NCBI GenBank assembly: GCA_035935655.1
Contig: DASYWW010000062.1
Location: 270,632-334,631, forward strand
Direction of reading: 5' to 3'
Length of the DNA: 64,000 bases
From: Candidatus Bathyarchaeia archaeon
GTDB lineage: Archaea > Thermoproteota > Bathyarchaeia > 40CM-2-53-6
Shown: piece by piece, positions 1-64,000 of the stretch
Layout of the letters: every line of letters begins with the position of its first letter
How positions within the stretch are numbered: the first letter of the stretch is position 1
Translations under genes and position numbers: made by a program
The notes under the pieces: model-generated
What the model saw: only the letters and a program-made list of their open reading frames with translations
Database searches by the model: none
What the model was told of the DNA's origin: nothing

Positions 1-543
1 ACCACAATCGTTTCACGTCCAGTTTAACAGTTTGACCCTTCTGGTGTGGGCTCCGAGTTCCAGATCGGTAAGTGGGGCTGGAAGCTACAAGCCCTAGGCC
101 CTTAGGCAAAAGTGAGTCGATAAAGTCGGAGATGGCTTCTCTCCGCGAGAGAGGTTGGAGCTGGAGTTCGGATCTACATTTGTCTCAGCGCAATATTCTC
201 CAGCGTAGGCGTCATCGCATTCCTCATCGGGTTCTTGGCCCAGATTGGATTGCCTGCCGGTTGGGGGTGTGTTACAGACTGTGGGTGCGTCATTTTTCTT
301 CCTTAGACCGAAGAAGAATCCCTTGATGGGTAAGCAAAGACCACTTCGCCTGACCGATTCCTCTACTATTCCCCTCTCTTTGGTAGTAGAACATTTCTTC
401 TAACATGCTGGAAATTTCTATCGAAAGGTAGACTCGACGCATATAACTGCCATAGAGTTTTTTCCGCGAGAAAAGTAGGCGACGATTATATTCAAGAGAC
501 ATAGCTGAAACTAAACTGGAGCAAAGTCTGGAGGGTTAAGGGT

Positions 544-1485
544 TTGTCGGTTGCGGGAACGATTCTAGAACGAAAGAGAGGCCCCGAAACCTTCTCGCCC
601 GGATCGGTAGAACGGCTTGAGCTGTCCGAAGTGATCGATCTTTACAAGTCCGTGGGTCGGAGAAACATTGACTATTTCGCATGGATTCACGATGTCTACT
701 CTTGGATTACTTTGCCCTGCGTAGCTTTCGATTGGAAGCGCGCTCTGAGCGAAGATAAGACGAAGCTAACGGTCTTTGATATTCTCGCGGATGATCTCGC
801 GGATAATCGTTCGACGAGAAGCTATTCTCTACTCCAAGACCTCACGGAGATTCCGTGGAAGGAGAAGGCTCGGACCGGCGAAACTAGCGAATACCTTGAT
901 GTAGGACGAAGGATATGGGAAGATTCGCTTTCTTCGGTATCTTGCTACCCCAGGTTCAAAGAGTTCGAGAGGATCTTCTACTTCGATCTTCGGCAGGTTC
1001 TTTCCTCCATGATGTACAGCTATCTCGCGAATACCGAAAGAATTGAGAACCCGATAGAGACGAGCTTCTATTCTTCTTACGGATGTCTCGTGGAGGTTGC
1101 TATTGATATGGACCTGATGTGTTCACCGGCCTTCGACATGAAGGAACTTGGGCTAGTCCGAACGGTTGCGTGCCTGGCTCAGAAGGTCGCCCATGTAGGC
1201 AATATGATGACAACCTATCCCAGTGAAGTTCTGGAGAGCGATGTCTCATCTCCAATAATCTCTCTCGCTTTGAGGAAAGGGCTCATCCGACAAGAAGAGC
1301 TTGGCGACGCGTCAGCTGTTCCTAAGCTCAGCAAGCTGGAATGGGTCTTCAAGAGTCGAGCTCACTCTTACATTCAGAAAGTTGCTGAATGCGAGAAAGA
1401 GATTCGCAGCGTTAATCTCCGAGGTTTTTCAGATTTCCTCACTGAGCTTATCAGCAAGTTCGAGGGCAGCAGATCCCTCCGCTAA
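544..1485 (+). CDS. class I terpene synthase-like protein
   Basis: 313-aa ORF with a TTG start. It has an Asp-rich motif D83-D-L-A-D87 (DDxxD) and N220-x3-T224-x3-E228 (NSE/DTE-type) 137 residues apart, the spacing typical of bacterial class I terpene cyclases. No other family signature recognised. Confidence 0.5.
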   Translation: MSVAGTILERKRGPETFSPGSVERLELSEVIDLYKSVGRRNIDYFAWIHDVYSWITLPCVAFDWKRALSEDKTKLTVFDILADDLADNRSTRSYSLLQDLTEIPWKEKARTGETSEYLDVGRRIWEDSLSSVSCYPRFKEFERIFYFDLRQVLSSMMYSYLANTERIENPIETSFYSSYGCLVEVAIDMDLMCSPAFDMKELGLVRTVACLAQKVAHVGNMMTTYPSEVLESDVSSPIISLALRKGLIRQEELGDASAVPKLSKLEWVFKSRAHSYIQKVAECEKEIRSVNLRGFSDFLTELISKFEGSRSLR

Positions 1486-1529
1486 TCCTCCTTCCCGGCG
1501 GGAAAGCCCTGGTCGATAAGAAATTGCTA

Positions 1530-3362
1530 TCATGCCGAAAGGGTAAGCTTCCGTCTGACTTCGGGGATTCGAGTACCCTGTCTCGAAATCAACTCTAGGT
1601 CGAAGAGATTCTCGAACATCGACACGGCCTTCATGTCGTGTGCTGGGTAGTTTAGCAGAAAGACTCCTGTAATCCTGTTTGAGGCCATTAGCTCTAGGGC
1701 TTGGCGAACAAATGAATGTGCTCTCTCGGTTCCAAGTGTAAAGATCTGGTGCGAGACATTATCGAAGATCATGGTGAAGGGTGTTGAGGCGTAGGCTTCG
1801 ATCGTCTTGTTCATCGAGTCGAGAATAAGTGAGCTGTCGAAAGCCGGTATGAGAACCACGTTTTCGCTCTCCTCCTTCGGATACGACACCCTAGAGGTTA
1901 GCACGAACATCTTCAGTCCTGGTTCATCTTCCATAGTTGAATGAATCGGGCTATCCTTTCTCGTGAATAGAATTACGCGCTCGAAATTGGACGCGGCTTC
2001 GGTGGCCAACGATTTGAGTATTTTCTCGTAGCCAGAGAGCGGGTCGTATTCTAGTAGGATTTTCCGTCCAGCGATTTCGTCATGAGACAGTCCAACCGTG
2101 CGAGAGAATACGTCGCTCGACTCAGTCAGGTCAATGACGGGTAGCTTCGATTTCAAGAGGCTTAGGGTTGACTGCTCATTCTCGAAGGCACTCTCGACAA
2201 AGGTCATCATCACTTGAGCATAATGGTCTGGAGTAGCCCATCTGGGGTCTGCGATGTGGTTTACGAACTTCTGTAGCGGACGTTTGATTCTGTCGCCGTA
2301 GTCTATGACTATCCTTAGCCCATTCTTGCCCAAAGCTCTAGTCTCAATCGCCAGTTCTTGGCATTGCGCGATTGCTGCTTCTTCATCGAGAAGGTTTTCG
2401 CCTTGGTAAAGGCTGTCAAGAGACGGCAATCGGAGGTTTCCTTTGGTCAGGTTGTGCTTTACATCGACCCCGTTTCTTGATAGCTCATCCCGTGCTGCTC
2501 CCTCGTCATTGGAGTGAAAGTAGAGGACTCGGTCTTGCTGGTTGACCCCCTCGTTAACAAACCGTGCTATGGGGGTCATTTTCGCCTCGTTTTTTTCGTA
2601 GATTAGGACGATTTGGTCACCTCTCATCACACCTGGGTTTGGTCCTAAGGAGGGGACTAGTCCGAGGAATGCTCGCAAGAAAGTCGGTCTCTTGAAGGCT
2701 GTTACTGCTGCGAGAAGAAGAATAACGCAGGCAAAATGCACTACGCCTAGCAAGCTGTACCCAAAACTCGCAGAGGCGTATCCAAACAGCAACAATGCTG
2801 AGACCGCTGCGAAACATCTCGCGATTACCCTCAACGCACCTCTAACCTCGCGGTCCCTCAGTTGCGATCTAAGTCGAGATAGGACAACGAATGAGTAGAG
2901 AGTGAAGGACGAAATTACGATCGCGGCGATGGTCAGTAGGAAAGAACCCAGACCGACCGCTCGATAGGTCGTGTTGTCAAGCACATAGAATGCTTGACGG
3001 TTAGCCCTCGGATCTATAGATGGGGCATCTACAATTGTCAGTATGACCAAGAAGACCATCGGAACAAGGTAGAGAAGGAAAGCAAGATGTATTGGCTTTC
3101 GAGGGTTGGCAAGTGCCGAACGCAGAGAGAATTTCTCAGGATAGAAGTATAGCTTGGTTACCAATAATCCCCATAATGTGGCGATGATGGCTGCGGCGGC
3201 CGCGAAAGATTGAGTGGTAAGTCTAATCAGATCTTCGTTGGGGTAAAATATCAACACTAGTTGTGAAATGGGAAATGCGTTGAAGAAGGAGTAGATAGCT
3301 AGGAAGTAGGTCTTGTAGGGTCGGAAGTAAGAAAGAGGCTCTTTGATGATAACGAGAATCAT
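1530..3362 (-). CDS. membrane-anchored sensor-like protein (about six N-terminal TM helices plus MEDS-like and Walker-A-less KaiC/RecA-like cytoplasmic domains)
   Basis: 610-aa ORF. The first ~230 aa form about six long hydrophobic helices. The remainder resembles MEDS/KaiC-type alpha/beta domains (..DRVLYFHSNDEG.., ..RVILFTRKDSP.., ..MIFDNVSH..) but has no GxxGxGK[ST]. Confidence 0.45.
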   Translation of the reverse strand: MILVIIKEPLSYFRPYKTYFLAIYSFFNAFPISQLVLIFYPNEDLIRLTTQSFAAAAAIIATLWGLLVTKLYFYPEKFSLRSALANPRKPIHLAFLLYLVPMVFLVILTIVDAPSIDPRANRQAFYVLDNTTYRAVGLGSFLLTIAAIVISSFTLYSFVVLSRLRSQLRDREVRGALRVIARCFAAVSALLLFGYASASFGYSLLGVVHFACVILLLAAVTAFKRPTFLRAFLGLVPSLGPNPGVMRGDQIVLIYEKNEAKMTPIARFVNEGVNQQDRVLYFHSNDEGAARDELSRNGVDVKHNLTKGNLRLPSLDSLYQGENLLDEEAAIAQCQELAIETRALGKNGLRIVIDYGDRIKRPLQKFVNHIADPRWATPDHYAQVMMTFVESAFENEQSTLSLLKSKLPVIDLTESSDVFSRTVGLSHDEIAGRKILLEYDPLSGYEKILKSLATEAASNFERVILFTRKDSPIHSTMEDEPGLKMFVLTSRVSYPKEESENVVLIPAFDSSLILDSMNKTIEAYASTPFTMIFDNVSHQIFTLGTERAHSFVRQALELMASNRITGVFLLNYPAHDMKAVSMFENLFDLELISRQGTRIPEVRRKLTLSA

Positions 3363-3552
3363 CAGAGCGTCTACTATGATTGTTCCGATGTTTAGGGTCG
3401 CGGCTACGTAAGGTTCCGTTTTTTTTCAGCCCTCTAGGCTTGACCTACGCCAGCATGTACGCTGGCTCAACACCCTCCTGTTGCAGATGCCTAGGCGAGG
3501 GCCGATCTGGGTTTAGACTCGTGTTACCAGAGAAGAACTTGTGCAGTGACTG

Positions 3553-4494
3553 TTAGGCAACATCTGGGAGACCGAGAGACTTCGCTGCCGCTTTCAGGTC
3601 TCTCATTCTGCTTCTAATGGTCACTTCTGAGACCCCTGCCGCTTTTGCAAGGTCTCTCTGCATCACCATCGAACCGCGTATTCTAGCAGCAAGGTCAAGT
3701 GCTGCTGCCGCCAATCCGTCAGGGTCTTTGCCGACGTTCACTCTCAGTCGGATTGCCTCTCGGAGAATCTTTCCTGCCAACATTTCTGTTTGAGAGTCTG
3801 CCCCTGCACGAGACGCTATTTTCGAGACCCGTTTCAATGGGTCTTCAATAGCCATGGTCACGTCGAGAGACCGGACTAAAGCTCTGTAATAGTGGGCTAG
3901 GAGTTTTCTGCTCATTCCTGATGCTTTTGCGATCTCGCTCAAAGAGCGAGGGACGTCGGTCAATCGACAGGCTGCGTAGGTCGAGGCTGCGACCATTCCG
4001 TTTATCGGTCGGCCTCTGACGAGGCCTTTGTTGAGCGCTCTCCTGTACATCAGCGCTGCACGCTCGGTGACTACTTCCGGAAGGTTCAGTCGTCCGGCTA
4101 GTCCCCGGAGCTGACTCATCGCCCTGGACAGGTTTCGCGCAGTTGACGATCCGGCGGACGCGCGGAGCTGTGTCCTTCGGAGTCGCCAGAGCTGGAGTCT
4201 CTCGTCTGCGCTGAGCGATCGGTTGGAGGCTTGTGCTCTGGAAATGATCGTGGAGAGGTTCTTGTCAAAAGCTGAGAATCTTCCTGGTGGTCCTGACTGG
4301 CTTTCAAGGAGTCCCTCCTCGGTTCTCCTAGGAACCGGCGCCGCATACTGTTCTGCGGGGTCGGATAGGACGAAACCGCAGTTGGTGCAAATAACCTCGC
4401 CCGTCTCGGCATCTCGGACGAGGCTCGGACTGCCGCAATTGGGACAGACGTAGTGTCCGACTTCGTCTCGGGGTCGTGTCTTCCTCCGGCTCAT
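3553..4494 (-). CDS. tfb: transcription initiation factor B (TFB/TFIIB)
   Basis: N-terminal Zn ribbon (CPNCGS..CTNCG) followed by two cyclin-fold repeats. The ORF is open to a TTG at 4587, but the ATG at 4494 gives the usual ~310 aa. A TATA-like CTATATGA lies on the minus strand near 4600. Confidence 0.9.
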   Translation of the reverse strand: MSRRKTRPRDEVGHYVCPNCGSPSLVRDAETGEVICTNCGFVLSDPAEQYAAPVPRRTEEGLLESQSGPPGRFSAFDKNLSTIISRAQASNRSLSADERLQLWRLRRTQLRASAGSSTARNLSRAMSQLRGLAGRLNLPEVVTERAALMYRRALNKGLVRGRPINGMVAASTYAACRLTDVPRSLSEIAKASGMSRKLLAHYYRALVRSLDVTMAIEDPLKRVSKIASRAGADSQTEMLAGKILREAIRLRVNVGKDPDGLAAAALDLAARIRGSMVMQRDLAKAAGVSEVTIRSRMRDLKAAAKSLGLPDVA

Positions 4495-4617
4495 TACAGA
4501 GCCCCCGCCGGGGTAGGTGGTCTGCGGGGTCCGGGCTGGGTTAAGCTGGTTATCCTTTTCCGGTGAGACCGTGGAAGTGCCCGCCAACTGTACTCATATA
4601 GGTGTCGGGGGCCACAA

Positions 4618-4989
4618 ATGAAGCTTGTTACTCTTTTCAAAAAGTCGATGAAAATGCCCCCGGAATACGTCCCTGGCAAGTGCAATATTGGTGCCCGGGG
4701 ACGGGCCATACGACTAGCCACAGGACTTGGGATAATAGCTGTATTCGTAGGCATTGACGCGCTTGCTCTAGGCTCGATGTTCGCCCCTTTTTCGGCTTCC
4801 ACTGTTCGTACCTTTCTACGTCGGCTTGCTGACAGCTCTATAGGGAACGATGTCGTTCTGTGCACTTCATGCCTTCAGGGCACCTATGACCTCCACGAGC
4901 CAATCGGCATGGCCATTGGCAGATCTGAAACCAAATGGAGGTGCGGTCTGACGAGTGGAAGAGGCTGGACCGGCGGAAGGCTAGGGTAA
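4618..4989 (+). CDS. hypothetical small membrane protein (weak DUF2892/YgaP-like N-terminus)
   Basis: 123-aa ORF. The segment ..CNIGARGRAIRLATGLGIIAVF.. resembles the NxG..R..R motif plus helix of DUF2892. It overlaps an antisense ORF, and coding status is uncertain. Confidence 0.25.
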   Translation: MKLVTLFKKSMKMPPEYVPGKCNIGARGRAIRLATGLGIIAVFVGIDALALGSMFAPFSASTVRTFLRRLADSSIGNDVVLCTSCLQGTYDLHEPIGMAIGRSETKWRCGLTSGRGWTGGRLG

Positions 4990-5027
4990 TGTATCTAGCG
5001 GCACTTGGTGCGTTAGTATTGGCGGTG

Positions 5028-6191
5028 CTACTCGCCTTTGCCTAGCTGACCACTTGTCAGCCGCGGCTTTCTCTGCGATCTTTGAGCCGAGAATCGAGAA
5101 AGGTCGAAGCCGGCGTCTCGGTCTAGAACGAGCTCTGCCAACAGCTTACCGATGAGAGGCGCGAACTTGAATCCGTGTCCTGAGAAGCCGTACCCGTAGA
5201 CGACGTTCTGATGATCAGGGTCCCTGTCTATTACGAAGTCAGAATTCTCGGTCATATCATAGAGGCACACTTTTGTCTGGACCACGTCTCCTTGGGCTAG
5301 TTCGGGGACAAATTCTCGGCAGGCATCCCTGCACTGTTCTATTTGTTCTTGGTCAACCGATCTTCTGACTGTTTCAGGATCGACGCGGTCGATGAGTTCT
5401 TTGTTAGAAATCTTGACCCCTTCTATGCCGGCGGCTGGAAGACCATAATGATGATCTGTGAAAAAAACTGGGCAAGAGGACGGCCGGAATCTCTCTAGAC
5501 CGCGAAACGGCTTGAGATAGATGAGTTGTTGTCTTGTCGGAGTGACCCCTGTGAGCTCATCTCTAAGAAAACTCCTAGTCCATGGTCCGACTGTCACGAC
5601 TAACTTCTTGGCTCGGATTGTTTGTCCTTCTGACGTCTCTATTTCCAGGCCGGATTTGTCCCGAAACATGGTGACACGCTTTTCCAGAATCTTCACTCCA
5701 TGGCTGACAGCTTCGGAGGTGAAGGTCTCTAGACTTTTCGACGCTAAGAGAACTCCTCCGTGAGGGTCGAAGATTGCCCTCTCGGCTTGGAACTGAGGAA
5801 AGTGCCTCTTCAGCTCAGGTCCCTCGTAGATGTGGGCGCCAAGCCCTTGTTTGGTCAGCATTCTGAAGCTGGATTCATCGAACTTGTTGGCCTGTTCATC
5901 GTTTCCCTCCAACATTAGCAAACCAGTAGGAATGAGCAACTCATGACCGGTTTCCTTTTCGAGGTCATTCCACAGTCTCAGGCTTTCAACTGCCATTTTT
6001 GTGTAGTATTGGTCATTTCCGTATGCGTAACGGAAAACCCTGTTGACATCGTTGGAGCTGCAATAGTCGTTTCCTACACCGTATCGATCTAGCAGTAGAA
6101 TCCTATCCTTTGTTATCCGGCTGATTGCGTATGCGGTAGCCGCACCCATGACTCCTCCACCAACAATGCAAACATCAGTTTCTAGCTGCAT
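5028..6191 (-). CDS. FAD-dependent oxidoreductase, monomeric sarcosine oxidase / N-methyltryptophan oxidase family
   Basis: N-terminal dinucleotide fold DVCIVGGGVMGAATAY, plus RYAYG, GFSGHGFKF and the Cys in KVCLYD at the position of the flavinylated Cys of MSOX. Confidence 0.8.
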   Translation of the reverse strand: MQLETDVCIVGGGVMGAATAYAISRITKDRILLLDRYGVGNDYCSSNDVNRVFRYAYGNDQYYTKMAVESLRLWNDLEKETGHELLIPTGLLMLEGNDEQANKFDESSFRMLTKQGLGAHIYEGPELKRHFPQFQAERAIFDPHGGVLLASKSLETFTSEAVSHGVKILEKRVTMFRDKSGLEIETSEGQTIRAKKLVVTVGPWTRSFLRDELTGVTPTRQQLIYLKPFRGLERFRPSSCPVFFTDHHYGLPAAGIEGVKISNKELIDRVDPETVRRSVDQEQIEQCRDACREFVPELAQGDVVQTKVCLYDMTENSDFVIDRDPDHQNVVYGYGFSGHGFKFAPLIGKLLAELVLDRDAGFDLSRFSAQRSQRKPRLTSGQLGKGE

Positions 6192-6275
6192 GACCTAACT
6201 TCCGCGATGATACTTTTTGGGAAAGGAGTTTTTGGGAAGAAATCTCTTTTTCCGACGGGGGGAGCGTCGTCCCGG

Positions 6276-6638
6276 CTATTTTTGTTGGACCGACTCGAAC
6301 TCTGCATGATACACGTGTTTTCCGGTTATGAGCAGGTCGAACCGAGAATGGAGCTTTTCGAGGTGAGGATTCTTGGCCACGGTTGCATGGACGTCCTTCA
6401 TGTGGGAAACGTCTTTGAAACGAGCGATCTCGACCCAAAGATCTTCTTCCTCGGACATTCCAATGGCGGGGGGAAGACTCATCGATCCAAACTTTCCCTC
6501 CATCTCCTTCGGTTGAAGAAGCTCCTCGGAGAGTGCGCCTGATTCCAGGAACAATTTCATTATCGGTTTCAAGGCCTGGACGAAAGCCTCCGCTTTCCTC
6601 TTCGGGACCCGATAGAGAAAGACGGAGCAGTAGACCAT
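6276..6638 (-). CDS. small ferredoxin-like-fold protein (DUF1428-like)
   Basis: 120-aa ORF with overall resemblance to DUF1428 proteins (N-terminal ..VFLYRVPKRKAEAF.., C-terminal ..YHAEFE). The assignment is weak. Confidence 0.45.
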   Translation of the reverse strand: MVYCSVFLYRVPKRKAEAFVQALKPIMKLFLESGALSEELLQPKEMEGKFGSMSLPPAIGMSEEEDLWVEIARFKDVSHMKDVHATVAKNPHLEKLHSRFDLLITGKHVYHAEFESVQQK

Positions 6639-6717
6639 CGGCGTCAGCTTCTTCGTGCTGATGGCTTATTTAGACTCCACCCGACACGATCGTGAAGGAA
6701 CCCTTACTAGTATCTGA

Positions 6718-7950
6718 ATGCAAGTTGGCATCATGAGAAAGGGAGCTTCCACTAGAGCTTCAGGCTTCACCGAATCCGTCATCCGCGAGATGACCCGACT
6801 CTGCCAGGCGTATGGGGCAGTAAATCTTGCGCAGGGGTTTCCTGATTTTGACCCTCCTCTCAGCATTAAACGAGCAGCTGCGAACGCGATCTACAATGGA
6901 TTCAATCAATACTCCACTACTCACGGGACATTGAGCCTGAGGAAAGCCATAGCTCGCAAGATGAAAACGTACAATCACATTCCTTGCAGCGAGGACGAGA
7001 TCACTGTCACGTGCGGTACGACTGAGGGGATGATCGCCTCAGAACTAGCGCTGCTGAATCGAGGAGATGAGGTGGTGATCTTCGAACCGTTCTACGAGAA
7101 TTATGGTCCTGACGCCATTCTCTCTGGCGCAAAATGCCGATACGTCACTTTACGTGAGCCAGACTTCAGGATCGAAGAAGAAACCCTCAAACATGCGTTC
7201 AATCGCAAGACCAAAGCGGTAATCATCAACACACCTCACAATCCTACAGGGAAAATTCTGACCCGTCAGGAACTAGGCCTGATCAGCGATCTCTGCCAGG
7301 ACTATGATTCCTACGCCATCACCGACGAAATCTACGAACAGATTCTCTACGATGGACACCAGCACGTGAGCATTGGAAGCCTACCTGCAATGGAGGATCG
7401 AACAATCACCATCTCCGGATTTTCCAAGACTTACAGCGTAACGGGTTGGCGCGTAGGGTATGTGGTTGCGCCAAAGCCCCTTACCTCTGCAATTCGAAAA
7501 GTTCACGACTTTCTCACAGTTTGCGCCCCCACCCCTCTGCAGGAAGCGTGCACGGCCGCGCTCCAGCTGCCAGAGTCCTACTACGAACAACTACGAGAAA
7601 ACTATCGAAAGGGCAGAGAGATGTTAGTTGAGTCGTTGAAGAATGCTGGATTCGGGGTTTTCAAGCCAGAAGGCGCATACTACGTCTGGACCACGACAAA
7701 CAGAACAGGTTTCAAGGACGACCGAAAGTTAGCCTTACATTTGATCACCAAAGTTGGAGTTGGTGGAGTTCCGGGGTCGAGCTTCTTCCACAACCCATCT
7801 CGTGGGAGGCTACGATTCAGGTTCTCCTTCTCGAAGAAGCCAGAAACGATCCGACGAGCAATCAAGAGACTGGAAAAATTCTCGCCCAAACACCCTTTCA
7901 GGCACCCTGAATACAGGGCGACGCGCAGAATTGCCGCTACTGCTCGCTAG
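6718..7950 (+). CDS. PLP-dependent aminotransferase, class I/II (aspartate/kynurenine aminotransferase-like)
   Basis: NTPHNPTG motif and PLP-lysine motif SGFSKTYSVTGWRVGY. 410 aa. Confidence 0.85.
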   Translation: MQVGIMRKGASTRASGFTESVIREMTRLCQAYGAVNLAQGFPDFDPPLSIKRAAANAIYNGFNQYSTTHGTLSLRKAIARKMKTYNHIPCSEDEITVTCGTTEGMIASELALLNRGDEVVIFEPFYENYGPDAILSGAKCRYVTLREPDFRIEEETLKHAFNRKTKAVIINTPHNPTGKILTRQELGLISDLCQDYDSYAITDEIYEQILYDGHQHVSIGSLPAMEDRTITISGFSKTYSVTGWRVGYVVAPKPLTSAIRKVHDFLTVCAPTPLQEACTAALQLPESYYEQLRENYRKGREMLVESLKNAGFGVFKPEGAYYVWTTTNRTGFKDDRKLALHLITKVGVGGVPGSSFFHNPSRGRLRFRFSFSKKPETIRRAIKRLEKFSPKHPFRHPEYRATRRIAATAR

Positions 7951-8030
7951 CCAATGCTACGATTTTTATCTGCTTCAGGTCCGAAGATGTCAGAACATAT
8001 GGAAACGAAGGTAAACAGGAAGCGTCGGAA

Positions 8031-8429
8031 TTGATCAAGGGTCTTCATGCATTACTGTACACGCCTCAGCCCGAAGAGTTGCGAGCGTTCATTCGTGACA
8101 AACTGGGATTCCCTTTCACGGACACAGGTGGAGGCTGGCTAATCTTCGACATGCCAGAAGCCGATCTGGGCTGTCATCCATCGGACAGAGTGTTCCATTC
8201 AGTATCCTTCTATTGTGATGACATCCACAAGACGGTTCAGGAATTGAAAGCTCGCGGCGTTGAATTCACTTCGGGCATCAGCGATGAGGGGTGGGGTTTG
8301 TTGACTCACTTTCGAATGCCTGGCGATGTGCAAGTGGAATTGTACCAGCCCAAGTACAAGAAGCGCCCTCAAAGCAAATCGCCGAAAGCACGTTCGCCTA
8401 ACAGAGGAAAAAAAACCGGTCGAAAATAA
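8031..8429 (+). CDS. VOC/glyoxalase-family protein with basic C-terminal tail
   Basis: 132-aa ORF with a TTG start. Glyoxalase-like pattern (..IKGLHALLY.., ..FHSVSFYCDDIHKTVQELKARGVEF..). Confidence 0.65.
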   Translation: MIKGLHALLYTPQPEELRAFIRDKLGFPFTDTGGGWLIFDMPEADLGCHPSDRVFHSVSFYCDDIHKTVQELKARGVEFTSGISDEGWGLLTHFRMPGDVQVELYQPKYKKRPQSKSPKARSPNRGKKTGRK

Positions 8430-8440
8430 TCAATGCTTGG

Positions 8441-8556
8441 TGGGCCGGGGGAGATTTGAACTCCCGACCCTACGGCCCCATCTACGGGTTTCCGCGTGTA
8501 AGGCGGACGTTCTATCCGGAGAGTCATTGCTCCTAACCAGGCTGAACTACCGGCCC
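8441..8556 (-). tRNA. tRNA-Val(UAC) with two non-canonical introns
   Basis: Minus strand reads GGGCCGG-TA-GTTC-AGCCTGGTTA[~21 nt]GAAC-G-TCCGC-CTTACAC-GCGGA-A[~20 nt]GGTC-GGGAG-TTCAAAT-CTCCC-CCGGCCC-A. Total 116 nt, which is a 75-nt mature tRNA plus 41 nt of insertions in the D loop and the variable region. Confidence 0.8.
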
Positions 8557-8679
8557 AAACCGAGAGCACCCAAACCACGTCCGAGTAGATTACGATTTAG
8601 GTAGAGATTACCTCTCCTCGATCATCAAGGGAGCTTGCACTTTTATACCCGGAACACTCATTTCTCTTTCTGGACATTT

Positions 8680-9606
8680 ATGGCGGGGAAGGAACCATTC
8701 GTCTATATCGATGGTGAATACCACCCCAAGGGCGAAGCCAAAATCTCGGTCTACGATCACGGGCTTCTATACGGAGACGGTGTCTTCGAAGGCATACGCG
8801 CATACAACGGCTCAGTCTTCAGACTGCGCGAACACACAGAACGACTATTCGAGGGCCTACGAGTAATTAGAGTCAACATTTCCCTGACCAAAGAACAAGT
8901 TATGAACGCAATTGTCGAAACTCTGCGACGAAACAACCTGACTGACGCCTACATTCGCCTCGTGGTTACTCGGGGCCGCGGAAACCTTGGACTGGACCCG
9001 AGGAGCTCCCCGAAGCCCACCATCATCATCATTACTGAGCCAGTGCTGCCCGCCCACGGAAAAGAGGCCCGAGAGAGAGGTGTCACCGCCGTCATCTCCA
9101 GCCTGAGACGCGACATGGTCGACGGGACAAGTCACGAAGTCAAGTCCCTTAACTACATACAGAGCGTCCTCTCTAAGTTCCAGGCAATAGATGCAGGTGC
9201 TGAGGAGGTGGTGATGCTCGATCATAGAGGAATGGTTTCCGAGTTCCACGGCTCCAACCTCTTCATCATAAAACAAGGAATAATCCATACACCTACCTCA
9301 GCAGCCGGAATTCTTCATGGAGTCACTAGAGCACGAGTCATGAAACTCGCCGAGGAGCTAGGATACGAGGTGCGAGAGAGAGATGTTACCCCCTATGAAC
9401 TCATGACCGCTGACGAAGTCTTCCTGACCGGAACAATGGCTGAAGTCGTTCCAGTAGTCAAGATTCAAGGAGTGCCGATAGCTGAGGGCAAACCGGGACC
9501 AGTAACCAAGGAGATAATCAGAGGGTTCCAGAGGATAATCCAAGACCCGAAAGAAGGCGTCCCAATTAGAGAGACAATTTCTATTCCCGCCAAAGCCAGA
9601 AACTAA
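8680..9606 (+). CDS. ilvE: branched-chain amino acid aminotransferase (class IV PLP enzyme)
   Basis: ..YGDGVFEGIRAY.., ..NLFIIK.. and ..EVFLTGT.. motifs. The ATG at 8680 gives ~308 aa, although the ORF is open from 8635. Confidence 0.85.
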   Translation: MAGKEPFVYIDGEYHPKGEAKISVYDHGLLYGDGVFEGIRAYNGSVFRLREHTERLFEGLRVIRVNISLTKEQVMNAIVETLRRNNLTDAYIRLVVTRGRGNLGLDPRSSPKPTIIIITEPVLPAHGKEARERGVTAVISSLRRDMVDGTSHEVKSLNYIQSVLSKFQAIDAGAEEVVMLDHRGMVSEFHGSNLFIIKQGIIHTPTSAAGILHGVTRARVMKLAEELGYEVRERDVTPYELMTADEVFLTGTMAEVVPVVKIQGVPIAEGKPGPVTKEIIRGFQRIIQDPKEGVPIRETISIPAKARN

Positions 9607-9693
9607 TAAGCCTTCAATCCGATCACTTCAAGTGAGTACTCGGCGTGTGCCTGCATTAATAGCAGGCTCGAAGCAAGCCCATAACTGCAGTCT

Positions 9694-10689
9694 TTGGAAC
9701 TTCTGGAAGCCGACTCCTTAGCGAAATCCTTCACGGTTAGAGAAGGCCCGGTCTTCCGGAAAAACCCGAAAACGGTAACAGCACTAAGAGATGTTAGCTT
9801 CAGAGTCAAGAGAGGCGAGGTCTTCGGCCTACTAGGGCCCAACGGCGCCGGAAAGACAACCACCATCAAGATCCTCTGCACCCTCATCTCGCCTACCGCA
9901 GGGGACGCGTTCGTCAACGGACACAGCGTCACGCGGGCACCACAGAAAGCCCGACAAGACCTTGGAGTAATGCTCACGGGGGACAGGACACTTTACTGGA
10001 AACTGACGGGAAGAGAGAATTTGGAATATTTCTCTGCCCTTTACCATATGGAGAAAGAGTTCGCGAAGAAACGAATAGAGCAAGTTCTCAAACTGGTCGG
10101 TCTCGAGGACCGACAGAACACTCTTGTTGAGAACTATTCCACGGGGATGAGGATCCGGCTTTCCTTCGGCAAGTCGATTTTACACGAGGCTCCAGTGATT
10201 CTTCTTGACGAGCCGACCATGAGCCTCGATCCACAGTCGGCCCGTCTCATCCGAGAGATCATACAAGACCTTCGAAAGAAAGGCCATGCGATTGTGTTAA
10301 CAACTCACTACATGGAGGAAGCGGACCAGCTGAGCGATCGCGTGGCGATTATTGACCAGGGAAGAATAATTGCGCTCGCTCCACCTGCGGAGCTCAAAGA
10401 GTCAGTTATGAAAAGCGAAACGGTAGACATCGAAGCTAGAAACATTGACCCGCGAGTCGTTGAGCAGTTGCGGGGATTAGATGGCATTACCGAAGTCGCC
10501 TCGTTCGTTGAAGATGCTTCATCGATGAAAGGCGTGATCAAGATACACGCCAAAGATGCGAAAGATGCAATACCAGAAATGCTGGATGTGCTGGTAAAAG
10601 GAGGTGTAGAAGTCTCCAATCTGAAAGTCGCTGAGCCTACTTTGGAGGATGTTTTCATCAGCCTTACGGGGAGGGCTCTTCGTGACTAG
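9694..10689 (+). CDS. ABC transporter ATP-binding protein (ABC-2/DrrA-like)
   Basis: Walker A GPNGAGKT, signature YSTGMRIRL, Walker B ILLDEPT. TTG start. Confidence 0.9.
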   Translation: MELLEADSLAKSFTVREGPVFRKNPKTVTALRDVSFRVKRGEVFGLLGPNGAGKTTTIKILCTLISPTAGDAFVNGHSVTRAPQKARQDLGVMLTGDRTLYWKLTGRENLEYFSALYHMEKEFAKKRIEQVLKLVGLEDRQNTLVENYSTGMRIRLSFGKSILHEAPVILLDEPTMSLDPQSARLIREIIQDLRKKGHAIVLTTHYMEEADQLSDRVAIIDQGRIIALAPPAELKESVMKSETVDIEARNIDPRVVEQLRGLDGITEVASFVEDASSMKGVIKIHAKDAKDAIPEMLDVLVKGGVEVSNLKVAEPTLEDVFISLTGRALRD

Positions 10690-11512
10690 CCTGCTCGATC
10701 TCGCCCCCTTGGGCGCGATATTCAAGAAACAGGTGCGCCACCTCATGCGCTACCCTGGCGAGTTCGTCTTCGTTCTCATCATTCCATATTTCCTCACTGC
10801 GATGGTTTTCGCAATGGGGACCGCAGCCGGCGGATCAGGCGCGGTTTCAAACTTCTCAGCCCAAACGGGGTCCACCCTCAACCCGTTCGTCTATCTGATC
10901 ATTGGGGCTGGGGTTTGGATGATCTCGTGGATGGTCTTGGAAGGAATAGGAACTTCCTTGCGAGACGAGCAGATTAAGGGAACACTGGAACAGAATTTCC
11001 TCGCACCGATCAATCGGTTTCTACTGCTAGTCGGAACGGCACTCGCACAGATCGTAATAACGACGATACTCTTCGTCACAGTTATCGCTACCACTGTTCT
11101 AGTGCTTGCGCCTGGAAGCGCTGTTGGGCTCATCTGGGCCTTCGGGATCCTTATGGTAGGCCTCATTCCACTTTTCGGAATAGGCTTTGTCTTCGCGGCC
11201 CTGGTGGTCAGGTTCAAGGAGCCATACGCGTTCACCCAGGCTGCGAACGTGCTATTTGCAGTCGTGACGGGAACATTCTACAGCGTAGCTGTCCTCCCCG
11301 TCTGGGTCCAAGTCATTTCATTTGGAATCCCGCAGACCTTTGTGATACAAGACATGAGACTCGTCGTGGAGTCTGTGAACAGCCTTTTCGGAGCCGCGGG
11401 TACAATATTGGTGCTTTTGACGATGGCCGTCATCTACCCGTTTCTGGGGTATTCTTTCTTCAAACTCTTTGAGAAGAGGGCTAAGATTCATGGCGACCTT
11501 TCCAAGTTCTAG
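10682..11512 (+). CDS. ABC-2 type transporter permease
   Basis: Six predicted TM helices directly downstream of the ATPase. A GTG at 10682 overlaps the upstream stop by 8 nt. The ORF is open from ATG 10649. Confidence 0.75.
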   Translation: MTSLLDLAPLGAIFKKQVRHLMRYPGEFVFVLIIPYFLTAMVFAMGTAAGGSGAVSNFSAQTGSTLNPFVYLIIGAGVWMISWMVLEGIGTSLRDEQIKGTLEQNFLAPINRFLLLVGTALAQIVITTILFVTVIATTVLVLAPGSAVGLIWAFGILMVGLIPLFGIGFVFAALVVRFKEPYAFTQAANVLFAVVTGTFYSVAVLPVWVQVISFGIPQTFVIQDMRLVVESVNSLFGAAGTILVLLTMAVIYPFLGYSFFKLFEKRAKIHGDLSKF

Positions 11513-12332
11513 TGCACTGGGTCGGCTTTTAGCCGAGATGAGGGCAGCCTTCGTCAAGGATATTCGAGTCTACTTCCGGTATCCGTCTCTTATTCTAAGT
11601 GAGTTCATCACGTTGCCTGCCTGGTTTGTCCTTTTTGCGGTTGGAGTGGCAGCCAACTTTGTTCGTAAGGGAAATGTGACAAGTACCCTAGGAGCCCCTT
11701 CAACTTTCAGCTTCTTCTACTGGGGGTTTGTCTTCCTCATCGTATTTAGTACCAGCATATGGGGAATTGGACAGTACATCAGAACTGAACAGCTCCAGGG
11801 AACTATAGAGCAATTGTTTGTTGCTCCCATTAGCAGAGTCAGCATCATCTTTGGAAGATTTGCCCGCACCTTCTTCACTGACTTGGCGATAATCGCCTAT
11901 ACGGCACTGTTGATCGGAGGGCTGGGTCACCAGCAAGTTTCAATCGGGAATCCTCTCTTGTTTGTCCTCACTTTCGCCATACTATATCTTGGGGTCCTGG
12001 GCTTCGGCCTCGTATTTGCTGGTATAACATTCAGAATAAAGTCGTTCAACATTCTGTCAAACCTGACTCAGTTCTTGGTGATCGGGCTATGCGGCGTTTT
12101 CTTTCCTTTGGAAGTCCTTGGACCGGTTAAGGTGGTCTCTTTCGCGATCCCGTTCACATATTTTGCGGATTTGCTGAGGTATGCAGCCTCAGGCTCGATA
12201 ACAATAATCGATCCTGCCTTGGAGGTTTTGGTTGCCGTAGTCCTTAGTGTTGGACTGTTTACTGTGGGCCTATTTGTGTTCAAGGCGACGGAGAAGTACG
12301 CGCAGACCCGGGGTTTGATTGGGACCCACTAG
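11490..12332 (+). CDS. ABC-2 type transporter permease (second subunit)
   Basis: Polytopic membrane ORF and paralog of the preceding permease. Both share the ..EQ(I/L)(K/Q)GT(L/I)EQ(N/L)F(L/V)API(N/S)R.. segment. Confidence 0.75.
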   Translation: MATFPSSSALGRLLAEMRAAFVKDIRVYFRYPSLILSEFITLPAWFVLFAVGVAANFVRKGNVTSTLGAPSTFSFFYWGFVFLIVFSTSIWGIGQYIRTEQLQGTIEQLFVAPISRVSIIFGRFARTFFTDLAIIAYTALLIGGLGHQQVSIGNPLLFVLTFAILYLGVLGFGLVFAGITFRIKSFNILSNLTQFLVIGLCGVFFPLEVLGPVKVVSFAIPFTYFADLLRYAASGSITIIDPALEVLVAVVLSVGLFTVGLFVFKATEKYAQTRGLIGTH

Positions 12333-12750
12333 GCCCGACTTTTCTGCCTAGAATGTTCAGATGGTATAGGATGTAGACCATCAGTCCTCCAACGGCGTCC
12401 AAAGCAACTGCTCCAACGACAAGAGTAATGTCGTTGACTATTCCACCCTCGAGATACGCCATCCACTGCTGAAGGGCCCCCCACATTGATCCAACCGCGA
12501 CCGCAATGCCCATCGCCAAAAGGGCCTTCTTCTCAGGAGGGAGTTTCACCTTCAGGTTGAGCACCCAGCTCGACACGACAATCGCCCAGACGAGATGAAG
12601 CAACAATGTGAAGGGAGTGATGTTGAAGGGGTCGAAGAGGTTCAAAACAAACCCGACACCAGATATCAGCAGGGCACTAGAGGTTGAGACGAGGGTTATG
12701 CTAAGCCATCTGGGGGTAGTATCCAACAATCGCTGCGCAGTGAAAGTCAT
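12280..12750 (-). CDS. hypothetical membrane protein (4 TM)
   Basis: 156-aa hydrophobic ORF with no recognised family. Confidence 0.5.
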   Translation of the reverse strand: MTFTAQRLLDTTPRWLSITLVSTSSALLISGVGFVLNLFDPFNITPFTLLLHLVWAIVVSSWVLNLKVKLPPEKKALLAMGIAVAVGSMWGALQQWMAYLEGGIVNDITLVVGAVALDAVGGLMVYILYHLNILGRKVGPSGSQSNPGSARTSPSP

Positions 12751-12753
12751 TCT

Positions 12754-13224
12754 CTAGTCCTCACGCTTCTTTGCCGTGATTGTCGTCGATTGGTGAAGAT
12801 GGAGCGGTAGCGAGAATCGGATCTTGTGTTGCCTGAGAAACAGGCTCAATCGGGGCCAGTGCTGGACTGCAACAACGCTTCCTATTAGCCCGCCCGACAA
12901 GGAGAGAATGGCGTAAGTTGCTGTCAAAATCCCAACAGCAGTCTGAAAAGCAACAGACCAAAGCCCGCTTGGAAGACTCAAGAGATTGGTTGCAACCCAA
13001 AGTCCAATACTTGCCAGTCCACCCAGCGTCCCTGCAAAGAAGCCCGCGAGCGCCCCCTTCCATGGGCCTTGCTTGATGATGACCCCTGCGACCAGTCCCG
13101 ACACAAAAGGTCCTATTTGTGGTAGGGCGACTCCGATGATCAGATTGATGAGGAATCCCACCCCAATTGCCAGCAAAAGATCTCCCTTGGTATCAGCAGG
13201 GGAGTCGGAGCCTTGTCTACCCAT
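12754..13224 (-). CDS. hypothetical Gly-rich membrane protein
   Basis: The internal ATG (M70 of the 225-aa ORF) avoids overlap with the divergent HAD gene. The product has four Gly/Ala-rich TM helices. Confidence 0.5.
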   Translation of the reverse strand: MGRQGSDSPADTKGDLLLAIGVGFLINLIIGVALPQIGPFVSGLVAGVIIKQGPWKGALAGFFAGTLGGLASIGLWVATNLLSLPSGLWSVAFQTAVGILTATYAILSLSGGLIGSVVAVQHWPRLSLFLRQHKIRFSLPLHLHQSTTITAKKRED

Positions 13225-13338
13225 CGCACGCTCGTCCCTAATCTCAAGGACACAGAGGGCGCTTTCGTGATATGCCGCTCGTAACCTCAAGGAAACCCAT
13301 ATGGTTACATTCCCACGCCAATTTCTCGCCTGAGAACA

Positions 13339-14049
13339 TTGAGGGGTGCAATATTCGACTGGGACGGAACTCTCGCCCAGATTGACGACCGCGAGTTCTA
13401 CTGCATCAACCAAACCCTCACAATGCATCACTCAAAACCGATCGATCGCGAGTTTCTTGTCAAGAACTACTACCAGCGGGCTTACGAGATCGGTACGGGA
13501 CCGCGTATGGTTCTGGAAACCGCTCTGTCGCGAGAAAGCGGTACGAGGATCGATGAGGCTTATGAGACATATCGACAACTGTTCAGGGACTCAGTGGACA
13601 AGGCGAGGCTTCAGAACGGTGCGCTGGAACTCTTGTCCTCTCTGAGAGCCCGCGGGTCCAAGCTTGGGATTGCCACGATGAGATTCACGAGGTCCACAGT
13701 AGCAGAAGAGCTGGGCCTGTTGAAAGTTGCCCCCCTAGTCGATGTGCTCTTTACTCGAGAGGATCTTGGCCCTGCAAGGGGACTGGAGTCGTTAGAGGAA
13801 GTCGTTGACAAAAGGAAACAGTTGGTGATGAGGGCGTTGGAAAGATTGAAGCTTCGTGTCGAGGATGCGTTTCTTGTGGGCGATTCTTGGTGGGATGTTA
13901 GAGCGGGAAGGAAGCTCGGAATACGGACCGTCTTAGTTCGAACGGGGTTCGCGCGCTATAACGACTTTTCGAAGGAGGGTGCCGACGTTACGGTCAGTTC
14001 TCTCCTTGAGCTAGAGAAGCGGTTAGAGTCGAAAGCCTGGACCCTATAG
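13339..14049 (+). CDS. HAD-superfamily hydrolase (phosphoglycolate phosphatase-like)
   Basis: Motif I FDWDGTL, motif IV GDSWWD. TTG start. Confidence 0.8.
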   Translation: MRGAIFDWDGTLAQIDDREFYCINQTLTMHHSKPIDREFLVKNYYQRAYEIGTGPRMVLETALSRESGTRIDEAYETYRQLFRDSVDKARLQNGALELLSSLRARGSKLGIATMRFTRSTVAEELGLLKVAPLVDVLFTREDLGPARGLESLEEVVDKRKQLVMRALERLKLRVEDAFLVGDSWWDVRAGRKLGIRTVLVRTGFARYNDFSKEGADVTVSSLLELEKRLESKAWTL

Positions 14050-14529
14050 AGCACTACTTGGGGACGATACACGGCTACCCCGGTTGAGATACCTGTCAAT
14101 TGTCTTGCGAGTGAAAGAGTCTAGTTTCAGATTGTAGGCCGCGCCGGGATAGACCCAGACATAATCCTGTATTTCCGTCTGGTCAAGTTTGACCTCTTGG
14201 TCTTTGGATTTACAGTAAAAGTCAATAAAGATGAAATGTTTCTTCTTGTAGAACTCAGGCGCGAGAATGGCTTCTTGCACCAGAAGCATCTCCACCACCT
14301 CCACGTCCAGTCCAACTTCCTCTCTGACTTCCCTCTTCACCGCATCAACCATACTCTCTCCAACTTCGATATGTCCACCTGGGAGAGTGTACTTGTCGAA
14401 CCACTTGTGAGATTTCGCTAACAGGATCTTGCCATTCGTGTCGACGATGAGGGCCCCTACCGTTGGTTCAGGAAATACCTGCTTGGCCATAGTATCAGTG
14501 AACGATGGTCGCGGGTTTGAGGAGCTCAA
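14044..14529 (-). CDS. NUDIX hydrolase
   Basis: Nudix box GGHIEVGESMVDAVKREVREEVGL. Confidence 0.85.
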   Translation of the reverse strand: MSSSNPRPSFTDTMAKQVFPEPTVGALIVDTNGKILLAKSHKWFDKYTLPGGHIEVGESMVDAVKREVREEVGLDVEVVEMLLVQEAILAPEFYKKKHFIFIDFYCKSKDQEVKLDQTEIQDYVWVYPGAAYNLKLDSFTRKTIDRYLNRGSRVSSPSSAL

Positions 14530-15338
14530 TGCAGATCAGTGGTCGTGATAGGTTCCATTCCCTTCTTCTCAAGCACGTTTAGGAGCGCGTTTATTCCAAG
14601 CCAGTCGCTTGCAATGTGTCCCAGAACGATCAGGTTTCCAGAGTCCTCGTTTGCAAGCCTTGTTAGATCCGGCTCTGCAATGTGAATGTAGGAAAGTGTT
14701 CCCACTCCGTTCTGGAAGTACGTCCTTGCAATCTCGTAGCCGCCATTAGTGTAGGCGGCGTGGCTGATCGCAATCTTTCCCGCCCGACTCCTTGGAGAGC
14801 CCAGCCTAATCTCAATCTTGGATACGGCTTTTTGATATTCAGGAAAACGCGCAATTCTAGAGACAACATCTTTCACTGTTGAATCTCTATCGAGATCTTT
14901 CAGAACCCTTTGAATCATCTTTCGGCCAATCTCGTCGCATGGGCTGTGGATTGAAACTAGAGGAATTCGAAGTTTCTTGGCTGCGCTAGGTACCTGATCA
15001 TAGTTGTCAGGATGATGCTGAAGTTCCATCACCCGCAGCTTGGGCTGAACGGCCTCCGTTGCAACGCCTTCAGGTACACCTGCCTCTTTCAGCTGGTCGA
15101 TGTGGCGGAGGAATACCTTGTAGCCATCGATCCTTGCTCTGCCTCCTGCTGGATGGTGTGCGATTACCGCGTCACATCCAAGGTTTCTGGCTAGAAGAAG
15201 TTCAGCTACTCCGACATCGATCGCGACGAGGGCTTTGCGAATCCTTCGTCCTTTAACGTGAACTTCGCTGTCAGCAGGGACGTTCTTGAATCCTGCCAGC
15301 ATCAGCGATGTGCGCATTATCTGCTGAGTATCCATCAA
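14526..15338 (-). CDS. Nif3-family dinuclear metal centre protein
   Basis: ..DAVIAHHP.. and C-terminal ..VLGHIASD.. motifs. Its stop overlaps the NUDIX start by 4 nt. Confidence 0.75.
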   Translation of the reverse strand: MMDTQQIMRTSLMLAGFKNVPADSEVHVKGRRIRKALVAIDVGVAELLLARNLGCDAVIAHHPAGGRARIDGYKVFLRHIDQLKEAGVPEGVATEAVQPKLRVMELQHHPDNYDQVPSAAKKLRIPLVSIHSPCDEIGRKMIQRVLKDLDRDSTVKDVVSRIARFPEYQKAVSKIEIRLGSPRSRAGKIAISHAAYTNGGYEIARTYFQNGVGTLSYIHIAEPDLTRLANEDSGNLIVLGHIASDWLGINALLNVLEKKGMEPITTTDLH

Positions 15339-15367
15339 GGGCTTTCACGCCAAAAGGGGCGATGGGG

Positions 15368-16786
15368 TTATGCTCTTCCGCCCTTGGTCATCTTCTTGAG
15401 ATCTAGGATTTCGTCAAGTTTCTCTTTCGGGAGGATGTTCTCCTCTAGAATCACTTCTCGGATCGACTTGTTCTCATCTACGGCCTTCTTAGCAACCTTC
15501 GCCGCATTGTCATAGCCGATATGCGGTGTTATCGCCGTTACAATCATCAGGCTTCTATCCGCATAGTTGTAGCATTTTTCACGATCAGCCGTTATTCCTG
15601 AGACGCACTTCTCAGATAGCACCCTGGAACCGTTCGCTAGAATTTCTATTGACTGGAGGAGGTCATAGGCTATAACAGGCATCATGATGTTGAGTTCCAG
15701 TTGTCCGAGCGACCCGCAGACGGTGATGGCGGCATCGTTTCCGATGACCTGAGCCGCGACCAGGTTGACAGCTTCAGGAATTACCGGATTGACTTTTCCC
15801 GGCATTATGCTCGATCCAGGCTCGGTAGCTGGCATGTCTATTTCCGCAAGCCCTGTGCGGGGTCCAGAGTTGAGTAGCCGGAAGTCGTTGGCGATTTTCA
15901 TGAGACTGGCAGCAATGGTCTTCAGCTGCCCGCTCGCCTCGATGCACGCGTCTTTTCCCTGCATCGATTCGAAAATGTTTTCGGCTTTCTTGAAGTTGAA
16001 GGCAGTGAGCCTGTTAACCTCTCTTATCGCTAGCTCTGCGTACTTGGGGTGAGCATTCAGGCCTGTACCGGTTGCGGTTCCTCCAAGTGGCAGTTCTAGC
16101 AAGGTGTCTCGGGCAAGTTCCGCCCTTCTGATACCGTGTCGTATCATACTCGCATAAGCGCTGAACTCCTGGCCGAGCGTGACAGGTACCGCATCTTGGA
16201 GGTGAGTTCGACCAGCTTTTACCACACCGTCAAATTCGACTGTCTTGTTCTCGAGTGCTTTGGCGAGCGATTGTAACGCGGGAATTAGCTTTCTCCCGAT
16301 CGCTTCCGCCGCGGAGACGTGAATGGCTGTAGGGAAAACGTCGTTGGTCGATTGGCACATGTTCACATGGTCATTTGGGTGAATGACCTTCTTGTCTCCG
16401 CGTTTTCCACCAAGAAGCTCGATTGCACGATTTGCGATCACTTCGTTAGCGTTCATGTTGGTCGAGGTGCCGCTACCGGTCTGGAAGACGTCAACTACAA
16501 ACTGCTCATAGAGTGAGCCGTCCATTACTTCCTTAGCGGCTGAGACAATAGCCTCGCCCTTTTTCGGGTCGAGGAGTCCCAGCTGCATATTCGCCTTCGC
16601 TGCGGCCAGTTTGATCAGAGCCATAGCCCGAATGAAATCTTTAGGTAGCCGAACTCCCGAGATCGGGAAGTTTTCGACAGCCCTCTGGGTCTGAGCCCCG
16701 TAATACGCGGAGTTCGGGACCTTGACCTCTCCCATTGTATCACTCTCAACCCGATATTCCTCAACCGTTACCATCGTTGGAGTCAA
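15368..16786 (-). CDS. fumC: class II fumarate hydratase
   Basis: GSSIMPGKVNP signature, plus QTGSGTSTNMNANEVIANRA and YYGAQTQRA, which fit fumarase better than aspartase. Confidence 0.9.
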   Translation of the reverse strand: MTPTMVTVEEYRVESDTMGEVKVPNSAYYGAQTQRAVENFPISGVRLPKDFIRAMALIKLAAAKANMQLGLLDPKKGEAIVSAAKEVMDGSLYEQFVVDVFQTGSGTSTNMNANEVIANRAIELLGGKRGDKKVIHPNDHVNMCQSTNDVFPTAIHVSAAEAIGRKLIPALQSLAKALENKTVEFDGVVKAGRTHLQDAVPVTLGQEFSAYASMIRHGIRRAELARDTLLELPLGGTATGTGLNAHPKYAELAIREVNRLTAFNFKKAENIFESMQGKDACIEASGQLKTIAASLMKIANDFRLLNSGPRTGLAEIDMPATEPGSSIMPGKVNPVIPEAVNLVAAQVIGNDAAITVCGSLGQLELNIMMPVIAYDLLQSIEILANGSRVLSEKCVSGITADREKCYNYADRSLMIVTAITPHIGYDNAAKVAKKAVDENKSIREVILEENILPKEKLDEILDLKKMTKGGRA

Positions 16787-17156
16787 CTAACGCTCGATAG
16801 GATTTGGCGGATTAAAAAGACTCTCTATCTACGCAAGGAACAACACATGAGAACAGCTTTGGCAAGTTGCCAGAAGCGGAATAGTTTCGCTCTTCTCTAC
16901 GGTCTAAACAGGCGTACTCTCCTAGCTCAAGCAGGTTGCTCTCGGTAAAGAAGATTCGACAGAATAGCATCGTCTTACGCAAGCAAATCGAAGCGGTCAC
17001 ATCTCTTCTCAAGCAAATAGATTATGACCGCAAGGCTCTCCGTCATAGCAACGACCGCTAGTCTCTGTCGAGTGATCGAGGCGCCGATTTCTCGCGGACA
17101 AGTTGTAACATTTACATTCCGATCCGCTTGGCTCCGAACACTCTAGGGACCATGCG

Positions 17157-18068
17157 GTGAGGCTAGTTAGGTTTCAGCAGAAAACGGGAGAGAACAGAGT
17201 CGGCGTCTTGGTAGACGTGAATCATATCGCCGAGATAGCTGGTGCGAAGGCCTCCCCTGAACCACTCCTCGATTTCCTTAAGGACCCCAAGTCGGAATCC
17301 AAAGCCCAACTAGCAGCAGAATCTGTAAAGAAGAATTTAGACCGAGGCAAACAGAACGAGAAAGGGGTATGGAGCCTCGACTCCGTTACAGTATTACCAC
17401 CGATAGCGCACCCAACCAAGATCATCTGTATGGGCGGCAACTTCTCGGATCATCTCGCCGAGGGAAGCAGTTCGCTTCCACCCTTTCCAATATCCTTCCT
17501 CAAAGCACCCACATCACTTGTAGGCCATCGGGCATCTGTGATATATCCGAGAAGAGTCAAGCTTCTCGACTATGAGGTCGAACTTGCGACTGTCATCGGA
17601 ATAAAGTGCAAGGATATTGTCAGAGAAGATGCCCTTCTGTATGTGGCAGGTTTCTCCGTGTTCAACGACATCAGTGCGAGGGATATTCAGTTTGCCGAGA
17701 TGAAGCGCGGGTTCTGCAACCTCGGTAAGAACTTCGATACTTTCGGTCCAATGGGCCCCTGCCTAGTAACACCGGATCAGGCGGGAAACCCGGACAGCCT
17801 TGGAATGGAACTTCGGGTGAACGGTCAAGTCCGTCAGCTGTCGAGCACAAAGAACATGGTATTCAAAGTTCGAGAGCTGGTCGAGTTCTTCTCATCCATG
17901 ACATTGGAGCCTGGTGACATCATAACATCCGGAACGCCATCGGGCGTCGCGATTTACAGGAAACCCGACAAAGAACCCTATCTCCTCAGACCAGGAGACG
18001 GGATAGAGGCGAAGATCGAAAACCTCGGACGCCTCCAGAATACGATAGTGGACGCATCGCAAGCCTAA
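17157..18068 (+). CDS. fumarylacetoacetate hydrolase (FAH) family protein
   Basis: ..DYEVELA.. , ..FNDISARD.. , ..KNFDTFGPMGP.. , ..GDIITSGTPSGV.. Confidence 0.85.
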   Translation: MRLVRFQQKTGENRVGVLVDVNHIAEIAGAKASPEPLLDFLKDPKSESKAQLAAESVKKNLDRGKQNEKGVWSLDSVTVLPPIAHPTKIICMGGNFSDHLAEGSSSLPPFPISFLKAPTSLVGHRASVIYPRRVKLLDYEVELATVIGIKCKDIVREDALLYVAGFSVFNDISARDIQFAEMKRGFCNLGKNFDTFGPMGPCLVTPDQAGNPDSLGMELRVNGQVRQLSSTKNMVFKVRELVEFFSSMTLEPGDIITSGTPSGVAIYRKPDKEPYLLRPGDGIEAKIENLGRLQNTIVDASQA

Positions 18069-18141
18069 GACACCAATTACGGATATTCCTATTGTGAGAA
18101 CCCCCGAATTCTTTTTCAACGCCCGTTCGTAGCGACCCGTA

Positions 18142-18259
18142 GGGCCCGTAGCTCAGCCAGGTAGAGCACCGGAAGAGCGGCGTTAGTGCTCTGGTGAGGC
18201 TTTTAGCCTTCGAAGGGGACACCCGGCTGTCCCGGGTTCAATTCCCGGCGGGCCCGCCA
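18142..18259 (+). tRNA. tRNA-Lys(UUU) with two introns flanking the anticodon loop; CCA encoded
   Basis: GGGCCCG-TA-GCTC-AGCCAGGTA-GAGC-A-CCGG[26 nt]G-CTTTTAG-C[15 nt]CCGG-CTGTC-CCGGG-TTCAATT-CCCGG-CGGGCCC-G-CCA. Total 118 nt, which is 77 nt plus 41 nt. An alternative stem (TGAGG/CCTTC) gives the same anticodon. Confidence 0.7.
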
Positions 18260-18291
18260 AGAAAATGGGAATGTTGGCTGTCAGGTCTTTG

Positions 18292-18900
18292 CTAGGATGC
18301 TTTTGTGGGCAGGGGTGGAAGGCGAGGTTTTTCGGGACCTTCGTAGCGGATCAGGTTTTTCGCCTCCAGAGTTTCTTGAAGCTTGTTGACTGCGATGTGC
18401 ACCTGGATCTCTTTCTTTGCTCCCGTGCAAACTAGTTTGCCACTTGCGAATACTAGAATCACCACTTTCGGTTCATCCATTCTGTAGATGAGACCTGGAA
18501 ATTGTTCTGGTTCATACATGGTTTTCTTCAAACCGTAAACTGCTTTTTCCAGATCAATGTGGCCTCCTAGTCCGCACGATGCGACAATATTTTGTATCAT
18601 TATTTCCGGCCTACCTAGGATCACGATTCCATCTCTCTTCAGTTCATCGACGACTTTCAATACTGCTTGGCGCGCTTGGCGTTCAGATTTTGCGCCGGTG
18701 CATACCATTTTTCCAGAGCTGAAAATTAGAGTCGCAGTTTTTGGCTTCTTTAACCGGTAGACGAGGCCGGGAAATTGTTCTGGGCGATATTCGACCCCAG
18801 GGAAGACGCGGACAATTGCGTTGAGGTCTATTCTCTGTTTCAGCGTCGCGGAGGCGACTACGTTTTCAATATTGATGAATGCCCTGTTCTTATCGGACAA
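18292..18900 (-). CDS. tbp: TATA-box binding protein
   Basis: Two direct TBP repeats (IENVVAS..EQFPGLVYRL..MVCTGAKS and IQNIVAS..EQFPGLIYRM..LVCTGAKK). TTG start. Confidence 0.92.
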   Translation of the reverse strand: MSDKNRAFINIENVVASATLKQRIDLNAIVRVFPGVEYRPEQFPGLVYRLKKPKTATLIFSSGKMVCTGAKSERQARQAVLKVVDELKRDGIVILGRPEIMIQNIVASCGLGGHIDLEKAVYGLKKTMYEPEQFPGLIYRMDEPKVVILVFASGKLVCTGAKKEIQVHIAVNKLQETLEAKNLIRYEGPEKPRLPPLPTKAS

Positions 18901-19077
18901 ACGGTTTCAACACCCGCGTTTTGGAGCCCAAAGTTGTCCCGCCTTTAAAAGGAGGTTCCTTATATAGGGTCGATTGGCCGACGCCGCAATAGCCGGTTGC
19001 GCCAATTTGGGCGGGCAAAAAGGGGGGTTGAAGTCGGCGCCGGTTAAGTAGTCGGTCGAGTTGCCGGGCCAGTATTT

Positions 19078-19386
19078 TTACGGGATTTCTATCATGACTG
19101 AGCCATCTTGTTCTTTGACTTTGTATGCTGTGACCTTCAAGGTCGGAATGATTGTGAAGGAGCCTGTGCGAACGTCAAACTTCCATCCATGCCAAGGGCA
19201 AGTAACCACGGAGCCGTTGAGATTCCCCTCTCCTAATGGTCCTCCTCGGTGTAGGCAGACATTTGCTAGCGCGAAAAGCTCGTCTTTGACTCGAAACAGG
19301 GCTATGCTTCTTCCTTCGGCGCTTACGACCTTGCCGAATCCCTCACGCAGCTCGCTCTTCTCTGCAACCTTCACGAACCTAGCCAA
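19078..19386 (-). CDS. Rieske-type [2Fe-2S] ferredoxin (NirD-like)
   Basis: CLHRGGPL..17..CPWHGWKF cluster ligands. A TTG at 19386 gives ~102 aa and avoids overlap with the upstream gene. The ORF is open to 19461. Confidence 0.8.
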   Translation of the reverse strand: MARFVKVAEKSELREGFGKVVSAEGRSIALFRVKDELFALANVCLHRGGPLGEGNLNGSVVTCPWHGWKFDVRTGSFTIIPTLKVTAYKVKEQDGSVMIEIP

Positions 19387-19402
19387 AGTGTGATTCGCTC
19401 TC

Positions 19403-20065
19403 TCAACCAATCTGATGCTTTCCGCTGACCTCCACCATGTCTCGGGGTTCAGGTCCGGCAACTCTAGTTTTCGTATAGCTTGTCAGCCATTCCTCAAGGG
19501 CCCGTATCTGGACACTCTCTGTTCCGAGCGCTACCAATTCTTCTTTCGTCAGTTTCACAGTTTTGAGAATCAGGTCTTCAATGTGAGACGCATGGACTCT
19601 GGCGAGTGGTTTGGGATAAATCTGCGAGAGATATTCAAAGTCCTCCTGCAAGTGTTCGATGAACAAGATTATGCTACTCGTAAGATGCGTGGTCCTGACA
19701 TCTATCACGTTGTTGTATACGCCCAGGAGCATTTCTAGGTCAGACTGGGCTCCCTTCAATTTCTCGATGTGAAGAGAAATTACATCCTTTGGTAGGCTCC
19801 TTTTTTCTCCAGCAGCGGATGTAATGTCGATCACTAATGTGATGAGAAAGGTGGTGAGAAATCCGACTCCGAGCTTGGATCTCAATCTCTCTTTCGCCAG
19901 CTTCTCTACCGGTTCGAGCTTCTTCCTGTCATGCCTAGCTACTACCCGGTCAACTATTAGGTAGGTTACAGGAATTGTTACTGCGAGTCCGATAAGTGCT
20001 GAGATCAGACTAAGGTCGATATCGTCAAGAGTTATCGCCAACGGCTGAACAATAAATCCAAGCAT
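19403..20065 (-). CDS. hypothetical membrane-anchored helical protein
   Basis: 220 aa with two N-terminal TM helices and a helical soluble domain. It lies 16 nt upstream of the Rieske gene. Confidence 0.5.
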   Translation of the reverse strand: MLGFIVQPLAITLDDIDLSLISALIGLAVTIPVTYLIVDRVVARHDRKKLEPVEKLAKERLRSKLGVGFLTTFLITLVIDITSAAGEKRSLPKDVISLHIEKLKGAQSDLEMLLGVYNNVIDVRTTHLTSSIILFIEHLQEDFEYLSQIYPKPLARVHASHIEDLILKTVKLTKEELVALGTESVQIRALEEWLTSYTKTRVAGPEPRDMVEVSGKHQIG

Positions 20066-20169
20066 CGCTAAGAGAGGCGTTTCCTAGGACTCATTTGTCC
20101 TAACTCTGTTTCTTCGCCCTCGTTGCTAGCAGGTGACATTGCGAGTCGCCATCATGTTCATAGATCACA

Positions 20170-21900
20170 TCAGCTCCGCACTAGAACATCGTGTAGCTCT
20201 CTTGCATAGGGCTCTATTGTTCTCGGTCCGAAGTCAAATGGCAAATCGGCAGCTTTGAACAATTCGGGCAGGGGTTTCGACCCGCCTAAGGCGAGAGCTC
20301 TCTGGTAGGCTGAGATGGCGGCTTTTGGGTCTTTGCGGTATCGCGTCCAAATACCAAGCGCGCCCATGAACGCAATTCCATACTCGATGTAATAGAACGG
20401 AACCTCGAAGAGGTGTAGTTGGCGTTGCCACTGAGATCGAAGGAATTTCTCATATCCAGCCCAGCTTTCTGCCCCGCCAAATCTTTTCCTTATCTTGACC
20501 CATTGTTCCTCTCGTTCTTCGCGCGTGTGTCTCGGATTAGTGTATATCCAGTGCTGGAAGGAGTCGATAGTGGCGATCCAGGCAAGTAGTTTGATGATCG
20601 ATGCTAGGTGTTCTCTTTTGGAGCGAGCTGCGTCTTCTTTGGTGTAGAATGTTCCTTCGAGGTGTTCTCCTCCGATGATCTCCATTGCTTGCGATGCCAC
20701 TTCTGCAATTTCTAGTGGTACGTTCTCGCTTCTGTACTGGTAGGGGAATCCTTTGTCTCGAATCGCGAAGACGTGAAATGCGTGCCCTGATTCGTGTAGT
20801 AGTGTCCAAACATCCCCGTCGCGTCCCACAGAGTTCATGAATACGAAGGGGAGTCGGACTTCTGGAAGTTCCATGTTGTATCCGCCTGGCGCTTTTCCTT
20901 TCCTGCTGTCAAGATCTAGGAGATTCAGGCTTGTCATCCTTCTGAGTTTGGCGGCGAACTCGGGGTTGACCTTGTCAAACACCTTGATGCATCCCTGAAT
21001 TAGTTCGGATGAGGTTTTGAAGGGGCGAAGTGCGGGGCGTCCTTTGGGGTCGACCGCGAGGTCCCAGGGGCGTAGCGTTTGGACTTTCAATCCTTGACTT
21101 CGTTCTTCGTCAAGTTTGTGAATTAGCGGGACGATGTGTTCTTCCACGGCCTTATGGTAGCGGAGGCAGTCCTCCGGCGTGTAATCGAATCGTTCCTTCT
21201 TTCGAAAGATGTAGTCTCGGTAGTTGTCAAAGCCTGCGTTTTTCGCGATTTTTTGGCGCAGGGCAATTAGCTGGTCATAGATCTGGTTTAGGGCGGCTTT
21301 GTCTTGTTGTCTGCGAGACTCGGCGAGAAGCCATGTTTTCTCTCGCACGCTGCGGTCGGGTTCTTCCAAGAATCGGCCCATTTGTTGCATTGTCCTCTCT
21401 TGGCCATCGTAGAGGACGGTCATCGCTCCGGTGGTTTTCTGAAACGTTTGAGCGAGCTTTGTCTCTTCTTTTTCGAGTTCTACATTTTCTTGTCGGAAGA
21501 GAGCGACATTGTTCTCCCTCTTCCTGTCGAGGACAAAGTATTGTTCGTCTGGAAGGCTTTTCCGAGCTGAAGTGTCGAGATATTTGCGGTCTAGCTGGGA
21601 GAATCCTATTTTGCCCGCGGGTTCGACGTTTTCTATAAAGAGTAGGTAGTCTTTCTCGCGGGCGGGGTCATCGGTTTGACACGTCATTCTGGCGTATCGA
21701 ATGGATTGCTCTTCTGCTAGGGCCGATGCAAGTTCGGACTCGTCTTTGAGCCATTTCTCAAGATCTGATGAGGAATGGATCGTGCGGTTCTGCAGATCGG
21801 CAAATATTTCGTTTAGTTTGCTGAGGTCTGTGAGGTCTATTTTTGAGGGAAGAAACTGGCGAGGGTATTCACGGGGAAGGTGGGGGTAATCGAAGGACAA
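20170..21900 (-). CDS. pepF: M3B oligoendopeptidase F family metallopeptidase
   Basis: HESGHAFH zinc motif in the M3 context; 576 aa. Confidence 0.85.
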   Translation of the reverse strand: MSFDYPHLPREYPRQFLPSKIDLTDLSKLNEIFADLQNRTIHSSSDLEKWLKDESELASALAEEQSIRYARMTCQTDDPAREKDYLLFIENVEPAGKIGFSQLDRKYLDTSARKSLPDEQYFVLDRKRENNVALFRQENVELEKEETKLAQTFQKTTGAMTVLYDGQERTMQQMGRFLEEPDRSVREKTWLLAESRRQQDKAALNQIYDQLIALRQKIAKNAGFDNYRDYIFRKKERFDYTPEDCLRYHKAVEEHIVPLIHKLDEERSQGLKVQTLRPWDLAVDPKGRPALRPFKTSSELIQGCIKVFDKVNPEFAAKLRRMTSLNLLDLDSRKGKAPGGYNMELPEVRLPFVFMNSVGRDGDVWTLLHESGHAFHVFAIRDKGFPYQYRSENVPLEIAEVASQAMEIIGGEHLEGTFYTKEDAARSKREHLASIIKLLAWIATIDSFQHWIYTNPRHTREEREEQWVKIRKRFGGAESWAGYEKFLRSQWQRQLHLFEVPFYYIEYGIAFMGALGIWTRYRKDPKAAISAYQRALALGGSKPLPELFKAADLPFDFGPRTIEPYARELHDVLVRS

Positions 21901-22057
21901 GTTTCTCTCCGGTCCAAAGTCTGTGATACTAGCCTAGGTTATCACAGTTTGTCTCATTCACCTTGCCGTCCCCGGAGAAATTGTCCCAGCGAACATCTTT
22001 TGATAGCAACCAACTTAAACCCCTAGAAAATGCTACAGTAAAAAGAGTGGATTCTCT

Positions 22058-22381
22058 ATGATAGTGAAGCATCTTTCCGAAATTGTTCCAGAGAGGGTGG
22101 GCGACTTCAGACGATGGTATCTATCAAAGGCAGAGCAGGGTCATCAGCTCGCAATGCGCTATGTCGAACTCACTGGAATCGTTACTCCTCATACTCATGA
22201 TGTTGAAGAGACAATCTTCTACATCGAGGGCAGAGGTTCGGCACGGGTCGGGGAGAAGGAGGTCAAGGTCAAGCCAGGAACAATGATAGTGATACCACCC
22301 GGGACAGTTCACAGCTCCATCCGAGAAGGGTTCGAACCCCTGCGCTATCTAGCCATTTTTGTAGGAAATCCAGACCTCTAG
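22058..22381 (+). CDS. cupin domain protein
   Basis: ..PHTHDVEETIFYIEGRG.. and ..IPPGTVHS.. cupin motifs. Confidence 0.75.
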   Translation: MIVKHLSEIVPERVGDFRRWYLSKAEQGHQLAMRYVELTGIVTPHTHDVEETIFYIEGRGSARVGEKEVKVKPGTMIVIPPGTVHSSIREGFEPLRYLAIFVGNPDL

Positions 22382-22394
22382 GTTTCAAGAGCCA

Positions 22395-23102
22395 TTGAGA
22401 CCCTTGAGAGCGCCAGAAGGTCAGCTCAAGATTGAGCAATCAAAGATTCTGACACCAAAGGGCGATCATCTGGGAATCGTATATGCTTCGTCTCCGAGCT
22501 TGGGAGAGGGTCAGACCTGCCTGATTATCGCCCACGGCGCAGGTGGACCGATGTACTCTCCGTTCATCACATTTTTCCACAAAGCGCTCGCCGAGAAGGG
22601 CTACCTGAGTGTGAAATTCAACTTTTCATACATGGAAGCCCGTCGAAAAATCCCCGACAAGAGGGACGTTCTAGAATCGAACTATCGGCAAGTGATAGAG
22701 CAGGCTAAGGCAAGCAAGTACCGCCCAAAGCGTATTTTCGTGGGAGGCAAGTCGATGGGAGGTCGCATTGCCTCGCAAGTTGTCGCCTCAGGGATGGATG
22801 TTGATGGGTTGTTCTTTCTAGGTTATCCCTTGCACCGACCTGGTCAACCGGAATTGCTCAGGGACGAGCACTTGTATCAGATCGAGAGGCCGATGCTCTT
22901 CATTTCCGGAACCAAGGACCAGTTTGCGAAGAGAGAATTGCTCGACCGAGTAGTATCGAGGCTGGGCGACAGGGCGGAGATTCATTGGATAGAAGGTGGT
23001 GACCACAGCTTCAACACGGCTAATGGAGAGGAGGCTCTTGTCGAAACCTACGACGAAGCGTTGGAGACCGTTGACACGTGGGTGAAGACCCGTGGCATCT
23101 AA
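22395..23102 (+). CDS. alpha/beta hydrolase (KANL3/Tex30-like, COG3571-type)
   Basis: ..AHGAGGPM.., nucleophile elbow GGKSMGG, ..GGDHSF. Paralog of 36471..37187. Confidence 0.7.
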   Translation: MRPLRAPEGQLKIEQSKILTPKGDHLGIVYASSPSLGEGQTCLIIAHGAGGPMYSPFITFFHKALAEKGYLSVKFNFSYMEARRKIPDKRDVLESNYRQVIEQAKASKYRPKRIFVGGKSMGGRIASQVVASGMDVDGLFFLGYPLHRPGQPELLRDEHLYQIERPMLFISGTKDQFAKRELLDRVVSRLGDRAEIHWIEGGDHSFNTANGEEALVETYDEALETVDTWVKTRGI

Positions 23103-23330
23103 GCGTTTGGTGGGTTGAATGTAGTGTTTAAATCGGCGAACATCTCGATCCTGAGCAGCCATGTGCGATACGTGTGGCTGTTCTTCCGAGCAGGAAGATA
23201 AGAGCGGCGAGGAAGCCTAGCCCTACGCCTGCCGGGGCGTAAGTTTCCCAAATATCCATAGAAGGGGCTCCGCAGAAGCCTTTTCCATTTTTCGTCCCGT
23301 CTCAGACGGGTCTCTAGTCTTGAGGCTGTT

Positions 23331-23714
23331 CTAGAAGATCTTTGGGAACCCGAAGAGGGCGCCTAGCGCCAGTGCTCCCAGGATGAACGTGAGGACGACT
23401 CCTACGATTACAGCCATTATGGCGACGCCGATTGCTCCGATCCAGCCTGTCTTGAAGTAGTGTTTCACGAGCAATAGGAAGATCAGAACCCCGAGCAGGA
23501 CACCGATCAGGCCTAGAAAGGTAATCGAAGCTCCGACTAGGAAGGTTCCTGTGCCGGCGACGGCTAGTGCCTCTCCAAAGGTGACTCTTTTGCCGACGAC
23601 AATTTCCCCGGCTAGCCAGAGTACGAAGCCGATGATGAGGAGGTAGATGATGAATAGGACAATGAATCCGAGGAGGGTTGTGCCTATCCCGAGGCTCGGG
23701 ATTGCGTAAGCCAT
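23331..23714 (-). CDS. hypothetical small membrane protein (4 TM)
   Basis: 127-aa ORF that is almost entirely hydrophobic. Confidence 0.55.
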   Translation of the reverse strand: MAYAIPSLGIGTTLLGFIVLFIIYLLIIGFVLWLAGEIVVGKRVTFGEALAVAGTGTFLVGASITFLGLIGVLLGVLIFLLLVKHYFKTGWIGAIGVAIMAVIVGVVLTFILGALALGALFGFPKIF

Positions 23715-23855
23715 AGCCCGTTACTTGTCTGACAATATCATGTTGTTCCGAGTTATCCTTATTGCAACTCCGCAGCGCGTCTTGTAGTAATCCGCGATTG
23801 TCCTTTCGTTTCTTTTGGGAAGGTTTAAGCTTGCCAGCTTTTCCGGGGTAGCTTT

Positions 23856-24033
23856 GCCCAGGAGATGTATGCCGGGCTCGCGCCCCATTCCTGGAATACG
23901 GGAGTGCGTTGAGGTAGTATAGCCCGGTCCGCGGCTTGCGGGAGCCGGCCGAGAGTATGCACGGCTGTCACCCGTGCGACACTCGAGCATATCCTCGAGC
24001 GTGTTGCGGGTTCGAATCCCGCCCTGGGCGCCA
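23856..24033 (+). tRNA. tRNA-Asp(GUC) with three insertions; CCA encoded
   Basis: Acceptor GCCCAGG/CCTGGGC plus G73-CCA. TA-GTAT-AGCCCGGTC.. D arm. Anticodon arm CACGG-CTGTCAC-CCGTG. T arm GCGGG-TTCGAAT-CCCGC. Total 178 nt, so ~100 nt is extra: 52 nt between the acceptor 5' strand and position 8, ~24 nt in the D loop, and ~24 nt in the variable region (CTCGAG-CATATC-CTCGAG hairpin). Confidence 0.7.
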
Positions 24034-24309
24034 AACCGTCAAGGAGTACGCGGATTACGCCGAGCCGCACGACGTGGACTGATCTCCGACTCCGACAAAA
24101 GATGATGCGAAGCTGTCCAGTAACCGCCCAATTCTCCATTCACGAGAAAAATGAATCACACAAAAGACGGAAAAACAGATAAATCGAAAACCCCTCTTTC
24201 GAGATCACATTTCTGAATTCAGTATCTTGGGGATCATTTCTTGAAGTACGGTCCTATGAAAAACAGGTTGTTCAGAACCTAGCAACAGGGGAAATTTTCT
24301 CAACCCACC

Positions 24310-24789
24310 ATGGGGCCTAGTCAAATGTCGCGCCGCGCACTCCACGAAACACGGGTCCGAATACAGGGGCCACCAAGCCTTAACACAGGCGACCCACATA
24401 TCCCAACGAGAACCATCTTGGTGTCCATAATCCACTCACCACCCCAAGAGATCGTCGTCACCGGGCTCACCAGCTTCACCAGCCAAGCCAACCTCGCCTC
24501 CATGGTTGCCTTCGTCATGAATGTCTCCGGCCAACCACTCGCCCTCTACTGGGCCGAGGGCGTAGTCTTTCTCGCGGACTTCGTTGAACCTGAAGCCCTC
24601 CCCGAAGAGTACGTCAAGGGCCGAATCTACGCCTCCAACATATCCCACGCGCCCATGACAAAATACAACAATTTCGTCCGCGTCGGAAACATCGAAGTCC
24701 CAGTCATCGACGTAACCTCCAATATCGGCCTTCGCGATCTCGCACGGTGGATAAGAGAAAATCACCATCAGGATCCCGAGAAATCTTAA
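24310..24789 (+). CDS. hypothetical protein (coding status uncertain)
   Basis: 159-aa ORF between two tRNA genes with an equally long antisense ORF and no recognisable motif. Confidence 0.3.
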   Translation: MGPSQMSRRALHETRVRIQGPPSLNTGDPHIPTRTILVSIIHSPPQEIVVTGLTSFTSQANLASMVAFVMNVSGQPLALYWAEGVVFLADFVEPEALPEEYVKGRIYASNISHAPMTKYNNFVRVGNIEVPVIDVTSNIGLRDLARWIRENHHQDPEKS

Positions 24790-24819
24790 CTAGACGCGAA
24801 CCTCGCGTCTTGTCCGTGT

Positions 24820-25032
24820 CCCGGGGTAGCTCAGCCTGGAAGAGCTTCCGAGCCGCCCTCTGAACAAGTGGGCGACGAAGACGCTGTAGGTGTGCGCCCA
24901 GTGCGCGGCCACGTCAGCCTTACCAGGCTAACAGTAGACACCGGAGTGTCGCCGGAGAACCCCTAAAACCGGTTCGGCGAATTCAAAATAGAGGCCAAAC
25001 GGCCTCTAATGAGACTCCGGTCCCCGGGACCA
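24820..25032 (+). tRNA. tRNA-Tyr(GUA), C1-G72, with three to four insertions; CCA encoded
   Basis: CCCGGGG-TA-GCTC-AGCCTGGAA-GAGC-T-TCCG[32 nt]G-CTGTAGG-[50 nt]CCGGA-GTGTC-GCCGG[26 nt]TTCAAA[28 nt]T-CCGGT-CCCCGGG-A-CCA. Total 213 nt, which is 77 nt plus 136 nt. C1-G72 is the archaeal/eukaryal Tyr identity pair. An alternative parse gives three insertions. Confidence 0.65.
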
Positions 25033-25056
25033 GTCTCTCGTAAAGGATAGCGAATT

Positions 25057-25440
25057 CTACTTCGACTTTACCGCAGGAGTTCGGCTCTCAAGCTCTCTCA
25101 GAATCAGCTCATTCTGCTTCATTATGATCTTATTCTGATCTGTGAGAATCCGCAGTGCACTGGCAATCAGCGAGAGAGAAGGATTGTCCCATTTGAACTC
25201 GTTCTCCTTCGCCGCAAGTGCTTGCTTGCCCTTGATGATTGAGCCGCGCAGGTTCTCGTCGCTCTCGTCATCAGCGAACGCCGCACGGTTCTTTCGATCC
25301 ATCTTGTCCGAGATGCTGGCAGCGGCATGTTCTCGTTTGACGTCCGGGTAGCAATCCTCGCAGAACCTCAGCCCTTTGAGCTCCAGGAGGGGGTCGATGA
25401 GGCTCAATGTCTTACCGCATCTGGAACAGAAATCTGCCAT
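25057..25440 (-). CDS. hypothetical zinc-ribbon protein with coiled-coil tail
   Basis: N-terminal CSRCG..17..CEDC motif; 127 aa. Confidence 0.5.
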   Translation of the reverse strand: MADFCSRCGKTLSLIDPLLELKGLRFCEDCYPDVKREHAAASISDKMDRKNRAAFADDESDENLRGSIIKGKQALAAKENEFKWDNPSLSLIASALRILTDQNKIIMKQNELILRELESRTPAVKSK

Positions 25441-25567
25441 CTTATTGGGTCAGCTCTAATTGGCACATGCCGTTCCAGCGCTATTAAAGAGTCATGTAAC
25501 CAGTCCAGGCTACATTCCTCTAATGACGATTCACTGAAGGGTCGAATCAGGGTCTAAGTCACTAGTT

Positions 25568-25984
25568 TCAACTACCGAGTCCCCATCCAGCTTTGAAGGT
25601 CGGGTTGATCCTGACGAAGGGCGCCTCGCCTTCTTTCCAAGGATCGCGCTTCACCCAGTCTAGCTTTCCATGGAAGATTTTGTAGAGTTTCTTGTATTCA
25701 TCTCCTTTTTCGATTATCGAGACAGGCCCACTGACCAGGAGCAGCTTCTGGGTCCCGGTTGTGTCCACTAGAATAGCCGCGTGAGGGTTCTCGCGTAGGT
25801 TCTTGAGCTTTCTTGTCTTATAGTCGGTCACGATGTAAGGGAAACCATTGTGAAACACGTAGGAGACAGGTACAACGTGAGGCTCGCCCTTCTTCGAAGC
25901 CGTTGCGAACCTGCACAACTCGTTCTGTTCTAGAAACTGAATCTCCTTTTCCGAGAACTTGACTTTCGAAACCGCGTCCTTCAA
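25568..25984 (-). CDS. pyridoxamine 5'-phosphate oxidase-family (FMN/F420-binding split-barrel) protein
   Basis: ..LCRFATASKKGEPHVVPVSYVF.. and ..NLRENPHAAILVD.. are typical of PNPOx-like proteins. TTG start. Confidence 0.75.
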   Translation of the reverse strand: MKDAVSKVKFSEKEIQFLEQNELCRFATASKKGEPHVVPVSYVFHNGFPYIVTDYKTRKLKNLRENPHAAILVDTTGTQKLLLVSGPVSIIEKGDEYKKLYKIFHGKLDWVKRDPWKEGEAPFVRINPTFKAGWGLGS

Positions 25985-26211
25985 TCTTGAACGGTCCCTT
26001 TTGAGTCCACGTGGGATTTCAAGCTATGTGCTAGGGACTCTCTCGTGACCTTATTTCTTCGAGGGCGAGGATGGCCGCGAGCTATGAAAGGAAATTAGCT
26101 CAATAATCTAACAAGCCCTGTCCTGAACTTTGAGTGGGAATAAGCAGGGTCGTCCGATCGCCTTAATAGAAGCCAGCGTTGATCGCGAGTCATTACCGTT
26201 CGTGACGCGAT

Positions 26212-27861
26212 TTGCGGCATCTCTCTGCCGTCATTCTCATTTCGCTACTGCTCCCGGGCATGCACGCCTTGCTGCCGCCCTCTTTCGGAGCCAAACCAGG
26301 GCTTGCAGGGGAAATTCTTCATCCGATAATTTATTGGCCTGCTAGCCTCTCAAACCCAGGGTCTCCACCGTTCGTGCCTTCTGACGTTCGGAAGGCCTAC
26401 AATTTTCTCCCGCTTTACTCGAGGGGAATAATGGGGAATGGGACTAGAATTGCCATTATCGACGCTTACGGCGATCCAAGTTTGTCAGCTGATCTGTCAA
26501 GTTTCAGCTCATTAACGGGACTTTCTTCTGTTGTACTGAACACCTTCTATCCAGATGGTCGTCCGACGAGAACGAACTCGGGTTGGGCTCTCGAAACAGC
26601 GCTTGACGTAGAATGGGTGCACTCCATCGCTCCATCGGCTACAATCGATCTTGTGGTCGCTTTCGATCCTAGCCTTGGTCATATGTTCGATGGGATCGCT
26701 TACGTCGCAAACTCGTTGCCGAAAGAGACTGCCTTATCTATGAGCTTCGGACTGCCTGAATCGTCTTACCCGACGACAGGTTCGTTCACGATCGCATCAA
26801 CACATCAATTGTTAGTTACAATAAGCTCCCATGGGACGACTTCGTTCGCTAGTTCAGGAGACTCTGGAGCCACTTCATGTTGTAACCCTGAGTATCCATC
26901 CTCAGACCCGCTAGTAGTTGCGGTTGGGGGAACTAGCCTGACACTCAACCCCGACGGATCTTATGGAAGCGAGACGGCATGGAGCGGCAGCGGTGCAGGG
27001 TCCAGTAGCATGTTCCCTAAGCCTACTTGGCAGCAGGGTCTAGGAGATTCTGCAAGGGACACCGCAGACGTGTCCTACAATGGGGACCCAAGCACTGGGT
27101 TCCTCGTGGTTCAGGGGGGCGTGCGGTATCAGGTTGGCGGAACTAGCGCTGGTTCGCCTCAATGGGCTGCTCTAGTGGACCTCGCGAGCCAGGCATACTC
27201 TCAGACATATGGTTCAATTGGTGCGAAGCTGTACAAGCTGTCATCTTACCAGGATATCACCTCTGGATCCAACGGTTTCTTCGCCGCCGGAACAGGTTGG
27301 GATTACCCGACCGGTCTTGGAACCCCAGACGCCAATGCGACTGTGTATGCCTTGTCGCCCACGATTCATGTCCCCTTGAGCAACAGCACCCGCTTTCAAG
27401 GAAACAACATTATCATAACCGGTAGCTTGGCTGTCACTCCTGGGAACAATACCTTCTCCGGATACGCCACTGTCAATGCTGCGAACAAAACCACTGGGGT
27501 CGTCGTATTCAACAAGACGTACACCATACCGTCGACCAAGCTCGATACTCCCGCACCTGGGGTTCAGAGTTCGATTTTTCTCCTGAACGTAGTCGTAAAA
27601 CCCTACAACCTCTCATCAATCGCATATCTTCTATTGAGGGGAGTCACGGCCACAGTGTCCTTTGGTGTGACTCGACAGGTTGACATTCACTATACCGGAT
27701 TCGTGAGTATTATCGATGCGTCTGCTTTAGCCCTGGCCTTCGGGTCAAAGTCTGCGAGCGTTAACTACAACCCACTGGCGGACCTGGACGCCAACGGAAT
27801 CGTGGACATAGTTGACGCATCAATCCTCGCCCTAAACTTTGGCGCTCCAGACTACTTCTAA
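26212..27861 (+). CDS. secreted S53 (sedolisin/kumamolisin-like) serine peptidase with C-terminal dockerin-like repeat
   Basis: Signal peptide; pro-kumamolisin-like ..VRKAYNF..GNGTRIAIIDAYGDP..; active-site Ser motif GGTSAGSPQWAAL; C-terminal DLDANGIVDIVDASILALNFG (DxDxNGxVDxxD). Confidence 0.8.
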   Translation: MRHLSAVILISLLLPGMHALLPPSFGAKPGLAGEILHPIIYWPASLSNPGSPPFVPSDVRKAYNFLPLYSRGIMGNGTRIAIIDAYGDPSLSADLSSFSSLTGLSSVVLNTFYPDGRPTRTNSGWALETALDVEWVHSIAPSATIDLVVAFDPSLGHMFDGIAYVANSLPKETALSMSFGLPESSYPTTGSFTIASTHQLLVTISSHGTTSFASSGDSGATSCCNPEYPSSDPLVVAVGGTSLTLNPDGSYGSETAWSGSGAGSSSMFPKPTWQQGLGDSARDTADVSYNGDPSTGFLVVQGGVRYQVGGTSAGSPQWAALVDLASQAYSQTYGSIGAKLYKLSSYQDITSGSNGFFAAGTGWDYPTGLGTPDANATVYALSPTIHVPLSNSTRFQGNNIIITGSLAVTPGNNTFSGYATVNAANKTTGVVVFNKTYTIPSTKLDTPAPGVQSSIFLLNVVVKPYNLSSIAYLLLRGVTATVSFGVTRQVDIHYTGFVSIIDASALALAFGSKSASVNYNPLADLDANGIVDIVDASILALNFGAPDYF

Positions 27862-27983
27862 TCCAAAATCTGATCTTGCATTGCGCAGCTTCTCCCGGCC
27901 TTTGATAGAGGAAGCCTGTGAAAGCCGGGAGCAGTTACAGTTTCAACCTCTCGGTTTGCCTCTGACTGTCATTGGACGCTATG

Positions 27984-28074
27984 CGGGCCCGCGGGGATTC
28001 GAACCCCGGACCTACAGCTCAACCCGCTCATAGCTTAGGGGGCTGCCGCTCTGTCCAGACTGAGCTACGGGCCC
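27984..28074 (-). tRNA. tRNA-Arg(CCU) with canonical 16-nt intron; position 33 is C
   Basis: GGGCCCG-TA-GCTC-AGTCTGGACA-GAGC-G-GCAGC-CCCCTA[AGCTATGAGCGGGTTG]A-GCTGT-AGGTC-CGGGG-TTCGAAT-CCCCG-CGGGCCC-G. A bulge-helix-bulge motif is visible, with bulges TAA and TGA and a central (C)CCC/GGG(T) helix. Confidence 0.7.
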
Positions 28075-28264
28075 AAAGATGGCTGGCTCAAAAGGAGCCT
28101 AGTTAATTGTTCCTAAAGAGGGAACGCTGAGACCGGGTTGTGGTTTCCTGCAACACGCTGATACCGGCTAGAATCCTCGAATCGCTCATTTCCAAAAGGC
28201 GTAAAAGATTATTTCTAGATCAAGATAGCCATCAGTCAACACCGTCAACGCTCACACAGGAGTG

Positions 28265-28489
28265 TCAGCTTCGCTGAGCGAAAAATTCTTTCGGATCTAT
28301 GACATGAACCCGTTTTCCCTTTCTCACCAGTTCTTCAGCCACCTTCTCATTGCTAGTGAAGAAGCAACCATCCCCTGTGAAGAACCTCAAGGTCCCGTGA
28401 GACGATTCGTTACAGACCATGAAGTTCGCCATTGACTTGTCATCATCAAGGTCTCCTCCACAAATAGGACACTTGAACTCAACCCACAT
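28265..28489 (-). CDS. hypothetical small zinc-finger protein
   Basis: ~74 aa from the internal ATG. It has a CPICGG motif plus downstream Cys/His. Confidence 0.45.
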   Translation of the reverse strand: MWVEFKCPICGGDLDDDKSMANFMVCNESSHGTLRFFTGDGCFFTSNEKVAEELVRKGKRVHVIDPKEFFAQRS

Positions 28490-28568
28490 GGATGCCCTTG
28501 CCTCTTTCGGGTGAGCTACCCTCACGCCTATAAGGAAAATCCTGATCGAAACTGCCTAGGTCTCAATC

Positions 28569-28997
28569 ATGCCAGATGAGAAGATCGTCATCAAGACAAA
28601 ACACGGCGAGCTGAGTCTCGAACAGCTAGCCGAGGCTCAACATGGAATGGCCCATTTGATGAAGGAGGTAGGTGAGAGACATCATGTTCTCTACTATGCT
28701 GCGAAAGCCTCCAACTGGAAACTGGCGCAATATCAGCTCAACCAGGTCATCGCTCTATTCAGAATAGGGGCTACCCTTAGGCCAAAGTTCACCGAAGACT
28801 TGAACAGCTTTGTCAAAACCCACTTTCATTCTATGAGTGAAGCTATTCGCGCGGAAGACTGGAGGAGATTTGAAGAGGCCTTCAAGAAAGCGATTCAGAG
28901 TAGCGATCAGTTCCACGAAAAATACGGATACGGTTTCATCCATTTTATTCTGCCGAAGAATCCACCAGAGATGTACGACCTGAACCCTCAGAAATAA
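28569..28997 (+). CDS. hypothetical helical protein
   Basis: 142-aa ORF with ATG start and protein-like composition. No motif recognised. Confidence 0.5.
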   Translation: MPDEKIVIKTKHGELSLEQLAEAQHGMAHLMKEVGERHHVLYYAAKASNWKLAQYQLNQVIALFRIGATLRPKFTEDLNSFVKTHFHSMSEAIRAEDWRRFEEAFKKAIQSSDQFHEKYGYGFIHFILPKNPPEMYDLNPQK

Positions 28998-29296
28998 TGT
29001 AACAGACGATTAGGATTCCGGGGACTCTCGATTAGCCGATCTTGCCTTTCTAGTAAAAGATACTATCCCGCTGCTACCGCTACATGAATAAGCCTAGTCC
29101 TAATTTCTCTTCTGACGCGTCTCCGCCTCAAGTTCCGTGTCTTCGAACGAAGGCTCATTTGTTTCGCGGTTCCTGACATCATCAGAAGGGCCTAATATAG
29201 CAAGCTGATACGTGGATATTTTGGTCTAAGTTTTTTCTGACGATTCCGAAAAAAGCATCGAACGATATTTCTTAGCTCAGTTCGGAGGAATCTAGC

Positions 29297-30619
29297 TCAT
29301 TGTAGGGCATTTTGGACCTCATCTATTGCTGATGATAGCTTGACAGTCTTCTCTTCGCCTGTTTTCATGTCCTTCATCCGTACGCTTCCTTCCTTGATCT
29401 CTCTAGGACCCAAGACGAGAGATATTCTTACTTTCAAGGAGTCAGCGTATTCCAGTTGTTTGCTGAGTGGGCGTTGTTTGAGGTCGTGGTCAGTTCTGAT
29501 GTTTTGGCCGCGGAGTCCTTGGGCGAGTCTTACGGCTTCGTTCCAAACGCTTTCGTTCACTGTGGCTACGAAGACCTGCGGGCCTTGTTGGACGTTAGGG
29601 AAGAGGTCTTTTCGCTCTAGAGACAGCATGAGTCGTTCGAAGCCCCCTGCGACTCCCGTCGCTGGCATGTCTCGCTTTCCATAGATCTTGCACAATTTGT
29701 CGAAACGTCCTCCTCCGAAGATCGCGCCCACATCCTCTCCCTCCTTGTCGTAGGCTTCGAAGACTGTTCCGTCGTAGTAGCTTATTCCACGGACTATTCC
29801 GAGGTCGATCTTGATCTTTGTCTTTTTTCCGAGGGATGCCACGCGGTTCACTGTTCCGGAGAGTTCTTTGAAGCCCTGGTGGGTCATCTCGCTTTTGGGC
29901 AGTTTGCTCTCCAGCTCCCCCAGGACTTCATCTGGGTTTCCGCCAATGTCGGCGAAGCCGAGGATTCGTTTGACCTTGTCTTTGGAGAGGCCGGCTCCGG
30001 TGAATTCTCGCTCTGCCTGTTCGGATCCTATTTTTCCCATCTTGTCGATTATCCTGATCAGTTGGTCGAGTTCATTCTGGGACTGTATTCCTAGACCGCG
30101 TAGGAAGCCTTCGACGAGTTTGCGGTTGCTGATCTTGATGATGTGCTCTTTGAGGCCCACTGACTCTAGGATGTCGGAGCCAAGAGAGATGATCTCTGCG
30201 TCGGCCGATGGGTCGGCAACTCCGTAGATCTCGGCATCCCATTGCGTGTGGTATCTGTATCGGGCGAATTGTGGTTCGTCGTAACGCCATACGCCGCCGA
30301 TGCATGAGATCTTGATCGGTTCAGGGAGGTCGAACCGGTTTGCGACCATTCGGGTCATGCCTACTGTGAGGTCGAATCGTAGTCCGAGGTTTCGTTCCGC
30401 TTTGTCTTTGAACCAGTAGATTTCGTCCCTGACTGCTTGGCCCGATTTTGCCTCGAGGGTTTCGAGGTTTTCTACAGGGCTGGGCTCGAGCATCTGGAAG
30501 CCATAGTTCCAGAGCACCTGCCGTATCTTGTCTGTTAGCCATATCCTGCGGGACATTTCCTCCGGGTCAATGTCCCTCATTCCCCGCGGAAGAGTGAATT
30601 GTGTCTCTGACAAGCTCAT
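29297..30619 (-). CDS. hisS: histidine--tRNA ligase
   Basis: Class II aaRS motifs: ..LPRGMRD.., motif 2 ..WRYDEPQFARYRYHTQWDAEIYG.., motif 3 ..GGGRFDKL... Confidence 0.9.
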   Translation of the reverse strand: MSLSETQFTLPRGMRDIDPEEMSRRIWLTDKIRQVLWNYGFQMLEPSPVENLETLEAKSGQAVRDEIYWFKDKAERNLGLRFDLTVGMTRMVANRFDLPEPIKISCIGGVWRYDEPQFARYRYHTQWDAEIYGVADPSADAEIISLGSDILESVGLKEHIIKISNRKLVEGFLRGLGIQSQNELDQLIRIIDKMGKIGSEQAEREFTGAGLSKDKVKRILGFADIGGNPDEVLGELESKLPKSEMTHQGFKELSGTVNRVASLGKKTKIKIDLGIVRGISYYDGTVFEAYDKEGEDVGAIFGGGRFDKLCKIYGKRDMPATGVAGGFERLMLSLERKDLFPNVQQGPQVFVATVNESVWNEAVRLAQGLRGQNIRTDHDLKQRPLSKQLEYADSLKVRISLVLGPREIKEGSVRMKDMKTGEEKTVKLSSAIDEVQNALQ

Positions 30620-30638
30620 GTCCCTCTCCGTCTCGGAG

Positions 30639-31160
30639 CTACTTTCCTTCGAAGCGTTCGGTATTCAATGTGTAATACACGATATCTGTACGCCTGTCGA
30701 TCACGGCGAGGACCAGATCCTTTCCGTCCTTGTTCGCTTTCGCAGAGAGCCTTGCGAGTTTTTCGAGTGTGGACTCTCCTCCCTCAAAGACAATTGATAC
30801 TTGTCTTCGGGTGGCTCCTTTTCCGAAGGTTTCGAAGTCGAAGCCTTCTTCGGATTCTCGAACCAGGTAGCCTCGGTCTCGCAGGTCTCGGTACACTAGA
30901 TACTTGGTCCATATTGTTGCTTTGCCAGTTGATAGTTTTGTGACAAGATTCTGGAGCGTTTTCTCCCTTCCTGTCTTTTCGTCTGTTACATGGGCTCGTC
31001 GTTTCTCGACGAGATAGAATGCTTCGTAGGGACTTAGGAAGAGCTTGTTGTCTGCTAGGGTTCCGAAGGCTTTCTCCCGGAGCTCCATGAGTTTCTCTGG
31101 TTCTTTCATGTAGACTTTGTTTTTGGAGAAGAAGGCTTCGAGAATTTCTAGCGTCATCAA
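30639..31160 (-). CDS. tRNA-splicing endonuclease family subunit, probably non-catalytic (structural)
   Basis: ..YLVYRDLRDRGYLVR..GFDFETFGKG..RRQVSIVF..KDLVLAVIDRRTDIVYY.. is collinear with M. jannaschii EndA ..YLVYKDLRTRGYIVK..GADFRLYERG..EHSVYLV..KLLIAVVDADGDIVYY... The catalytic Tyr aligns with Phe, the catalytic His with Gln, and Lys is retained. Confidence 0.75.
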   Translation of the reverse strand: MMTLEILEAFFSKNKVYMKEPEKLMELREKAFGTLADNKLFLSPYEAFYLVEKRRAHVTDEKTGREKTLQNLVTKLSTGKATIWTKYLVYRDLRDRGYLVRESEEGFDFETFGKGATRRQVSIVFEGGESTLEKLARLSAKANKDGKDLVLAVIDRRTDIVYYTLNTERFEGK

Positions 31161-31257
31161 TCATCGCACCAGATTATGATTTGAAACGGTCAAGGCTCGG
31201 GCAGGCGTCTATAAAGGCATGCGAACAACTAGGCTCGACACATCGGAGTTTTGAGAA

Positions 31258-32304
31258 ATGCCGGGAAAAGAACGAGACTCTCTTGAGCCCGTGAGATGGA
31301 AGAATGGAGTGCTGGAGGCCATTGATACTACGAAACTGCCGGCGAGGCTGGTGTATGTTCGGATGCGGACGGTGGACCAGGTCTGTTTGGCGATCCGTTC
31401 TATGAAAGTTAGAGGTGCGCCGTTGATCGGCGTTGTTGGCGCGTACGGTCTCGTGTTAGCCGCGATGGATCTCGGGGGCAAAGATCTGAAGCAGGCAAGG
31501 TCACTACTTCGCAAGTCCGCCGATGCTCTGATCTCTACGAGGCCTACGGGGGTGAATCTTCGCTGGGCTGTCGAGCGGACGTTCAAAGCGTCTTTGCGGG
31601 CTGACTCGGTCGCATCCCTTGGGGACGAGTTGAAGCGAGAGGCTGACGCGATTCTTCGCGAAGAGCTGGAGTCAGCTCGCAAGATCGGGCGTTTTGGCTC
31701 GGCCTTGATTGAAGATGGGGATACTGTGCTGACGCATTGCAATGCGGGGGCTCTAGCGACCGCGGGTTACGGTACGGCGTTGGCGGTGGTCCGGGCTGCG
31801 GTTGAGCAGGGGAAGAGGGTGTCGGTGATTGCGACGGAGACGCGGCCGTTGTTGCAGGGGGCGAGGTTGACTGCTTTCGAATTGGCGCGGGACGGGATCC
31901 CCGTCCGCGTCATCGCTGATAGTGCGGCTGCACAGTTGATGGCTCAGGGTGTGGTGGACAAGATTGTTGTGGGGGCTGATCGGATCTTGGGGACGGGGCA
32001 TGTTACTAACAAGATTGGGACGTTGCCGATTGCGTTGGGAGCGAAGTTCTATGGTGTTCCGTTCTATGTTGCGGCGCCTGTCTCAACGCTGGATCTCGTG
32101 ACGGATGTGTCTCAGGTGGTTATCGAGGAGAGGGATCAGCGAGAGGTATTGTTGATTGGGGGTAGGCGTTTTGCTCCGAGGAATGTTGGGGCTTTGAACC
32201 CGGCTTTCGACATCACTCCACCAGAGTTGGTTACAGGGATTGTGACGGATCGCGGCGTGGTCCATCAGCCGTTGGCGGAGAACATCCGGGCTATGTTTGG
32301 CTGA
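31258..32304 (+). CDS. mtnA: methylthioribose-1-phosphate isomerase / aIF-2B family
   Basis: ..AIRSMKVRGAPLIGVVGAYGL.. , ..THCNAGALAT.. , ..GADRI.. Confidence 0.8.
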   Translation: MPGKERDSLEPVRWKNGVLEAIDTTKLPARLVYVRMRTVDQVCLAIRSMKVRGAPLIGVVGAYGLVLAAMDLGGKDLKQARSLLRKSADALISTRPTGVNLRWAVERTFKASLRADSVASLGDELKREADAILREELESARKIGRFGSALIEDGDTVLTHCNAGALATAGYGTALAVVRAAVEQGKRVSVIATETRPLLQGARLTAFELARDGIPVRVIADSAAAQLMAQGVVDKIVVGADRILGTGHVTNKIGTLPIALGAKFYGVPFYVAAPVSTLDLVTDVSQVVIEERDQREVLLIGGRRFAPRNVGALNPAFDITPPELVTGIVTDRGVVHQPLAENIRAMFG

Positions 32305-32557
32305 TTATTAGTGGAGGGAATGGCGCGCGAGACTTGAGTAGGCCCGGGGGGGCCCTAGAAATCATTGATTCCGGTTTGAAAAACAGTTTGAAGAATCGAT
32401 CTCAAAACCGGTTTCAAAATATGACCAGAAAATTGGTATCAGAAAAGTGCGAGAAAAAATGCATGATTCGGAAAGGGGTCGAATCGAATAGATTCTTTTC
32501 TTCCGGGTTTTTTCACGGCTCGGAGTCGTATACCTTTTCTACTGAGAAATAGTAGGT

Positions 32558-33367
32558 TTAGGCGGATATTTCCCTAACTTCTCTTGTCTCTCTGGACTCT
32601 TTTTCCTTCTCCTTAGGCTCCTTCTTGATAACCGGGGTTACCACCTCCACGGGTACGTTTCCAGCAGATTCTATCCGGGCTTTCCAGTCGCTTCCAATGG
32701 ACACGAGGGCGTAGATTCCTATGACTTCCGCCTTGGCCTTCTGGATGATCTTCATCATCGCCCGCTGCGTTTCTCCACTGTCGATGATATCGTCGACGAT
32801 CAATACGCAGTCTGTCTTCTTGATCGCGTCCCTCGGAACAAACAAGCTCAATACGACAGCCGTCTTTGGAGGCACGAAAATTTCTTCGATAAACTCTCTC
32901 ACTCCAACTTCTCTCTGTTTCTTGGCGACAAGTAATCCGACGCCGAGTCGGTGTGCTAGGAGAGTTGCGAGCGGTATTCCGTCGACCGCTGCTGTCATGA
33001 TCTTCGTGACTCTTTTTCCGGCGAACTTGCCTACTGCGTGTTGGACGGCGCGTTCCATCAACATTGTGTCGCCGATGATCGCGGTGTTGTCAAAATATCC
33101 TCCTTCATCAAAATGAATTCTTTCTAGAAGTTCTTTGTCTAAACTCATGTATCTCTGGAGTGTTTTGTTGATCTCTTCTGCTCGTTCCGCGGTTGGTAAG
33201 ACGTGTCCTTTCACATACCGGCTTAGAACTGTTTCAGGGAGGTGAACCATCGCCGAGAGTTCTCTGTAGGTGAATCGCTGTTTGGCTAGGTTGAGCAGTT
33301 CGATCGTCATGAGTTTGTATTTGAGATCTAGAATGCGTGAAGTGTCCTTCATTTCTTGTATCGGCAT
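32558..33367 (-). CDS. HTH-domain plus phosphoribosyltransferase-domain protein (PyrE-like regulator type)
   Basis: N-terminal HTH (..FTYRELSAMVHLPETVLSRYVKG..) and PRPP-binding loop VLIVDDIIDSGET. The ATG at 33367 abuts the dcd stop. An alternative ATG lies at 33385. Confidence 0.7.
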   Translation of the reverse strand: MPIQEMKDTSRILDLKYKLMTIELLNLAKQRFTYRELSAMVHLPETVLSRYVKGHVLPTAERAEEINKTLQRYMSLDKELLERIHFDEGGYFDNTAIIGDTMLMERAVQHAVGKFAGKRVTKIMTAAVDGIPLATLLAHRLGVGLLVAKKQREVGVREFIEEIFVPPKTAVVLSLFVPRDAIKKTDCVLIVDDIIDSGETQRAMMKIIQKAKAEVIGIYALVSIGSDWKARIESAGNVPVEVVTPVIKKEPKEKEKESRETREVREISA

Positions 33368-33368
33368 C

Positions 33369-33857
33369 TTAGCCACTGCTACCATGTATAACGCTTTCCA
33401 TTTTTCGCGCGTGTGATTTTTTTCTGCGACGACTCGCGACCACTCCAGTACTATTCTGGTAGCGCCCAGCGTATTTCTTGATCGCGGGCTTTCCAAGTCT
33501 TAACAAAGAGAGCTGGATGAATCTCTCACCCTTTGCGAGATTGACAGCGCTGTCTCCAGAATTATAGAGACTGACAGTCAGCTGCCCGCGAAAACCAGGA
33601 TCGACCAAGGCAAGGCTCGCAAACAAACCTTCGCGCGCCAAAGACGAGCGAAGATGTAAAAATCCGACAATGCCGCTAGAAAGTTCGACCGTCTCGATGC
33701 TCGCCACTAGCGAATGTTGTTTTGGTCTGAGCCGGATCTTCCGATCAACACGCAGATCTACTCCGGCTGGATTCAGCCTGAATCCCGAAGGAAGGATTCT
33801 CAATTCTCCATTTTTGATCGCTGAAGAGATTTCTTTGTCCGAGAGTGCCATTGACAA
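33369..33857 (-). CDS. dcd: dCTP deaminase / dUTPase family
   Basis: ..LRSSLAREGL.. and ..VDPGFRGQLTVSLYN.. motifs. Confidence 0.8.
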   Translation of the reverse strand: MSMALSDKEISSAIKNGELRILPSGFRLNPAGVDLRVDRKIRLRPKQHSLVASIETVELSSGIVGFLHLRSSLAREGLFASLALVDPGFRGQLTVSLYNSGDSAVNLAKGERFIQLSLLRLGKPAIKKYAGRYQNSTGVVASRRRKKSHARKMESVIHGSSG

Positions 33858-33905
33858 GTCCCCTTCAACCAGCGCTCACTATTCAAAGCTTGAAGTGATA
33901 CTAGA

Positions 33906-34565
33906 TTGACTCAAAAATTGGCAGACGCAAATCTAGCCCAGAAAGAGGTTTGGACTAGGGGAATGAAACATCTCAAGAAAAACGACCTCGCACTCGCAAA
34001 AATCATCAAACGCTTAGGACCTTACGAGTTTCATCTAGACGACGATGACTACGAAGCGCTTGTGGGTTCGATAATTTTCCAGCAGTTGGCCGGAGCCGCA
34101 GCGCGGGCAATACTCAACCGCTTCAAACAAATCTATGATGGCAAGATTCCTCGGCCTCGCCAATACCTCGAGACCAAGGAGAGATATCTACGCGCTAGCG
34201 GATTGTCGCCGCAGAAGATCAGATACATCCGCGACCTATCCGAGAGAATCGAGAATGGCGTCCTAGACCTGAAACGATTGTCCGATCTTCCAAGCGACGA
34301 GGTCGTAAAAGAGCTCGACAAGGTAAAAGGGATCGGAAGATGGACGGCGGAAATGTTTCTCATCTTTGTCCTGGGACGAACAGACGTCCTGCCGGTCGAC
34401 GATCTTGGCTTGAGGAAGGCTGCTCAGAAAATCTACCGGCTGAGAAACCTACCAACAAGAGAAAAATTCGAACAGCTGTCGAAAAAATGGCATCCTTATT
34501 GTTCTATTGCCACCCTGTACCTCTGGAGAAGCCAGGAGAAACCGCAAGATCCAATAAAATGGTAG
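33906..34565 (+). CDS. HhH-GPD base-excision glycosylase (3-methyladenine DNA glycosylase II-like)
   Basis: HhH motif ..VKGIGRWTAEMFLIF.. followed by ..LPVDDLGLRKA... TTG start. Confidence 0.8.
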   Translation: MTQKLADANLAQKEVWTRGMKHLKKNDLALAKIIKRLGPYEFHLDDDDYEALVGSIIFQQLAGAAARAILNRFKQIYDGKIPRPRQYLETKERYLRASGLSPQKIRYIRDLSERIENGVLDLKRLSDLPSDEVVKELDKVKGIGRWTAEMFLIFVLGRTDVLPVDDLGLRKAAQKIYRLRNLPTREKFEQLSKKWHPYCSIATLYLWRSQEKPQDPIKW

Positions 34566-34604
34566 ATCGAGAAAAGTCCCGTTTCGCTGAACGGAGAAAT
34601 CACA

Positions 34605-35189
34605 TCACAACTCTCTGGCCATGATTAGCCCGTCGAAGTATTTTCCATCTCTGAAGACCTTGTCAGGAATCATGCCTGCTTGTTTGAAGCCTGCTTTCTC
34701 GTAAGCTCGTCGGGCCATCTTGTTCTCGGCCAGAAACTCTGCGTCAAGAGTCTTTAATCCTATTTTGCGGCTTTCTTGAACGAGAGTCTCAAGGATTCTG
34801 TGTCCTATGCCTTGTCCTCTGTATTTGCTGATCATAGTTAGCCCCAGGTGTCCATGGTGATGTGTGTCTTCGTATCTGCCACGTGTTACCTCACCATTTG
34901 CGATTATTCTCCCACTTATTTCAGCGATTACGCTAACGACGTCTCCTCTCTCTATTTCCATCAGGGTATGGGCCAGCCATTCCGCTTCTTCCTCTCGAGT
35001 CAACCTTCTGTCAAATCCTGCGTATAGTCCTGAATTCGAGTCGCCATGTTTCTCTTGCACCAGGTTATTGATGAACGAGAGAAGACTATCAAGGTCCTCC
35101 CAGCGAAGCACGCGCAGAGTTACGTTCGGTACGTTAGCAAGTTTGAACCGTTTGTGGACACGACCTACCTTTAGCGATGGACGAGACAA
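34605..35189 (-). CDS. GNAT family N-acetyltransferase
   Basis: Acetyl-CoA motif ..YRGQGIGHRILETL.. and ..NKMARRAYEKAGF... Confidence 0.8.
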   Translation of the reverse strand: MSRPSLKVGRVHKRFKLANVPNVTLRVLRWEDLDSLLSFINNLVQEKHGDSNSGLYAGFDRRLTREEEAEWLAHTLMEIERGDVVSVIAEISGRIIANGEVTRGRYEDTHHHGHLGLTMISKYRGQGIGHRILETLVQESRKIGLKTLDAEFLAENKMARRAYEKAGFKQAGMIPDKVFRDGKYFDGLIMAREL

Positions 35190-35202
35190 GTTTCTCGCCG
35201 AG

Positions 35203-35763
35203 TTACCAGACGATGCTGCAGCCGAAGGCTGTTGTCTCCGATACTCGAACGGGTCGATTTGCGAGAAGATCGTCGATCGCGTTTCTCAGGTCGCTGACTG
35301 TTACCCTTTCGGGGTTTCTTGAATCGTCTATGCGACCCTTGTAGCGCAGTCGCCGTTCCTCATCCAAGAGAAATACGTGAGGCGTGCAAACTGCCCCGTA
35401 AGCTCTTGCAACCGCCCTGTCGTCATCCTTGACATATGGAAAGTTGAAAGCTCTCTCCTCATTTCTTAAGACCATTTCTGCATATGTATCAGCGGGGGAC
35501 AGGTAGGAGTTGTTTGAGTTAAGAGCCAACAACTGCACGCTCTTCCCTGAGTAGTCTCTTTGGATCTTGAGCATCCTGTCCTGAGAAGCCTTTACGGTCG
35601 GGCATCCGTTTGAGACGAACAAGAGAACAAGTAGCTTCTTGTCTTGGAATGACGAAAGAGAATAACGTTCCCCGTCTACGCCGAGGAGATTTCCAAAGTC
35701 CGGAGCGCCTGCTCCGATTATGAATGTTTCACTTTTAGCTTGGGGAAGCTCCAACTTCAGCAC
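35203..35763 (-). CDS. thioredoxin-fold (AhpC/TSA-redoxin-like) protein
   Basis: ..LLVLLFVSNGCPTVKA.. , ..YPYVKDDDRAVARAYGAVCTPHVFL.. Confidence 0.7.
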   Translation of the reverse strand: MLKLELPQAKSETFIIGAGAPDFGNLLGVDGERYSLSSFQDKKLLVLLFVSNGCPTVKASQDRMLKIQRDYSGKSVQLLALNSNNSYLSPADTYAEMVLRNEERAFNFPYVKDDDRAVARAYGAVCTPHVFLLDEERRLRYKGRIDDSRNPERVTVSDLRNAIDDLLANRPVRVSETTAFGCSIVW

Positions 35764-35818
35764 TCGTCGTACTCATCGGCCGTAGGTAACGGTTGATGAG
35801 CGCTAACTCGGGGCTCTG

Positions 35819-36415
35819 TTAGAACTTGTCGGGGAAATGTTTCATCATGCCCTGCGAGATCGTGTCGGCGACGGCATTGATCTCGGTGAAGACATCGTCG
35901 AAAGCTACGACATCATCGTTCCATCTCTTGTCAAGTCGTGCCTCAACTTGCCTCTTCGTCAGGGTCAGATGCTGGTGGAGCAGGTCAAACATGTCGTCCT
36001 TGGCCCAATGAGGATTCGTCTGGCTAAGGAGGCCTGCAATTTCGTCAGCGTTCACAGTCCACTTACTATCTTGTGTTTCGAAATTCTTCTGGTCTCCAGC
36101 CTTTGCGAACTCGATAAGGTCAACGCCTAGGAGGACGTGTTTCCTCAGGAGCTCGGCGAGTTTTCTGCCTGTTCCCTCGCCATAGAATGGAATGAAAGAG
36201 TTGCCGATGCTATCAGGAGTCTTCAAGAGTCTCTCCTTTGCCGCGACCATATCGGGTGCATTCTCGAGTGCGGAGAGGGCATATTGGCGGGTCCAGATCG
36301 CGTGATCTGCCCAGAGCTTCCGCATGTTCGTCCTAAGTGAAAGTGTCGTCTCATTCATGGTTGTAGGCGAATAGAATATCTGTTTCTTTTTTAAGCTATC
36401 CCCCCTTTTGTTCAA
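35819..36415 (-). CDS. hypothetical helical-bundle protein
   Basis: 198-aa ORF, with a likely start at an internal Met (MNETT..). No family recognised with confidence. Confidence 0.5.
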   Translation of the reverse strand: MNKRGDSLKKKQIFYSPTTMNETTLSLRTNMRKLWADHAIWTRQYALSALENAPDMVAAKERLLKTPDSIGNSFIPFYGEGTGRKLAELLRKHVLLGVDLIEFAKAGDQKNFETQDSKWTVNADEIAGLLSQTNPHWAKDDMFDLLHQHLTLTKRQVEARLDKRWNDDVVAFDDVFTEINAVADTISQGMMKHFPDKF

Positions 36416-36470
36416 GCCGCCTTTTTCCCGGTAGTCATACTAACCGACGCCGCCTAGTCGGGAAATTGGT

Positions 36471-37187
36471 TTGAAAGCTCCTCCCAGTTCAGTAGGCCTG
36501 GAGACTAAACAGATTCCATTCGGTGCTGAGAGGCAGATCAGCATGACCTACGGTTCTCCTCCGAACAAAGACCCGTCAAACTCTACGACCCTAGTCCTTG
36601 CTCACGGCGCAGGAAAATCGATGAGTTCTCCCCTCATCACATTTTTTCATGTCGAGATGGCCCGCCGAGGTTTCCTCACCGTCAAATTCAATTTTCCGTA
36701 TATGGAAGCTAGATTTCGGTTGACTAGAACTCCCGACCCAAAGGAAGTCCTCGTTGCGTGCTATAGAAAGGTCCTCGACGAGGTCATGTCTAGTCACAGA
36801 CCAGAGAAGCTAGTCATAGGAGGACTGTCGATGGGAGCTGCTGTTGCATCCCATGTTGTAGCTGATAAACCGGGAAGAAGCGATGTCTGTGCACTCTACT
36901 ATCTCAGCTATCCCATTCACCGGCCTGGTAGACCAGAGGATCTTGGAGTCAAGCACCTCTCCCAGATTTCGAAACCGATGCTCTTCATATCTGGCACCAG
37001 AGACCCTTATGCGGAGCGAGATCAATTAGCGGATCTAGTTTCAAAACTTGGGCCAAACGCCAGGCTACACATTGTCGAGGGAGGAGATCACTCTCTCAAC
37101 CCTCGCAAGGGACGCGCGATATATTCCAAAAGGCTCGATCAGACCTCGAACGTTCTGGAAGAGTGGCTGAGAACTCAGCTCAACTAA
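36471..37187 (+). CDS. alpha/beta hydrolase (KANL3/Tex30-like), paralog of 22395..23102
   Basis: ..AHGAGKSM.., GGLSMGA, ..PMLFISGTRDPY.., ..GGDHSL are collinear with the other copy. Confidence 0.7.
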   Translation: MKAPPSSVGLETKQIPFGAERQISMTYGSPPNKDPSNSTTLVLAHGAGKSMSSPLITFFHVEMARRGFLTVKFNFPYMEARFRLTRTPDPKEVLVACYRKVLDEVMSSHRPEKLVIGGLSMGAAVASHVVADKPGRSDVCALYYLSYPIHRPGRPEDLGVKHLSQISKPMLFISGTRDPYAERDQLADLVSKLGPNARLHIVEGGDHSLNPRKGRAIYSKRLDQTSNVLEEWLRTQLN

Positions 37188-37327
37188 TTGCTCGAACCGT
37201 GATAGGCATCGAAAAACCGGGCGAATTCTTGACAATAAATTGTGTTGACGTTACCCGTAACTAGCGTTCAGGGTAAGCGTCATTGGAAATAGGCGAGTCA
37301 TCCGCCATCAACACTCAGTGGAAACGA

Positions 37328-37837
37328 ATGCCGAAAGCAGAACAGACCAGCTGGGTCTTCGCCAACGTCAAAGGAGGAGTAACACGTGTTATCGGTCAAC
37401 TGCGAAAGATCAAGAATGTTGAAACCGTCATACCTGTGACAGGCAGATTCGATCTCGTAATCAAACTGCGAACAAACGAACCTAACAAGACTTTCAATAT
37501 CGTCGAGAAGATCAGAAAGATCAGGGGGATTACATCTACTCAGGCAGGGATTTCCCTCCAGAGGATCTCCAACGCGAAAAAGGACGAGTCAGAGGATCCT
37601 ATCACTTTCGCCCTAGTAAAGGTGAGGGGAGCTTACAAGAACGTCCTGCAAAAGATCAAGACCTTCCCGAGCTTCGTCGAAGCCCACGTGATACCTGGAG
37701 AGTTCGACCTGTTCGCCGCATTCCACGGCTACAGTCCGGAAGAGCTCCTTGAAACATCCGTTGAGAAACTGGGCAGTATCAACGGAATAACAGCTATGGA
37801 GACTCTGGTCGCTTGGACACCTACATCGCCATATTAG
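37328..37837 (+). CDS. tandem Lrp/AsnC-type ligand-binding (RAM) domain protein without HTH
   Basis: Two repeats of the pattern ..V..(I/V)P(V/G)(T/E)G(R/E)FDL.. (VIPVTGRFDLVIKL and VIPGEFDLFAAF). The ATG at 37328 lies inside an ORF open from 37283. Confidence 0.55.
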   Translation: MPKAEQTSWVFANVKGGVTRVIGQLRKIKNVETVIPVTGRFDLVIKLRTNEPNKTFNIVEKIRKIRGITSTQAGISLQRISNAKKDESEDPITFALVKVRGAYKNVLQKIKTFPSFVEAHVIPGEFDLFAAFHGYSPEELLETSVEKLGSINGITAMETLVAWTPTSPY

Positions 37838-37894
37838 AGGGATAGATTCTACCCGACTCTCAGGCTTCTTCTTTTCCCATATTCCTCGTTGAGT

Positions 37895-38923
37895 CTACCG
37901 GAAGTTCCTAGGAATTTCTAGGTCGCCGGTTTCCGTTAAGACCCTATAGCAATTGAGGGTAATCCATTTGCTAGGCTTTCCAATTTGTTCTATGGTCGCG
38001 GGGGCCTTTCTTCCCTTTCCACTCGGATAGAAGAAATCTCCTTCTCTGAACCAGTCCCCTTCCAGATTCCAAGTTCCGTTCGGACTGCGTTTTGAAAGCA
38101 AAAGGTGAGTCGCGTCTCTAATTCTCTCGTCATCTGAATATCCCAGTTTTGTCAACACTCGAAGCCCGTGAAGAATGTCATAGAAGTAGTACATTGGAAA
38201 ATGAAGCGCGGTGAAGAAGGGATAGGTCTCTTTCCAATGATGATTGTCTGACTTGTAGACGCGGTGCATTAAGAGAAACTCCGCTCCTCTTTCGATTGAT
38301 CGTTTCATTTTTCTCGTCCATTTTTGCCGAGGAATTTCTGAGTAGGCCCACAGTGGCTCGATGGTTGACATGAATGAACTGTGCTTCACTTTCTTTTCGG
38401 GATAATCGCAGTTCCATCCGCCGTCTTCCAGTTGTCCCTTGGCCAGCCAGTTGATTGCGTTTTTGAGACGGCGGTCCTCGCCGTATCCAAACTTGATTAG
38501 CGTTCGGATCATGTTGCCTGTGAGACATGGTTCGTCCCATCTCCTCCTCTTCTCCTCAATCTTGCTCGGACAAGCAAAAGCGCCTGTATCCACTTGGTGC
38601 AATTCGAGAAACCGTTCACATTCACCCTTGATTCTCTGATCCGCAGGAGCTTCCAACTCACCTAGTAAGGCCAGAGGCCAGGCAGCAGCCGTCCACTTTG
38701 GACGATAGCAAGTCTCCTTGGGAGGCCAGTAGCCCCCACGGGTTTGCCCCTTCATTATGCGCCTGACAGGCCCAGATTTTTCTATCCTCTCTCGGGTTGC
38801 TACAACATCTTTGTCGCTGGTGCGACGACCTAGTAGGTCGGTGAGAGTGTGAAATCTTATGGAAGGATCCTTTGGATCCAGTAGCCATTCAATTGTAGGC
38901 TGTTTCATGACGTTTGGCTTCAA
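37895..38923 (-). CDS. prenyltransferase / squalene-cyclase-repeat (alpha-alpha toroid) like protein
   Basis: Repeated ..Q..DGGW.. type motifs (TRGGYWPP, QLEDGGWNCD, SPNGTWNLEGDW). 342 aa. Confidence 0.5.
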   Translation of the reverse strand: MKPNVMKQPTIEWLLDPKDPSIRFHTLTDLLGRRTSDKDVVATRERIEKSGPVRRIMKGQTRGGYWPPKETCYRPKWTAAAWPLALLGELEAPADQRIKGECERFLELHQVDTGAFACPSKIEEKRRRWDEPCLTGNMIRTLIKFGYGEDRRLKNAINWLAKGQLEDGGWNCDYPEKKVKHSSFMSTIEPLWAYSEIPRQKWTRKMKRSIERGAEFLLMHRVYKSDNHHWKETYPFFTALHFPMYYFYDILHGLRVLTKLGYSDDERIRDATHLLLSKRSPNGTWNLEGDWFREGDFFYPSGKGRKAPATIEQIGKPSKWITLNCYRVLTETGDLEIPRNFR

Positions 38924-38972
38924 ACTGGCTCTGTTAATCGTTTCCTCGGGGGTCTAAGCATAGTCGATGAGA

Positions 38973-39443
38973 CTACCGGCGTATCATCTTCTCCGTTTCA
39001 CGAATCTGACCAGCATAGATCTGTCGGTCCTCTTCATCAATGTTCAAGGAGCCAAGTTGTTTCTTCGCTTTGCTGAGATACTTTCTGGCAACTTTGTAGT
39101 TCTTTGCCACCGCGTGAGCTCGCGCAACAGCTTCATAGGCAGTGCCGAGAATCTCTATCAAGTTATTCTTCTTGGCGATCTCCAGTGATGATCTGGCGAA
39201 TTGAAGCGATAGGTTGGGACGGCCGAGGGCTGCGTATACTCGAGAGATCTGCCAATCCCCAACTGCCTGGTTTCGGGGACTACCGACAAGACTCCAATGA
39301 TAGCGCGACGAGTGGGCCAAGTGTAGCATCATCGCGTCATCCTCGGCGTTTCTTTTCTTCTTCTCTAGGTAATCCCAAGTTCTGTTGAAAGATTGGGCCC
39401 CGGTTTTCCGGTGAAACCTGCGTTCACTTTCTGTCATTCTCAT
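38973..39443 (-). CDS. hypothetical TPR-like helical protein
   Basis: 156-aa ORF with helical-repeat character and no specific motif. Confidence 0.45.
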   Translation of the reverse strand: MRMTESERRFHRKTGAQSFNRTWDYLEKKKRNAEDDAMMLHLAHSSRYHWSLVGSPRNQAVGDWQISRVYAALGRPNLSLQFARSSLEIAKKNNLIEILGTAYEAVARAHAVAKNYKVARKYLSKAKKQLGSLNIDEEDRQIYAGQIRETEKMIRR

Positions 39444-39493
39444 GGTCGGTGTTCATTGAGTATTGTCATATTGTAGCTGGGTGAGTGCACGAA

Positions 39494-40006
39494 TTACTCT
39501 GGCGGGGGTTCCCAGATTACTTCCGCTATGCTGAATGCCAGTTTGACGTCCGCTTGTTTCAATTGCTCAGGTGGTATCTCCATTGGAACTCGAACCTCCC
39601 CGGCGATAGCGCACACCGCGTCGTTCAACCATCGATATTTCTCGCTCTCCGTCGTGTGTCTGGCAAAACCCACGACCTGTCGACGCCGCTTCGTCGCGGG
39701 GTTTGTTGTTGGCCTAAGTTTGTACAGTTCCTGAGATCGGTCGGATGATCGGCCATAGCCTTGGAAGTCGAGCATTATCAACGCGGAATCATCTGTTTCT
39801 ATGAATCCTTGGATATTCATGGTAAAGGTTTCGTCGGTACGTCGGTGAGGATGATTCGATCCTCGAAATCTTCCGGAGATGCGTCCCTCACATATTCCTT
39901 CAGCGAAGTAGAAATGGTCTTCCTCAGTTCCCTTTTTCCCAGTAAGATTAACCTGCCATCCGTCGGGATAGAAGAATCGGACCGTGTAGAGAGGTTCCAG
40001 TCGCAT
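39494..40006 (-). CDS. hypothetical beta-barrel protein (DUF3237-like)
   Basis: ..EGICEGRISGRFRGSN.. and ..TDDSALIMLDFQGYG.. resemble DUF3237. The assignment is weak. Confidence 0.45.
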   Translation of the reverse strand: MRLEPLYTVRFFYPDGWQVNLTGKKGTEEDHFYFAEGICEGRISGRFRGSNHPHRRTDETFTMNIQGFIETDDSALIMLDFQGYGRSSDRSQELYKLRPTTNPATKRRRQVVGFARHTTESEKYRWLNDAVCAIAGEVRVPMEIPPEQLKQADVKLAFSIAEVIWEPPPE

Positions 40007-40087
40007 AATCCCTCCGCAATCTCGACGATATTAATTCTATTCGAGAAACACTTAGCGAATTCAGCCCGGACCTCATAAAGGGATGGG

Positions 40088-40127
40088 TGGCGAGCCCGGT
40101 GGGATTCGAACCCACGATTTTCGGACC
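40088..40127 (-). other. orphan tRNA 3' half (variable region, T arm, acceptor 3' strand, CCA) with no detectable 5' half
   Basis: Minus strand reads ..TCCGA-AAATC-GTGGG-TTCGAAT-CCCAC-CGGGCTC-G-CCA. It matches the 3' end of tRNA-Arg(UCG) at 41055..41088 in 33 of 34 nt. No matching acceptor 5' strand or D arm was found in the next ~1 kb. Confidence 0.6.
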
Positions 40128-40149
40128 ACACTCTGTAAGATAAGACAGT

Positions 40150-41040
40150 TTGCGGGACGTCCTTGTTCTGAAGCCCCTCATAAGAGAGCAGATTTGTAGG
40201 ATTCGAGCTCTTCGGCGGAGCGGGCAGTCGTACAAGGAGGTAGCTCGCCGCGCAGGATTTTCAGTAAGCACTGTGCACAAGTATGCTTTCAAAGTTAGAC
40301 TCGACAAGAGAAGCAAGGCGCGAATCCAAGAAGGGGTTTTTCGAACACAGCGTAATTTTGTCAGCAAGTTTGCTCGCGTTAAAACCGTAGCGGTAACGTC
40401 CCAAGAGTTGACCCGTGACAAGGCTCGCCTGCTAGGGCACATATTATTCGACGGAATCGCTACACGCTACGTTATCAGCTATACAACCGCATCGTCAGCT
40501 TTGGCTCGGCAGTTTCTGAATGACCTCGAAATTAGCTATCGAGGGCTTAAGCCGCGAATTCGAAAATATGCATCCAAGAACATGGATGTGTATGATGTAA
40601 CCGGGGCCTCAATCATCGCCTGCAATGACATTCGCAGGTTTCTTTGCAAACCAGACGTGCGGACTCTGCAGCATCTCCAGTCAGCAGTTATGAACTCAGA
40701 CACGGGGCTGTTAGTACAGATTGTACGGGCGTTTTGGGAAGATGAAGGAAGCACTTCGAGAGAAGGAAACGTAACCGGAGCTATCAAGAACATAAGATTG
40801 CGCAACCAAATCCTTCTAATTCACCAAAAACTCGGAATAGGCGTTAGCCCGTACAAGGATGGAGCCAACCAAATGTTTGGCATCTATGTCAGAAGAGGGC
40901 ACAGAAATCTGCAAAGATTCGATCACCTTGTTGGTTTCCGCAAAGCCATCGTAACTCGAGGTTTGAACATCGGGATCCTCAAAAGGTCAGTACTCTCGGA
41001 ACATCTCGGCCGAGAAAAAAATTGGAAAAGCTGTCGCTAA
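40150..41040 (+). CDS. HTH domain plus double-motif LAGLIDADG homing-endonuclease-like protein
   Basis: 296 aa with a TTG start. N-terminal HTH (..SGQSYKEVARRAGFSVSTVHKY..) and two dodecapeptide-like motifs, LLGHILFDGIA and IVRAFWEDEGS, ~100 aa apart. Confidence 0.6.
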   Translation: MRDVLVLKPLIREQICRIRALRRSGQSYKEVARRAGFSVSTVHKYAFKVRLDKRSKARIQEGVFRTQRNFVSKFARVKTVAVTSQELTRDKARLLGHILFDGIATRYVISYTTASSALARQFLNDLEISYRGLKPRIRKYASKNMDVYDVTGASIIACNDIRRFLCKPDVRTLQHLQSAVMNSDTGLLVQIVRAFWEDEGSTSREGNVTGAIKNIRLRNQILLIHQKLGIGVSPYKDGANQMFGIYVRRGHRNLQRFDHLVGFRKAIVTRGLNIGILKRSVLSEHLGREKNWKSCR

Positions 41041-41054
41041 CATCTGTGAAGCGT

Positions 41055-41157
41055 TGGCGGGCCCGGTGGGATTCGAACCCACGATTTTGGGCTCTCTTCA
41101 CTCCGAAATAGATAGCTCCGAAGGCCCACGTCTTGGTCCTGGCTCGACTACGGGCCC
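41055..41157 (-). tRNA. tRNA-Arg(UCG) with canonical 24-nt intron; CCA encoded
   Basis: GGGCCCG-TA-GTCG-AGCCAGGACCAA..GAC-G-TGGGC-CTTCGG[AGCTATCTATTTCGGAGTGAAGAG]A-GCCCA-AAATC-GTGGG-TTCGAAT-CCCAC-CGGGCCC-G-CCA. Confidence 0.8.
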
Positions 41158-41289
41158 TTGAAACAAAACGGAATGAAACATCTAGTTAACTATTCGGCAG
41201 GAGAGAGCTGCAACCTTGTAGGCTGATTGTGACCAAGGCTTCCTAGAAAACGCTTTAGCCATTCATGTGCGATTGATCAAGGCTAGTTC

Positions 41290-42438
41290 TTGCAGACAAC
41301 TTTTCTGTTAGATGTAGGAATTGCCGTGGCTGCGGCTCTTCTTGTCAGTCTTCTCTTCTATCGACTGGGCCTTCCCATGATCGTCGGCCAACTGGTCGCG
41401 GGAATGCTCGTTGGACCCTACGGTCTCGGTCTGATCCGTGACACGACAGCTATTGACTTTCTGGCGACTCTCGGAATAATACTGCTACTGTTCGTCGTCG
41501 GGCTCGAACTCGACCCTCGCAAATTTGGCAAGGTCGGGTCCAAGGTCTTCGTTCTAAGCACAGTAGAGTTTTTTGTCGCGTTTCTGGTCAGCGTGCTCTC
41601 AGCTCTGTCTGCAGGATGGGATCTGGGGACCGCGCTCTTTCTCGGGTCAGTTCTTGGTCTCAGCAGCACAGCGATAGTTGCGAAACTGATTCTAGATCGT
41701 TTTCCAGAACATGATCAAAATTTCACTGCGCTGATGATGGTGATGGTTGTGGAGGATGTGATTGCCGTTTTCTTGCTGTTCCTTACGCCCGAGCTTGCAG
41801 GGGGACGCCAACTTCAGGCGTCAGGCCTTTTGATCATCGCCTCGAAGGGATTTTTCCTGTTCATAGCGAGCTTCGGATTTGGCAGGTATCTTGGCCCATG
41901 GCTAATCAACAAGGTGAGCCAGTACGAGCTGGAAATCGGTGAAGTCGCGTTCCTGCTTGCTTTGTCATTCGGGTTCTTATTCGGCGTACTTTCAGATTAT
42001 CTTGGTTTCTCGCCTGCTATCGGAGCCTTGCTGGTCGGATTCTTTCTTCCCGTCAAGCAATCGAGGTATGTCCGAGAGAAAATTCTACCCCTCAAGGACG
42101 CTTTCATCGTGTTCTTCTTCTTATCGATGGGGACCCTGATCGACACGTCCACTGCCCTATCCCTCGGCTTACCACTCATGATCATCTTGGCTGGAGCTAT
42201 TCTCGGCAAGCTTGCTGGAGGCGTCCTGGGAGCGCGTTTGGCTCGGATCGGACGCCCCATTCTAGTTGGTTCGATCCTGGTTCCACGTGGAGAGTTCTCG
42301 CTGGTACTCGCTAAGACGGGAGTTGATGCTGGACTAGTAGGCCCGCAGCTCTATCCTGTAGCCGGTCTAGCAGTTCTAGTAACTGCGCTCGCGTCCCCAC
42401 TGATCGATAGATTGACGCGTCCGTCGAATGAACCCTGA
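41290..42438 (+). CDS. cation:proton antiporter (CPA2/Kef-type Na+/H+ exchanger family)
   Basis: 382 aa with ~11-12 TM helices and typical ..GQLVAGMLVGPYGLG.. and ..LLFVVGLELD.. motifs. TTG start. Confidence 0.85.
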   Translation: MQTTFLLDVGIAVAAALLVSLLFYRLGLPMIVGQLVAGMLVGPYGLGLIRDTTAIDFLATLGIILLLFVVGLELDPRKFGKVGSKVFVLSTVEFFVAFLVSVLSALSAGWDLGTALFLGSVLGLSSTAIVAKLILDRFPEHDQNFTALMMVMVVEDVIAVFLLFLTPELAGGRQLQASGLLIIASKGFFLFIASFGFGRYLGPWLINKVSQYELEIGEVAFLLALSFGFLFGVLSDYLGFSPAIGALLVGFFLPVKQSRYVREKILPLKDAFIVFFFLSMGTLIDTSTALSLGLPLMIILAGAILGKLAGGVLGARLARIGRPILVGSILVPRGEFSLVLAKTGVDAGLVGPQLYPVAGLAVLVTALASPLIDRLTRPSNEP

Positions 42439-42501
42439 TGAGTGGTTAGTTGAGATGGCTTAGACAGATTCTCAGAAGGACTTTCTCCTCGGCTGCGACA
42501 G

Positions 42502-43896
42502 CTAGTCAGCAAACTTGTAGTGTCGATAGCCTTGAGAGGTCACGTCTATCAACACGAACTCGTTTTCAGGCTCTGCGACAAATTTTCTTCCATCAGGAAA
42601 TGCTTTCCCCTCGTGCAGGATTTCGTATTCGGCGAGAGACACTGGTCTGCGATTGCGTAATTTCTCGGCATGGCCAAATCTCTTGGCGATAGCAGCCCAT
42701 TCTTCCTGAACAGTCCAGCTTGATGCCTTGGCCTTGCAGCCGCTTCCATAATTTCCAGATCCACCTCTTTTTCCTGCCAGATCGATTCCCCTCATTGCCT
42801 TGGTCTCCAGGAGCATTGAGAGGCAGCTTTTTTCAGAGGCAGAATAGCTGTTGCCGCTCTCTCTTGCGTGTACTAGTCCGTCAGCCACTTTGTCTTGGTA
42901 GTCGGCTTGGAATTGTTTGGTCTCCATGAAGTGTCTCATGTAATCGGCCTCCGCTTTCTCGAACTCCTCTCTTTTCTTGTAGCTGTCTGCTTGAGGCTCG
43001 TCGCCAATCACGCGCAGGACTTCCTTCCAGCGGGGGAGGCCTCGCCAGAAATGTCTCAACAGGTACGCGAAAGCTTTCTCCGCCATCTTCGGGTACGGGA
43101 CGTGGAAAGAGATGGGACCTATGTGATCTACTAACGACTCGCCTTGTCCAGCCCTAACGATGCCAGAGGCAACCGCTTGCTCTGCCCAGTTGTCGACCGC
43201 ACCTTCCATGGCTCTGAGATAACATCTCTCAGAATGTTTTCCGTGGACGACTGCCGTCGTCGAGAAAAGCGGTCTCCAAAAATCATCCTCATCCTCCATG
43301 TGAGTGCCGATGATCGGGTCGATCACCAGCAAACGAGGATTCTCCTTGACTAGGAGGGCGACGGCCCCTGCTCCCTGGGTCGATTCTCCGGGACTGGTAA
43401 GCGGATATCTAGCTATGTCGGTTGCACAGATGATGCTACTTTTCCCATTGCTTCTGCCTGCCCATGCCCAGTCGAGTGAACTTTCCAGAGCATCTGCGGT
43501 GCTTACGCATGCGAACTTGTACTCGACGCCTGAGGTTCTCTTCAGAGATCCCTTACCATACTTCTGTTCTAACATTCCGTGAACATATGCGGCGACAGGT
43601 TTGGATTCGTCCACGCCGGTCTCGGTCGCAATGTCAATTCTTGCGAGACTCGCCGGTTGAACACTGTTTCTTTCCATCAGCTCGAAGATTGCATTCGCAG
43701 CCAAGACCGAGCTGTCTTGGTAGGTGTCCGGAATCGACATTTTGGCGATTCCGATGCCATGAAGATACTTCGAAGGGTCAGATTTTCTTGCAGCAGAAAA
43801 TTCCGTCGGTTTCTCTAGCCTCTTCTCATCTGCTAGCTCCAAGTACAATCGCGGAATGTAGACTGCGATGTCATCGATGCCAACCATGGTCCTCAC
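42502..43896 (-). CDS. hydroxymethylglutaryl-CoA synthase family protein (long form)
   Basis: ..VGIDDIAVYIP.., ..IATETGVDESKP.., Cys in ..KFACVS.., ..FHVPYPKM... 464 aa. Confidence 0.75.
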   Translation of the reverse strand: MRTMVGIDDIAVYIPRLYLELADEKRLEKPTEFSAARKSDPSKYLHGIGIAKMSIPDTYQDSSVLAANAIFELMERNSVQPASLARIDIATETGVDESKPVAAYVHGMLEQKYGKGSLKRTSGVEYKFACVSTADALESSLDWAWAGRSNGKSSIICATDIARYPLTSPGESTQGAGAVALLVKENPRLLVIDPIIGTHMEDEDDFWRPLFSTTAVVHGKHSERCYLRAMEGAVDNWAEQAVASGIVRAGQGESLVDHIGPISFHVPYPKMAEKAFAYLLRHFWRGLPRWKEVLRVIGDEPQADSYKKREEFEKAEADYMRHFMETKQFQADYQDKVADGLVHARESGNSYSASEKSCLSMLLETKAMRGIDLAGKRGGSGNYGSGCKAKASSWTVQEEWAAIAKRFGHAEKLRNRRPVSLAEYEILHEGKAFPDGRKFVAEPENEFVLIDVTSQGYRHYKFAD

Positions 43897-44067
43897 GGGG
43901 TGTCCTCCTGAGCAGGCTTGTGAGCTAAGGAGTCCGTTTCAGTTCACTTACGCAAATAGGGGGGTTACGAGAAGATAGGCGAGATGTTCTATTGTCATGG
44001 GAGTTTGCAGTTACGATTCCTTGCGTTTCTCTTAGTCAAGACAGCTTGACTTGATATGCTTACAATA

Positions 44068-44091
44068 ACCTACTTGGTAGTAGTTGACTAC
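44068..44091. promoter_or_regulatory. bipartite operator-like motif (copy A)
   Basis: ACCTACTTGGT-AGTAG-TTGACTAC lies immediately upstream of the DoxX TATA box. Its reverse complement, GTAGTCAA-N5-ACCAAGTAGGT, matches 62877..62900 at 19 of 24 positions with identical spacing. Confidence 0.5.
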
Positions 44092-44095
44092 CTAC

Positions 44096-44106
44096 TTTAT
44101 AATAAA
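44096..44106 (+). promoter_or_regulatory. TATA box of the DoxX gene (leaderless-type spacing)
   Basis: TTTATAATAAA is centred ~26 nt upstream of the ATG at 44127. Confidence 0.6.
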
Positions 44107-44126
44107 GACCAAAGTGTTGATGGGAT

Positions 44127-44528
44127 ATGATTCAAACCCTCTTCGGAAGCTCCGTAGACCTGCCATCGCTTATCCTAAGACTGGCTGTCGGAACCCTGTT
44201 CATCATACACGGATACCCTAAGCTAACTACTCAAAGAAAGCAAGGTGAAGCCTGGATGAAGAGCGTAGGAATGCCCGCGGCCATGGTTCCACTCGGGGGC
44301 GTTTTCGAGTTCTTCGGCGGAGCAGCGTTGATTCTCGGACTACTAACCCCGATTGTTGCGGTCTTGGCGGCGCTCTGGATGCTATCGACTACGTGGTTCT
44401 CAAAAAGCAAACTGAAGAAGAAATATGCCAGTGGCTACGAGATCGATGTCACATTGTTCTTGGCCGCGCTCGCACTGGCTCTACTTGGCAGCGGAATCTA
44501 TTCAATAGATCACCTACTAGCACTATAG
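44127..44528 (+). CDS. DoxX family membrane protein
   Basis: ..LRLAVGTLFIIHGYPKL.. and four TM helices. Confidence 0.8.
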   Translation: MIQTLFGSSVDLPSLILRLAVGTLFIIHGYPKLTTQRKQGEAWMKSVGMPAAMVPLGGVFEFFGGAALILGLLTPIVAVLAALWMLSTTWFSKSKLKKKYASGYEIDVTLFLAALALALLGSGIYSIDHLLAL

Positions 44529-44540
44529 GAGGAACACAAG

Positions 44541-45344
44541 GTGTCGGCTAGAAGAAACACGACCGTCGCAAAGACGGCTTCTCCCACCACCGATAATGCG
44601 AATAATGAACTTGTAAAGAAAGCATACCAGAATGCGTCTCGCATGATGAAGGAGCAAGGCTTCGGCATCAAGAGCCAGGTGGAGGTCGCCGTTGATCCTC
44701 AGCTTCCATTCATGGGGTACACCATGCCGCAGGCTAGAGGCTACAGAATAGTAGTATCAGGCGGCTCTGTTGATTCAGGAATGTTAGAAGGCTTGCTTGT
44801 TCACGAAATGTCTCACATATACAGGATGGAAAACAATCACCCATCCCACGACGCTGAAGTAATCGAGGAAGCGATAGACAAATTCGGGAAAGAACACTTG
44901 TTGCATGACTATCAGCAGAAGATCGTCCATGATCTACTGAATGATATTCAGGACTTGTACGCTGACGACATCTCGATGAAGGTCATCAAGAAAAGCCCGA
45001 TATTCAAATCAGGCGAGATAAGCAGCTTCCTTCAAGACTGGATAAAAGATGAAACTGTCGAATCCGGCAATCCCAAAATGGATCGTTGGATGAACGCGTC
45101 AATCATGGTCCATAACGCTCGTGCAATCGGTCAGATGACGAGGCACGGCATAGAAGATACCGGTGGAAAGGCCGAGGCCTCAAACCGGAGATTTCTCTCA
45201 CAAATGCCGCCCACAGTCGCGAGCAAGTTCCCATACTTCAAAGACCTGATGATCAATCTGAAAGAAAACATGACCCGGGATCAGTATCGAAAGCTTCTCG
45301 CAGATTATTTGAACCGGTTCTTGGAACTAGCCGAAAAGAACTAA
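44541..45344 (+). CDS. putative zinc metallopeptidase (HExxH)
   Basis: ..LLVHEMSHIYRM.. motif. 267 aa, GTG start. No further family assignment. Confidence 0.5.
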   Translation: MSARRNTTVAKTASPTTDNANNELVKKAYQNASRMMKEQGFGIKSQVEVAVDPQLPFMGYTMPQARGYRIVVSGGSVDSGMLEGLLVHEMSHIYRMENNHPSHDAEVIEEAIDKFGKEHLLHDYQQKIVHDLLNDIQDLYADDISMKVIKKSPIFKSGEISSFLQDWIKDETVESGNPKMDRWMNASIMVHNARAIGQMTRHGIEDTGGKAEASNRRFLSQMPPTVASKFPYFKDLMINLKENMTRDQYRKLLADYLNRFLELAEKN

Positions 45345-45367
45345 TGCGTGGTTGAAACGGTCCTAGG

Positions 45368-45667
45368 GTGACCGGATTGAGTGAAGGATTCGACTTCAAC
45401 AGCGCCCTGAAAGAACTCGACAAGAGCGAAACCCACCTCACCGTGAGAGTTGAGTTTCGCAGATGGGGAAAACCCGTAACTGTCGTCCAAGGACTACCCA
45501 AGACGGGACGATCCCTTGCAGAGGTCGCTCACAAACTGAAAGAGCGCCTAGCAACCGGTGGAACAGCGAAGGATGGTGTGATAATGTTGCAAGGCGACCA
45601 CCGCGCAAGAATCAAAGCTGAACTAGTCAAACTGGGCTTTCCTGACGATCACATAGAAATATTCTAG
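45368..45667 (+). CDS. sui1: translation initiation factor SUI1 (aSUI1/eIF1)
   Basis: ..RRWGKPVTVVQGL.. and ..LKERLATGGTAKDGVIMLQGDHR... 99 aa, GTG start. Confidence 0.9.
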   Translation: MTGLSEGFDFNSALKELDKSETHLTVRVEFRRWGKPVTVVQGLPKTGRSLAEVAHKLKERLATGGTAKDGVIMLQGDHRARIKAELVKLGFPDDHIEIF

Positions 45668-45719
45668 ACATTTTCACGGCTATGCCGCAACTCTTGTCAT
45701 ACAGATCGGCCGCTAGTTA

Positions 45720-46172
45720 TCATGAGGGAGGTTTGACGATTATCTGCCCGGCGAGCCATTGATGCCACGCACAGGTGTATCTGTAAACCCCTGCAACGGT
45801 TAAGGTCACAGAGAACGTTTTTCCTGAGAAGATTATTCCTGAATTAAACCTCGGCCCCCCCGATGGAGCGACAAGAGCTGTGACCGTGTGACCGACCACA
45901 TCGTCGTTTACCCATTCTATCGTGTTGTTGACTCCAATTGTGACCGAGATGTTAACGGGAAAAGGGTACGTGCCATTCACGAAGTTCGCCTGGAAATAAT
46001 TTACGTTAAACCCCGTTGGTTCCGCTGAGGAGTCCTTCGGTATCCTGACAACTGTCACTATCGGATTGGCTGAAGACAATGAACCGACATAGATGTAGCC
46101 GACCGTCGCCGTCACGACAATAGCTGTGACAACAACTGCTAGGATCAGGACCCGTTGCTGAATTTCTTTCAT
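45720..46172 (-). CDS. membrane-anchored cupredoxin (amicyanin/halocyanin-like), axial position Leu
   Basis: N-terminal TM anchor. Ligand pattern ..GHTVTA.. and ..YTCAWHQWL.. (C-x2-H-x2-L). Confidence 0.7.
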   Translation of the reverse strand: MKEIQQRVLILAVVVTAIVVTATVGYIYVGSLSSANPIVTVVRIPKDSSAEPTGFNVNYFQANFVNGTYPFPVNISVTIGVNNTIEWVNDDVVGHTVTALVAPSGGPRFNSGIIFSGKTFSVTLTVAGVYRYTCAWHQWLAGQIIVKPPS

Positions 46173-46285
46173 ACGGATCTCTTCCTCGTAGCTGAAGTTA
46201 GTCCTCTGGCCACCACAAGGCCTCTTTTCGAAATCGATCCAGACGTTCGCGAAATCTAACGCACGTTATGGAACGGTATCGTTTC

Positions 46286-46738
46286 TCATCCCGTGACAAC
46301 AACTGTTCCGTGCATCCACGGGTGGTAGGAACACACGTACTGGTAGGTGCCCGCTACAGTGAACTTGTGACTGAACGTGGCATTCGCGTTCATGTTTCCA
46401 GAATCAAAAGAGCTAGCTCCAGACGGAACGTTGGTTGAAGTCACGGTGTGCGGAACCGGGTCATTGTTCGTCCAAACCACCGTGCCACCGTTCGCGACCG
46501 TTACACTTGCAGGGACATAGTTGAGAGCTTGAGTATTTCCAACCCCTTTCGGGATCGAGACGCTCACTGAGCTCGACACCCCAAGACTGCCAGCTGAGGC
46601 GGTGAAGATTGGAGAGCCTGTAGCGAGTTGATAGATTCCCGCCGAGGCTAGACCGATTCCTGCTCCTATGGCAAGGACGATCAGGACAGGAACAACGAGC
46701 TCGACATACTTCATTTTCTTTGGTGGAGCTGTTTGCAA
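46286..46738 (-). CDS. membrane-anchored type 1 cupredoxin (amicyanin-like)
   Basis: N-terminal TM anchor. ..PHTVTS.. and ..YVCSYHPWM.. (C-x2-H-x2-M). Confidence 0.8.
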   Translation of the reverse strand: MQTAPPKKMKYVELVVPVLIVLAIGAGIGLASAGIYQLATGSPIFTASAGSLGVSSSVSVSIPKGVGNTQALNYVPASVTVANGGTVVWTNNDPVPHTVTSTNVPSGASSFDSGNMNANATFSHKFTVAGTYQYVCSYHPWMHGTVVVTG

Positions 46739-46862
46739 ACTAGAACACAGGGACGAATTGTGAAGCGCTGAGAAAATAAGCGTTTTCCAAGGAAAAATAC
46801 ACCTCTTTTTTTCTGGTCATGCAGGCTAAAATAGGAGTGGGCAGAGGCTCGTCTGAGCTCGA

Positions 46863-47696
46863 ATGGTCAATCAGACCAGACGTGAATTTCTCAAGCTCGG
46901 TTTGGCCGCTGCCGGCAGCGCGCTCGTAGCTTCAGGGATCGAAATCCCGCTTTTCGGAAATCAGAACTCTGCCTTAACGACTCAGCTTACTAGCCTGAAA
47001 AATAGGGTCAGTACTGTGGTCGGTTTCATCAGCCTTAGCGTAGCCGAGCAATCCCTCGTGGAAAAGATCGTTGAGACAATCATACCTACGGATAGCGATC
47101 CGGGGGCGAAAGAAGCTGGGGTGATTTATTTCATCGATAGACAGTTGGCGGGCGATTATGGACAGAGCGCCAACATGTTCATGGATGGACCGTTTGTGCC
47201 GCCGGGCCAGGCTGGCCCAATCACGGTGGGAACGCAGACTTACTCTGCGGGTTCTCCCAAGGTTAGAGTCGGTGCGGGCACGAATTACCAGTACCCTCTG
47301 AATCTAAGGGAATTCTGGAGAGTCGGCTTACTAGCGCTTCAGGCTTATGCTAAGAGCGCCTACGGAGGAAACTTCGAGACGCTCTCTTCAGCGAACCAGC
47401 TACAGCTCCTACAAGATTTGTGGGCAAACAAGCCAACAAGCTTCAGCAATATTCTCCCATCCGATTTCGCCTATGAACTTGTATTCATGACATGGGCCGG
47501 ATTCCTAATGGACCCGATCTACGGTGGAAACCAGAACATGGTTGGATGGACATACACAGGGTTCAACGGAGTAAACTTCGGGAACTTCTACGGGGAAGGC
47601 CTGGACCAGAAAACTCTCATGGTCGCAACTTCTCCAACTAGGCTCAAGCCAGCAAGCCTCGCACAATATCAGCAACAAGCGTCCGGGAGATCCTAA
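46863..47696 (+). CDS. gluconate 2-dehydrogenase subunit 3-like small subunit with Tat signal
   Basis: Twin-arginine signal TRREFLKLGLAAAGSALVA. ..IIPTDSDPGAKEAGVIYFIDRQL.. is typical of the small subunit of membrane-associated GMC dehydrogenases. Confidence 0.7.
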   Translation: MVNQTRREFLKLGLAAAGSALVASGIEIPLFGNQNSALTTQLTSLKNRVSTVVGFISLSVAEQSLVEKIVETIIPTDSDPGAKEAGVIYFIDRQLAGDYGQSANMFMDGPFVPPGQAGPITVGTQTYSAGSPKVRVGAGTNYQYPLNLREFWRVGLLALQAYAKSAYGGNFETLSSANQLQLLQDLWANKPTSFSNILPSDFAYELVFMTWAGFLMDPIYGGNQNMVGWTYTGFNGVNFGNFYGEGLDQKTLMVATSPTRLKPASLAQYQQQASGRS

Positions 47697-47698
47697 AA

Positions 47699-49591
47699 AT
47701 GCCAACCACAATTACCGAGCCAGCAGCAGACGTAGTTATCCTGGGGGTCGGCTATATGAGCGGCGTAATAGCAGCCGAGCTTTCTATCGCCAGCCTAAAC
47801 GGCGGCAAAAATTACAAAGTCGTCGCGATAACAAAGGGTCCATACTGGGACTACGTCAACGACTTCTCGACAACAAAGTACGACGAATGGGGAGTTGGAC
47901 TAGGACGGAAATATGACAGTCCCCTTCCACTCCAATCGGCCACAATCAGGAACAACAGCAACCAGTTCGCACTGCCCGTCCGCAGATACACTATGCCCAT
48001 CCAGTACCATGCGCTCGGACATGGAGTAGGCGGAGCCGCCCAACACTATGGCGGCACAATGGGACGCCAAGGCCCATGGGGATACACTCAATATTCATCA
48101 ACTATCAGCAGGTACGGCTCGCCCTTTCTGAATACCGTAAACCCACATAACGATCTTGAGGACTGGCCACTGACCTACGCCCAGTATGAGCCATATTATG
48201 TGGAGTGGGAAAAAGCCCACGGACTTTGCGGAAACTACAACGGAAGTAAAACCAATTCATCGTCCGACATGGGTTATCCTTGGATGAGTCAAAACTATCC
48301 ACTGCCACCCTCGCCTATCACGCCCATCGGAACGTTATTCCAAAACGCAACTCAATCGCTCGGATACAATCCCTTTCCTCACGTCAGCGCTCTCGCGTCG
48401 CAACCATACACAAACCAATACGGTGTACCAGTCAATCCCTGCGTTTATGACGGGTACTGTGGAGGTCCTTGCGACTATGCTTGCGAGACTGGTGCCAAGG
48501 CGAACGCTGCATACAGAACCATCCCCGCGGCCGTGAGCAGCGGGAACTTCACACTTGTAGTGAATAGCTTCATCTTCCGTCTCGACACTGATCCAACAAC
48601 AGGACTAGTTACCGCGGCGCGCTACTACGATCCACAAGGAAACGTGCACATTCAGCCAGGCACGGTCTTCTTCAACGGAATGTGGGGGTACAACATGATC
48701 AGAATAATGCTCCTCTCCGGAATCGGCGCACCCTACGTATGGAATTCAAACCCAACCTTGGTTACCGGCGCTGTTGGAAGAGGTCTTACCAACGGCTATC
48801 TTCCGTACAAGGGAACGAACGTGTCCGGAACACTCCCTAACACTGGCGGCAACTCTTATCCTGCGGGCAATGGGAGCGGGGGCAGTGTGGACATTTACGA
48901 TCTGATGGACGACAACTTCGATCATAGCGTCTCCGCATTAAACGGAAGTCCTCCCTTCATCGGTGGAGCCGAGGTCGGCGCTGGAGGATATCCTGGAGGG
49001 GGACCTGGAAATATTACGTTCGCGGGCAGCGTCTCGTCAGCCAGCATGGGAGGCACGTTCAAAACCACTCAAAAGGACAAGTATCTGCCAACCAAAACAA
49101 CCCTGAGCTCGACACCACTGGCTCATGACCTTCCGACAACCGACAACTACGTCGATCTGGACCCGCACTACACCGACATCTACGGCGACCCACTCGCTAG
49201 GCTTACCTACGACTGGACACCGAACACCTACAATGGAGCTACCTACCTGGTGAACAAGGTCAAGGACATTTTCACCAAGATGGGAGCGTCAAATGTGACT
49301 GTCGGCGCAACAGTGGCGCCTGGGGCAGCACACAACGACTGGTGGGGTCATCACCTAAGAGGAGGATGCCGAATCGGAGCCAACCAGAGCACCTCCGTCT
49401 GGAACAAATGGAACCAATGTTGGTCACCCGCATCGAAACCAGTGTTCAACATCTTCGGCGCAGGCGAGATTACCAATACTTCCGGAGATAATGTTCCCTC
49501 GGGGACACATATCGCGGGTCCGCAGTCTTATCGCGCCGCTGAGGGCATCAAACAATATCTCGCGCTCGCAACCCCCGGTATTTTGCCCTAA
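47699..49591 (+). CDS. GMC-family FAD oxidoreductase, large subunit
   Basis: N-terminal ..DVVILGVGYMSGVIAAEL.. dinucleotide fold and C-terminal ..HHLRGGCRIG.. active-site region. It starts 3 nt after the small-subunit stop. Confidence 0.8.
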   Translation: MPTTITEPAADVVILGVGYMSGVIAAELSIASLNGGKNYKVVAITKGPYWDYVNDFSTTKYDEWGVGLGRKYDSPLPLQSATIRNNSNQFALPVRRYTMPIQYHALGHGVGGAAQHYGGTMGRQGPWGYTQYSSTISRYGSPFLNTVNPHNDLEDWPLTYAQYEPYYVEWEKAHGLCGNYNGSKTNSSSDMGYPWMSQNYPLPPSPITPIGTLFQNATQSLGYNPFPHVSALASQPYTNQYGVPVNPCVYDGYCGGPCDYACETGAKANAAYRTIPAAVSSGNFTLVVNSFIFRLDTDPTTGLVTAARYYDPQGNVHIQPGTVFFNGMWGYNMIRIMLLSGIGAPYVWNSNPTLVTGAVGRGLTNGYLPYKGTNVSGTLPNTGGNSYPAGNGSGGSVDIYDLMDDNFDHSVSALNGSPPFIGGAEVGAGGYPGGGPGNITFAGSVSSASMGGTFKTTQKDKYLPTKTTLSSTPLAHDLPTTDNYVDLDPHYTDIYGDPLARLTYDWTPNTYNGATYLVNKVKDIFTKMGASNVTVGATVAPGAAHNDWWGHHLRGGCRIGANQSTSVWNKWNQCWSPASKPVFNIFGAGEITNTSGDNVPSGTHIAGPQSYRAAEGIKQYLALATPGILP

Positions 49592-49661
49592 CAGCGCAAT
49601 CTCTAGTCGCTCAAGGAGTAGGCATTTGCCAGCCCTAAGACTATCCGGCAAGCCAAAGCCG

Positions 49662-50234
49662 ATGCCTATTCCTCACTTCGAGAGCAGAATCCCAAAACCG
49701 GAAGAACTTGTAGTCCTCAACAAGAAATTACTCGATGCGACTATCCTGATAGGAAATGCTCTCACGGGCTGCGTGAACAAATGGGCGCTTGGAGGGGATG
49801 TTGCCGAGGTAATATCAGGCGTCAACGTAAGACCAGATCACATCTCAATACTAACTACCAAGTCAGGCTGCGATGAGATAACAGGAAAGCTCGCAAATTA
49901 TCAGATTGAATTCGGTGGCACTGATGAGAGAGAGATAGTGAGGGAAGCGATAGTCGACCTGAAACCCTACAAAGTTCGTATCCAAAGCTACATGGCCCGA
50001 TTTGATGTTGAAGGTTCACGGCTCGATGTACACGGTGACTTACAAATCAAGGTGGGAGCCTGGGAGTGGGGAGACCCGCTCGACTTCGAACCGGATTACG
50101 TATACGTCGTGGGCGTGAAGGTTCCAATTGTCCCGCTTAAGATGAAGAGCGAATTGTATACCGGTCTGGGCTGGCTGGATCGTGCGTCGAAGATACACGA
50201 GGCCGTGATGAGGAGCCGTCACATGTTCGGCTAG
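49662..50234 (+). CDS. hypothetical protein
   Basis: ~190 aa from the internal ATG (MPIPHFES..). The upstream part of the ORF overlaps the GMC gene. No motif recognised. Confidence 0.45.
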   Translation: MPIPHFESRIPKPEELVVLNKKLLDATILIGNALTGCVNKWALGGDVAEVISGVNVRPDHISILTTKSGCDEITGKLANYQIEFGGTDEREIVREAIVDLKPYKVRIQSYMARFDVEGSRLDVHGDLQIKVGAWEWGDPLDFEPDYVYVVGVKVPIVPLKMKSELYTGLGWLDRASKIHEAVMRSRHMFG

Positions 50235-50245
50235 GCGAGTAACCT

Positions 50246-51838
50246 TTGGCCCAACAAGTCCTGGCTGCAACTCCGAATGTCCTCCGGAAAAACCGCGGAA
50301 GGCTAGTTGGAAAAGAGGCTTGGAGACGAAATCTGAACCTTGCGTCCTTGGCCGCGTTCAAGATCGGTAGCAGCCTCGGAACCAAAGGAGCGTACAAGCT
50401 TGTGACGTATCAGAGGGGTCCTGAAATGGTGATGAAGGTCACCAAGGACGCGATCGATGTTGTCGACGAGCTGGGTATCGAACATCCGGCAATGATGACC
50501 CTGGCTGAGGCAGCCAAGATCCAGCGTCAGCATACTGGAGACGGAATCGCCACTCTTCTCGTTCTAGTCTCAGCACTCCTAACCGAGGCCGACAAGCTAA
50601 TCGAGATGGGCTTCCACGCGAACACGATCCTTGAGGGCTATCTGAAAGCGACCAAGAAATCGATCGCGATTATCAACGAAACGGGAGAGAATGTCGGGAA
50701 AGACCTTGACGAGCACCTCTTGGAGGGCATTGATTGCGGAAGGGAACTCCTCAGTAGAAACCTGCGAAGGAATCTTTCCGAGGCTATTAGCTGCGTCACG
50801 GAAAATGGAGCTATCGACATCAGCAGAATACGAATTGTGACAAAGCACGGGGGTCAGACGTACGATTCCGAGCTAGTGCGCGGAGTCGTCCTCAAGCAAG
50901 GCAAAGCCCATCCAAGCATGCCGGACTGGATCGACGCCCCTAGAATCGCATTCGTAACTAAGCTCGAGATCAAACGCCTAGAGCTGAAGTCGAAAGATGA
51001 AGGGCCGTTCTCAGTCAAGTTGAACATAACAAGCCGAGAACATATCCAGCAATTCAGATCTGAAGAGAATCGACTAAGAAGTCTCTTGGTCGAAAGAGTG
51101 AAAACGGCGGGAGCTAACGTTCTGATCTCCCGATCGAAGATCGACGATAGACTCTCCGACCAATTTAGCAGGCAAGGAGTCTTTGTCGTGCAACTCGTTG
51201 ACTACCAGGAATTCGAAGCCGCCGCAAAAGCGACCGGCGGGACTATTGTCAGTAATGTTGACCAGCTTGAGAAACGGGACGTAGGAATTGCGAAGAGGCT
51301 GGAGGCTGACAAGATCAGGCCCAATGATATCGTCATCGTTCACTGCGAAGGAGGGGCCACACTTCTGCTTCGAGGCAGTAGTCCCGAGCTCGTGTCGGAG
51401 CTGGAAAAGACGGTGAAAAGAGCGCTCCTCATACTGAAACATTCGCGGTCGAACCCCAAAGTGGTCCCTGGGGGAGCGGCGATCCATATTGAACTAGCCT
51501 TGCAGCTCAGAAGATATGCGCTAACATTTGAGGGAAGAGAGCAGTTCGTAATTGGCTCCTTCGCCGACGCGTTAGAAAAAATTCCTGAGTGCCTCTCCAC
51601 GAACTATGGCCTCGATCCAATTGATACGATGATCCAGCTTCGCAATCATCACGCTAATGGGAGGCAGGCAATGGGTGTGGGAGAGAATGGAGGCATTGAC
51701 ATGTATGAAGCGAACGTGATCGAGCTCGCCTCGGTAAACAAGGCCAACATTCACAGAGCCTTTGAGCTCGTTTCCCTGTTGCTAAGAATCGATGACTGCT
51801 TCTACGTGAAAGATATTCCAAAGTTCCACAAACAGTAG
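50246..51838 (+). CDS. thermosome (group II chaperonin) paralog with degenerate nucleotide motifs
   Basis: Collinear with thermosome subunits (..LGTKGAYKLV.., ..IEHPAMMTLAEAAK.., ..GDGIATLLVL.., ..VPGGAAIHIELA..). Canonical LGPKG, GDGTTT, GGGA.E and E(R/K)S..DA are altered. Confidence 0.8.
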   Translation: MAQQVLAATPNVLRKNRGRLVGKEAWRRNLNLASLAAFKIGSSLGTKGAYKLVTYQRGPEMVMKVTKDAIDVVDELGIEHPAMMTLAEAAKIQRQHTGDGIATLLVLVSALLTEADKLIEMGFHANTILEGYLKATKKSIAIINETGENVGKDLDEHLLEGIDCGRELLSRNLRRNLSEAISCVTENGAIDISRIRIVTKHGGQTYDSELVRGVVLKQGKAHPSMPDWIDAPRIAFVTKLEIKRLELKSKDEGPFSVKLNITSREHIQQFRSEENRLRSLLVERVKTAGANVLISRSKIDDRLSDQFSRQGVFVVQLVDYQEFEAAAKATGGTIVSNVDQLEKRDVGIAKRLEADKIRPNDIVIVHCEGGATLLLRGSSPELVSELEKTVKRALLILKHSRSNPKVVPGGAAIHIELALQLRRYALTFEGREQFVIGSFADALEKIPECLSTNYGLDPIDTMIQLRNHHANGRQAMGVGENGGIDMYEANVIELASVNKANIHRAFELVSLLLRIDDCFYVKDIPKFHKQ

Positions 51839-51873
51839 CATATTCCGACTGATCCGGGGCATCTTCGACGCTA

Positions 51874-52389
51874 ATTCTCACAATCGGACACTCGACAAGA
51901 ACAATAGAGAATTTTCTGGACATCCTCCACGCTCAAACAATCACGCGACTCGTCGATATCCGGACAATACCTCGATCTAGGCACAACCCACAATTCAACC
52001 AACAATCACTCTCCGAGAAATTGAAAGAATCCACGATAGACTACGTCCCAATGAAGAGCTTGGGCGGTCTGCGCCACCCCGACCATACCTCGTCGAATAT
52101 GGGTTGGAGGAACCGGTCATTCAGAGGGTTCGCAGACTACATGCAATCTCAAGAGTTCACAGAAGGTCTTGAAGAACTAGTAGAGCTTGCTCGGAAAGCT
52201 CAGGTTGTCATTATGTGTGCCGAGGTCCTGCCATGGCGGTGTCACCGGTGGTTGATCTCTGACGCCCTGACTATCCGAGGGGTACAGGTGGAACACATTA
52301 TGACGATCAAAAAGCGCACAACACACACGCTGACAAGATGGGCCCATGTTGAAGATACACAGATTACCTACCCTGAGAATATTGCCTGA
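51874..52389 (+). CDS. DUF488 family protein, no canonical start codon upstream of the conserved N-terminus
   Basis: In-frame translation from 51853 gives ..LILTIGHSTRTIENFLDILHAQTITRLVDIRTIPRSRHNPQF.. (DUF488 N-terminal region) and later ..MCAEVLPWRCHRWLISD... There is no ATG/GTG/TTG between the stop at 51850 and the TTG at 52021, so the start given here (ATT 51874) is a guess. Confidence 0.6.
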   Translation: MLTIGHSTRTIENFLDILHAQTITRLVDIRTIPRSRHNPQFNQQSLSEKLKESTIDYVPMKSLGGLRHPDHTSSNMGWRNRSFRGFADYMQSQEFTEGLEELVELARKAQVVIMCAEVLPWRCHRWLISDALTIRGVQVEHIMTIKKRTTHTLTRWAHVEDTQITYPENIA

Positions 52390-52679
52390 TCTATCTCTTC
52401 TAAGCTATCGAGGAGGACACTTTTTTTCCCTGATGAATCGCCCATCTGAAGCCTTATGTCGAACCAGAGGCGTAGTCACTGTAATCGGGAGATTGTTTAG
52501 ACGCCGGAAGACGAGCCCTACGCTTGCCCAAACTGCGATTACGAAATTGATAGTTGTAGGTGCGCTTGCCTGTACTGCGCCGAGAATGAAGTATGTGAAT
52601 GCGCAATTGGATACAATAAGGCGACAGGAGGCTAAGAACCACGAGTCGTACCCCTGTTAAGGTCAACGATCTGTCATGG

Positions 52680-54611
52680 ATGACAGGTGGTCCGCAGGGT
52701 AGCGGAGTAGATTCATCCGCCAACATTTTCGCGAGGGCGTGCGTGCTCGGTGGGCTCTGGACCTTCGGGCTCCGAGAATACTACTCCAGCATCAAAGGGC
52801 CGCACAGCTACTTCGAAGTCAGGGTAAACAGCGACAAGATCCGGTCCCACGTAAACAACGTGGATGTCCTAGCTACCTTCGATGCCGAGACCCTGATCCG
52901 CCATGCGGACGAAGTAACTCCGGGAGGAGGAATCCTCTACGATCCGACATTCGCCAACATCGAGATCGACAAGATCGATTCGATCGAGACCCCGGTCGTG
53001 TTGAGGATCAAGGCAAGACTGGCAAAGCAGGGTCTGCCTGGAAGCGTCAGCGGGATACTCGACGAGGCGAGGAAGAGAGGAGTCAACCTATTCCCGATGC
53101 CGTACAATGACATCATTGCAAAGACGGCGGCCCAGATCGGAGAACACCAGCTAAGCAAACTCTCAAGAATCGTCAACGTTCTGTCCGTCGCGGCCTCCTT
53201 CGCAATCCTCGGTTTCGACGAGGCGTACCTCAACCAGTCCATTGAGAGAGCGTTCGCCAGCAAGAGGAAGGTCGTTGACATGAACGAGATAGGCGCAAAG
53301 CTCGCCTACGATGCTGCGAAGTCCCAGTTGAAGCAACAGTTTCCATTCCAGCTCCACCCTATCCAGAACCAACCGAGGCTATTGTTGATGGGTGTTGAGG
53401 CAGTTGCACTTGGGAAGCTGGTGGGCGGTTGCAGGGTCCAGACCTATTACCCGATAACCCCTGCGGCTGACGAGAGCGAGTTCTTAGAATCGCACGGAAA
53501 CTTCGACATCTCGGTTGGCAACAATCCGGGCCAAAAAGGCTCGATTCTAGTGACACAGACAGAGGATGAGATCGCGGCCATAACCATGGCGACGGGAGCT
53601 GCGCTGACGGGAGCGAGAGCCGCAACGTCCACGTCGGGTCCGGGCTTTTCCTTGATGGTCGAGGGATTGGGATGGGCGGGAATGAACGAGGTTCCGCTCG
53701 TCATAACCCACTACCAGAGAGGCGGTCCAGCGACGGGACAACCGACGAGACATGAGCAGGGAGATCTGAAGTTCGTCCTCAGCGCCGCCCACGGGGAGTT
53801 CCCGAGAATCGTCTTGTGCTCAGGGGACATGGAAGAAAGCTTCTACGACGCGATCAGGATTTTCAACTATGCAGAACGATTCCAGATGCCCAGCATCCAC
53901 TTGATCGACAAGGGACTAGCGAACAACAGCATGACCATTACCCCACCAAAAGGCGATCTAGTCCCAATTCAAAGGGGAAAACTGATCCAAGGAGACCATC
54001 AGGGAAATGGCGATGCGGAACCATACAGACGATTTGCTTTCACCGAGGACGGCGTCTCGCCGAGAGCAGTTCTAGGAACGCCAGGCTATCGCTTCTGGAA
54101 CACTGGAGACGAGCATGATGAGATGGGACACATCGAGGAAGACCCGGACAACAGGGTGAAAATGATGACGAAGAGGATGACGAAGCTCGAGACGGCGGCG
54201 AAGGAGATTCCAGAAGAGGAGAAAGTGAACTTCTTCCGCTCCTCCAAGAAACAAGCAGACGTCACGATTGTAAGCTGGGGATCCACCAAAGGACCCATAC
54301 TCGACGCGATGAAACTACTAGAGAAAGACGGGATCGGGGTAGAATTTCTACAGATAAGACTCGTAAGCCCCTTCCCAACCGAGACAGTCAAACAAAAACT
54401 AGAGGGAGCCAAACTGTTGGTAGATATTGAACAGAACTATTCAGGCCAGATGGCGGCAGTAATAGCGGAAAAGACAATGATAGATATCAAGAACAAGATC
54501 GTGAAATTCAATGGTAGACCAATGTCACAAGACGAGATCTATCAATCAGTCAAACAAGTAATGTCCAACCCATCGCAAAACAGGAGAATCGTGCTAACAC
54601 ATGGCGCTTAG
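52680..54611 (+). CDS. 2-oxoacid:ferredoxin oxidoreductase, fused alpha/gamma subunit
   Basis: 643 aa, collinear with the large subunit of two-subunit archaeal OFORs (..[15 protein letters not shown].., ..YYPITPA.., ..GPGFSLM..). Confidence 0.9.
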
Positions 54612-55593
54612 GCTCACCGACCTCAAGACAGAGGTCCACAACGACTGGTGCCCCGGATGCGGAGACTTTGGTATCGAAGCCTCGCTGAAAATGGCCCTAA
54701 CAGAGATGCCTGTTGACATCAACAAGGTCGCACTATTCTCCGGAATCGGATGCTCCAGCAAACTCGTCCACTTCACCAACGCCTTCGGTATCCATACGCT
54801 GCACGGAAGAGTGCTAGGTTATGCGCAAGGCGCCAAGCTAGCTAATCCCGATCTCGAGGTTATCGCTGTGGGAGGAGACGGTGACGGGCTGGGGATTGGT
54901 GCAGGCCATTTCGTTCATGCTGGAAGACGGAACATCGATATGGCCTACATTATCCACGACAACGGCGTCTACGGCCTGACCAAAGGACAGGCTTCTCCGA
55001 CACTACATCTCGGAATGCAGACGAAATCTCTTCCAGAGCCGAACATTAACAGCAATATCAATCCGATAATGCTCGCTTTAGCGTCAGGAATTACTTTCAT
55101 CGCGCGAAGCTACGCCTACAATACGAGACATCTCAAAGAGATGATCAAGAAAGCCGTCGCCCACAAGGGCTTCGCACTAATAGACGCTCTCCAGCCATGT
55201 CCAACGTACAACGACATCAACACAAAAGAATGGTATGGTGGCGAAGATAGAATCGACTCTGCGACAAAGCGAGCGATGCCGCGAACGTACGATCTGGAGG
55301 CGACAGGCTACAATGGAAGGGTCACGGCAGATATGAGCGATGAAGAAATTGACAAACATCTTGTCCAGGTTATAGAGAAGTCGAGAGAATGGGGCGACAA
55401 GATCCCAATCGGGATCTTTTACCAAAACGAGACCGTGCCAACGTATGAGGAACGGATCAACGCGCGAAGCCCAAGTTACCTGAAAGAGCCACCTGCAAGT
55501 CAACGACTTGCGAAGATCGATGGAAAATCAATCGTGAATCTTGCGAATCTCTCAAGAGAACTCCTACTCGAAAGCTTGGCAGTAACGCAATAA
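54601..55593 (+). CDS. 2-oxoacid:ferredoxin oxidoreductase, beta (TPP-binding) subunit
   Basis: ..[10 protein letters not shown].. and ..[14 protein letters not shown]... Overlaps the alpha-subunit stop by 11 nt. Confidence 0.9.
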
Positions 55594-55903
55594 AGCGTCA
55601 CGAATCTAAGCAGATTCCTAGATTAACTTGGAGGATTGGGGCAGCATCAAGGTCAGCGGCTGACTCTCGCCGACAAGGATTACCCTAACTTATTGGCCAC
55701 TCCAATAAGCCATAGCGAATTCTGACGGGGGTGAAGCCTAGAGTGTTCTTTGAGAAATCCAGAATGTCGAGGTTTGTTAGAGGAATATGTCTAGTCTCTT
55801 TTCGCACATCGTCCTCGACCATCCGGTCGTACTCGCGCTCGATCCGTCCCTTGACGGAGGCTGACATCCTCTATGGTCCTCCTTGGACGTTTTGCTGCCC
55901 CAT

Positions 55904-56224
55904 TCAACCTTGATAGGCTTCCCCGGTCTGGCCAGCCGCGTCCTTCTCCAGTTTGCTGATCGAACCCTGCAGTTTGCGCTTTCGTGTCTCCATCTCCTTC
56001 AACCGTCTCTCCCAATCCTTGAACTGCATGTCCCGCAGAACCTGGTTCAACACCTGAGCCGTGTTTGTGGGGACCTGCGTCCAACGTTCGCGAACCTTCA
56101 GATCGACCTTCTCATCGAGCATCATCTCGCTCGACTTTGCTATGCTCTTTCGAAGCTGGACGACTAAGTCCGACCGGAGGCTGTCAGTTTCGTTTCCATC
56201 GACTCCATCGCTACTTTCCACCAA
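55904..56224 (-). CDS. hypothetical coiled-coil protein (coding status uncertain)
   Basis: 106-aa charged ORF in a region where both strands carry overlapping ORFs of similar length. Confidence 0.3.
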   Translation of the reverse strand: MVESSDGVDGNETDSLRSDLVVQLRKSIAKSSEMMLDEKVDLKVRERWTQVPTNTAQVLNQVLRDMQFKDWERRLKEMETRKRKLQGSISKLEKDAAGQTGEAYQG

Positions 56225-56754
56225 ATTCGAACACTCAATTTCTTACAACCAACCGGCTTCGCGACGCGTCTTCTCTCGTAGTCCAAGCATTCTCCAGAAC
56301 ACACATGGTGTCAGGCGATTGTCGAAGCTACCAAGAAGCTACGTTACGAGCCGATTGCTAACCGAGATAGTAGATATCCTTCGAGACTATTAGGTGGGAC
56401 CCCGCCGAATCACGCGGCCATTGGTACTCGTTAGAGATGAAGGCGATAGTCTCCCCTTTTACCGTCCAGAGTATTGAGTCCTTTTGTCACATGCTCCCGA
56501 AAGAGGGTGGCTGCCTGGCTCATCAAGTGGTCTTCAAATGGACTTGATCATTCCTTCCGATAAACCAATGGCTCTGGAGATGATATCACGTGTATCCCTG
56601 TTTCACGAGCTTCTTGATCTGTCAGACGAGGTACCCCCAACCGTTGGAGCAGGCCTCGTAGCATTCACACTCCGGCGCTAATCCAAGGGGCACGTCGGGG
56701 AGTAGTGGAGCCAATATAGAGAATCCATAAAGGTAAACCCAGAGACCGCCCGTC

Positions 56755-57537
56755 ATGCCTCAGCTCCCACTACAGCCCAGTACTCAGAATATTGGCCGTA
56801 GGGTCAGTTCGGGAATTTCAGGTCTCGACGCGCTTCTCGATGGCGGCTTCCCAGAGGGCAAAGTAATCCTAGTTCTAGGCGAACCGGGAACAGGCAAGAC
56901 GATTCTAGTGTCCCAATTCCTTCACAATGGGGTAACTCGGCAGGGAGACAAGGCAGTCTATGTAGGAATGAACGAACCCAAGACCCGGTTCATAGCCGAG
57001 ATGATGAGCCTCAGCATGGACTTTACCAATCTCGAGAGCCAGGGCAAGTTTGGATATGTTGACGCGACAGAGGTCCGACGCATCCCAGAACAAGCAAAGG
57101 TTGGAAGAATCCCCGTCGGTGGAAGAGAGCTAGGTCTGGTCAATCTTATCGATCTCGTCCAAGAGGGAATCGACAAGGTCTCGCCTAAGAGGGTGGTTGT
57201 AGATTCAATATCGGACCTTGTCTTTCGTTTTCCGCAGATAGAAGAGCGACGACCGGCGGTTCTCGACATCGTTGAGGTGTTGCAGTCGACCGGAACAACG
57301 TGTCTCTTGACAAGCGAGCTTCCGACAACAGGAGAGGATAGGGTGTTGCAACCGGAAGAGTATCTTGCCGAAGGCGTCATTCTTCTACGTATTCTCAGGA
57401 AAGGAGTCCGGACCCTTCAGGTCTTGAAGATGCGAGGATCCAAAGTTGACACCACTCCGCGTCCTTATGTGATTAAGAACACTGGTCTCGAGGTCTATTC
57501 GACCGAGGAAGTTTACGGGCAGTCAACGGAGAAATGA
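56755..57537 (+). CDS. single-domain KaiC/RadA-like ATPase
   Basis: Walker A GEPGTGKT and Walker B-like RVVVDSISDL. ..LKMRGSK.. is typical of KaiC-family proteins. Confidence 0.85.
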   Translation: MPQLPLQPSTQNIGRRVSSGISGLDALLDGGFPEGKVILVLGEPGTGKTILVSQFLHNGVTRQGDKAVYVGMNEPKTRFIAEMMSLSMDFTNLESQGKFGYVDATEVRRIPEQAKVGRIPVGGRELGLVNLIDLVQEGIDKVSPKRVVVDSISDLVFRFPQIEERRPAVLDIVEVLQSTGTTCLLTSELPTTGEDRVLQPEEYLAEGVILLRILRKGVRTLQVLKMRGSKVDTTPRPYVIKNTGLEVYSTEEVYGQSTEK

Positions 57538-58316
57538 GCCAAGCCAAGAGAGAGTCAACACCCGTTCCAGACCAAGTCATCGAAGTACTCAAGAACGCCA
57601 AGATCGGATACCTCTCCGTCCTGTCCAAGAGCGAAGAGCTCTACAGCTACCCCGTAGCCTTCCACTATTCAGATCAAAAACTCTACTTTATGACGCCTAT
57701 CAGTGCGGCTAAGTTCAAGATTCTCAAGGCTAACCCGACAGTTTCGTTCATCGTCGACAATGGAAAGGTGACCACTGAAGCCTGTGGCGCGATGGTCCAA
57801 GGAAAGTCAAAGATCTTCACGATCGGCCGAACCCTAGTCTCCATCCTCTCTGTCGGACCGAAAATGATCGGCTTCACCAAAAAGTATCCGGGAATGTTAT
57901 CTTTCTATGCACGTGGAAAGGAGCTTCCGGACGAGCGGAAGCTGTACAAGTACCGATTGATCAGAATAGATCCTTCGAAGATTATCTATTGGCTCGGCTA
58001 CAAGTTCGGCAGGTTCGTCCCAAGGACCCAGCCAAGCAAAACGGGTCATTCGCTCAGACTTTCCAAAGACGAATCTGGTCTGGAGTTGTCGGCAAAACTT
58101 CTCGAATCATCAAATGATGAAGACGTCCTGGTCGGCCCCGTGGGCCTGGGGCATGATTGGATAGCCGGATTAGACTCAAGCGTCTCCGAAGGAACACTAT
58201 CCGACCAAGAGAGAAAGATGCTTGGCAGTTTCAGAGGCCAAGTCTCTCCAGTAGCGGTTGCAGGTGCAGCCGTCAGTGGAGAGGAGAAGAACCTGCTTAG
58301 GATGTCGAAACGCTAG
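57534..58316 (+). CDS. PNPOx-like split-barrel domain protein with ~100-aa C-terminal extension
   Basis: ..IGYLSVLSKSEELYSYPVAFHY.. and ..ILKANPTVSFIVD... Its ATG overlaps the KaiC-like stop (ATGA). Confidence 0.65.
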   Translation: MSQAKRESTPVPDQVIEVLKNAKIGYLSVLSKSEELYSYPVAFHYSDQKLYFMTPISAAKFKILKANPTVSFIVDNGKVTTEACGAMVQGKSKIFTIGRTLVSILSVGPKMIGFTKKYPGMLSFYARGKELPDERKLYKYRLIRIDPSKIIYWLGYKFGRFVPRTQPSKTGHSLRLSKDESGLELSAKLLESSNDEDVLVGPVGLGHDWIAGLDSSVSEGTLSDQERKMLGSFRGQVSPVAVAGAAVSGEEKNLLRMSKR

Positions 58317-59049
58317 CTCCAATCTGTAACGCCCCAGCATCTTCCACTGCGGATATGTGTCCCAATAGGATTAGCGACTTGGCGCTTTTGTAAAGAGAAA
58401 ACGCGCCGACGGCCACGATCGCAAAGGTGAGCACCTGTGAAAGATTCAATTGCGTGAGCAGTTGGATCTCGGATAGAGGCATTTCCGCCTGGCTGGCAAG
58501 CCAGAGGAAGAAGGTGCAGAGTCCTGTCCAAACAAGATGCTTCCTTAGGGTAGCGTCTCCTGATCTTCTTGCGCTGATCAGCAGCCCCAATGCCCCGATG
58601 AACAGAGCACCCCCATACGGAGCCACTTGCGAGAATCCCGAACTTATGGCCTGAATGACGGATGCAAGGGCACCACCGAGAGTTACAAGACCGAGAAAAT
58701 ATCTCAACTTGCTCCAGTGTAGGGTGTCCCTAGAAAGAGGATCCGATCGACGAGCCACCCGAATCGTCGTGTCCATCCATGCGAAGATGATTATGAAGCC
58801 TGACCCGATGATCGCTCCCCCTAGGATATTTACGGCGAGAGTGTTGAGGTTGAAGTATATCGCAAGGGTTAGGAACGATGATAATGCGACGAAGTAGATT
58901 CCCATCGCTACGACCCAGGATGCCTGTCTTCTGTATAGGCCGCGAACTAGAGCCCTTCTGATAATGAAAGCCCAATAGGCGGCGTACGAAAAGAGCACAG
59001 AGACTAGGAGCCAAGATGCAAAGAAAATCGTTGAAAGCTCACTTGGCAT
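58297..59049 (-). CDS. hypothetical 7-TM membrane protein
   Basis: Seven hydrophobic helices. The ATG at 59049 lies inside the last codons of the upstream KaiC-like gene (ATGCCAAGTGA). Confidence 0.6.
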   Translation of the reverse strand: MPSELSTIFFASWLLVSVLFSYAAYWAFIIRRALVRGLYRRQASWVVAMGIYFVALSSFLTLAIYFNLNTLAVNILGGAIIGSGFIIIFAWMDTTIRVARRSDPLSRDTLHWSKLRYFLGLVTLGGALASVIQAISSGFSQVAPYGGALFIGALGLLISARRSGDATLRKHLVWTGLCTFFLWLASQAEMPLSEIQLLTQLNLSQVLTFAIVAVGAFSLYKSAKSLILLGHISAVEDAGALQIGASVSTS

Positions 59050-59767
59050 ATGCTGTAATCTCCATTCTCTGATGTGTGAATGCAAAGTTGTAAAATCCAG
59101 GCAGAGGAGGCAGTCCCCGCATCTTCAGTATTCTCAGAAGGGGACGAATTCTCAACCCCTCTTCGTATAGACGAAGTTCGAGGACGCCATCGAAGAGCTG
59201 TTCCATCGCGGCTAGAACTTGCGGTTGGTGCATTCGATCCTCAAGGGTCGCCAACACCACTGAGTTGTACTGTTTCATTTCCGACAACAGTTGTGTTAGA
59301 AAGCGATAGATGGTCTCTGGCGAGTTCAGCATTAGCAGCGGGGATAGGACATCGGTTACGATCCGGGCTGGCTTCTCGCCGTTTTTCTTCAGAATCTCCT
59401 TGATGCTGAACGACAATCCCGGGAGGTCGTTAATGTCGACCTTTGTCTGGCCGCCCTCTCTTGCAAACCAGACTGTTGGTCCTTTGATCTCTGCACCGAA
59501 CGCCTTCACGTCCTGAATTATCTCTGAAACAGCTAACCTAGTGACATAGAGGCAAAAGTCGCCCTGTGAGAGCCCGGCTTGAGTAAACCAGTAGCCCAGG
59601 GCCTCTTTCCCGATGCCCGGCGGTCCGACCACCAGGATGGCCGACTTTGGAGGGTAGCCATCTTTGAGAAGATGATCCAGCTCCCCGACCCCGGTTGAGA
59701 CCAAGCGACAGCAAGCTGGAAGATGGGTCGGCGAGACTATGAAAGTTGCGCTTTCCAAAAGACCCAA
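59039..59767 (-). CDS. single-domain KaiC-like ATPase with atypical Walker A (GPPGIGKE)
   Basis: ..VGPPGIGKE.., Walker B-like RIVTDVLSPL, ..LKMRGLP... Confidence 0.8.
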   Translation of the reverse strand: MGLLESATFIVSPTHLPACCRLVSTGVGELDHLLKDGYPPKSAILVVGPPGIGKEALGYWFTQAGLSQGDFCLYVTRLAVSEIIQDVKAFGAEIKGPTVWFAREGGQTKVDINDLPGLSFSIKEILKKNGEKPARIVTDVLSPLLMLNSPETIYRFLTQLLSEMKQYNSVVLATLEDRMHQPQVLAAMEQLFDGVLELRLYEEGLRIRPLLRILKMRGLPPLPGFYNFAFTHQRMEITAYAK

Positions 59768-59788
59768 TACGGGGCCGAGATCGTTAGA

Positions 59789-60280
59789 TCAGCTCGGTAC
59801 AGCTAGGTTCAATTCGGGATATTGTTCCTGTAGCTCTTCGAGGGCTCCAGGCTTGAATATTTCTTTGAATGTTCGACGCTTGCCATCTTCGAACGTCTCC
59901 TCTGGATACCACTTCGATCCGAAAGCTATCAAGCGCAACAATATCGGCAATGTATCCACACCTTTCTCGGTAATTGACCAGCGAACAATGCCCTGTGACC
60001 CATCCTTCTCTACATGTTTCCCGATGAGCCCCTCCTCCTCAAGCTCTTTCAGCCGCACAGACAAGACCCTGGGCGTAATTCCGGGAATTGACTCAAGCAG
60101 CCGGTTGAACCGACCAATGCGACGAAATCCTATGTCCCGTAACAGTAGCATGGTCCACTTTTTGCCGAGAACTCCAAGACTCGTCTTAATGGGACATTTC
60201 GCAAATTTTACCTGCAATAGGACCAGGCGAGAGGGGTCCTGGATCTCATCGTGTTTCTGGACAGATTGTTCCATCCGCAT
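59789..60280 (-). CDS. HxlR-family winged-helix transcriptional regulator
   Basis: ..CPIKTSLGVLGKKWTMLLLRDI.. and ..ITPRVLSVRLKELEEEGLI... Confidence 0.8.
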   Translation of the reverse strand: MRMEQSVQKHDEIQDPSRLVLLQVKFAKCPIKTSLGVLGKKWTMLLLRDIGFRRIGRFNRLLESIPGITPRVLSVRLKELEEEGLIGKHVEKDGSQGIVRWSITEKGVDTLPILLRLIAFGSKWYPEETFEDGKRRTFKEIFKPGALEELQEQYPELNLAVPS

Positions 60281-60281
60281 G

Positions 60282-60295
60282 TGACCAAGTATACT
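60282..60295. promoter_or_regulatory. operator-like site next to the HxlR start
   Basis: TGACCAAGTATACT. The first 10 nt are identical to 62888..62897, and it contains the palindrome AGTATACT. Confidence 0.45.
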
Positions 60296-60310
60296 GTTGA
60301 TCCCTTACGT

Positions 60311-60320
60311 GTTTATTAAG
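60311..60320. promoter_or_regulatory. shared A/T-rich TATA element of the divergent HxlR / MFS promoters
   Basis: GTTTATTAAG lies ~29 nt upstream of the MFS ATG (60345) and ~36 nt upstream of the HxlR ATG (60280). Confidence 0.5.
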
Positions 60321-60337
60321 CTATACTAAGTATAGCT
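60319..60337. promoter_or_regulatory. perfect 9-1-9 palindrome between the TATA element and the MFS start
   Basis: AGCTATACT-a-AGTATAGCT shares the AAGTATA half-site with 60288..60295. Confidence 0.55.
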
Positions 60338-60344
60338 GTCTATC

Positions 60345-61946
60345 ATGAGTTCCACATCAGCCTCATCTCAACGTGCAATTCTTGCGCCCACCCAGCTGGT
60401 ACCTCCAATCCAGACGACGAGAACCGCCCTATTCGTCATCGGTGGCGCACTACTCGCGTTGGTTCTCGGAGTGATGGATCAAAGCATCGTGGTCACGGCG
60501 GGACCTGCAATAATTCACGCGCTGCCAGGCGGTCTAGGCCTCTACCCGTGGGTCTTCACCGCGTTCATTCTAGCCCAGACAGTGTCCATGCCGATCCTCG
60601 GCAAACTCTCCGACATGTACGGACGCAAGCGATTCTTCCTAGCGGGGCTCGTCCTGTTCATGGCGGGCTCCATCCTTTCTGGCGCTTCACAAACCATTCA
60701 GCAGCTCGTCATCTTCCGAGCCATACAAGGAGTTGGAAGTGGCGCTTTCTTCTCGATCGGGCTTGCGATCATTGGAACCAGCGTCACGCCCGAGCGACGT
60801 GCGAGAGTCCTAGGACTCAGCGGAAGCGTCCTCGGTTCGGGCGCCATATTCGGTCCCACCGCCGGTTCATACCTCGTCCAATCAGTTGGCTGGCGTTGGA
60901 TATTCTACGTCAACATACCACTTGGACTCGCCGCGCTCGCGATCATCGGGATAGCTCTCCGAGAGACTCGGCTACAAGTCATGGATCGTTCGATTGACTC
61001 GTTCGGAGTTGCAACCCTAAGCGGCTGGGTCTCTCTCCTCTTACTCGGACTTCTAAATGGCGGGACAACCTATCCGTGGTTTTCCTGGCAGGAGGCTGTC
61101 TTCTTAGCTGGCTTCGCCATTTTGCTTCCGCTTTTTGTCTGGGTCGAGTCAAGGGCTAGAAACCCAATTCTTCCACTCAGTCTCTTCCGGAACCGAACGA
61201 TCTCTGCTAGTGTTGCAACTCAACTGGTCCGTGGCATGGTGTTCTACGGTGGAGTCGTCTACGTGTCACTGTTCATTCAGGGCGCTCTCGGTGGCACAAT
61301 CGATGATGTGCGTAACATTGTCTATAGCTTCGTGGTTCCATTCATCATCGGCAGCATCGTAAGCGGCCGTGTCGTCAACCGGTTCGGCTACCGCGCGGTC
61401 ACAATGTCCGGACTACTAATCGTGACTTTAGGCGCCCTGCTGCGGGTTCTCGTGGGAATCTCTCCATCGCTCGTTGAAGTCGCAATCGCCTCTCTGCCTC
61501 TAGGACTGGGGCTTGGCGTCACGCTTGCATCCGTCCTGAGTGCTTTCCAGAACTCGGTTGACCAGACGAGAATCGGCACGGCCTCTTCGCTGTCAACGTT
61601 CAGCCAGAATCTAGGCGGCGCCGTCGGGGTAGGAATCATAGGCACGATCCAACTGAACTCTTTGTCGTCAAGACTAGCCGCACTGGTTCAGCAGGCGCCT
61701 TTTCAGTATCAGGGAAAGCTCGCGGAGCTATTTGCGAATCCGAACCAAGTAGGGTTCGTTCTCAGCTCTTCCACGGGCCTCAGCGGGTCACCTTTAGCCT
61801 CGTTCCTGCCCCAGATCAGGACAGCGCTCGCCGGCTCCGTCCTCGACGCCAGCATCGGACTCCTTGTAATGAGCATTATCGCAGTGGTTGCAAGCAGCTT
61901 CGTACCAGGACGACCAAAGAAGCCATCCCTATCGCACGCACGGTGA
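60345..61946 (+). CDS. MFS transporter, 14-TM DHA2 (EmrB/QacA-like) type
   Basis: 533 aa. ..GKLSDMYGRKRFF.. (motif A-like) and ~14 TM helices. Confidence 0.88.
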   Translation: MSSTSASSQRAILAPTQLVPPIQTTRTALFVIGGALLALVLGVMDQSIVVTAGPAIIHALPGGLGLYPWVFTAFILAQTVSMPILGKLSDMYGRKRFFLAGLVLFMAGSILSGASQTIQQLVIFRAIQGVGSGAFFSIGLAIIGTSVTPERRARVLGLSGSVLGSGAIFGPTAGSYLVQSVGWRWIFYVNIPLGLAALAIIGIALRETRLQVMDRSIDSFGVATLSGWVSLLLLGLLNGGTTYPWFSWQEAVFLAGFAILLPLFVWVESRARNPILPLSLFRNRTISASVATQLVRGMVFYGGVVYVSLFIQGALGGTIDDVRNIVYSFVVPFIIGSIVSGRVVNRFGYRAVTMSGLLIVTLGALLRVLVGISPSLVEVAIASLPLGLGLGVTLASVLSAFQNSVDQTRIGTASSLSTFSQNLGGAVGVGIIGTIQLNSLSSRLAALVQQAPFQYQGKLAELFANPNQVGFVLSSSTGLSGSPLASFLPQIRTALAGSVLDASIGLLVMSIIAVVASSFVPGRPKKPSLSHAR

Positions 61947-62177
61947 GAAGCACCGCACACCATACCTAGGGGAGTCCAGGTTTTCACCGAAGACGATCCT
62001 TCGTGGAAGGCCAGGGGACCAATCGGCGAAATATCACCTATCCTTCAAGCAACAGGCGCTGAAGGAACATGGACAGGTTTCGGTCGGGCACGAGTTTCAG
62101 GCCTCCGCTGCATACATCTCCGCGGGCTCATAAATCACAGGGGAAGCTCGCGACCCAATCTATGAATGCGGTCCTCT

Positions 62178-62828
62178 TTAGAAGCCGAGTTTTTCGTTTA
62201 CAAGAATCATTGTAAGGTTTCGCCCGAATTGGGGTGGCTCCCTCTCGAGAATCAATATCTTTCCGATCATGCTTCCAGGGTATCCTTGGCTCTTCATTCT
62301 AGCGGTCTCAAGGGGCAATGCGTGCTCTCGCACTCTTCTCAGAGCTTCCTCGAGGCTTCGGACAATTTTGTGAGCGCCGACAACCCATACTACGTTTCTC
62401 GCATTGAACGCGTAGGCTGGTATCTGGCTACCGCTCGCGCTGGCGACTACGATCTCTCCGGTTTCAGCAACCGCTTGGACGCTTCCGATGAAGTATTCTG
62501 CCCCTGTCGCCTTGACTCGGAGGCTTCTCTGCTTCGAGGGGTCCTTTTCGGCCATTAGTTCTTGTTTCAGGTTTTTCCACTTGGGTGCTCCTGACTTGAG
62601 AAGTTCGGTGAAGCCGATCTGGTCGAGACTGGTGGACGCGCCTGTCATTACTTCGGCGCCCTCAGGGATTCTCGCTGTGATTAGCTTGAGAGCGTCACTG
62701 TCAGTGTTGACGAGTTCGGCGTTGATTCCTCTGTTCTTCAACGCGTCGATGGTTCGAGTGATGGTCTGCTTGTCGGGTAACCTGTCCCATTTCACGTTGC
62801 TAGGAGTTACTGTTTCGATTGTGCTCAT
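62178..62828 (-). CDS. LUD-domain (LutC/YkgG-like) protein
   Basis: ..FIGSVQAVAETGEIVVASASGSQ.. and ..VWVVGAHKIV.. are typical of DUF162/LUD. Confidence 0.75.
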   Translation of the reverse strand: MSTIETVTPSNVKWDRLPDKQTITRTIDALKNRGINAELVNTDSDALKLITARIPEGAEVMTGASTSLDQIGFTELLKSGAPKWKNLKQELMAEKDPSKQRSLRVKATGAEYFIGSVQAVAETGEIVVASASGSQIPAYAFNARNVVWVVGAHKIVRSLEEALRRVREHALPLETARMKSQGYPGSMIGKILILEREPPQFGRNLTMILVNEKLGF

Positions 62829-62876
62829 TCAATCGCACCTTGCCCCTACTGGCGTTTGATTCAACATATATGGTTA

Positions 62877-62900
62877 GTAGTTAATCCTGACCAAGTAGGT
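62877..62900. promoter_or_regulatory. bipartite operator-like motif (copy B)
   Basis: GTAGTTAA-TCCTG-ACCAAGTAGGT lies in the LUD / SnoaL intergenic region. See copy A at 44068..44091. Confidence 0.5.
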
Positions 62901-63157
62901 CAAGCCAACTTAACCGCATGAACTCGTCGGTCCCGACTTCGACCCCCATACAATACCAAATCATCACTACACCGGCGGATGGGCCTGATGCTCAAACTCC
63001 GAGACGATGAAAGATTCCACATGGTGTAACTTTTGTCGGAATCATCGCCATTTTCTTCTCTTATTTTCTGTCAGTCTTGGGGTATCCGGGGGCGACCCAC
63101 GAAAAGGTTAGGAAGAAGAATCATCTCGGGTACCAGCGCGCTGAGAAGTGCTACAAG

Positions 63158-63583
63158 ATGAGAGACAAGTATGCAGAATTTGAAGCCCTCAACCCCTTCT
63201 TCGACATCGTTCTGAAAGGACTCAAGGGGCTGGTCGACGGTAACCATTTTTTTGAGACATTCACTGACGACGCTATTTTGGAGTTCCGCTACGAGTTTCC
63301 CGGATGGCCAGCAAAGATTCGAGGCGGGAAGGGGTACATGAAGGCATTAACCGGATACGGTGACAACATTAGGCTCCACTCTGCGAATCATCTTGTTGTG
63401 CATCGCAGCCAGGACAGCCGCGTCATCATCATCGAATATCAAACCCACGGGAAGGTCCTTGCCACCGGCGCTTCCTACGACAACCGGTTCATCTCGGTCA
63501 TCACGATCGAAAACAGAAAGATCGTCCACTGGGTCGACTACATGGATTCTCTCGCAGCCTGGAAAGCGCTGGGCGGCGAGTAA
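63158..63583 (+). CDS. SnoaL/NTF2-like fold protein
   Basis: ~141 aa from the internal ATG. ..FISVITIENRKIVHWVDYMD.. is typical of SnoaL-like polyketide cyclase/NTF2 domains. The ORF is open from 63077. Confidence 0.55.
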   Translation: MRDKYAEFEALNPFFDIVLKGLKGLVDGNHFFETFTDDAILEFRYEFPGWPAKIRGGKGYMKALTGYGDNIRLHSANHLVVHRSQDSRVIIIEYQTHGKVLATGASYDNRFISVITIENRKIVHWVDYMDSLAAWKALGGE

Positions 63584-63622
63584 GATTGATTTCGACGCCG
63601 CTTATTCCGGCATTGTCTCTGG

Positions 63623-63988
63623 CTAGTGAGAGAGTCTCGCTGGGCTACTCGCAACGATCTCTTGTGGCGGCGTTATCCATCTCTCTCCCCACACCCTAAG
63701 CGCTTCTACAACGGGCTCCAATTGCCTACCTTTCTCTGTAAGAGAATACTGCACAGCAACTGGCTGAGTACCCAAAACCTCTCTACGAATAATGTCTTCT
63801 GACGCGAGATATTTCAGGACGCGGGAAAGACTCTTTGGATCGAGGCCCACAGCGACATCGAGTATTCCACTGAATCTCAAGGGCCCCTGGATCAGCGAGC
63901 TGACTACGGCCAGCCGCAATTCGTTTCCCACCTTCGTAATTGATTCAATTGCCGGACAAGCACTATGATTTCTGGACACGCGATTCAT
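63623..63988 (-). CDS. HxlR-family transcriptional regulator
   Basis: ..CPAIESITKVGNELRLAVVSSL.. and ..DPKSLSRVLKYLASEDII.. , ..VQYSLTEKGRQL.. Confidence 0.75.
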   Translation of the reverse strand: MNRVSRNHSACPAIESITKVGNELRLAVVSSLIQGPLRFSGILDVAVGLDPKSLSRVLKYLASEDIIRREVLGTQPVAVQYSLTEKGRQLEPVVEALRVWGERWITPPQEIVASSPARLSH

Positions 63989-64000
63989 CGCTGCTCTCTC

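Follow-up and report, generated by a model that had tools for sequence, protein, structure and literature searches.

The window (the whole stretch of DNA that was analysed, 64 kb in length) originates from a soil metagenome and carries a 213-nt tRNA-Tyr(GUA) gene on the forward strand at positions 24820-25032, which can be read directly from the sequence. The gene starts with CCCGGGG and ends with CCCCGGG-A-CCA, and thus contains the C1-G72 pair, A73 and the encoded CCA that had been claimed for it in the initial annotation. The C1-G72 pair and A73 are the tyrosine identity elements of archaea and eukaryotes. The arms read GCTC/GAGC (D arm) and GCCGG/CCGGT (T arm), with GTA as the anticodon and GTGTC as the variable loop. 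Removal of four blocks of 32, 50, 26 and 28 nt (136 nt together) leaves 77 of the 213 nt, as had been proposed, and ARAGORN recognizes the spliced 77-mer as tRNA-Tyr(gta) with a normal class I cloverleaf. In the unspliced 213-mer nothing was called by ARAGORN, and the locus was also missed when the whole window was scanned with ARAGORN and with Rfam, both at the gathering threshold and at E ≤ 10. This silence is due to the blindness of the tools to the unspliced gene and not to the absence of the gene. The exons and introns are listed in Table 1 together with the other features of the window.

Table 1. Coordinates of the tRNA-Tyr(GUA) gene and of other features in the 64-kb window
Feature	Position	Strand	Remarks
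tRNA-Lys(TTT) gene	18142-18259	+	two introns
tRNA-Lys intron at 30/31	18173-18198	+	26 nt; perfect BHB CACC/GGTG, inner helix AGAGC/GCTCT
tRNA-Lys intron at 37/38	18206-18220	+	15 nt
Upstream ORF	24310-24789		
Promoter-like element CCGAGAAATCTTAACTAG	24776-24793	+	about 27-44 nt upstream of the mature 5′ end
tRNA-Tyr exon 1	24820-24850	+	acceptor 5′ strand, D arm, anticodon stem 27-30; identical in relatives
tRNA-Tyr intron 1	24851-24882	+	32 nt, position 30/31
tRNA-Tyr exon 2	24883-24889	+	G31 and anticodon loop C32-G37, anticodon GTA
tRNA-Tyr intron 2	24890-24939	+	50 nt, canonical position 37/38
tRNA-Tyr exon 3	24940-24955	+	A38, anticodon stem 3′ strand, variable loop GTGTC, T stem 5′ strand
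tRNA-Tyr intron 3	24956-24981	+	26 nt, position 53/54
tRNA-Tyr exon 4	24982-24987	+	T loop 54-59, TTCAAA
tRNA-Tyr intron 4	24988-25015	+	28 nt, position 59/60
tRNA-Tyr exon 5	25016-25032	+	T60, T stem 3′ strand, acceptor 3′ strand, A73, CCA (25030-25032)
tRNA-Arg(CCT) gene	27984-28074	-	one intron
Histidyl-tRNA synthetase gene	29297-30619		
EndA homologue	30639-31160	-	173 aa; Pfam PF01974 and PF02778
eIF-2B-family gene	31258-32304		
tRNA-Arg(TCG) gene	41058-41157	-	24-nt intron at 37/38; identified by eye

The anticodon arm had been proposed as TCCGG-CTGTAGG-CCGGA, with G at position 38. The placement of intron 2 within this arm had to be changed. The base preceding CCGGA is A in 35 of 35 homologues, and the base following CTGTAG is G, A or T. 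Since the former is invariant and the latter is variable, intron 2 is fixed at position 37/38, one base further to the left than originally placed, and the anticodon loop is CTGTAGA with A38. The G38 placement was rejected on these grounds. The T loop, given as TTCAAAT, is not contiguous in the DNA. It reads TTCAAA, followed by the intron and a single T, which places intron 4 at 59/60.

The four-intron parse was evaluated by a splice-aware alignment, in which the mature tRNA-Tyr of an independent one-intron relative from the Hecatellales (L033) served as the query. The spliced tRNA-Tyr of this relative differs from the 77-mer of the window at 5 of 77 positions. The alignment returned the identical four junctions with a score of 97. 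The scores of 200 dinucleotide shuffles were −8.3 ± 7.0 with a maximum of 9, placing the window gene about 15 standard deviations above them. The four-intron parse is therefore far beyond chance.

Including the tRNA-Tyr gene, the window contains four tRNA genes with a total of eight introns. The tRNA-Lys(TTT) gene was missed by both ARAGORN and Rfam, and its spliced 77-mer is called as tRNA-Lys(ttt). CCA is encoded in three of the four genes and is lacking in the tRNA-Arg(CCT) gene.

Occupancy of the intron sites among relatives

Genomic relatives of the tRNA-Tyr gene were collected by searching one genome of each GTDB species for exact matches to a 26-nt segment of exon 1. This search returned 34 loci, nearly all of them in soil MAGs of 'Candidatus Bathyarchaeota/Bathyarchaeia'; two Hecatellales and one Brockarchaeota are also among them. 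All 34 parse to a 74-nt mature tRNA-Tyr plus tail, nearly identical to that of the window. Three of the genes (L002, L018 and L033) contain the 37/38 intron only, six contain two introns, one contains three, 23 contain four and one (L014, 253 nt) contains five. The fifth site is located at 44/45, where a separate bulge-helix-bulge (BHB) intron is inserted, and is empty in the window gene. In a second scan, JGI metagenome contigs were searched with the 3′ exon. It led to at least 39 further unique genes, at least 34 with four introns, at least three with three and at least two with five, and no introns outside the five sites were found among the JGI matches listed. Genomes and metagenomes together provide at least 74 genes with a near-identical 74-nt mature tRNA. 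Most of these genes have four introns and at least three have five. The five-intron genes, with introns at 30/31, 37/38, 44/45, 53/54 and 59/60, are L014 (positions 1447-1699 of DASRSU010000008.1), L061 (Ga0066710_100004312, 226 nt) and L074 (Ga0207646_10004839, 235 nt). They come from independent assemblies and differ in their intron sequences, and introns account for 66-70% of the gene.

Intron 2 is occupied in all 35 genomic homologues. The three non-canonical introns are exactly absent in some of the relatives: intron 1 in L001, L027, L002, L016 and others, as well as in contigs of RNA and DNA runs, intron 3 in L028, L003, L008 and others, and intron 4 in L007, L010, L002 and others. These absences bear on a parse with three insertions, also considered in the initial annotation, in which the variable region is longer and part of the sequence read here as intron would be retained in the mature tRNA, as a long variable arm or some other extended element. 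A single sequence does permit several carvings of a cloverleaf, and a naive BHB scan of the 213 nt yields 45 candidate (i,j) pairs. Such a scan is nonspecific when used alone, and the specificity of the junctions comes from the relatives instead. Relatives with one to three introns have a 5-nt variable loop and a 7-nt T loop and lack the respective blocks exactly. The variable loop of the relatives has the same 5 nt, G/C-[T/C]-GTC, and the variable region is interrupted only by the 44/45 BHB intron. The alignment guided by L033 gives the same four gaps, and the tRNA-Tyr of archaea belongs to class I, in which the variable loop is short. As each non-canonical intron is exactly missing in at least one relative, the three-insertion parse was rejected and is considered very improbable. 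The claim of four introns thus holds, and a BHB motif is found at all junctions, as described below.

The 213-nt arrangement might also be regarded as an assembly artefact, a chimera of fragments from different strains. Many strains sharing exon 1 are present in the same samples, which makes the setting prone to chimeras. The same order of four introns is, however, found in more than 20 independent assemblies from several studies and in RNA-derived contigs. Furthermore, contigs from two DNA runs, X1 and X2, match the window exactly from 24867 and 24908, respectively, past the 3′ end of the gene, with one base off in X2. A chimeric origin of the gene is hardly credible in view of this evidence.

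Of the 33 assemblies matched by the exon-1 pattern, 32 contain it at a single locus. An intact second tRNA-Tyr gene, which the initial annotation had held to be incompatible with its reading, was not found within the 64-kb window. The MAG BA_2 (VBAW01) contains two different four-intron tRNA-Tyr genes, L001 and L003, with unlike sets of introns. The second one, on a contig of 2969 bp, has almost identical counterparts in other MAGs and could be either a true second copy or a binning error. Archaeal four-intron tRNA-Tyr genes were also encountered in assemblies labelled as 'Candidatus Dormiibacterota bacterium' (L017, DASPWZ010000045.1) and 'bacterium' (L008, JAJPJY010000001.1). L017 is probably mis-binned, since its tRNA-Tyr gene is the same as the one on a contig of a Bathyarchaeia MAG (L021). 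In the DNA run X1, the exon-1 31-mer shows a word depth of 157-263x versus 16-24x in the flanks, and several intron patterns branch off from it. This implies that many Bathyarchaeia strains with different sets of tRNA-Tyr introns coexist in one soil sample.

Splice motifs at the four junctions

In the BHB motif, the bases at positions −6 to −3 before the 5′ cut pair with the bases at positions −6 to −3 before the 3′ cut, and each cut is made after the second base of a 3-nt bulge. Relaxed forms of the motif, hBH and HBh′, are also accepted, and the motif classes have been described (PMC6379350). All four base pairs of the central helix are formed at each of the four junctions, CTTC/GAAG, CTGT/GTAG, CGCC/GGCG and TTCA/TGAG for introns 1 to 4, respectively, and both flanking helices are present at introns 1 and 2. 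MAFFT misaligned the groups with 44/45 and 53/54 introns when applied to full-length genes, so end-anchored pair tables and per-intron alignments were used for the comparisons. The 4-bp central helices were not predicted by RNAalifold on its own, which also placed the outer part of intron 1 in a different register. Thermodynamic folding of the full precursor gave no cloverleaf, and little weight was given to this result.

In intron 1, the bulges CG^A and AC^G (^ denotes the cut) surround the central helix. The first pair of the inner helix is GC in 18 and UA in five of the homologues, and compensatory changes are seen in 5 of 11 RNAalifold pairs. Intron 2 has the 5-bp anticodon stem for an outer helix, and its inner helix reads TGT/ACA. 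Two of the four pairs of its central helix are G-U, and in silico this BHB is thermodynamically the weakest of the four (+13 to +17 kcal/mol). Intron 3 contains the bulges GG^A and AA^T and a 5-bp inner helix, GAACC/GGTTC. It belongs to the HBh′ type, with a helix on the intron side only and no outer helix.

At intron 4, the T stem takes the place of the outer helix, exactly as the anticodon stem does at a canonical intron. The central helix of intron 4 includes one G-U pair, and its inner helix is TAGAGGCC/GGCCTCTA. Compensatory changes affect 5 of the 6 pairs of the inner helix among 23 sequences, the first pair being UA in ten sequences and CG in nine. With the T stem included, RNAalifold reports such changes for 7 of 11 pairs, two of which belong to the T stem. 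The helices of the 53/54 and 37/38 introns vary less than those of the 30/31 and 59/60 introns, and the intron segments that pair with invariant exon bases are conserved themselves.

A hairpin of the form CAGCC-loop-GGC(T) is located inside intron 2 at 24907-24932, and in the homologues from Bathyarchaeia, Hecatellales and Brockarchaeota it is invariant. The CCAGGCT of its 3′ arm is complementary to AGCCTGG in the D loop of exon 1. In the MFE folds, the arm of the hairpin pairs with the D arm and not with the hairpin itself.

The intron 4 of the window differs from that of its relatives by one additional A (25008/25009), which separates the inner helix from the central one. With this base the 5′ bulge becomes a 3x1 internal loop, whereas the relatives possess an hBHBh′ motif with a clean bulge. 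The extra A was seen in DNA contigs of the two independent studies X1 and X2, and is therefore real. It is absent in all other relatives and is specific to the lineage of the window.

We consider it very likely that the 24820-25032 region is the functional tRNA-Tyr(GUA) gene of an uncultured soil archaeon of the Bathyarchaeia, with four protein-spliced BHB introns, which make up 136 of its 213 nt. Alternatively, the locus may be a decaying or non-functional copy, whose introns, at least intron 4, can no longer be removed, with the tRNA-Tyr being supplied by another gene. The loss of the clean 3-nt 5′ bulge through the extra A, the weak BHB of intron 2 in silico and the lack of spliced RNA in the contigs of eight RNA runs would agree with such decay. 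The conservation of the exons argues against it. In comparison with nine close relatives, the exons show no differences at 74 positions, also when only the 48 exon positions outside the search pattern are regarded, while the introns diverge by 10-13%. The variant with the extra A persists with intact exons in two independent studies, and the canonical helix-bulge-helix context at the 3′ cut of intron 4 is intact in the window copy. Broad-specificity endonucleases also accept relaxed motifs (PMC6379350). Finally, the window contains no other gene that could supply the tRNA-Tyr, and the relatives carry a single locus per genome. Decay of the gene is thus regarded as unlikely, and a functional gene with four removable introns is the preferred reading.

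Promoter, transcripts and splicing machinery

The promoter-like element CCGAGAAATCTTAACTAG overlaps the stop codon of the upstream ORF. It is nearly invariant in the copies from soil Bathyarchaeia despite their differing surroundings, and aligns with the classical BRE/TATA boxes AAAACTTATATG and AAAAGCTTATAAG, which are located at the same distance in non-soil relatives. This conservation suggests that the element is the promoter of the gene. Transcription would then be driven by a BRE/TATA-like element situated some 30-40 nt upstream.

Metatranscriptome assemblies were found to contain the gene in its unspliced form, from relatives with 93-95% identity. One RNA contig lacks intron 1, with 24850 joined exactly to 24883. 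Spliced joints, ends of mature tRNA and circular introns were not detected in the assembled contigs of the eight RNA runs. These contigs derive from ordinary RNA-seq, which rarely captures mature tRNA, and the missing joints therefore carry little weight. The interpretation of gene-length RNA contigs as discrete pre-tRNAs was dropped, as DNA runs show similar contig ends. The ends of the RNA contigs are probably breaks of the de Bruijn graph at shared exons, and the RNA contigs may come from DNA carry-over.

The four motifs are not independent of each other. Nucleotides 25-28 take part in the central helix of intron 1, but 27-28 are also needed for the anticodon stem that closes the motif of intron 2. 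Likewise, nucleotides 48-51 take part in the central helix of intron 3, and the motif of intron 4 is closed by the T stem, which requires nucleotides 49-53. Due to these overlaps, the four motifs cannot form simultaneously. In silico, forcing the BHB of intron 4 costs 6.5 kcal/mol in the presence of intron 3 and 0.8 kcal/mol after its removal. In the primary transcript, forcing the BHB costs 2.3 kcal/mol for intron 3 and 4.7 kcal/mol for intron 1. During splicing, the precursor probably has to refold at least twice. The removal of introns 1 and 3 is likely to precede that of introns 2 and 4, because the central helices of the former occupy the stems required by the latter. That some introns must leave before the next BHB is formed has also been stated by the authors of tRNAscan-SE (PMC8450103).

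An EndA homologue is encoded 5.6 kb from the tRNA-Tyr gene, between the genes for histidyl-tRNA synthetase and an eIF-2B-family protein. In comparison with the EndA of Methanocaldococcus jannaschii (1a79), the catalytic Tyr115 is replaced by Phe, the catalytic His125 is aligned with a gap between Arg and Gln, and Lys156 is kept. The homologue is 73-95% identical in the relatives, where it carries the same substitutions and is syntenic with the tRNA-Tyr gene. The conservation, the synteny and the shared substitutions point to a maintained non-catalytic subunit. Most likely, the protein serves as the structural beta subunit in an (alpha-beta)2 enzyme of broad specificity; the NCBIfam beta model gives it only 28 bits, far below the cutoff. 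The two EndA types that cut non-canonical introns are (alpha-beta)2 and epsilon2 (PMC5829648; PMC12397907). A catalytic alpha subunit was detected neither in the 64-kb window nor in related loci totalling 1.03 Mb, and no RtcB was detected in the window when its 71 ORFs with a length of 90 aa or more were scanned against Pfam.

We propose that the primary transcript is cut by the archaeal splicing endonuclease in the two 3-nt bulges of each BHB. The enzyme would be a broad-specificity (alpha-beta)2 heterotetramer, the putative beta subunit of which is encoded in the window. The exons would be joined by an RtcB-type ligase, and the spliced junctions are expected to read ...TTCCG^GCTGTAG^ACCGGAGTGTCGCCGG^TTCAAA^TCCGG... 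(here ^ denotes the joint). The predicted product is a 77-nt tRNA with C1-G72, A73 and the anticodon GUA, which is the archaeal tyrosine identity set.

Comparison with known intron-rich tRNA genes

The ordinary archaeal tRNA-Tyr gene has the same C1-G72, A73 and GUA and an intron at 37/38, to which the window gene adds three non-canonical introns. The one-intron relatives L002, L018 and L033 are of this ordinary type and encode almost the same mature tRNA as the window. Archaeal tRNA genes have been described with two or three introns in a 2019 review (PMC6379350) and with up to three in the tRNAscan-SE 2.0 paper of 2021 (PMC8450103), and the main texts of the literature searched contain no mention of four or five. 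The initial annotation had named three as the most reported in published surveys and held that four would be unusual. The latter assessment stands, but the ceiling is outdated. In wetland-soil Asgard genomes, over half of the tRNA genes contain multiple introns (Valentin-Alvarado et al. 2024, PMC11291895). Supplementary Data 4 of this study lists several tRNA genes with four introns from Atabeyarchaeia and Freyarchaeia: Arg-TCT and Ile2-CAT of Freyarchaeia are given as 4/4, and Trp-CCA of Atabeyarchaeia-2 as three introns by tRNAscan and four by R2DT. Four introns in one archaeal tRNA gene are thus rare and unusual, but not unprecedented.

Like the window gene, the Asgard genes come from uncultured soil archaea and have introns at non-canonical positions; they are only partly detected by tRNAscan-SE. 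They differ from it in the phylum (Asgard versus Bathyarchaeia/Thermoproteota) and in the isotypes. The Asgard tRNA-Tyr genes are listed with three, three and one introns, whereas the window tRNA-Tyr has four. The counts are given in the supplement, and an analysis of BHB motifs, covariation or presence and absence was not found in the part of the study at hand. The listed genes include none with five introns, in contrast to the relatives of the window gene. No report of five-intron tRNA genes, or of four-intron ones in Bathyarchaeia, was found in the literature, a search by which absence is not provable. The five-intron relatives and the presence/absence series across five sites are the more novel part of the present results.

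Two further groups of organisms are known for tRNA genes with several BHB introns. In the Thermoproteales, Pyrobaculum calidifontis for example has 71 introns in 46 tRNA genes (PMC8450103). The Thermoproteales share the combination of canonical and non-canonical BHB introns with the window gene, and theirs are linked to the broad-specificity (alpha-beta)2 endonuclease. They are hyperthermophiles with a maximum of three introns per gene, whereas the organism of the window is a mesophilic soil archaeon. With eight introns in four tRNA genes, a tiny sample, the window is denser in introns than P. calidifontis. The nuclear tRNA genes of the red alga Cyanidioschyzon merolae contain up to three BHB introns, and the flanking introns have been shown experimentally to be removed before the 37/38 intron (PMC3728597). 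This order is the same as the one inferred here for the window gene. The genes of C. merolae are eukaryotic and nuclear, have at most three introns and are in some cases permuted, in contrast to the archaeal gene described here.

The tRNA-Tyr genes of soil Bathyarchaeia may well be the most intron-dense tRNA gene family seen so far, and we lean slightly towards this view. Five introns in one tRNA gene would exceed every count that was found in the literature. Both the tRNA-Tyr gene and the two-intron tRNA-Lys gene are missed by ARAGORN and Rfam, and Bathyarchaeia MAGs annotated with such tools will therefore seem to lack tRNA-Tyr and other tRNAs. With its graded series of one to five introns and a mature tRNA that hardly varies, the family provides a natural experiment on the gain and loss of introns and on obligatory splicing order. 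It could be used to test by what route archaeal tRNA introns arise, whether mutually exclusive BHB folds enforce the order of splicing, and to what extent a motif may degrade and still be accepted by a broad-specificity endonuclease. Extremely fragmented tRNA genes occur beyond the hyperthermophilic Thermoproteales and the recently described soil Asgard archaea, and the multi-intron state is normal for the essential tRNA-Tyr of widespread mesophilic soil Bathyarchaeia.

Follow-up and report, generated by a model that had tools for sequence, protein, structure and literature searches.

LAGLIDADG homing endonucleases are marked by site-specific cleavage of a long target (14-40 bp) in alleles without the endonuclease gene. 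They usually, although not obligatorily, reside in a self-splicing intron, an archaeal intron, or an intein, and I-DmoI, I-Tsp061I, and I-PorI are encoded in rRNA introns. Free-standing endonucleases are known from T-even phages, in which SegB lies between tRNA genes and mobE and F-CphI engage in "collaborative homing" with an intron (PMC2988022, PMC2790892, PMC6083498). Archaeal integrative elements also occupy tRNA genes, as with SSV1 in tRNA-Arg, the pNOB8 type, and the tRNA-Thr fragment with a 1.8-kb insertion in Caldiarchaeum (Sugahara et al. 2012, PMC3293823). How archaeal tRNA genes gain introns, lose halves, and become split has long been a question in the field; a causal role of mobile elements has been put forward, and concrete cases are few (PMC3293823).

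The locus analyzed here lies in a 64-kb stretch, termed the window, of a 337-kb contig. The host is a soil Bathyarchaeia archaeon. The right border of the locus is a complete tRNA-Arg(UCG) gene with encoded CCA on the minus strand (41055..41157; 53 bits against Rfam), consisting of a 5' exon (41118-41157), a 24-nt intron at the canonical 37/38 site (41094-41117), and a 3' exon (41055-41093). The default ARAGORN run misses this gene, and the run with the intron option finds it as tRNA-Arg, tcg, i(41,24). The left border is an orphan copy of the 3' exon of the same tRNA, covering about nt 40-76 with the CCA (40088..40124, minus strand). The first-pass annotation had reported that the last 34 nt of the tRNA recur at the left with one mismatch (40088-40121 and 41055-41088); this core is indeed 33/34 identical, and the direct repeat extends to 37 nt with 2 mismatches (40088-40124 and 41055-41091), its right copy being the last 37 nt of the tRNA and the spacing 967 nt. 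By chance, a 20-mer from the repeat with ≤3 mismatches is expected 0.01 times per window. The weaker similarity said to reach into the intron did not hold up, since the local alignment of the left copy flank (35 nt against the anticodon loop and intron) has a shuffle-tested p of ~0.29 in the window and of 0.02-0.6 in five relatives. The repeat effectively starts 2 nt inside the 3' exon, and the flank-intron similarity is not above chance.

As first described, a single opposite-strand ORF fills the gap between the repeats. It encodes 296 aa from a TTG start (40150..41040, plus strand, stop included) and is preceded by a short spacer or leader (40125..40149, plus strand) that must contain or overlap the ORF promoter or 5' end. 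The ORF lies outside any intron or intein, in an intergenic position antisense to the tRNA, and is the sole gene between the repeats in the window.

The encoded protein is a free-standing HTH and double-motif LAGLIDADG homing-endonuclease-like protein, and both of these parts, suspected from the letters at first, were upheld by profile and structure prediction. The N-terminal three-helix HTH domain (about aa 12-46; 40183..40287, plus strand) is of the transposase/resolvase type (Pfam HTH_38, HTH_7, and HTH_23), with helices at H12-23, H28-35, and H39-46 in the AlphaFold model. Motif 1 is LLGHILFDG (L94-G102; 40429..40455, plus strand), in which D101 and G102 are invariant in the 46 family members. 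Motif 2 is IVRAFWEDEG (I191-G200; 40720..40749, plus strand), in which G200 is invariant in the 46 members and W196, D198, and E199 are conserved in ≥90%. The model was built from 46 sequences and has a pLDDT of 95.9; a run with only 9 sequences gave a pLDDT of 56 and was not used. Its best Foldseek matches are the TliVMA intein endonuclease, I-DmoI, PI-SceI, and I-Tsp061I (probability 1.0), with a target-normalized TM of ~0.7 against I-DmoI (probability 1.0) and just 13-16% identity to the matched solved structures. In the PDB, the family profile matches LAGLIDADG endonucleases of inteins and introns, namely 7qss (6e-9), 1dq3, 2cw7, and 2dch. Pfam LAGLIDADG_3 is matched by 44/46 family members, the window protein alone being under the cut-off (20.7 vs 22.5 bits). 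NCBIfam returned no named family for the protein, only a weak match to the N-terminal region of IS21 transposases, and neither Pfam nor NCBIfam detected a recombinase domain in it. The pseudo-symmetric alpha-beta-beta-alpha-beta-beta-alpha fold is found twice by model, Foldseek, and profile. On these grounds, the protein has the monomeric two-domain fold of the I-DmoI type, and both catalytic acidic residues are kept.

The same layout of tRNA 3'-half copy, ORF, and tRNA-Arg(UCG) was found in at least 13 further Bathyarchaeia loci. These loci fall into two clades with ~42% protein identity between them. All homologs with ≥39% identity and a 3' flank present are convergent to tRNA-Arg(UCG) (L001-L015 and L017), and a left copy of the 3' half accompanies the ORFs of the window, L001-L013, and L015. 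The ORF abuts or overlaps the tRNA 3' end, and the one-gene unit is kept across both clades. In the wider family, about 100 clusters at 50% identity have E≤1e-10, and all family clusters number roughly 250. Its distant members adjoin 5S rRNA or other tRNA genes; no partial duplications of these genes were detected around them, and L018 has an 18-nt flanking repeat only.

The occupancy of the slot varies among relatives. In L030-33 and L036, whose flanking antiporter gene is 91-94% identical, an unrelated LAGLIDADG gene occupies the same slot (BLASTP E=0.83 against the window ORF; Pfam LAGLIDADG matches of 5e-15 and 1e-16). Endonuclease-free alleles are represented by L037 in clade A and by L044 in clade B. 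Flank-based look-ups recovered no empty site that shares the flank on the tRNA 3' side, which leaves no exact junction before and after insertion to compare. Hypervariability marks the AsnC side, downstream of the tRNA 3' end.

Divergence differs between the element and its surroundings. Between the window and L002, dS is 0.62 for the ORF, far lower than for the flanking genes, as it reaches 2.1 for AsnC and is saturated for abhydrolase and HhH-GPD. Two dN/dS values from this set of comparisons (AhpC vs L001/L006 and g35822 vs L036) were alignment artefacts and were excluded. Clade B copies of the element share 94-100% identity inside flanks that are unrelated. Between L010 and L015, identity is 36% in the left flank, 83% in the left copy, 89/89 in the leader, 94% in the ORF, 94% in the tRNA 3' half, 82% in the tRNA 5' half, and 52% in the right flank; among clade B copies, no position of the 89-nt leader varies. 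Left-copy similarity is decoupled from ORF similarity, at 92% vs 78% between L003 and L010 and 83% vs 95% between L010 and L011. Intact ORF copies are under purifying selection (dN/dS 0.15-0.2). Pseudogenes make up 4/18 copies: L004 and L008 are frameshifted, L012 has a nonsense codon, and L014 is truncated at the 5' end. The cassette is horizontally mobile; some relatives lack it, in others a different LAGLIDADG gene takes its place, and copies degenerate into pseudogenes. Such optional presence, horizontal transfer, and degeneration are the population behavior of a selfish element.

It is probable that the locus is a ~1-kb selfish cassette whose sole gene, the free-standing HTH-LAGLIDADG homing endonuclease, is lodged at the tRNA-Arg(UCG) 3' end and moves by cut-and-repair homing. 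The enzyme would make a double-strand break in cassette-free tRNA-Arg(UCG) genes, a target suggested solely by position, and the break would probably fall in or beside the anticodon-loop/intron region at about nt 37/38. Repair templated by a cassette-bearing copy would then bring in the ORF along with a working tRNA 3' half, perhaps by gene conversion, with tRNA sequence serving as portable homology arms, or by break-stimulated insertion of a circular copy through a single crossover. The 3' half already in place would end up on the far side, where it would correspond to 40088-40124, a non-functional and slowly decaying scar or homology arm. Because the tRNA stays intact, the insertion would be harmless to the host. 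Points against this reading are its requirement that the intact tRNA beside the ORF somehow be immune to its own enzyme, and the failure of the look-ups to recover an empty site with the same flank on the tRNA 3' side. Among the options raised by the first-pass annotation, an att-type duplication with no integrase and with the LAGLIDADG protein as a possible mobility function has become the best supported, through the real fold, the recurring layout, the ORF-less or differently occupied alleles, and the horizontal transfer. Lack of the fold or a locus fixed among distant relatives without empty sites had been named beforehand as outcomes against it; the checks that were run came out in its favor, with the LAGLIDADG fold present and the locus polymorphic.

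Other scars at the same tRNA bear on the position of the break. An orphan tRNA-Arg 5' half is present in L026-29 and ends at the 5' exon/intron junction, and the boundaries of the duplications and fragments all lie at the anticodon-loop/intron region, at about nt 37/38. Left copies begin precisely at nt 38 in clade B, without the intron, and 2 nt inside the 3' exon in clade A. A separate idea, in which an element-borne intron protects from self-cleavage as in collaborative homing, predicted endonuclease-free alleles that lack the intron and have the left-copy type of T stem, and was not borne out. Both L037 and L044 have introns: the tRNA of L037 has a different, longer one, and that of L044, which has no CCA, has the same intron and T stem as the cassette-linked tRNAs. 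Intron-based immunity is unsupported here since endonuclease-free alleles carry introns too. With only two such alleles recovered, it is weakened, not more, and is kept as a weak possibility. The L044 tRNA likewise weakens the view that left copies are the native halves of the recipients.

The strongest alternative sees classical att sites in the repeats. A plasmid or virus with an integrase would have entered the 3' half of tRNA-Arg, in the manner of SSV1 and pNOB8-type elements, and the LAGLIDADG gene would be surviving cargo, or the cassette would be a miniature element mobilized in trans by an integrase from elsewhere in the genome. Direct repeats from the anticodon-loop side to the tRNA 3' end are what archaeal integrases leave (PMC3293823), and here such repeats of the tRNA 3' part lie at both borders with the tRNA reconstituted. 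The resemblance of the N-terminal HTH to transposase/resolvase HTHs is in line with this alternative. Moreover, L013 has a second, nested 3'-half copy, set apart by an unrelated, non-LAGLIDADG ORF of 237 aa, and 18-19-nt duplications of the tRNA 5' end flank other genes at the same tRNA in L026 and L037. On account of this second copy and these 5'-end scars, other integration machinery acting in trans could make such repeats. However, no integrase or integrase fragment was found between the window repeats, among the called genes of L001-L003, or by Pfam in the ORFs scanned, and no ORF homologs were found in plasmid, phage, and IMG/VR collections. Conservation of a minimal one-gene unit over two clades at 42% identity, the sharing of one slot by two unrelated LAGLIDADG lineages, and the link of the wider family to stable-RNA genes also argue against att sites, which makes this alternative unlikely.

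A second alternative takes the left copy as the working 3' half of a split (trans-spliced) tRNA, or as an alternative 3' exon, with its 5' half elsewhere and the ORF incidental. The window copy would permit this, as its T arm, acceptor strand (CGGGCTC, with a G-U to the 5' strand), and CCA are intact; its left-copy-specific base is the T at window position 40094, which is U71. Similarly, clade B copies have their exact, intron-less start, retain T-stem pairing despite sequence change, including an A-U/U-A flip between L009 and L011, and carry a palindromic TATA-like GATTATAATC 40 nt upstream. The retained pairing is ambiguous and might be a sign of function, not of host origin. L026-29 moreover carry an orphan 5' half of tRNA-Arg, although in L026-28 it bears an acceptor-stem mutation. 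In contrast, clade A left copies carry 0-10 substitutions plus indels, and the tRNAs beside a window-type ORF 0-1. Pairing in the T arm or acceptor is broken in the left copies of L002, L007, L008, and L030 and is likewise lost in L013, whose proximal 3'-half copy is decayed, whereas the 3' 34 nt of tRNA-Arg(UCG) are invariant in the window, L001, L005, L007, L008, and L037. Because it decays in clade A while the real tRNA is invariant, the left copy is better taken as a duplication scar or homology arm than as a split-tRNA gene. A partner was looked for as well. ARAGORN called no tRNA at 40060-40220, and a search of the 64-kb window with the pattern GRGCCCGTAG and blastn-short returned only bona fide tRNA 5' ends, in agreement with the original failure to see a 5' half for the left copy. 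The suggested 5'-half gene with a GAGCCCG or GGGCCCG acceptor did not materialize: the window holds no GAGCCCG 5' half, and its sole GGGCCCG 5' half is that of the intact tRNA itself. In L009 and L011, the 39-43 strand of the left copy does not pair with the 5' strand of the anticodon stem in the neighboring tRNA-Arg, and no other candidate 5' half is known. No tRNA promoter motif of the TTAACTAG type lies upstream of the window copy. Since a complete tRNA-Arg(UCG) adjoins the left copy, a split version is also unneeded, and this alternative, one of those listed at first, is now very improbable.

A third alternative regards the ORF as a domesticated, non-mobile, WhiA-like LAGLIDADG DNA-binding protein that regulates or protects the adjacent stable-RNA genes, with the repeat as an old tandem duplication scar. 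WhiA, which combines LAGLIDADG and HTH domains, is among the structural matches, and the consistent position of the family beside tRNA or 5S rRNA genes, the purifying selection on the ORF, and the fully conserved clade B leader would suit such a role. WhiA has lost the catalytic acidic residues, whereas the catalytic Asp and Glu are kept in this family. The presence/absence and replacement polymorphism among close relatives, the frequent pseudogenes, and the discordance of ORF dS with the flanks all speak for mobility, and there is little chance that this alternative is right. No tRNA 5'-half remnant lies beside the left copy in any locus, and with the boundary at about nt 38-40 in both clades this also disfavors the remaining early suggestion, a decayed tandem duplication.

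The cassette reading would give the locus a wider meaning. Together with its at least 13 bracketed relatives, the locus forms a population-level series at one tRNA, from the intact gene to the cassette with an orphan 3' half, another endonuclease, and an orphan 5' half, with boundaries at the anticodon-loop/intron position. It would represent a nuclease-only element that spares an essential target by duplicating part of it, not by splicing. To our knowledge, such a target-duplication strategy has not been described for LAGLIDADG genes, and literature searches turned up no report of a free-standing archaeal LAGLIDADG gene at a tRNA gene. The family would also offer new long-target nucleases that carry an accessory HTH domain. 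A bolder and rather doubtful proposal is that LAGLIDADG cassettes of this family are a natural engine of archaeal tRNA-gene fragmentation, through repeated breaks at 37/38 and tRNA-derived repair arms. If so, repair would leave orphan 3' halves as in the window, orphan 5' halves as in L026-29, and swapped 3' halves or introns. The path by which intact tRNA genes become split would then be open to observation, and the tRNA half would act as a portable homology arm for integrase-free insertion. Through the family members that adjoin 5S rRNA and other tRNA genes, the mechanism would extend to stable-RNA genes generally.

Compared with known systems, the locus resembles the split tRNA genes of Nanoarchaeum equitans and Caldivirga maquilingensis in having a free-standing 3' half that starts at or near position 38. 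Here, however, a complete tRNA of the same identity lies next to the half, the half degenerates in related loci, and neither a complementary 5' half nor leader-trailer pairing was found in the 64-kb window. With SSV1, the pNOB8 type, and the Caldiarchaeum case it shares an intact tRNA at one border, an orphan fragment at the other, direct repeats, heterogeneity of the locus in the population, and tRNA fragments and intron differences tied to the insertion. Unlike these, it is ~1 kb long, has a LAGLIDADG nuclease as its only gene, and lacks a tyrosine-recombinase integrase or other recombinase between the window repeats.

The T-even phage enzymes SegB and mobE/F-CphI are similar in that an intergenic endonuclease gene lies beside its presumed target gene, and the likeness extends to spread by break repair with co-conversion of flanking markers and to a possible protective intron in the neighbor gene. 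In contrast, these enzymes are GIY-YIG, HNH, or EndoVII-like, whereas the present one is of the LAGLIDADG type and lies in a cellular archaeal chromosome. A target-derived direct repeat is present here, and none is given for the phage enzymes (PMC2988022, PMC2790892, PMC6083498).

The protein itself has the monomeric two-domain fold with one catalytic acidic residue per motif, as predicted here and as in I-DmoI-type and intein endonucleases (PI-PfuI, TliVMA, and PI-SceI). With the I-DmoI type (I-DmoI, I-Tsp061I, and I-PorI) it also shares an archaeal host, a stable-RNA gene as the target, which is here a presumed one, presence/absence polymorphism, and decay to pseudogenes. Unlike the genes of these I-DmoI-type and intein endonucleases, the present ORF is free-standing on the opposite strand outside the tRNA and carries an extra N-terminal HTH, and harm to the host would be avoided by the duplicated tRNA 3' half, not by splicing.

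The 34-nt direct repeat that the first-pass annotation had traced to the 3' end of tRNA-Arg(UCG) is real and extends to 37 nt (40088-40124 and 41055-41091; two mismatches, or one over 34 nt), with a spacing of 967 nt. By chance, a 20-mer of the repeat at three or fewer mismatches is expected 0.01 times in the window. The right copy is the 3' end of an intact minus-strand tRNA gene with encoded CCA (41055-41157; 53 bits with Rfam), comprising a 5' exon (41118-41157), an intron (41094-41117), and a 3' exon (41055-41093), and the repeat starts 2 nt inside the 3' exon. Default ARAGORN missed the gene at 41055-41157, and ARAGORN with the intron option identified tRNA-Arg(tcg), interrupted at the canonical 37/38 position by a 24-nt intron. 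The left copy (40088-40124) received no tRNA call from ARAGORN, and the reported absence of a 5' half to match it holds across the whole 64 kb. The space between the copies is filled, as described, by a single opposite-strand ORF (40150-41040, plus; 296 aa, TTG start), which ends 14 nt from the tRNA CCA. The original observation is confirmed except for the weaker similarity said to reach into the intron, which is at chance level (p ~0.29 for the window, 0.02-0.6 for five relatives).

The window ORF alone has weak Pfam matches, to HTH families at aa 12-45 and to LAGLIDADG_3 at aa 191-262 (20.7 bits, cut-off 22.5). Evidence from the family is considerably stronger. An exhaustive profile search retrieved 252 clusters (50% identity) at E<=1e-3 and 101 at E<=1e-10, and LAGLIDADG_3 is matched by 44 of the 46 aligned family members (best E=4e-13). 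Against known structures, the family profile matches intein and intron LAGLIDADG endonucleases across both motifs, including TliVMA (6e-9), PI-PfuI, PI-PkoII, and I-Tsp061I. The AlphaFold pLDDT is 95.9 with the 46-sequence alignment and 56 in a run with 9 sequences. Foldseek relates the model to the TliVMA intein endonuclease, I-DmoI (target-normalised TM ~0.7), PI-SceI, WhiA, and I-Tsp061I with probability 1.0. Motif 1, LLGHILFDG (aa 94-102), contains the catalytic Asp101, and motif 2, IVRAFWEDEG (aa 191-200), the catalytic Glu199; both positions are invariant or nearly so in the 46-member alignment. The N-terminal HTH has three helices and resembles transposase and resolvase HTHs. The HTH and two LAGLIDADG motifs proposed at first pass are supported by the family profile, Pfam, AlphaFold, and Foldseek. 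From the family profile, the fold, and the kept motifs, the product is predicted to be a LAGLIDADG enzyme of the monomeric, two-domain type that carries an additional HTH. Its sequence bears no sign of a loss of nuclease activity.

The host is a soil member of the Bathyarchaeia; the nearest named relatives of the flanking antiporter are Candidatus Bathyarchaeota/Bathyarchaeia, and the related locus L004 belongs to a Bathyarchaeia MAG. Among related loci in other genomes (L001 to L044), the ORF is convergent to an intron-bearing tRNA-Arg(UCG) in L001-L015 and L017, that is, in every homolog of at least 39% identity with its 3' flank in sequence. The opposite flank of the ORF carries a 3'-half copy in the window, L001-L013, and L015; the left side of L014 is truncated by rearrangement and the L017 contig begins inside the ORF. 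These cassettes, in full a left copy and ORF beside the intact tRNA, form two clades. Clade A (window, L001, L002, L005-L008) has the 24-nt intron at 37/38 and an encoded CCA. Clade B (L003, L004, L009-L015, L017) has ~42% protein identity to the window and a 19-nt-class intron 3' of the anticodon stem. The last seven codons and stop of the clade B ORF are the antisense of the tRNA from T loop to CCA, and its left copy is an intron-less 3' half running from nt 38 exactly to nt 73/74, with unrelated flanks beyond. A leader of ~90 nt separates left copy and ORF start in L009-L012 and L015. It is identical (89/89) among copies with an ORF dS of ~0.1, is under strong constraint, and holds a perfect TATA-like palindrome, GATTATAATC, which could serve both strands.

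Distant family members (25-37% identity) adjoin 5S rRNA genes (L019, L020, L022, L023) or other tRNA genes (L021, L024), and no partial duplication of the RNA gene was detected at them. The 5S gene in L020 (5907-6050) has a ~29-nt insertion in loop C, possibly an intron, and those in L019, L022, and L023 have no such insertion. In L018, an 18-nt direct repeat (5890-5907 and 6855-6872), AACCCCxGCGGGCCCACC, lies on both sides of a 34%-identical member and resembles a tRNA acceptor-stem end with CCA; no tRNA was called there, and the contig ends 50 nt further on.

The window, L001/L006, and L005 are syntenic from HhH-GPD through AsnC and the cassette to the cation/proton antiporter. The contents of the slot at the tRNA differ among genomes whose antiporters are 91-94% identical. 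In L030-L033 and L036 it holds a LAGLIDADG gene without detectable similarity to the window ORF (BLASTP E=0.83), with Pfam LAGLIDADG_3 matches at 5e-15 and 1e-16; the L030-L033 and L036 genes are 76-84% identical to each other, and L030 retains a decayed left tRNA copy. L037 has no endonuclease gene, a DUF4037 gene downstream, and a tRNA-Arg(UCG) (3472-3588) with a different, 37-nt intron. The slot is a broken locus in L026-L029 (antiporter 94% identical). In L044, a clade B-type genome, tRNA-Arg(UCG) and its neighbours tRNA-Ile and MscL are present, and both the ORF and the duplication are absent. Between the window and L002 the dS is 0.62 for the ORF and 2.1 for AsnC, and saturated for the abhydrolase and HhH-GPD. 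Between the window and L001/L006 the ORF dS (1.04) is similar to that of the flanks (0.74-1.05), so vertical descent fits there. A mosaic is seen in L010 versus L015: left flank 36%, left copy 83%, leader 89/89, ORF 94%, tRNA 3' half with intron 94%, tRNA 5' half 82%, and right flank 52%. Left-copy similarity in clade B is out of step with ORF similarity (92% and 78%, respectively, for L003-L010, 83% and 95% for L010-L011, and 69% and 93% for L009-L015). The dN/dS of intact ORF copies is 0.15-0.2, and 0.3-0.4 among the closest pairs. The ORF is decayed in L004 and L008 (frameshift), L012 (nonsense codon), and L014 (5' end missing). No homologs were found in IMG/VR, plasmid, and phage collections. 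The comparisons point to a mobile cassette.

A variable islet lies on the AsnC side, downstream of the tRNA 3' end. Its three window genes between AsnC and the left copy (37895-40006, minus), a 342-aa squalene-hopene-cyclase-like, a 156-aa TPR-like, and a 170-aa DUF3237 gene, are all lacking in L001/L006; in L005 DUF3237 alone is intact and the 342-aa gene is fragmentary, and a remnant of DUF3237 is all that L030 retains. The tRNA-Arg(UCG) introns also vary among close relatives (24 versus 37-38 nt). In L037, 13 nt of the anticodon stem-loop, GGGCCTTCGGAGT, recur within the intron as a direct repeat, and predicted folds pair the quasi-palindromic CUUCGGAG with its repeat.

The anticodon-loop/intron position is where all boundaries at tRNA-Arg(UCG) cluster. 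Left copies begin at nt 38 in clade B and 2 nt into the 3' exon in clade A, and the orphan tRNA-Arg 5' half of L026-L029 (~3127-3168; acceptor mutated in three of four) stops at CTTCGGAG, the exon/intron junction. Duplication scars of the tRNA 5' end, 18-19 nt long, lie beyond the inserted genes in L026-L029 and L037. The locus is an insertion hot spot. In L026-L029 the orphan half and a remaining 19 nt of the tRNA 5' end (4350-4368) are all that is left of tRNA-Arg(UCG), and they bracket a 339-aa ArsR-like HTH/DUF7347 ORF, and in L037 the 18-nt copy (4344-4361) follows a DUF998 gene. In L013 an additional tRNA-Arg 3' half (3845-3885), intact-looking and intron-less, lies 1 kb outside the proximal copy, with an unrelated 237-aa ORF (3937-4650) between the two; this double copy suggests that insertions at this site were nested or successive.

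The LAGLIDADG gene with its catalytic residues and the tRNA 3' half form a mobile, optional unit at a specific tRNA gene. Of the origins first considered, an att-type duplication by an element, a split-tRNA half, or a decayed tandem duplication, the first remains the best explanation in the form of a mobile LAGLIDADG cassette with a non-functional duplicated half, which is fairly probable; the intron similarity is no longer part of it. It is unlikely that an integrase made the repeats as att sites and carried the nuclease gene as cargo, given that no recombinase gene lies between the repeats in the window.

How the LAGLIDADG cassette moves can be proposed tentatively. The enzyme would cut tRNA-Arg(UCG) genes without the cassette near nt 37/38, and repair from a cassette-bearing copy would transfer both the ORF and a functional 3' half. 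Homology would come from the tRNA sequence itself, present in full at one end of the ORF and as the 3'-half copy at the opposite end. The element would therefore not need conserved flanks, in line with the unrelated left flanks of clade B. Alternatively, a break-stimulated single-crossover insertion of a circular copy with one 3' half would yield the same product. The first structure may stem from one-ended invasion and end joining, by which the displaced half would start at the cut. In the 'collaborative homing' of phages an intron interrupts the target (PMC6083498). A comparable protection of the adjacent intact tRNA from cleavage was not borne out, because L037 and L044, both endonuclease-free, have introns, that of L044 being the very same as in cassette-linked tRNAs.

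Over these 34 nt the real tRNA does not differ between the window, L001, L005, L007, L008, and L037; only L002 and L036 have a T-loop change, one each, besides CCA-end changes in L030 and L036. The numbers of changes in clade A left copies are 0, 1, 1, 2, 3, 4, and 10, and the copies with 2, 3, and 4 changes each have an indel as well; T-arm or acceptor pairing is lost in those of L002, L007, L008, and L030, and the L013 proximal copy is also decayed. Because clade A copies decay while the real tRNA stays near-invariant, the left copy appears to be an unselected remnant, and a functional split-tRNA half, against which the L013 decay also counts, is quite improbable. The near-perfect window copy, whose one change gives G2-U71, would be compatible with such a half, but no tRNA-type promoter motif precedes it on direct reading of the sequence, and a complete tRNA-Arg(UCG) isoacceptor lies 1 kb away. 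The TTAACTAG-like box that precedes the real tRNA by ~30 nt in several loci is missing before the window left copy. Clade B left copies keep T-stem pairing despite sequence differences (GGGGG/CCCCT, GAGGG/CCCTC, GTGGG/CCCAT, GGGGG/CCCTC). This is weak evidence for selection, since most variants are linked by single transitions via G-U, the exception being an A-U/U-A difference between L009 and L011. From the T-stem variants and the left-copy/ORF incongruence, we infer that these halves were probably inherited from different resident tRNA alleles. A domesticated regulator is likewise a quite improbable account of the ORF.

Further tRNA genes were seen in the window. An intron-bearing tRNA-Arg(CCU) (27983-28074, minus) shares the GGGCCCG acceptor stem of tRNA-Arg(UCG) and has no encoded CCA; CCA encoding is therefore mixed among the tRNA genes of this genome. 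An unannotated 118-nt tRNA-like gene (18142-18259, plus) has a GGGCCCG acceptor, D arm, T arm, encoded CCA, and ~40 additional nt, which probably represent more than one intron. It was missed by default ARAGORN and Rfam, and ARAGORN with the intron option gave an implausible 'tRNA-Stop(tta)'. A likely intron-rich tRNA gene of ~178 nt (23856-24033, plus), reading GCCCAGG ... GCGGGTTCGAATCCCGC CCTGGGC G CCA, was called by no tool.

The fold and chemistry of the protein are shared with I-DmoI-type archaeal homing endonucleases, but those reside inside rRNA introns whereas the window ORF is intergenic. In genomic habit it resembles free-standing endonucleases of phages, among them T4 SegB, whose gene is located between tRNA genes (PMC2988022). 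However, those enzymes are GIY-YIG or HNH proteins and this one is LAGLIDADG, and no flanking duplication is mentioned for them (PMC2988022). The borders are like those of archaeal integrase-type elements and the Caldiarchaeum tRNA-Thr case (PMC3293823), without the recombinase. Full-text literature searches returned no account of a free-standing LAGLIDADG gene in Archaea that is flanked by tRNA halves.
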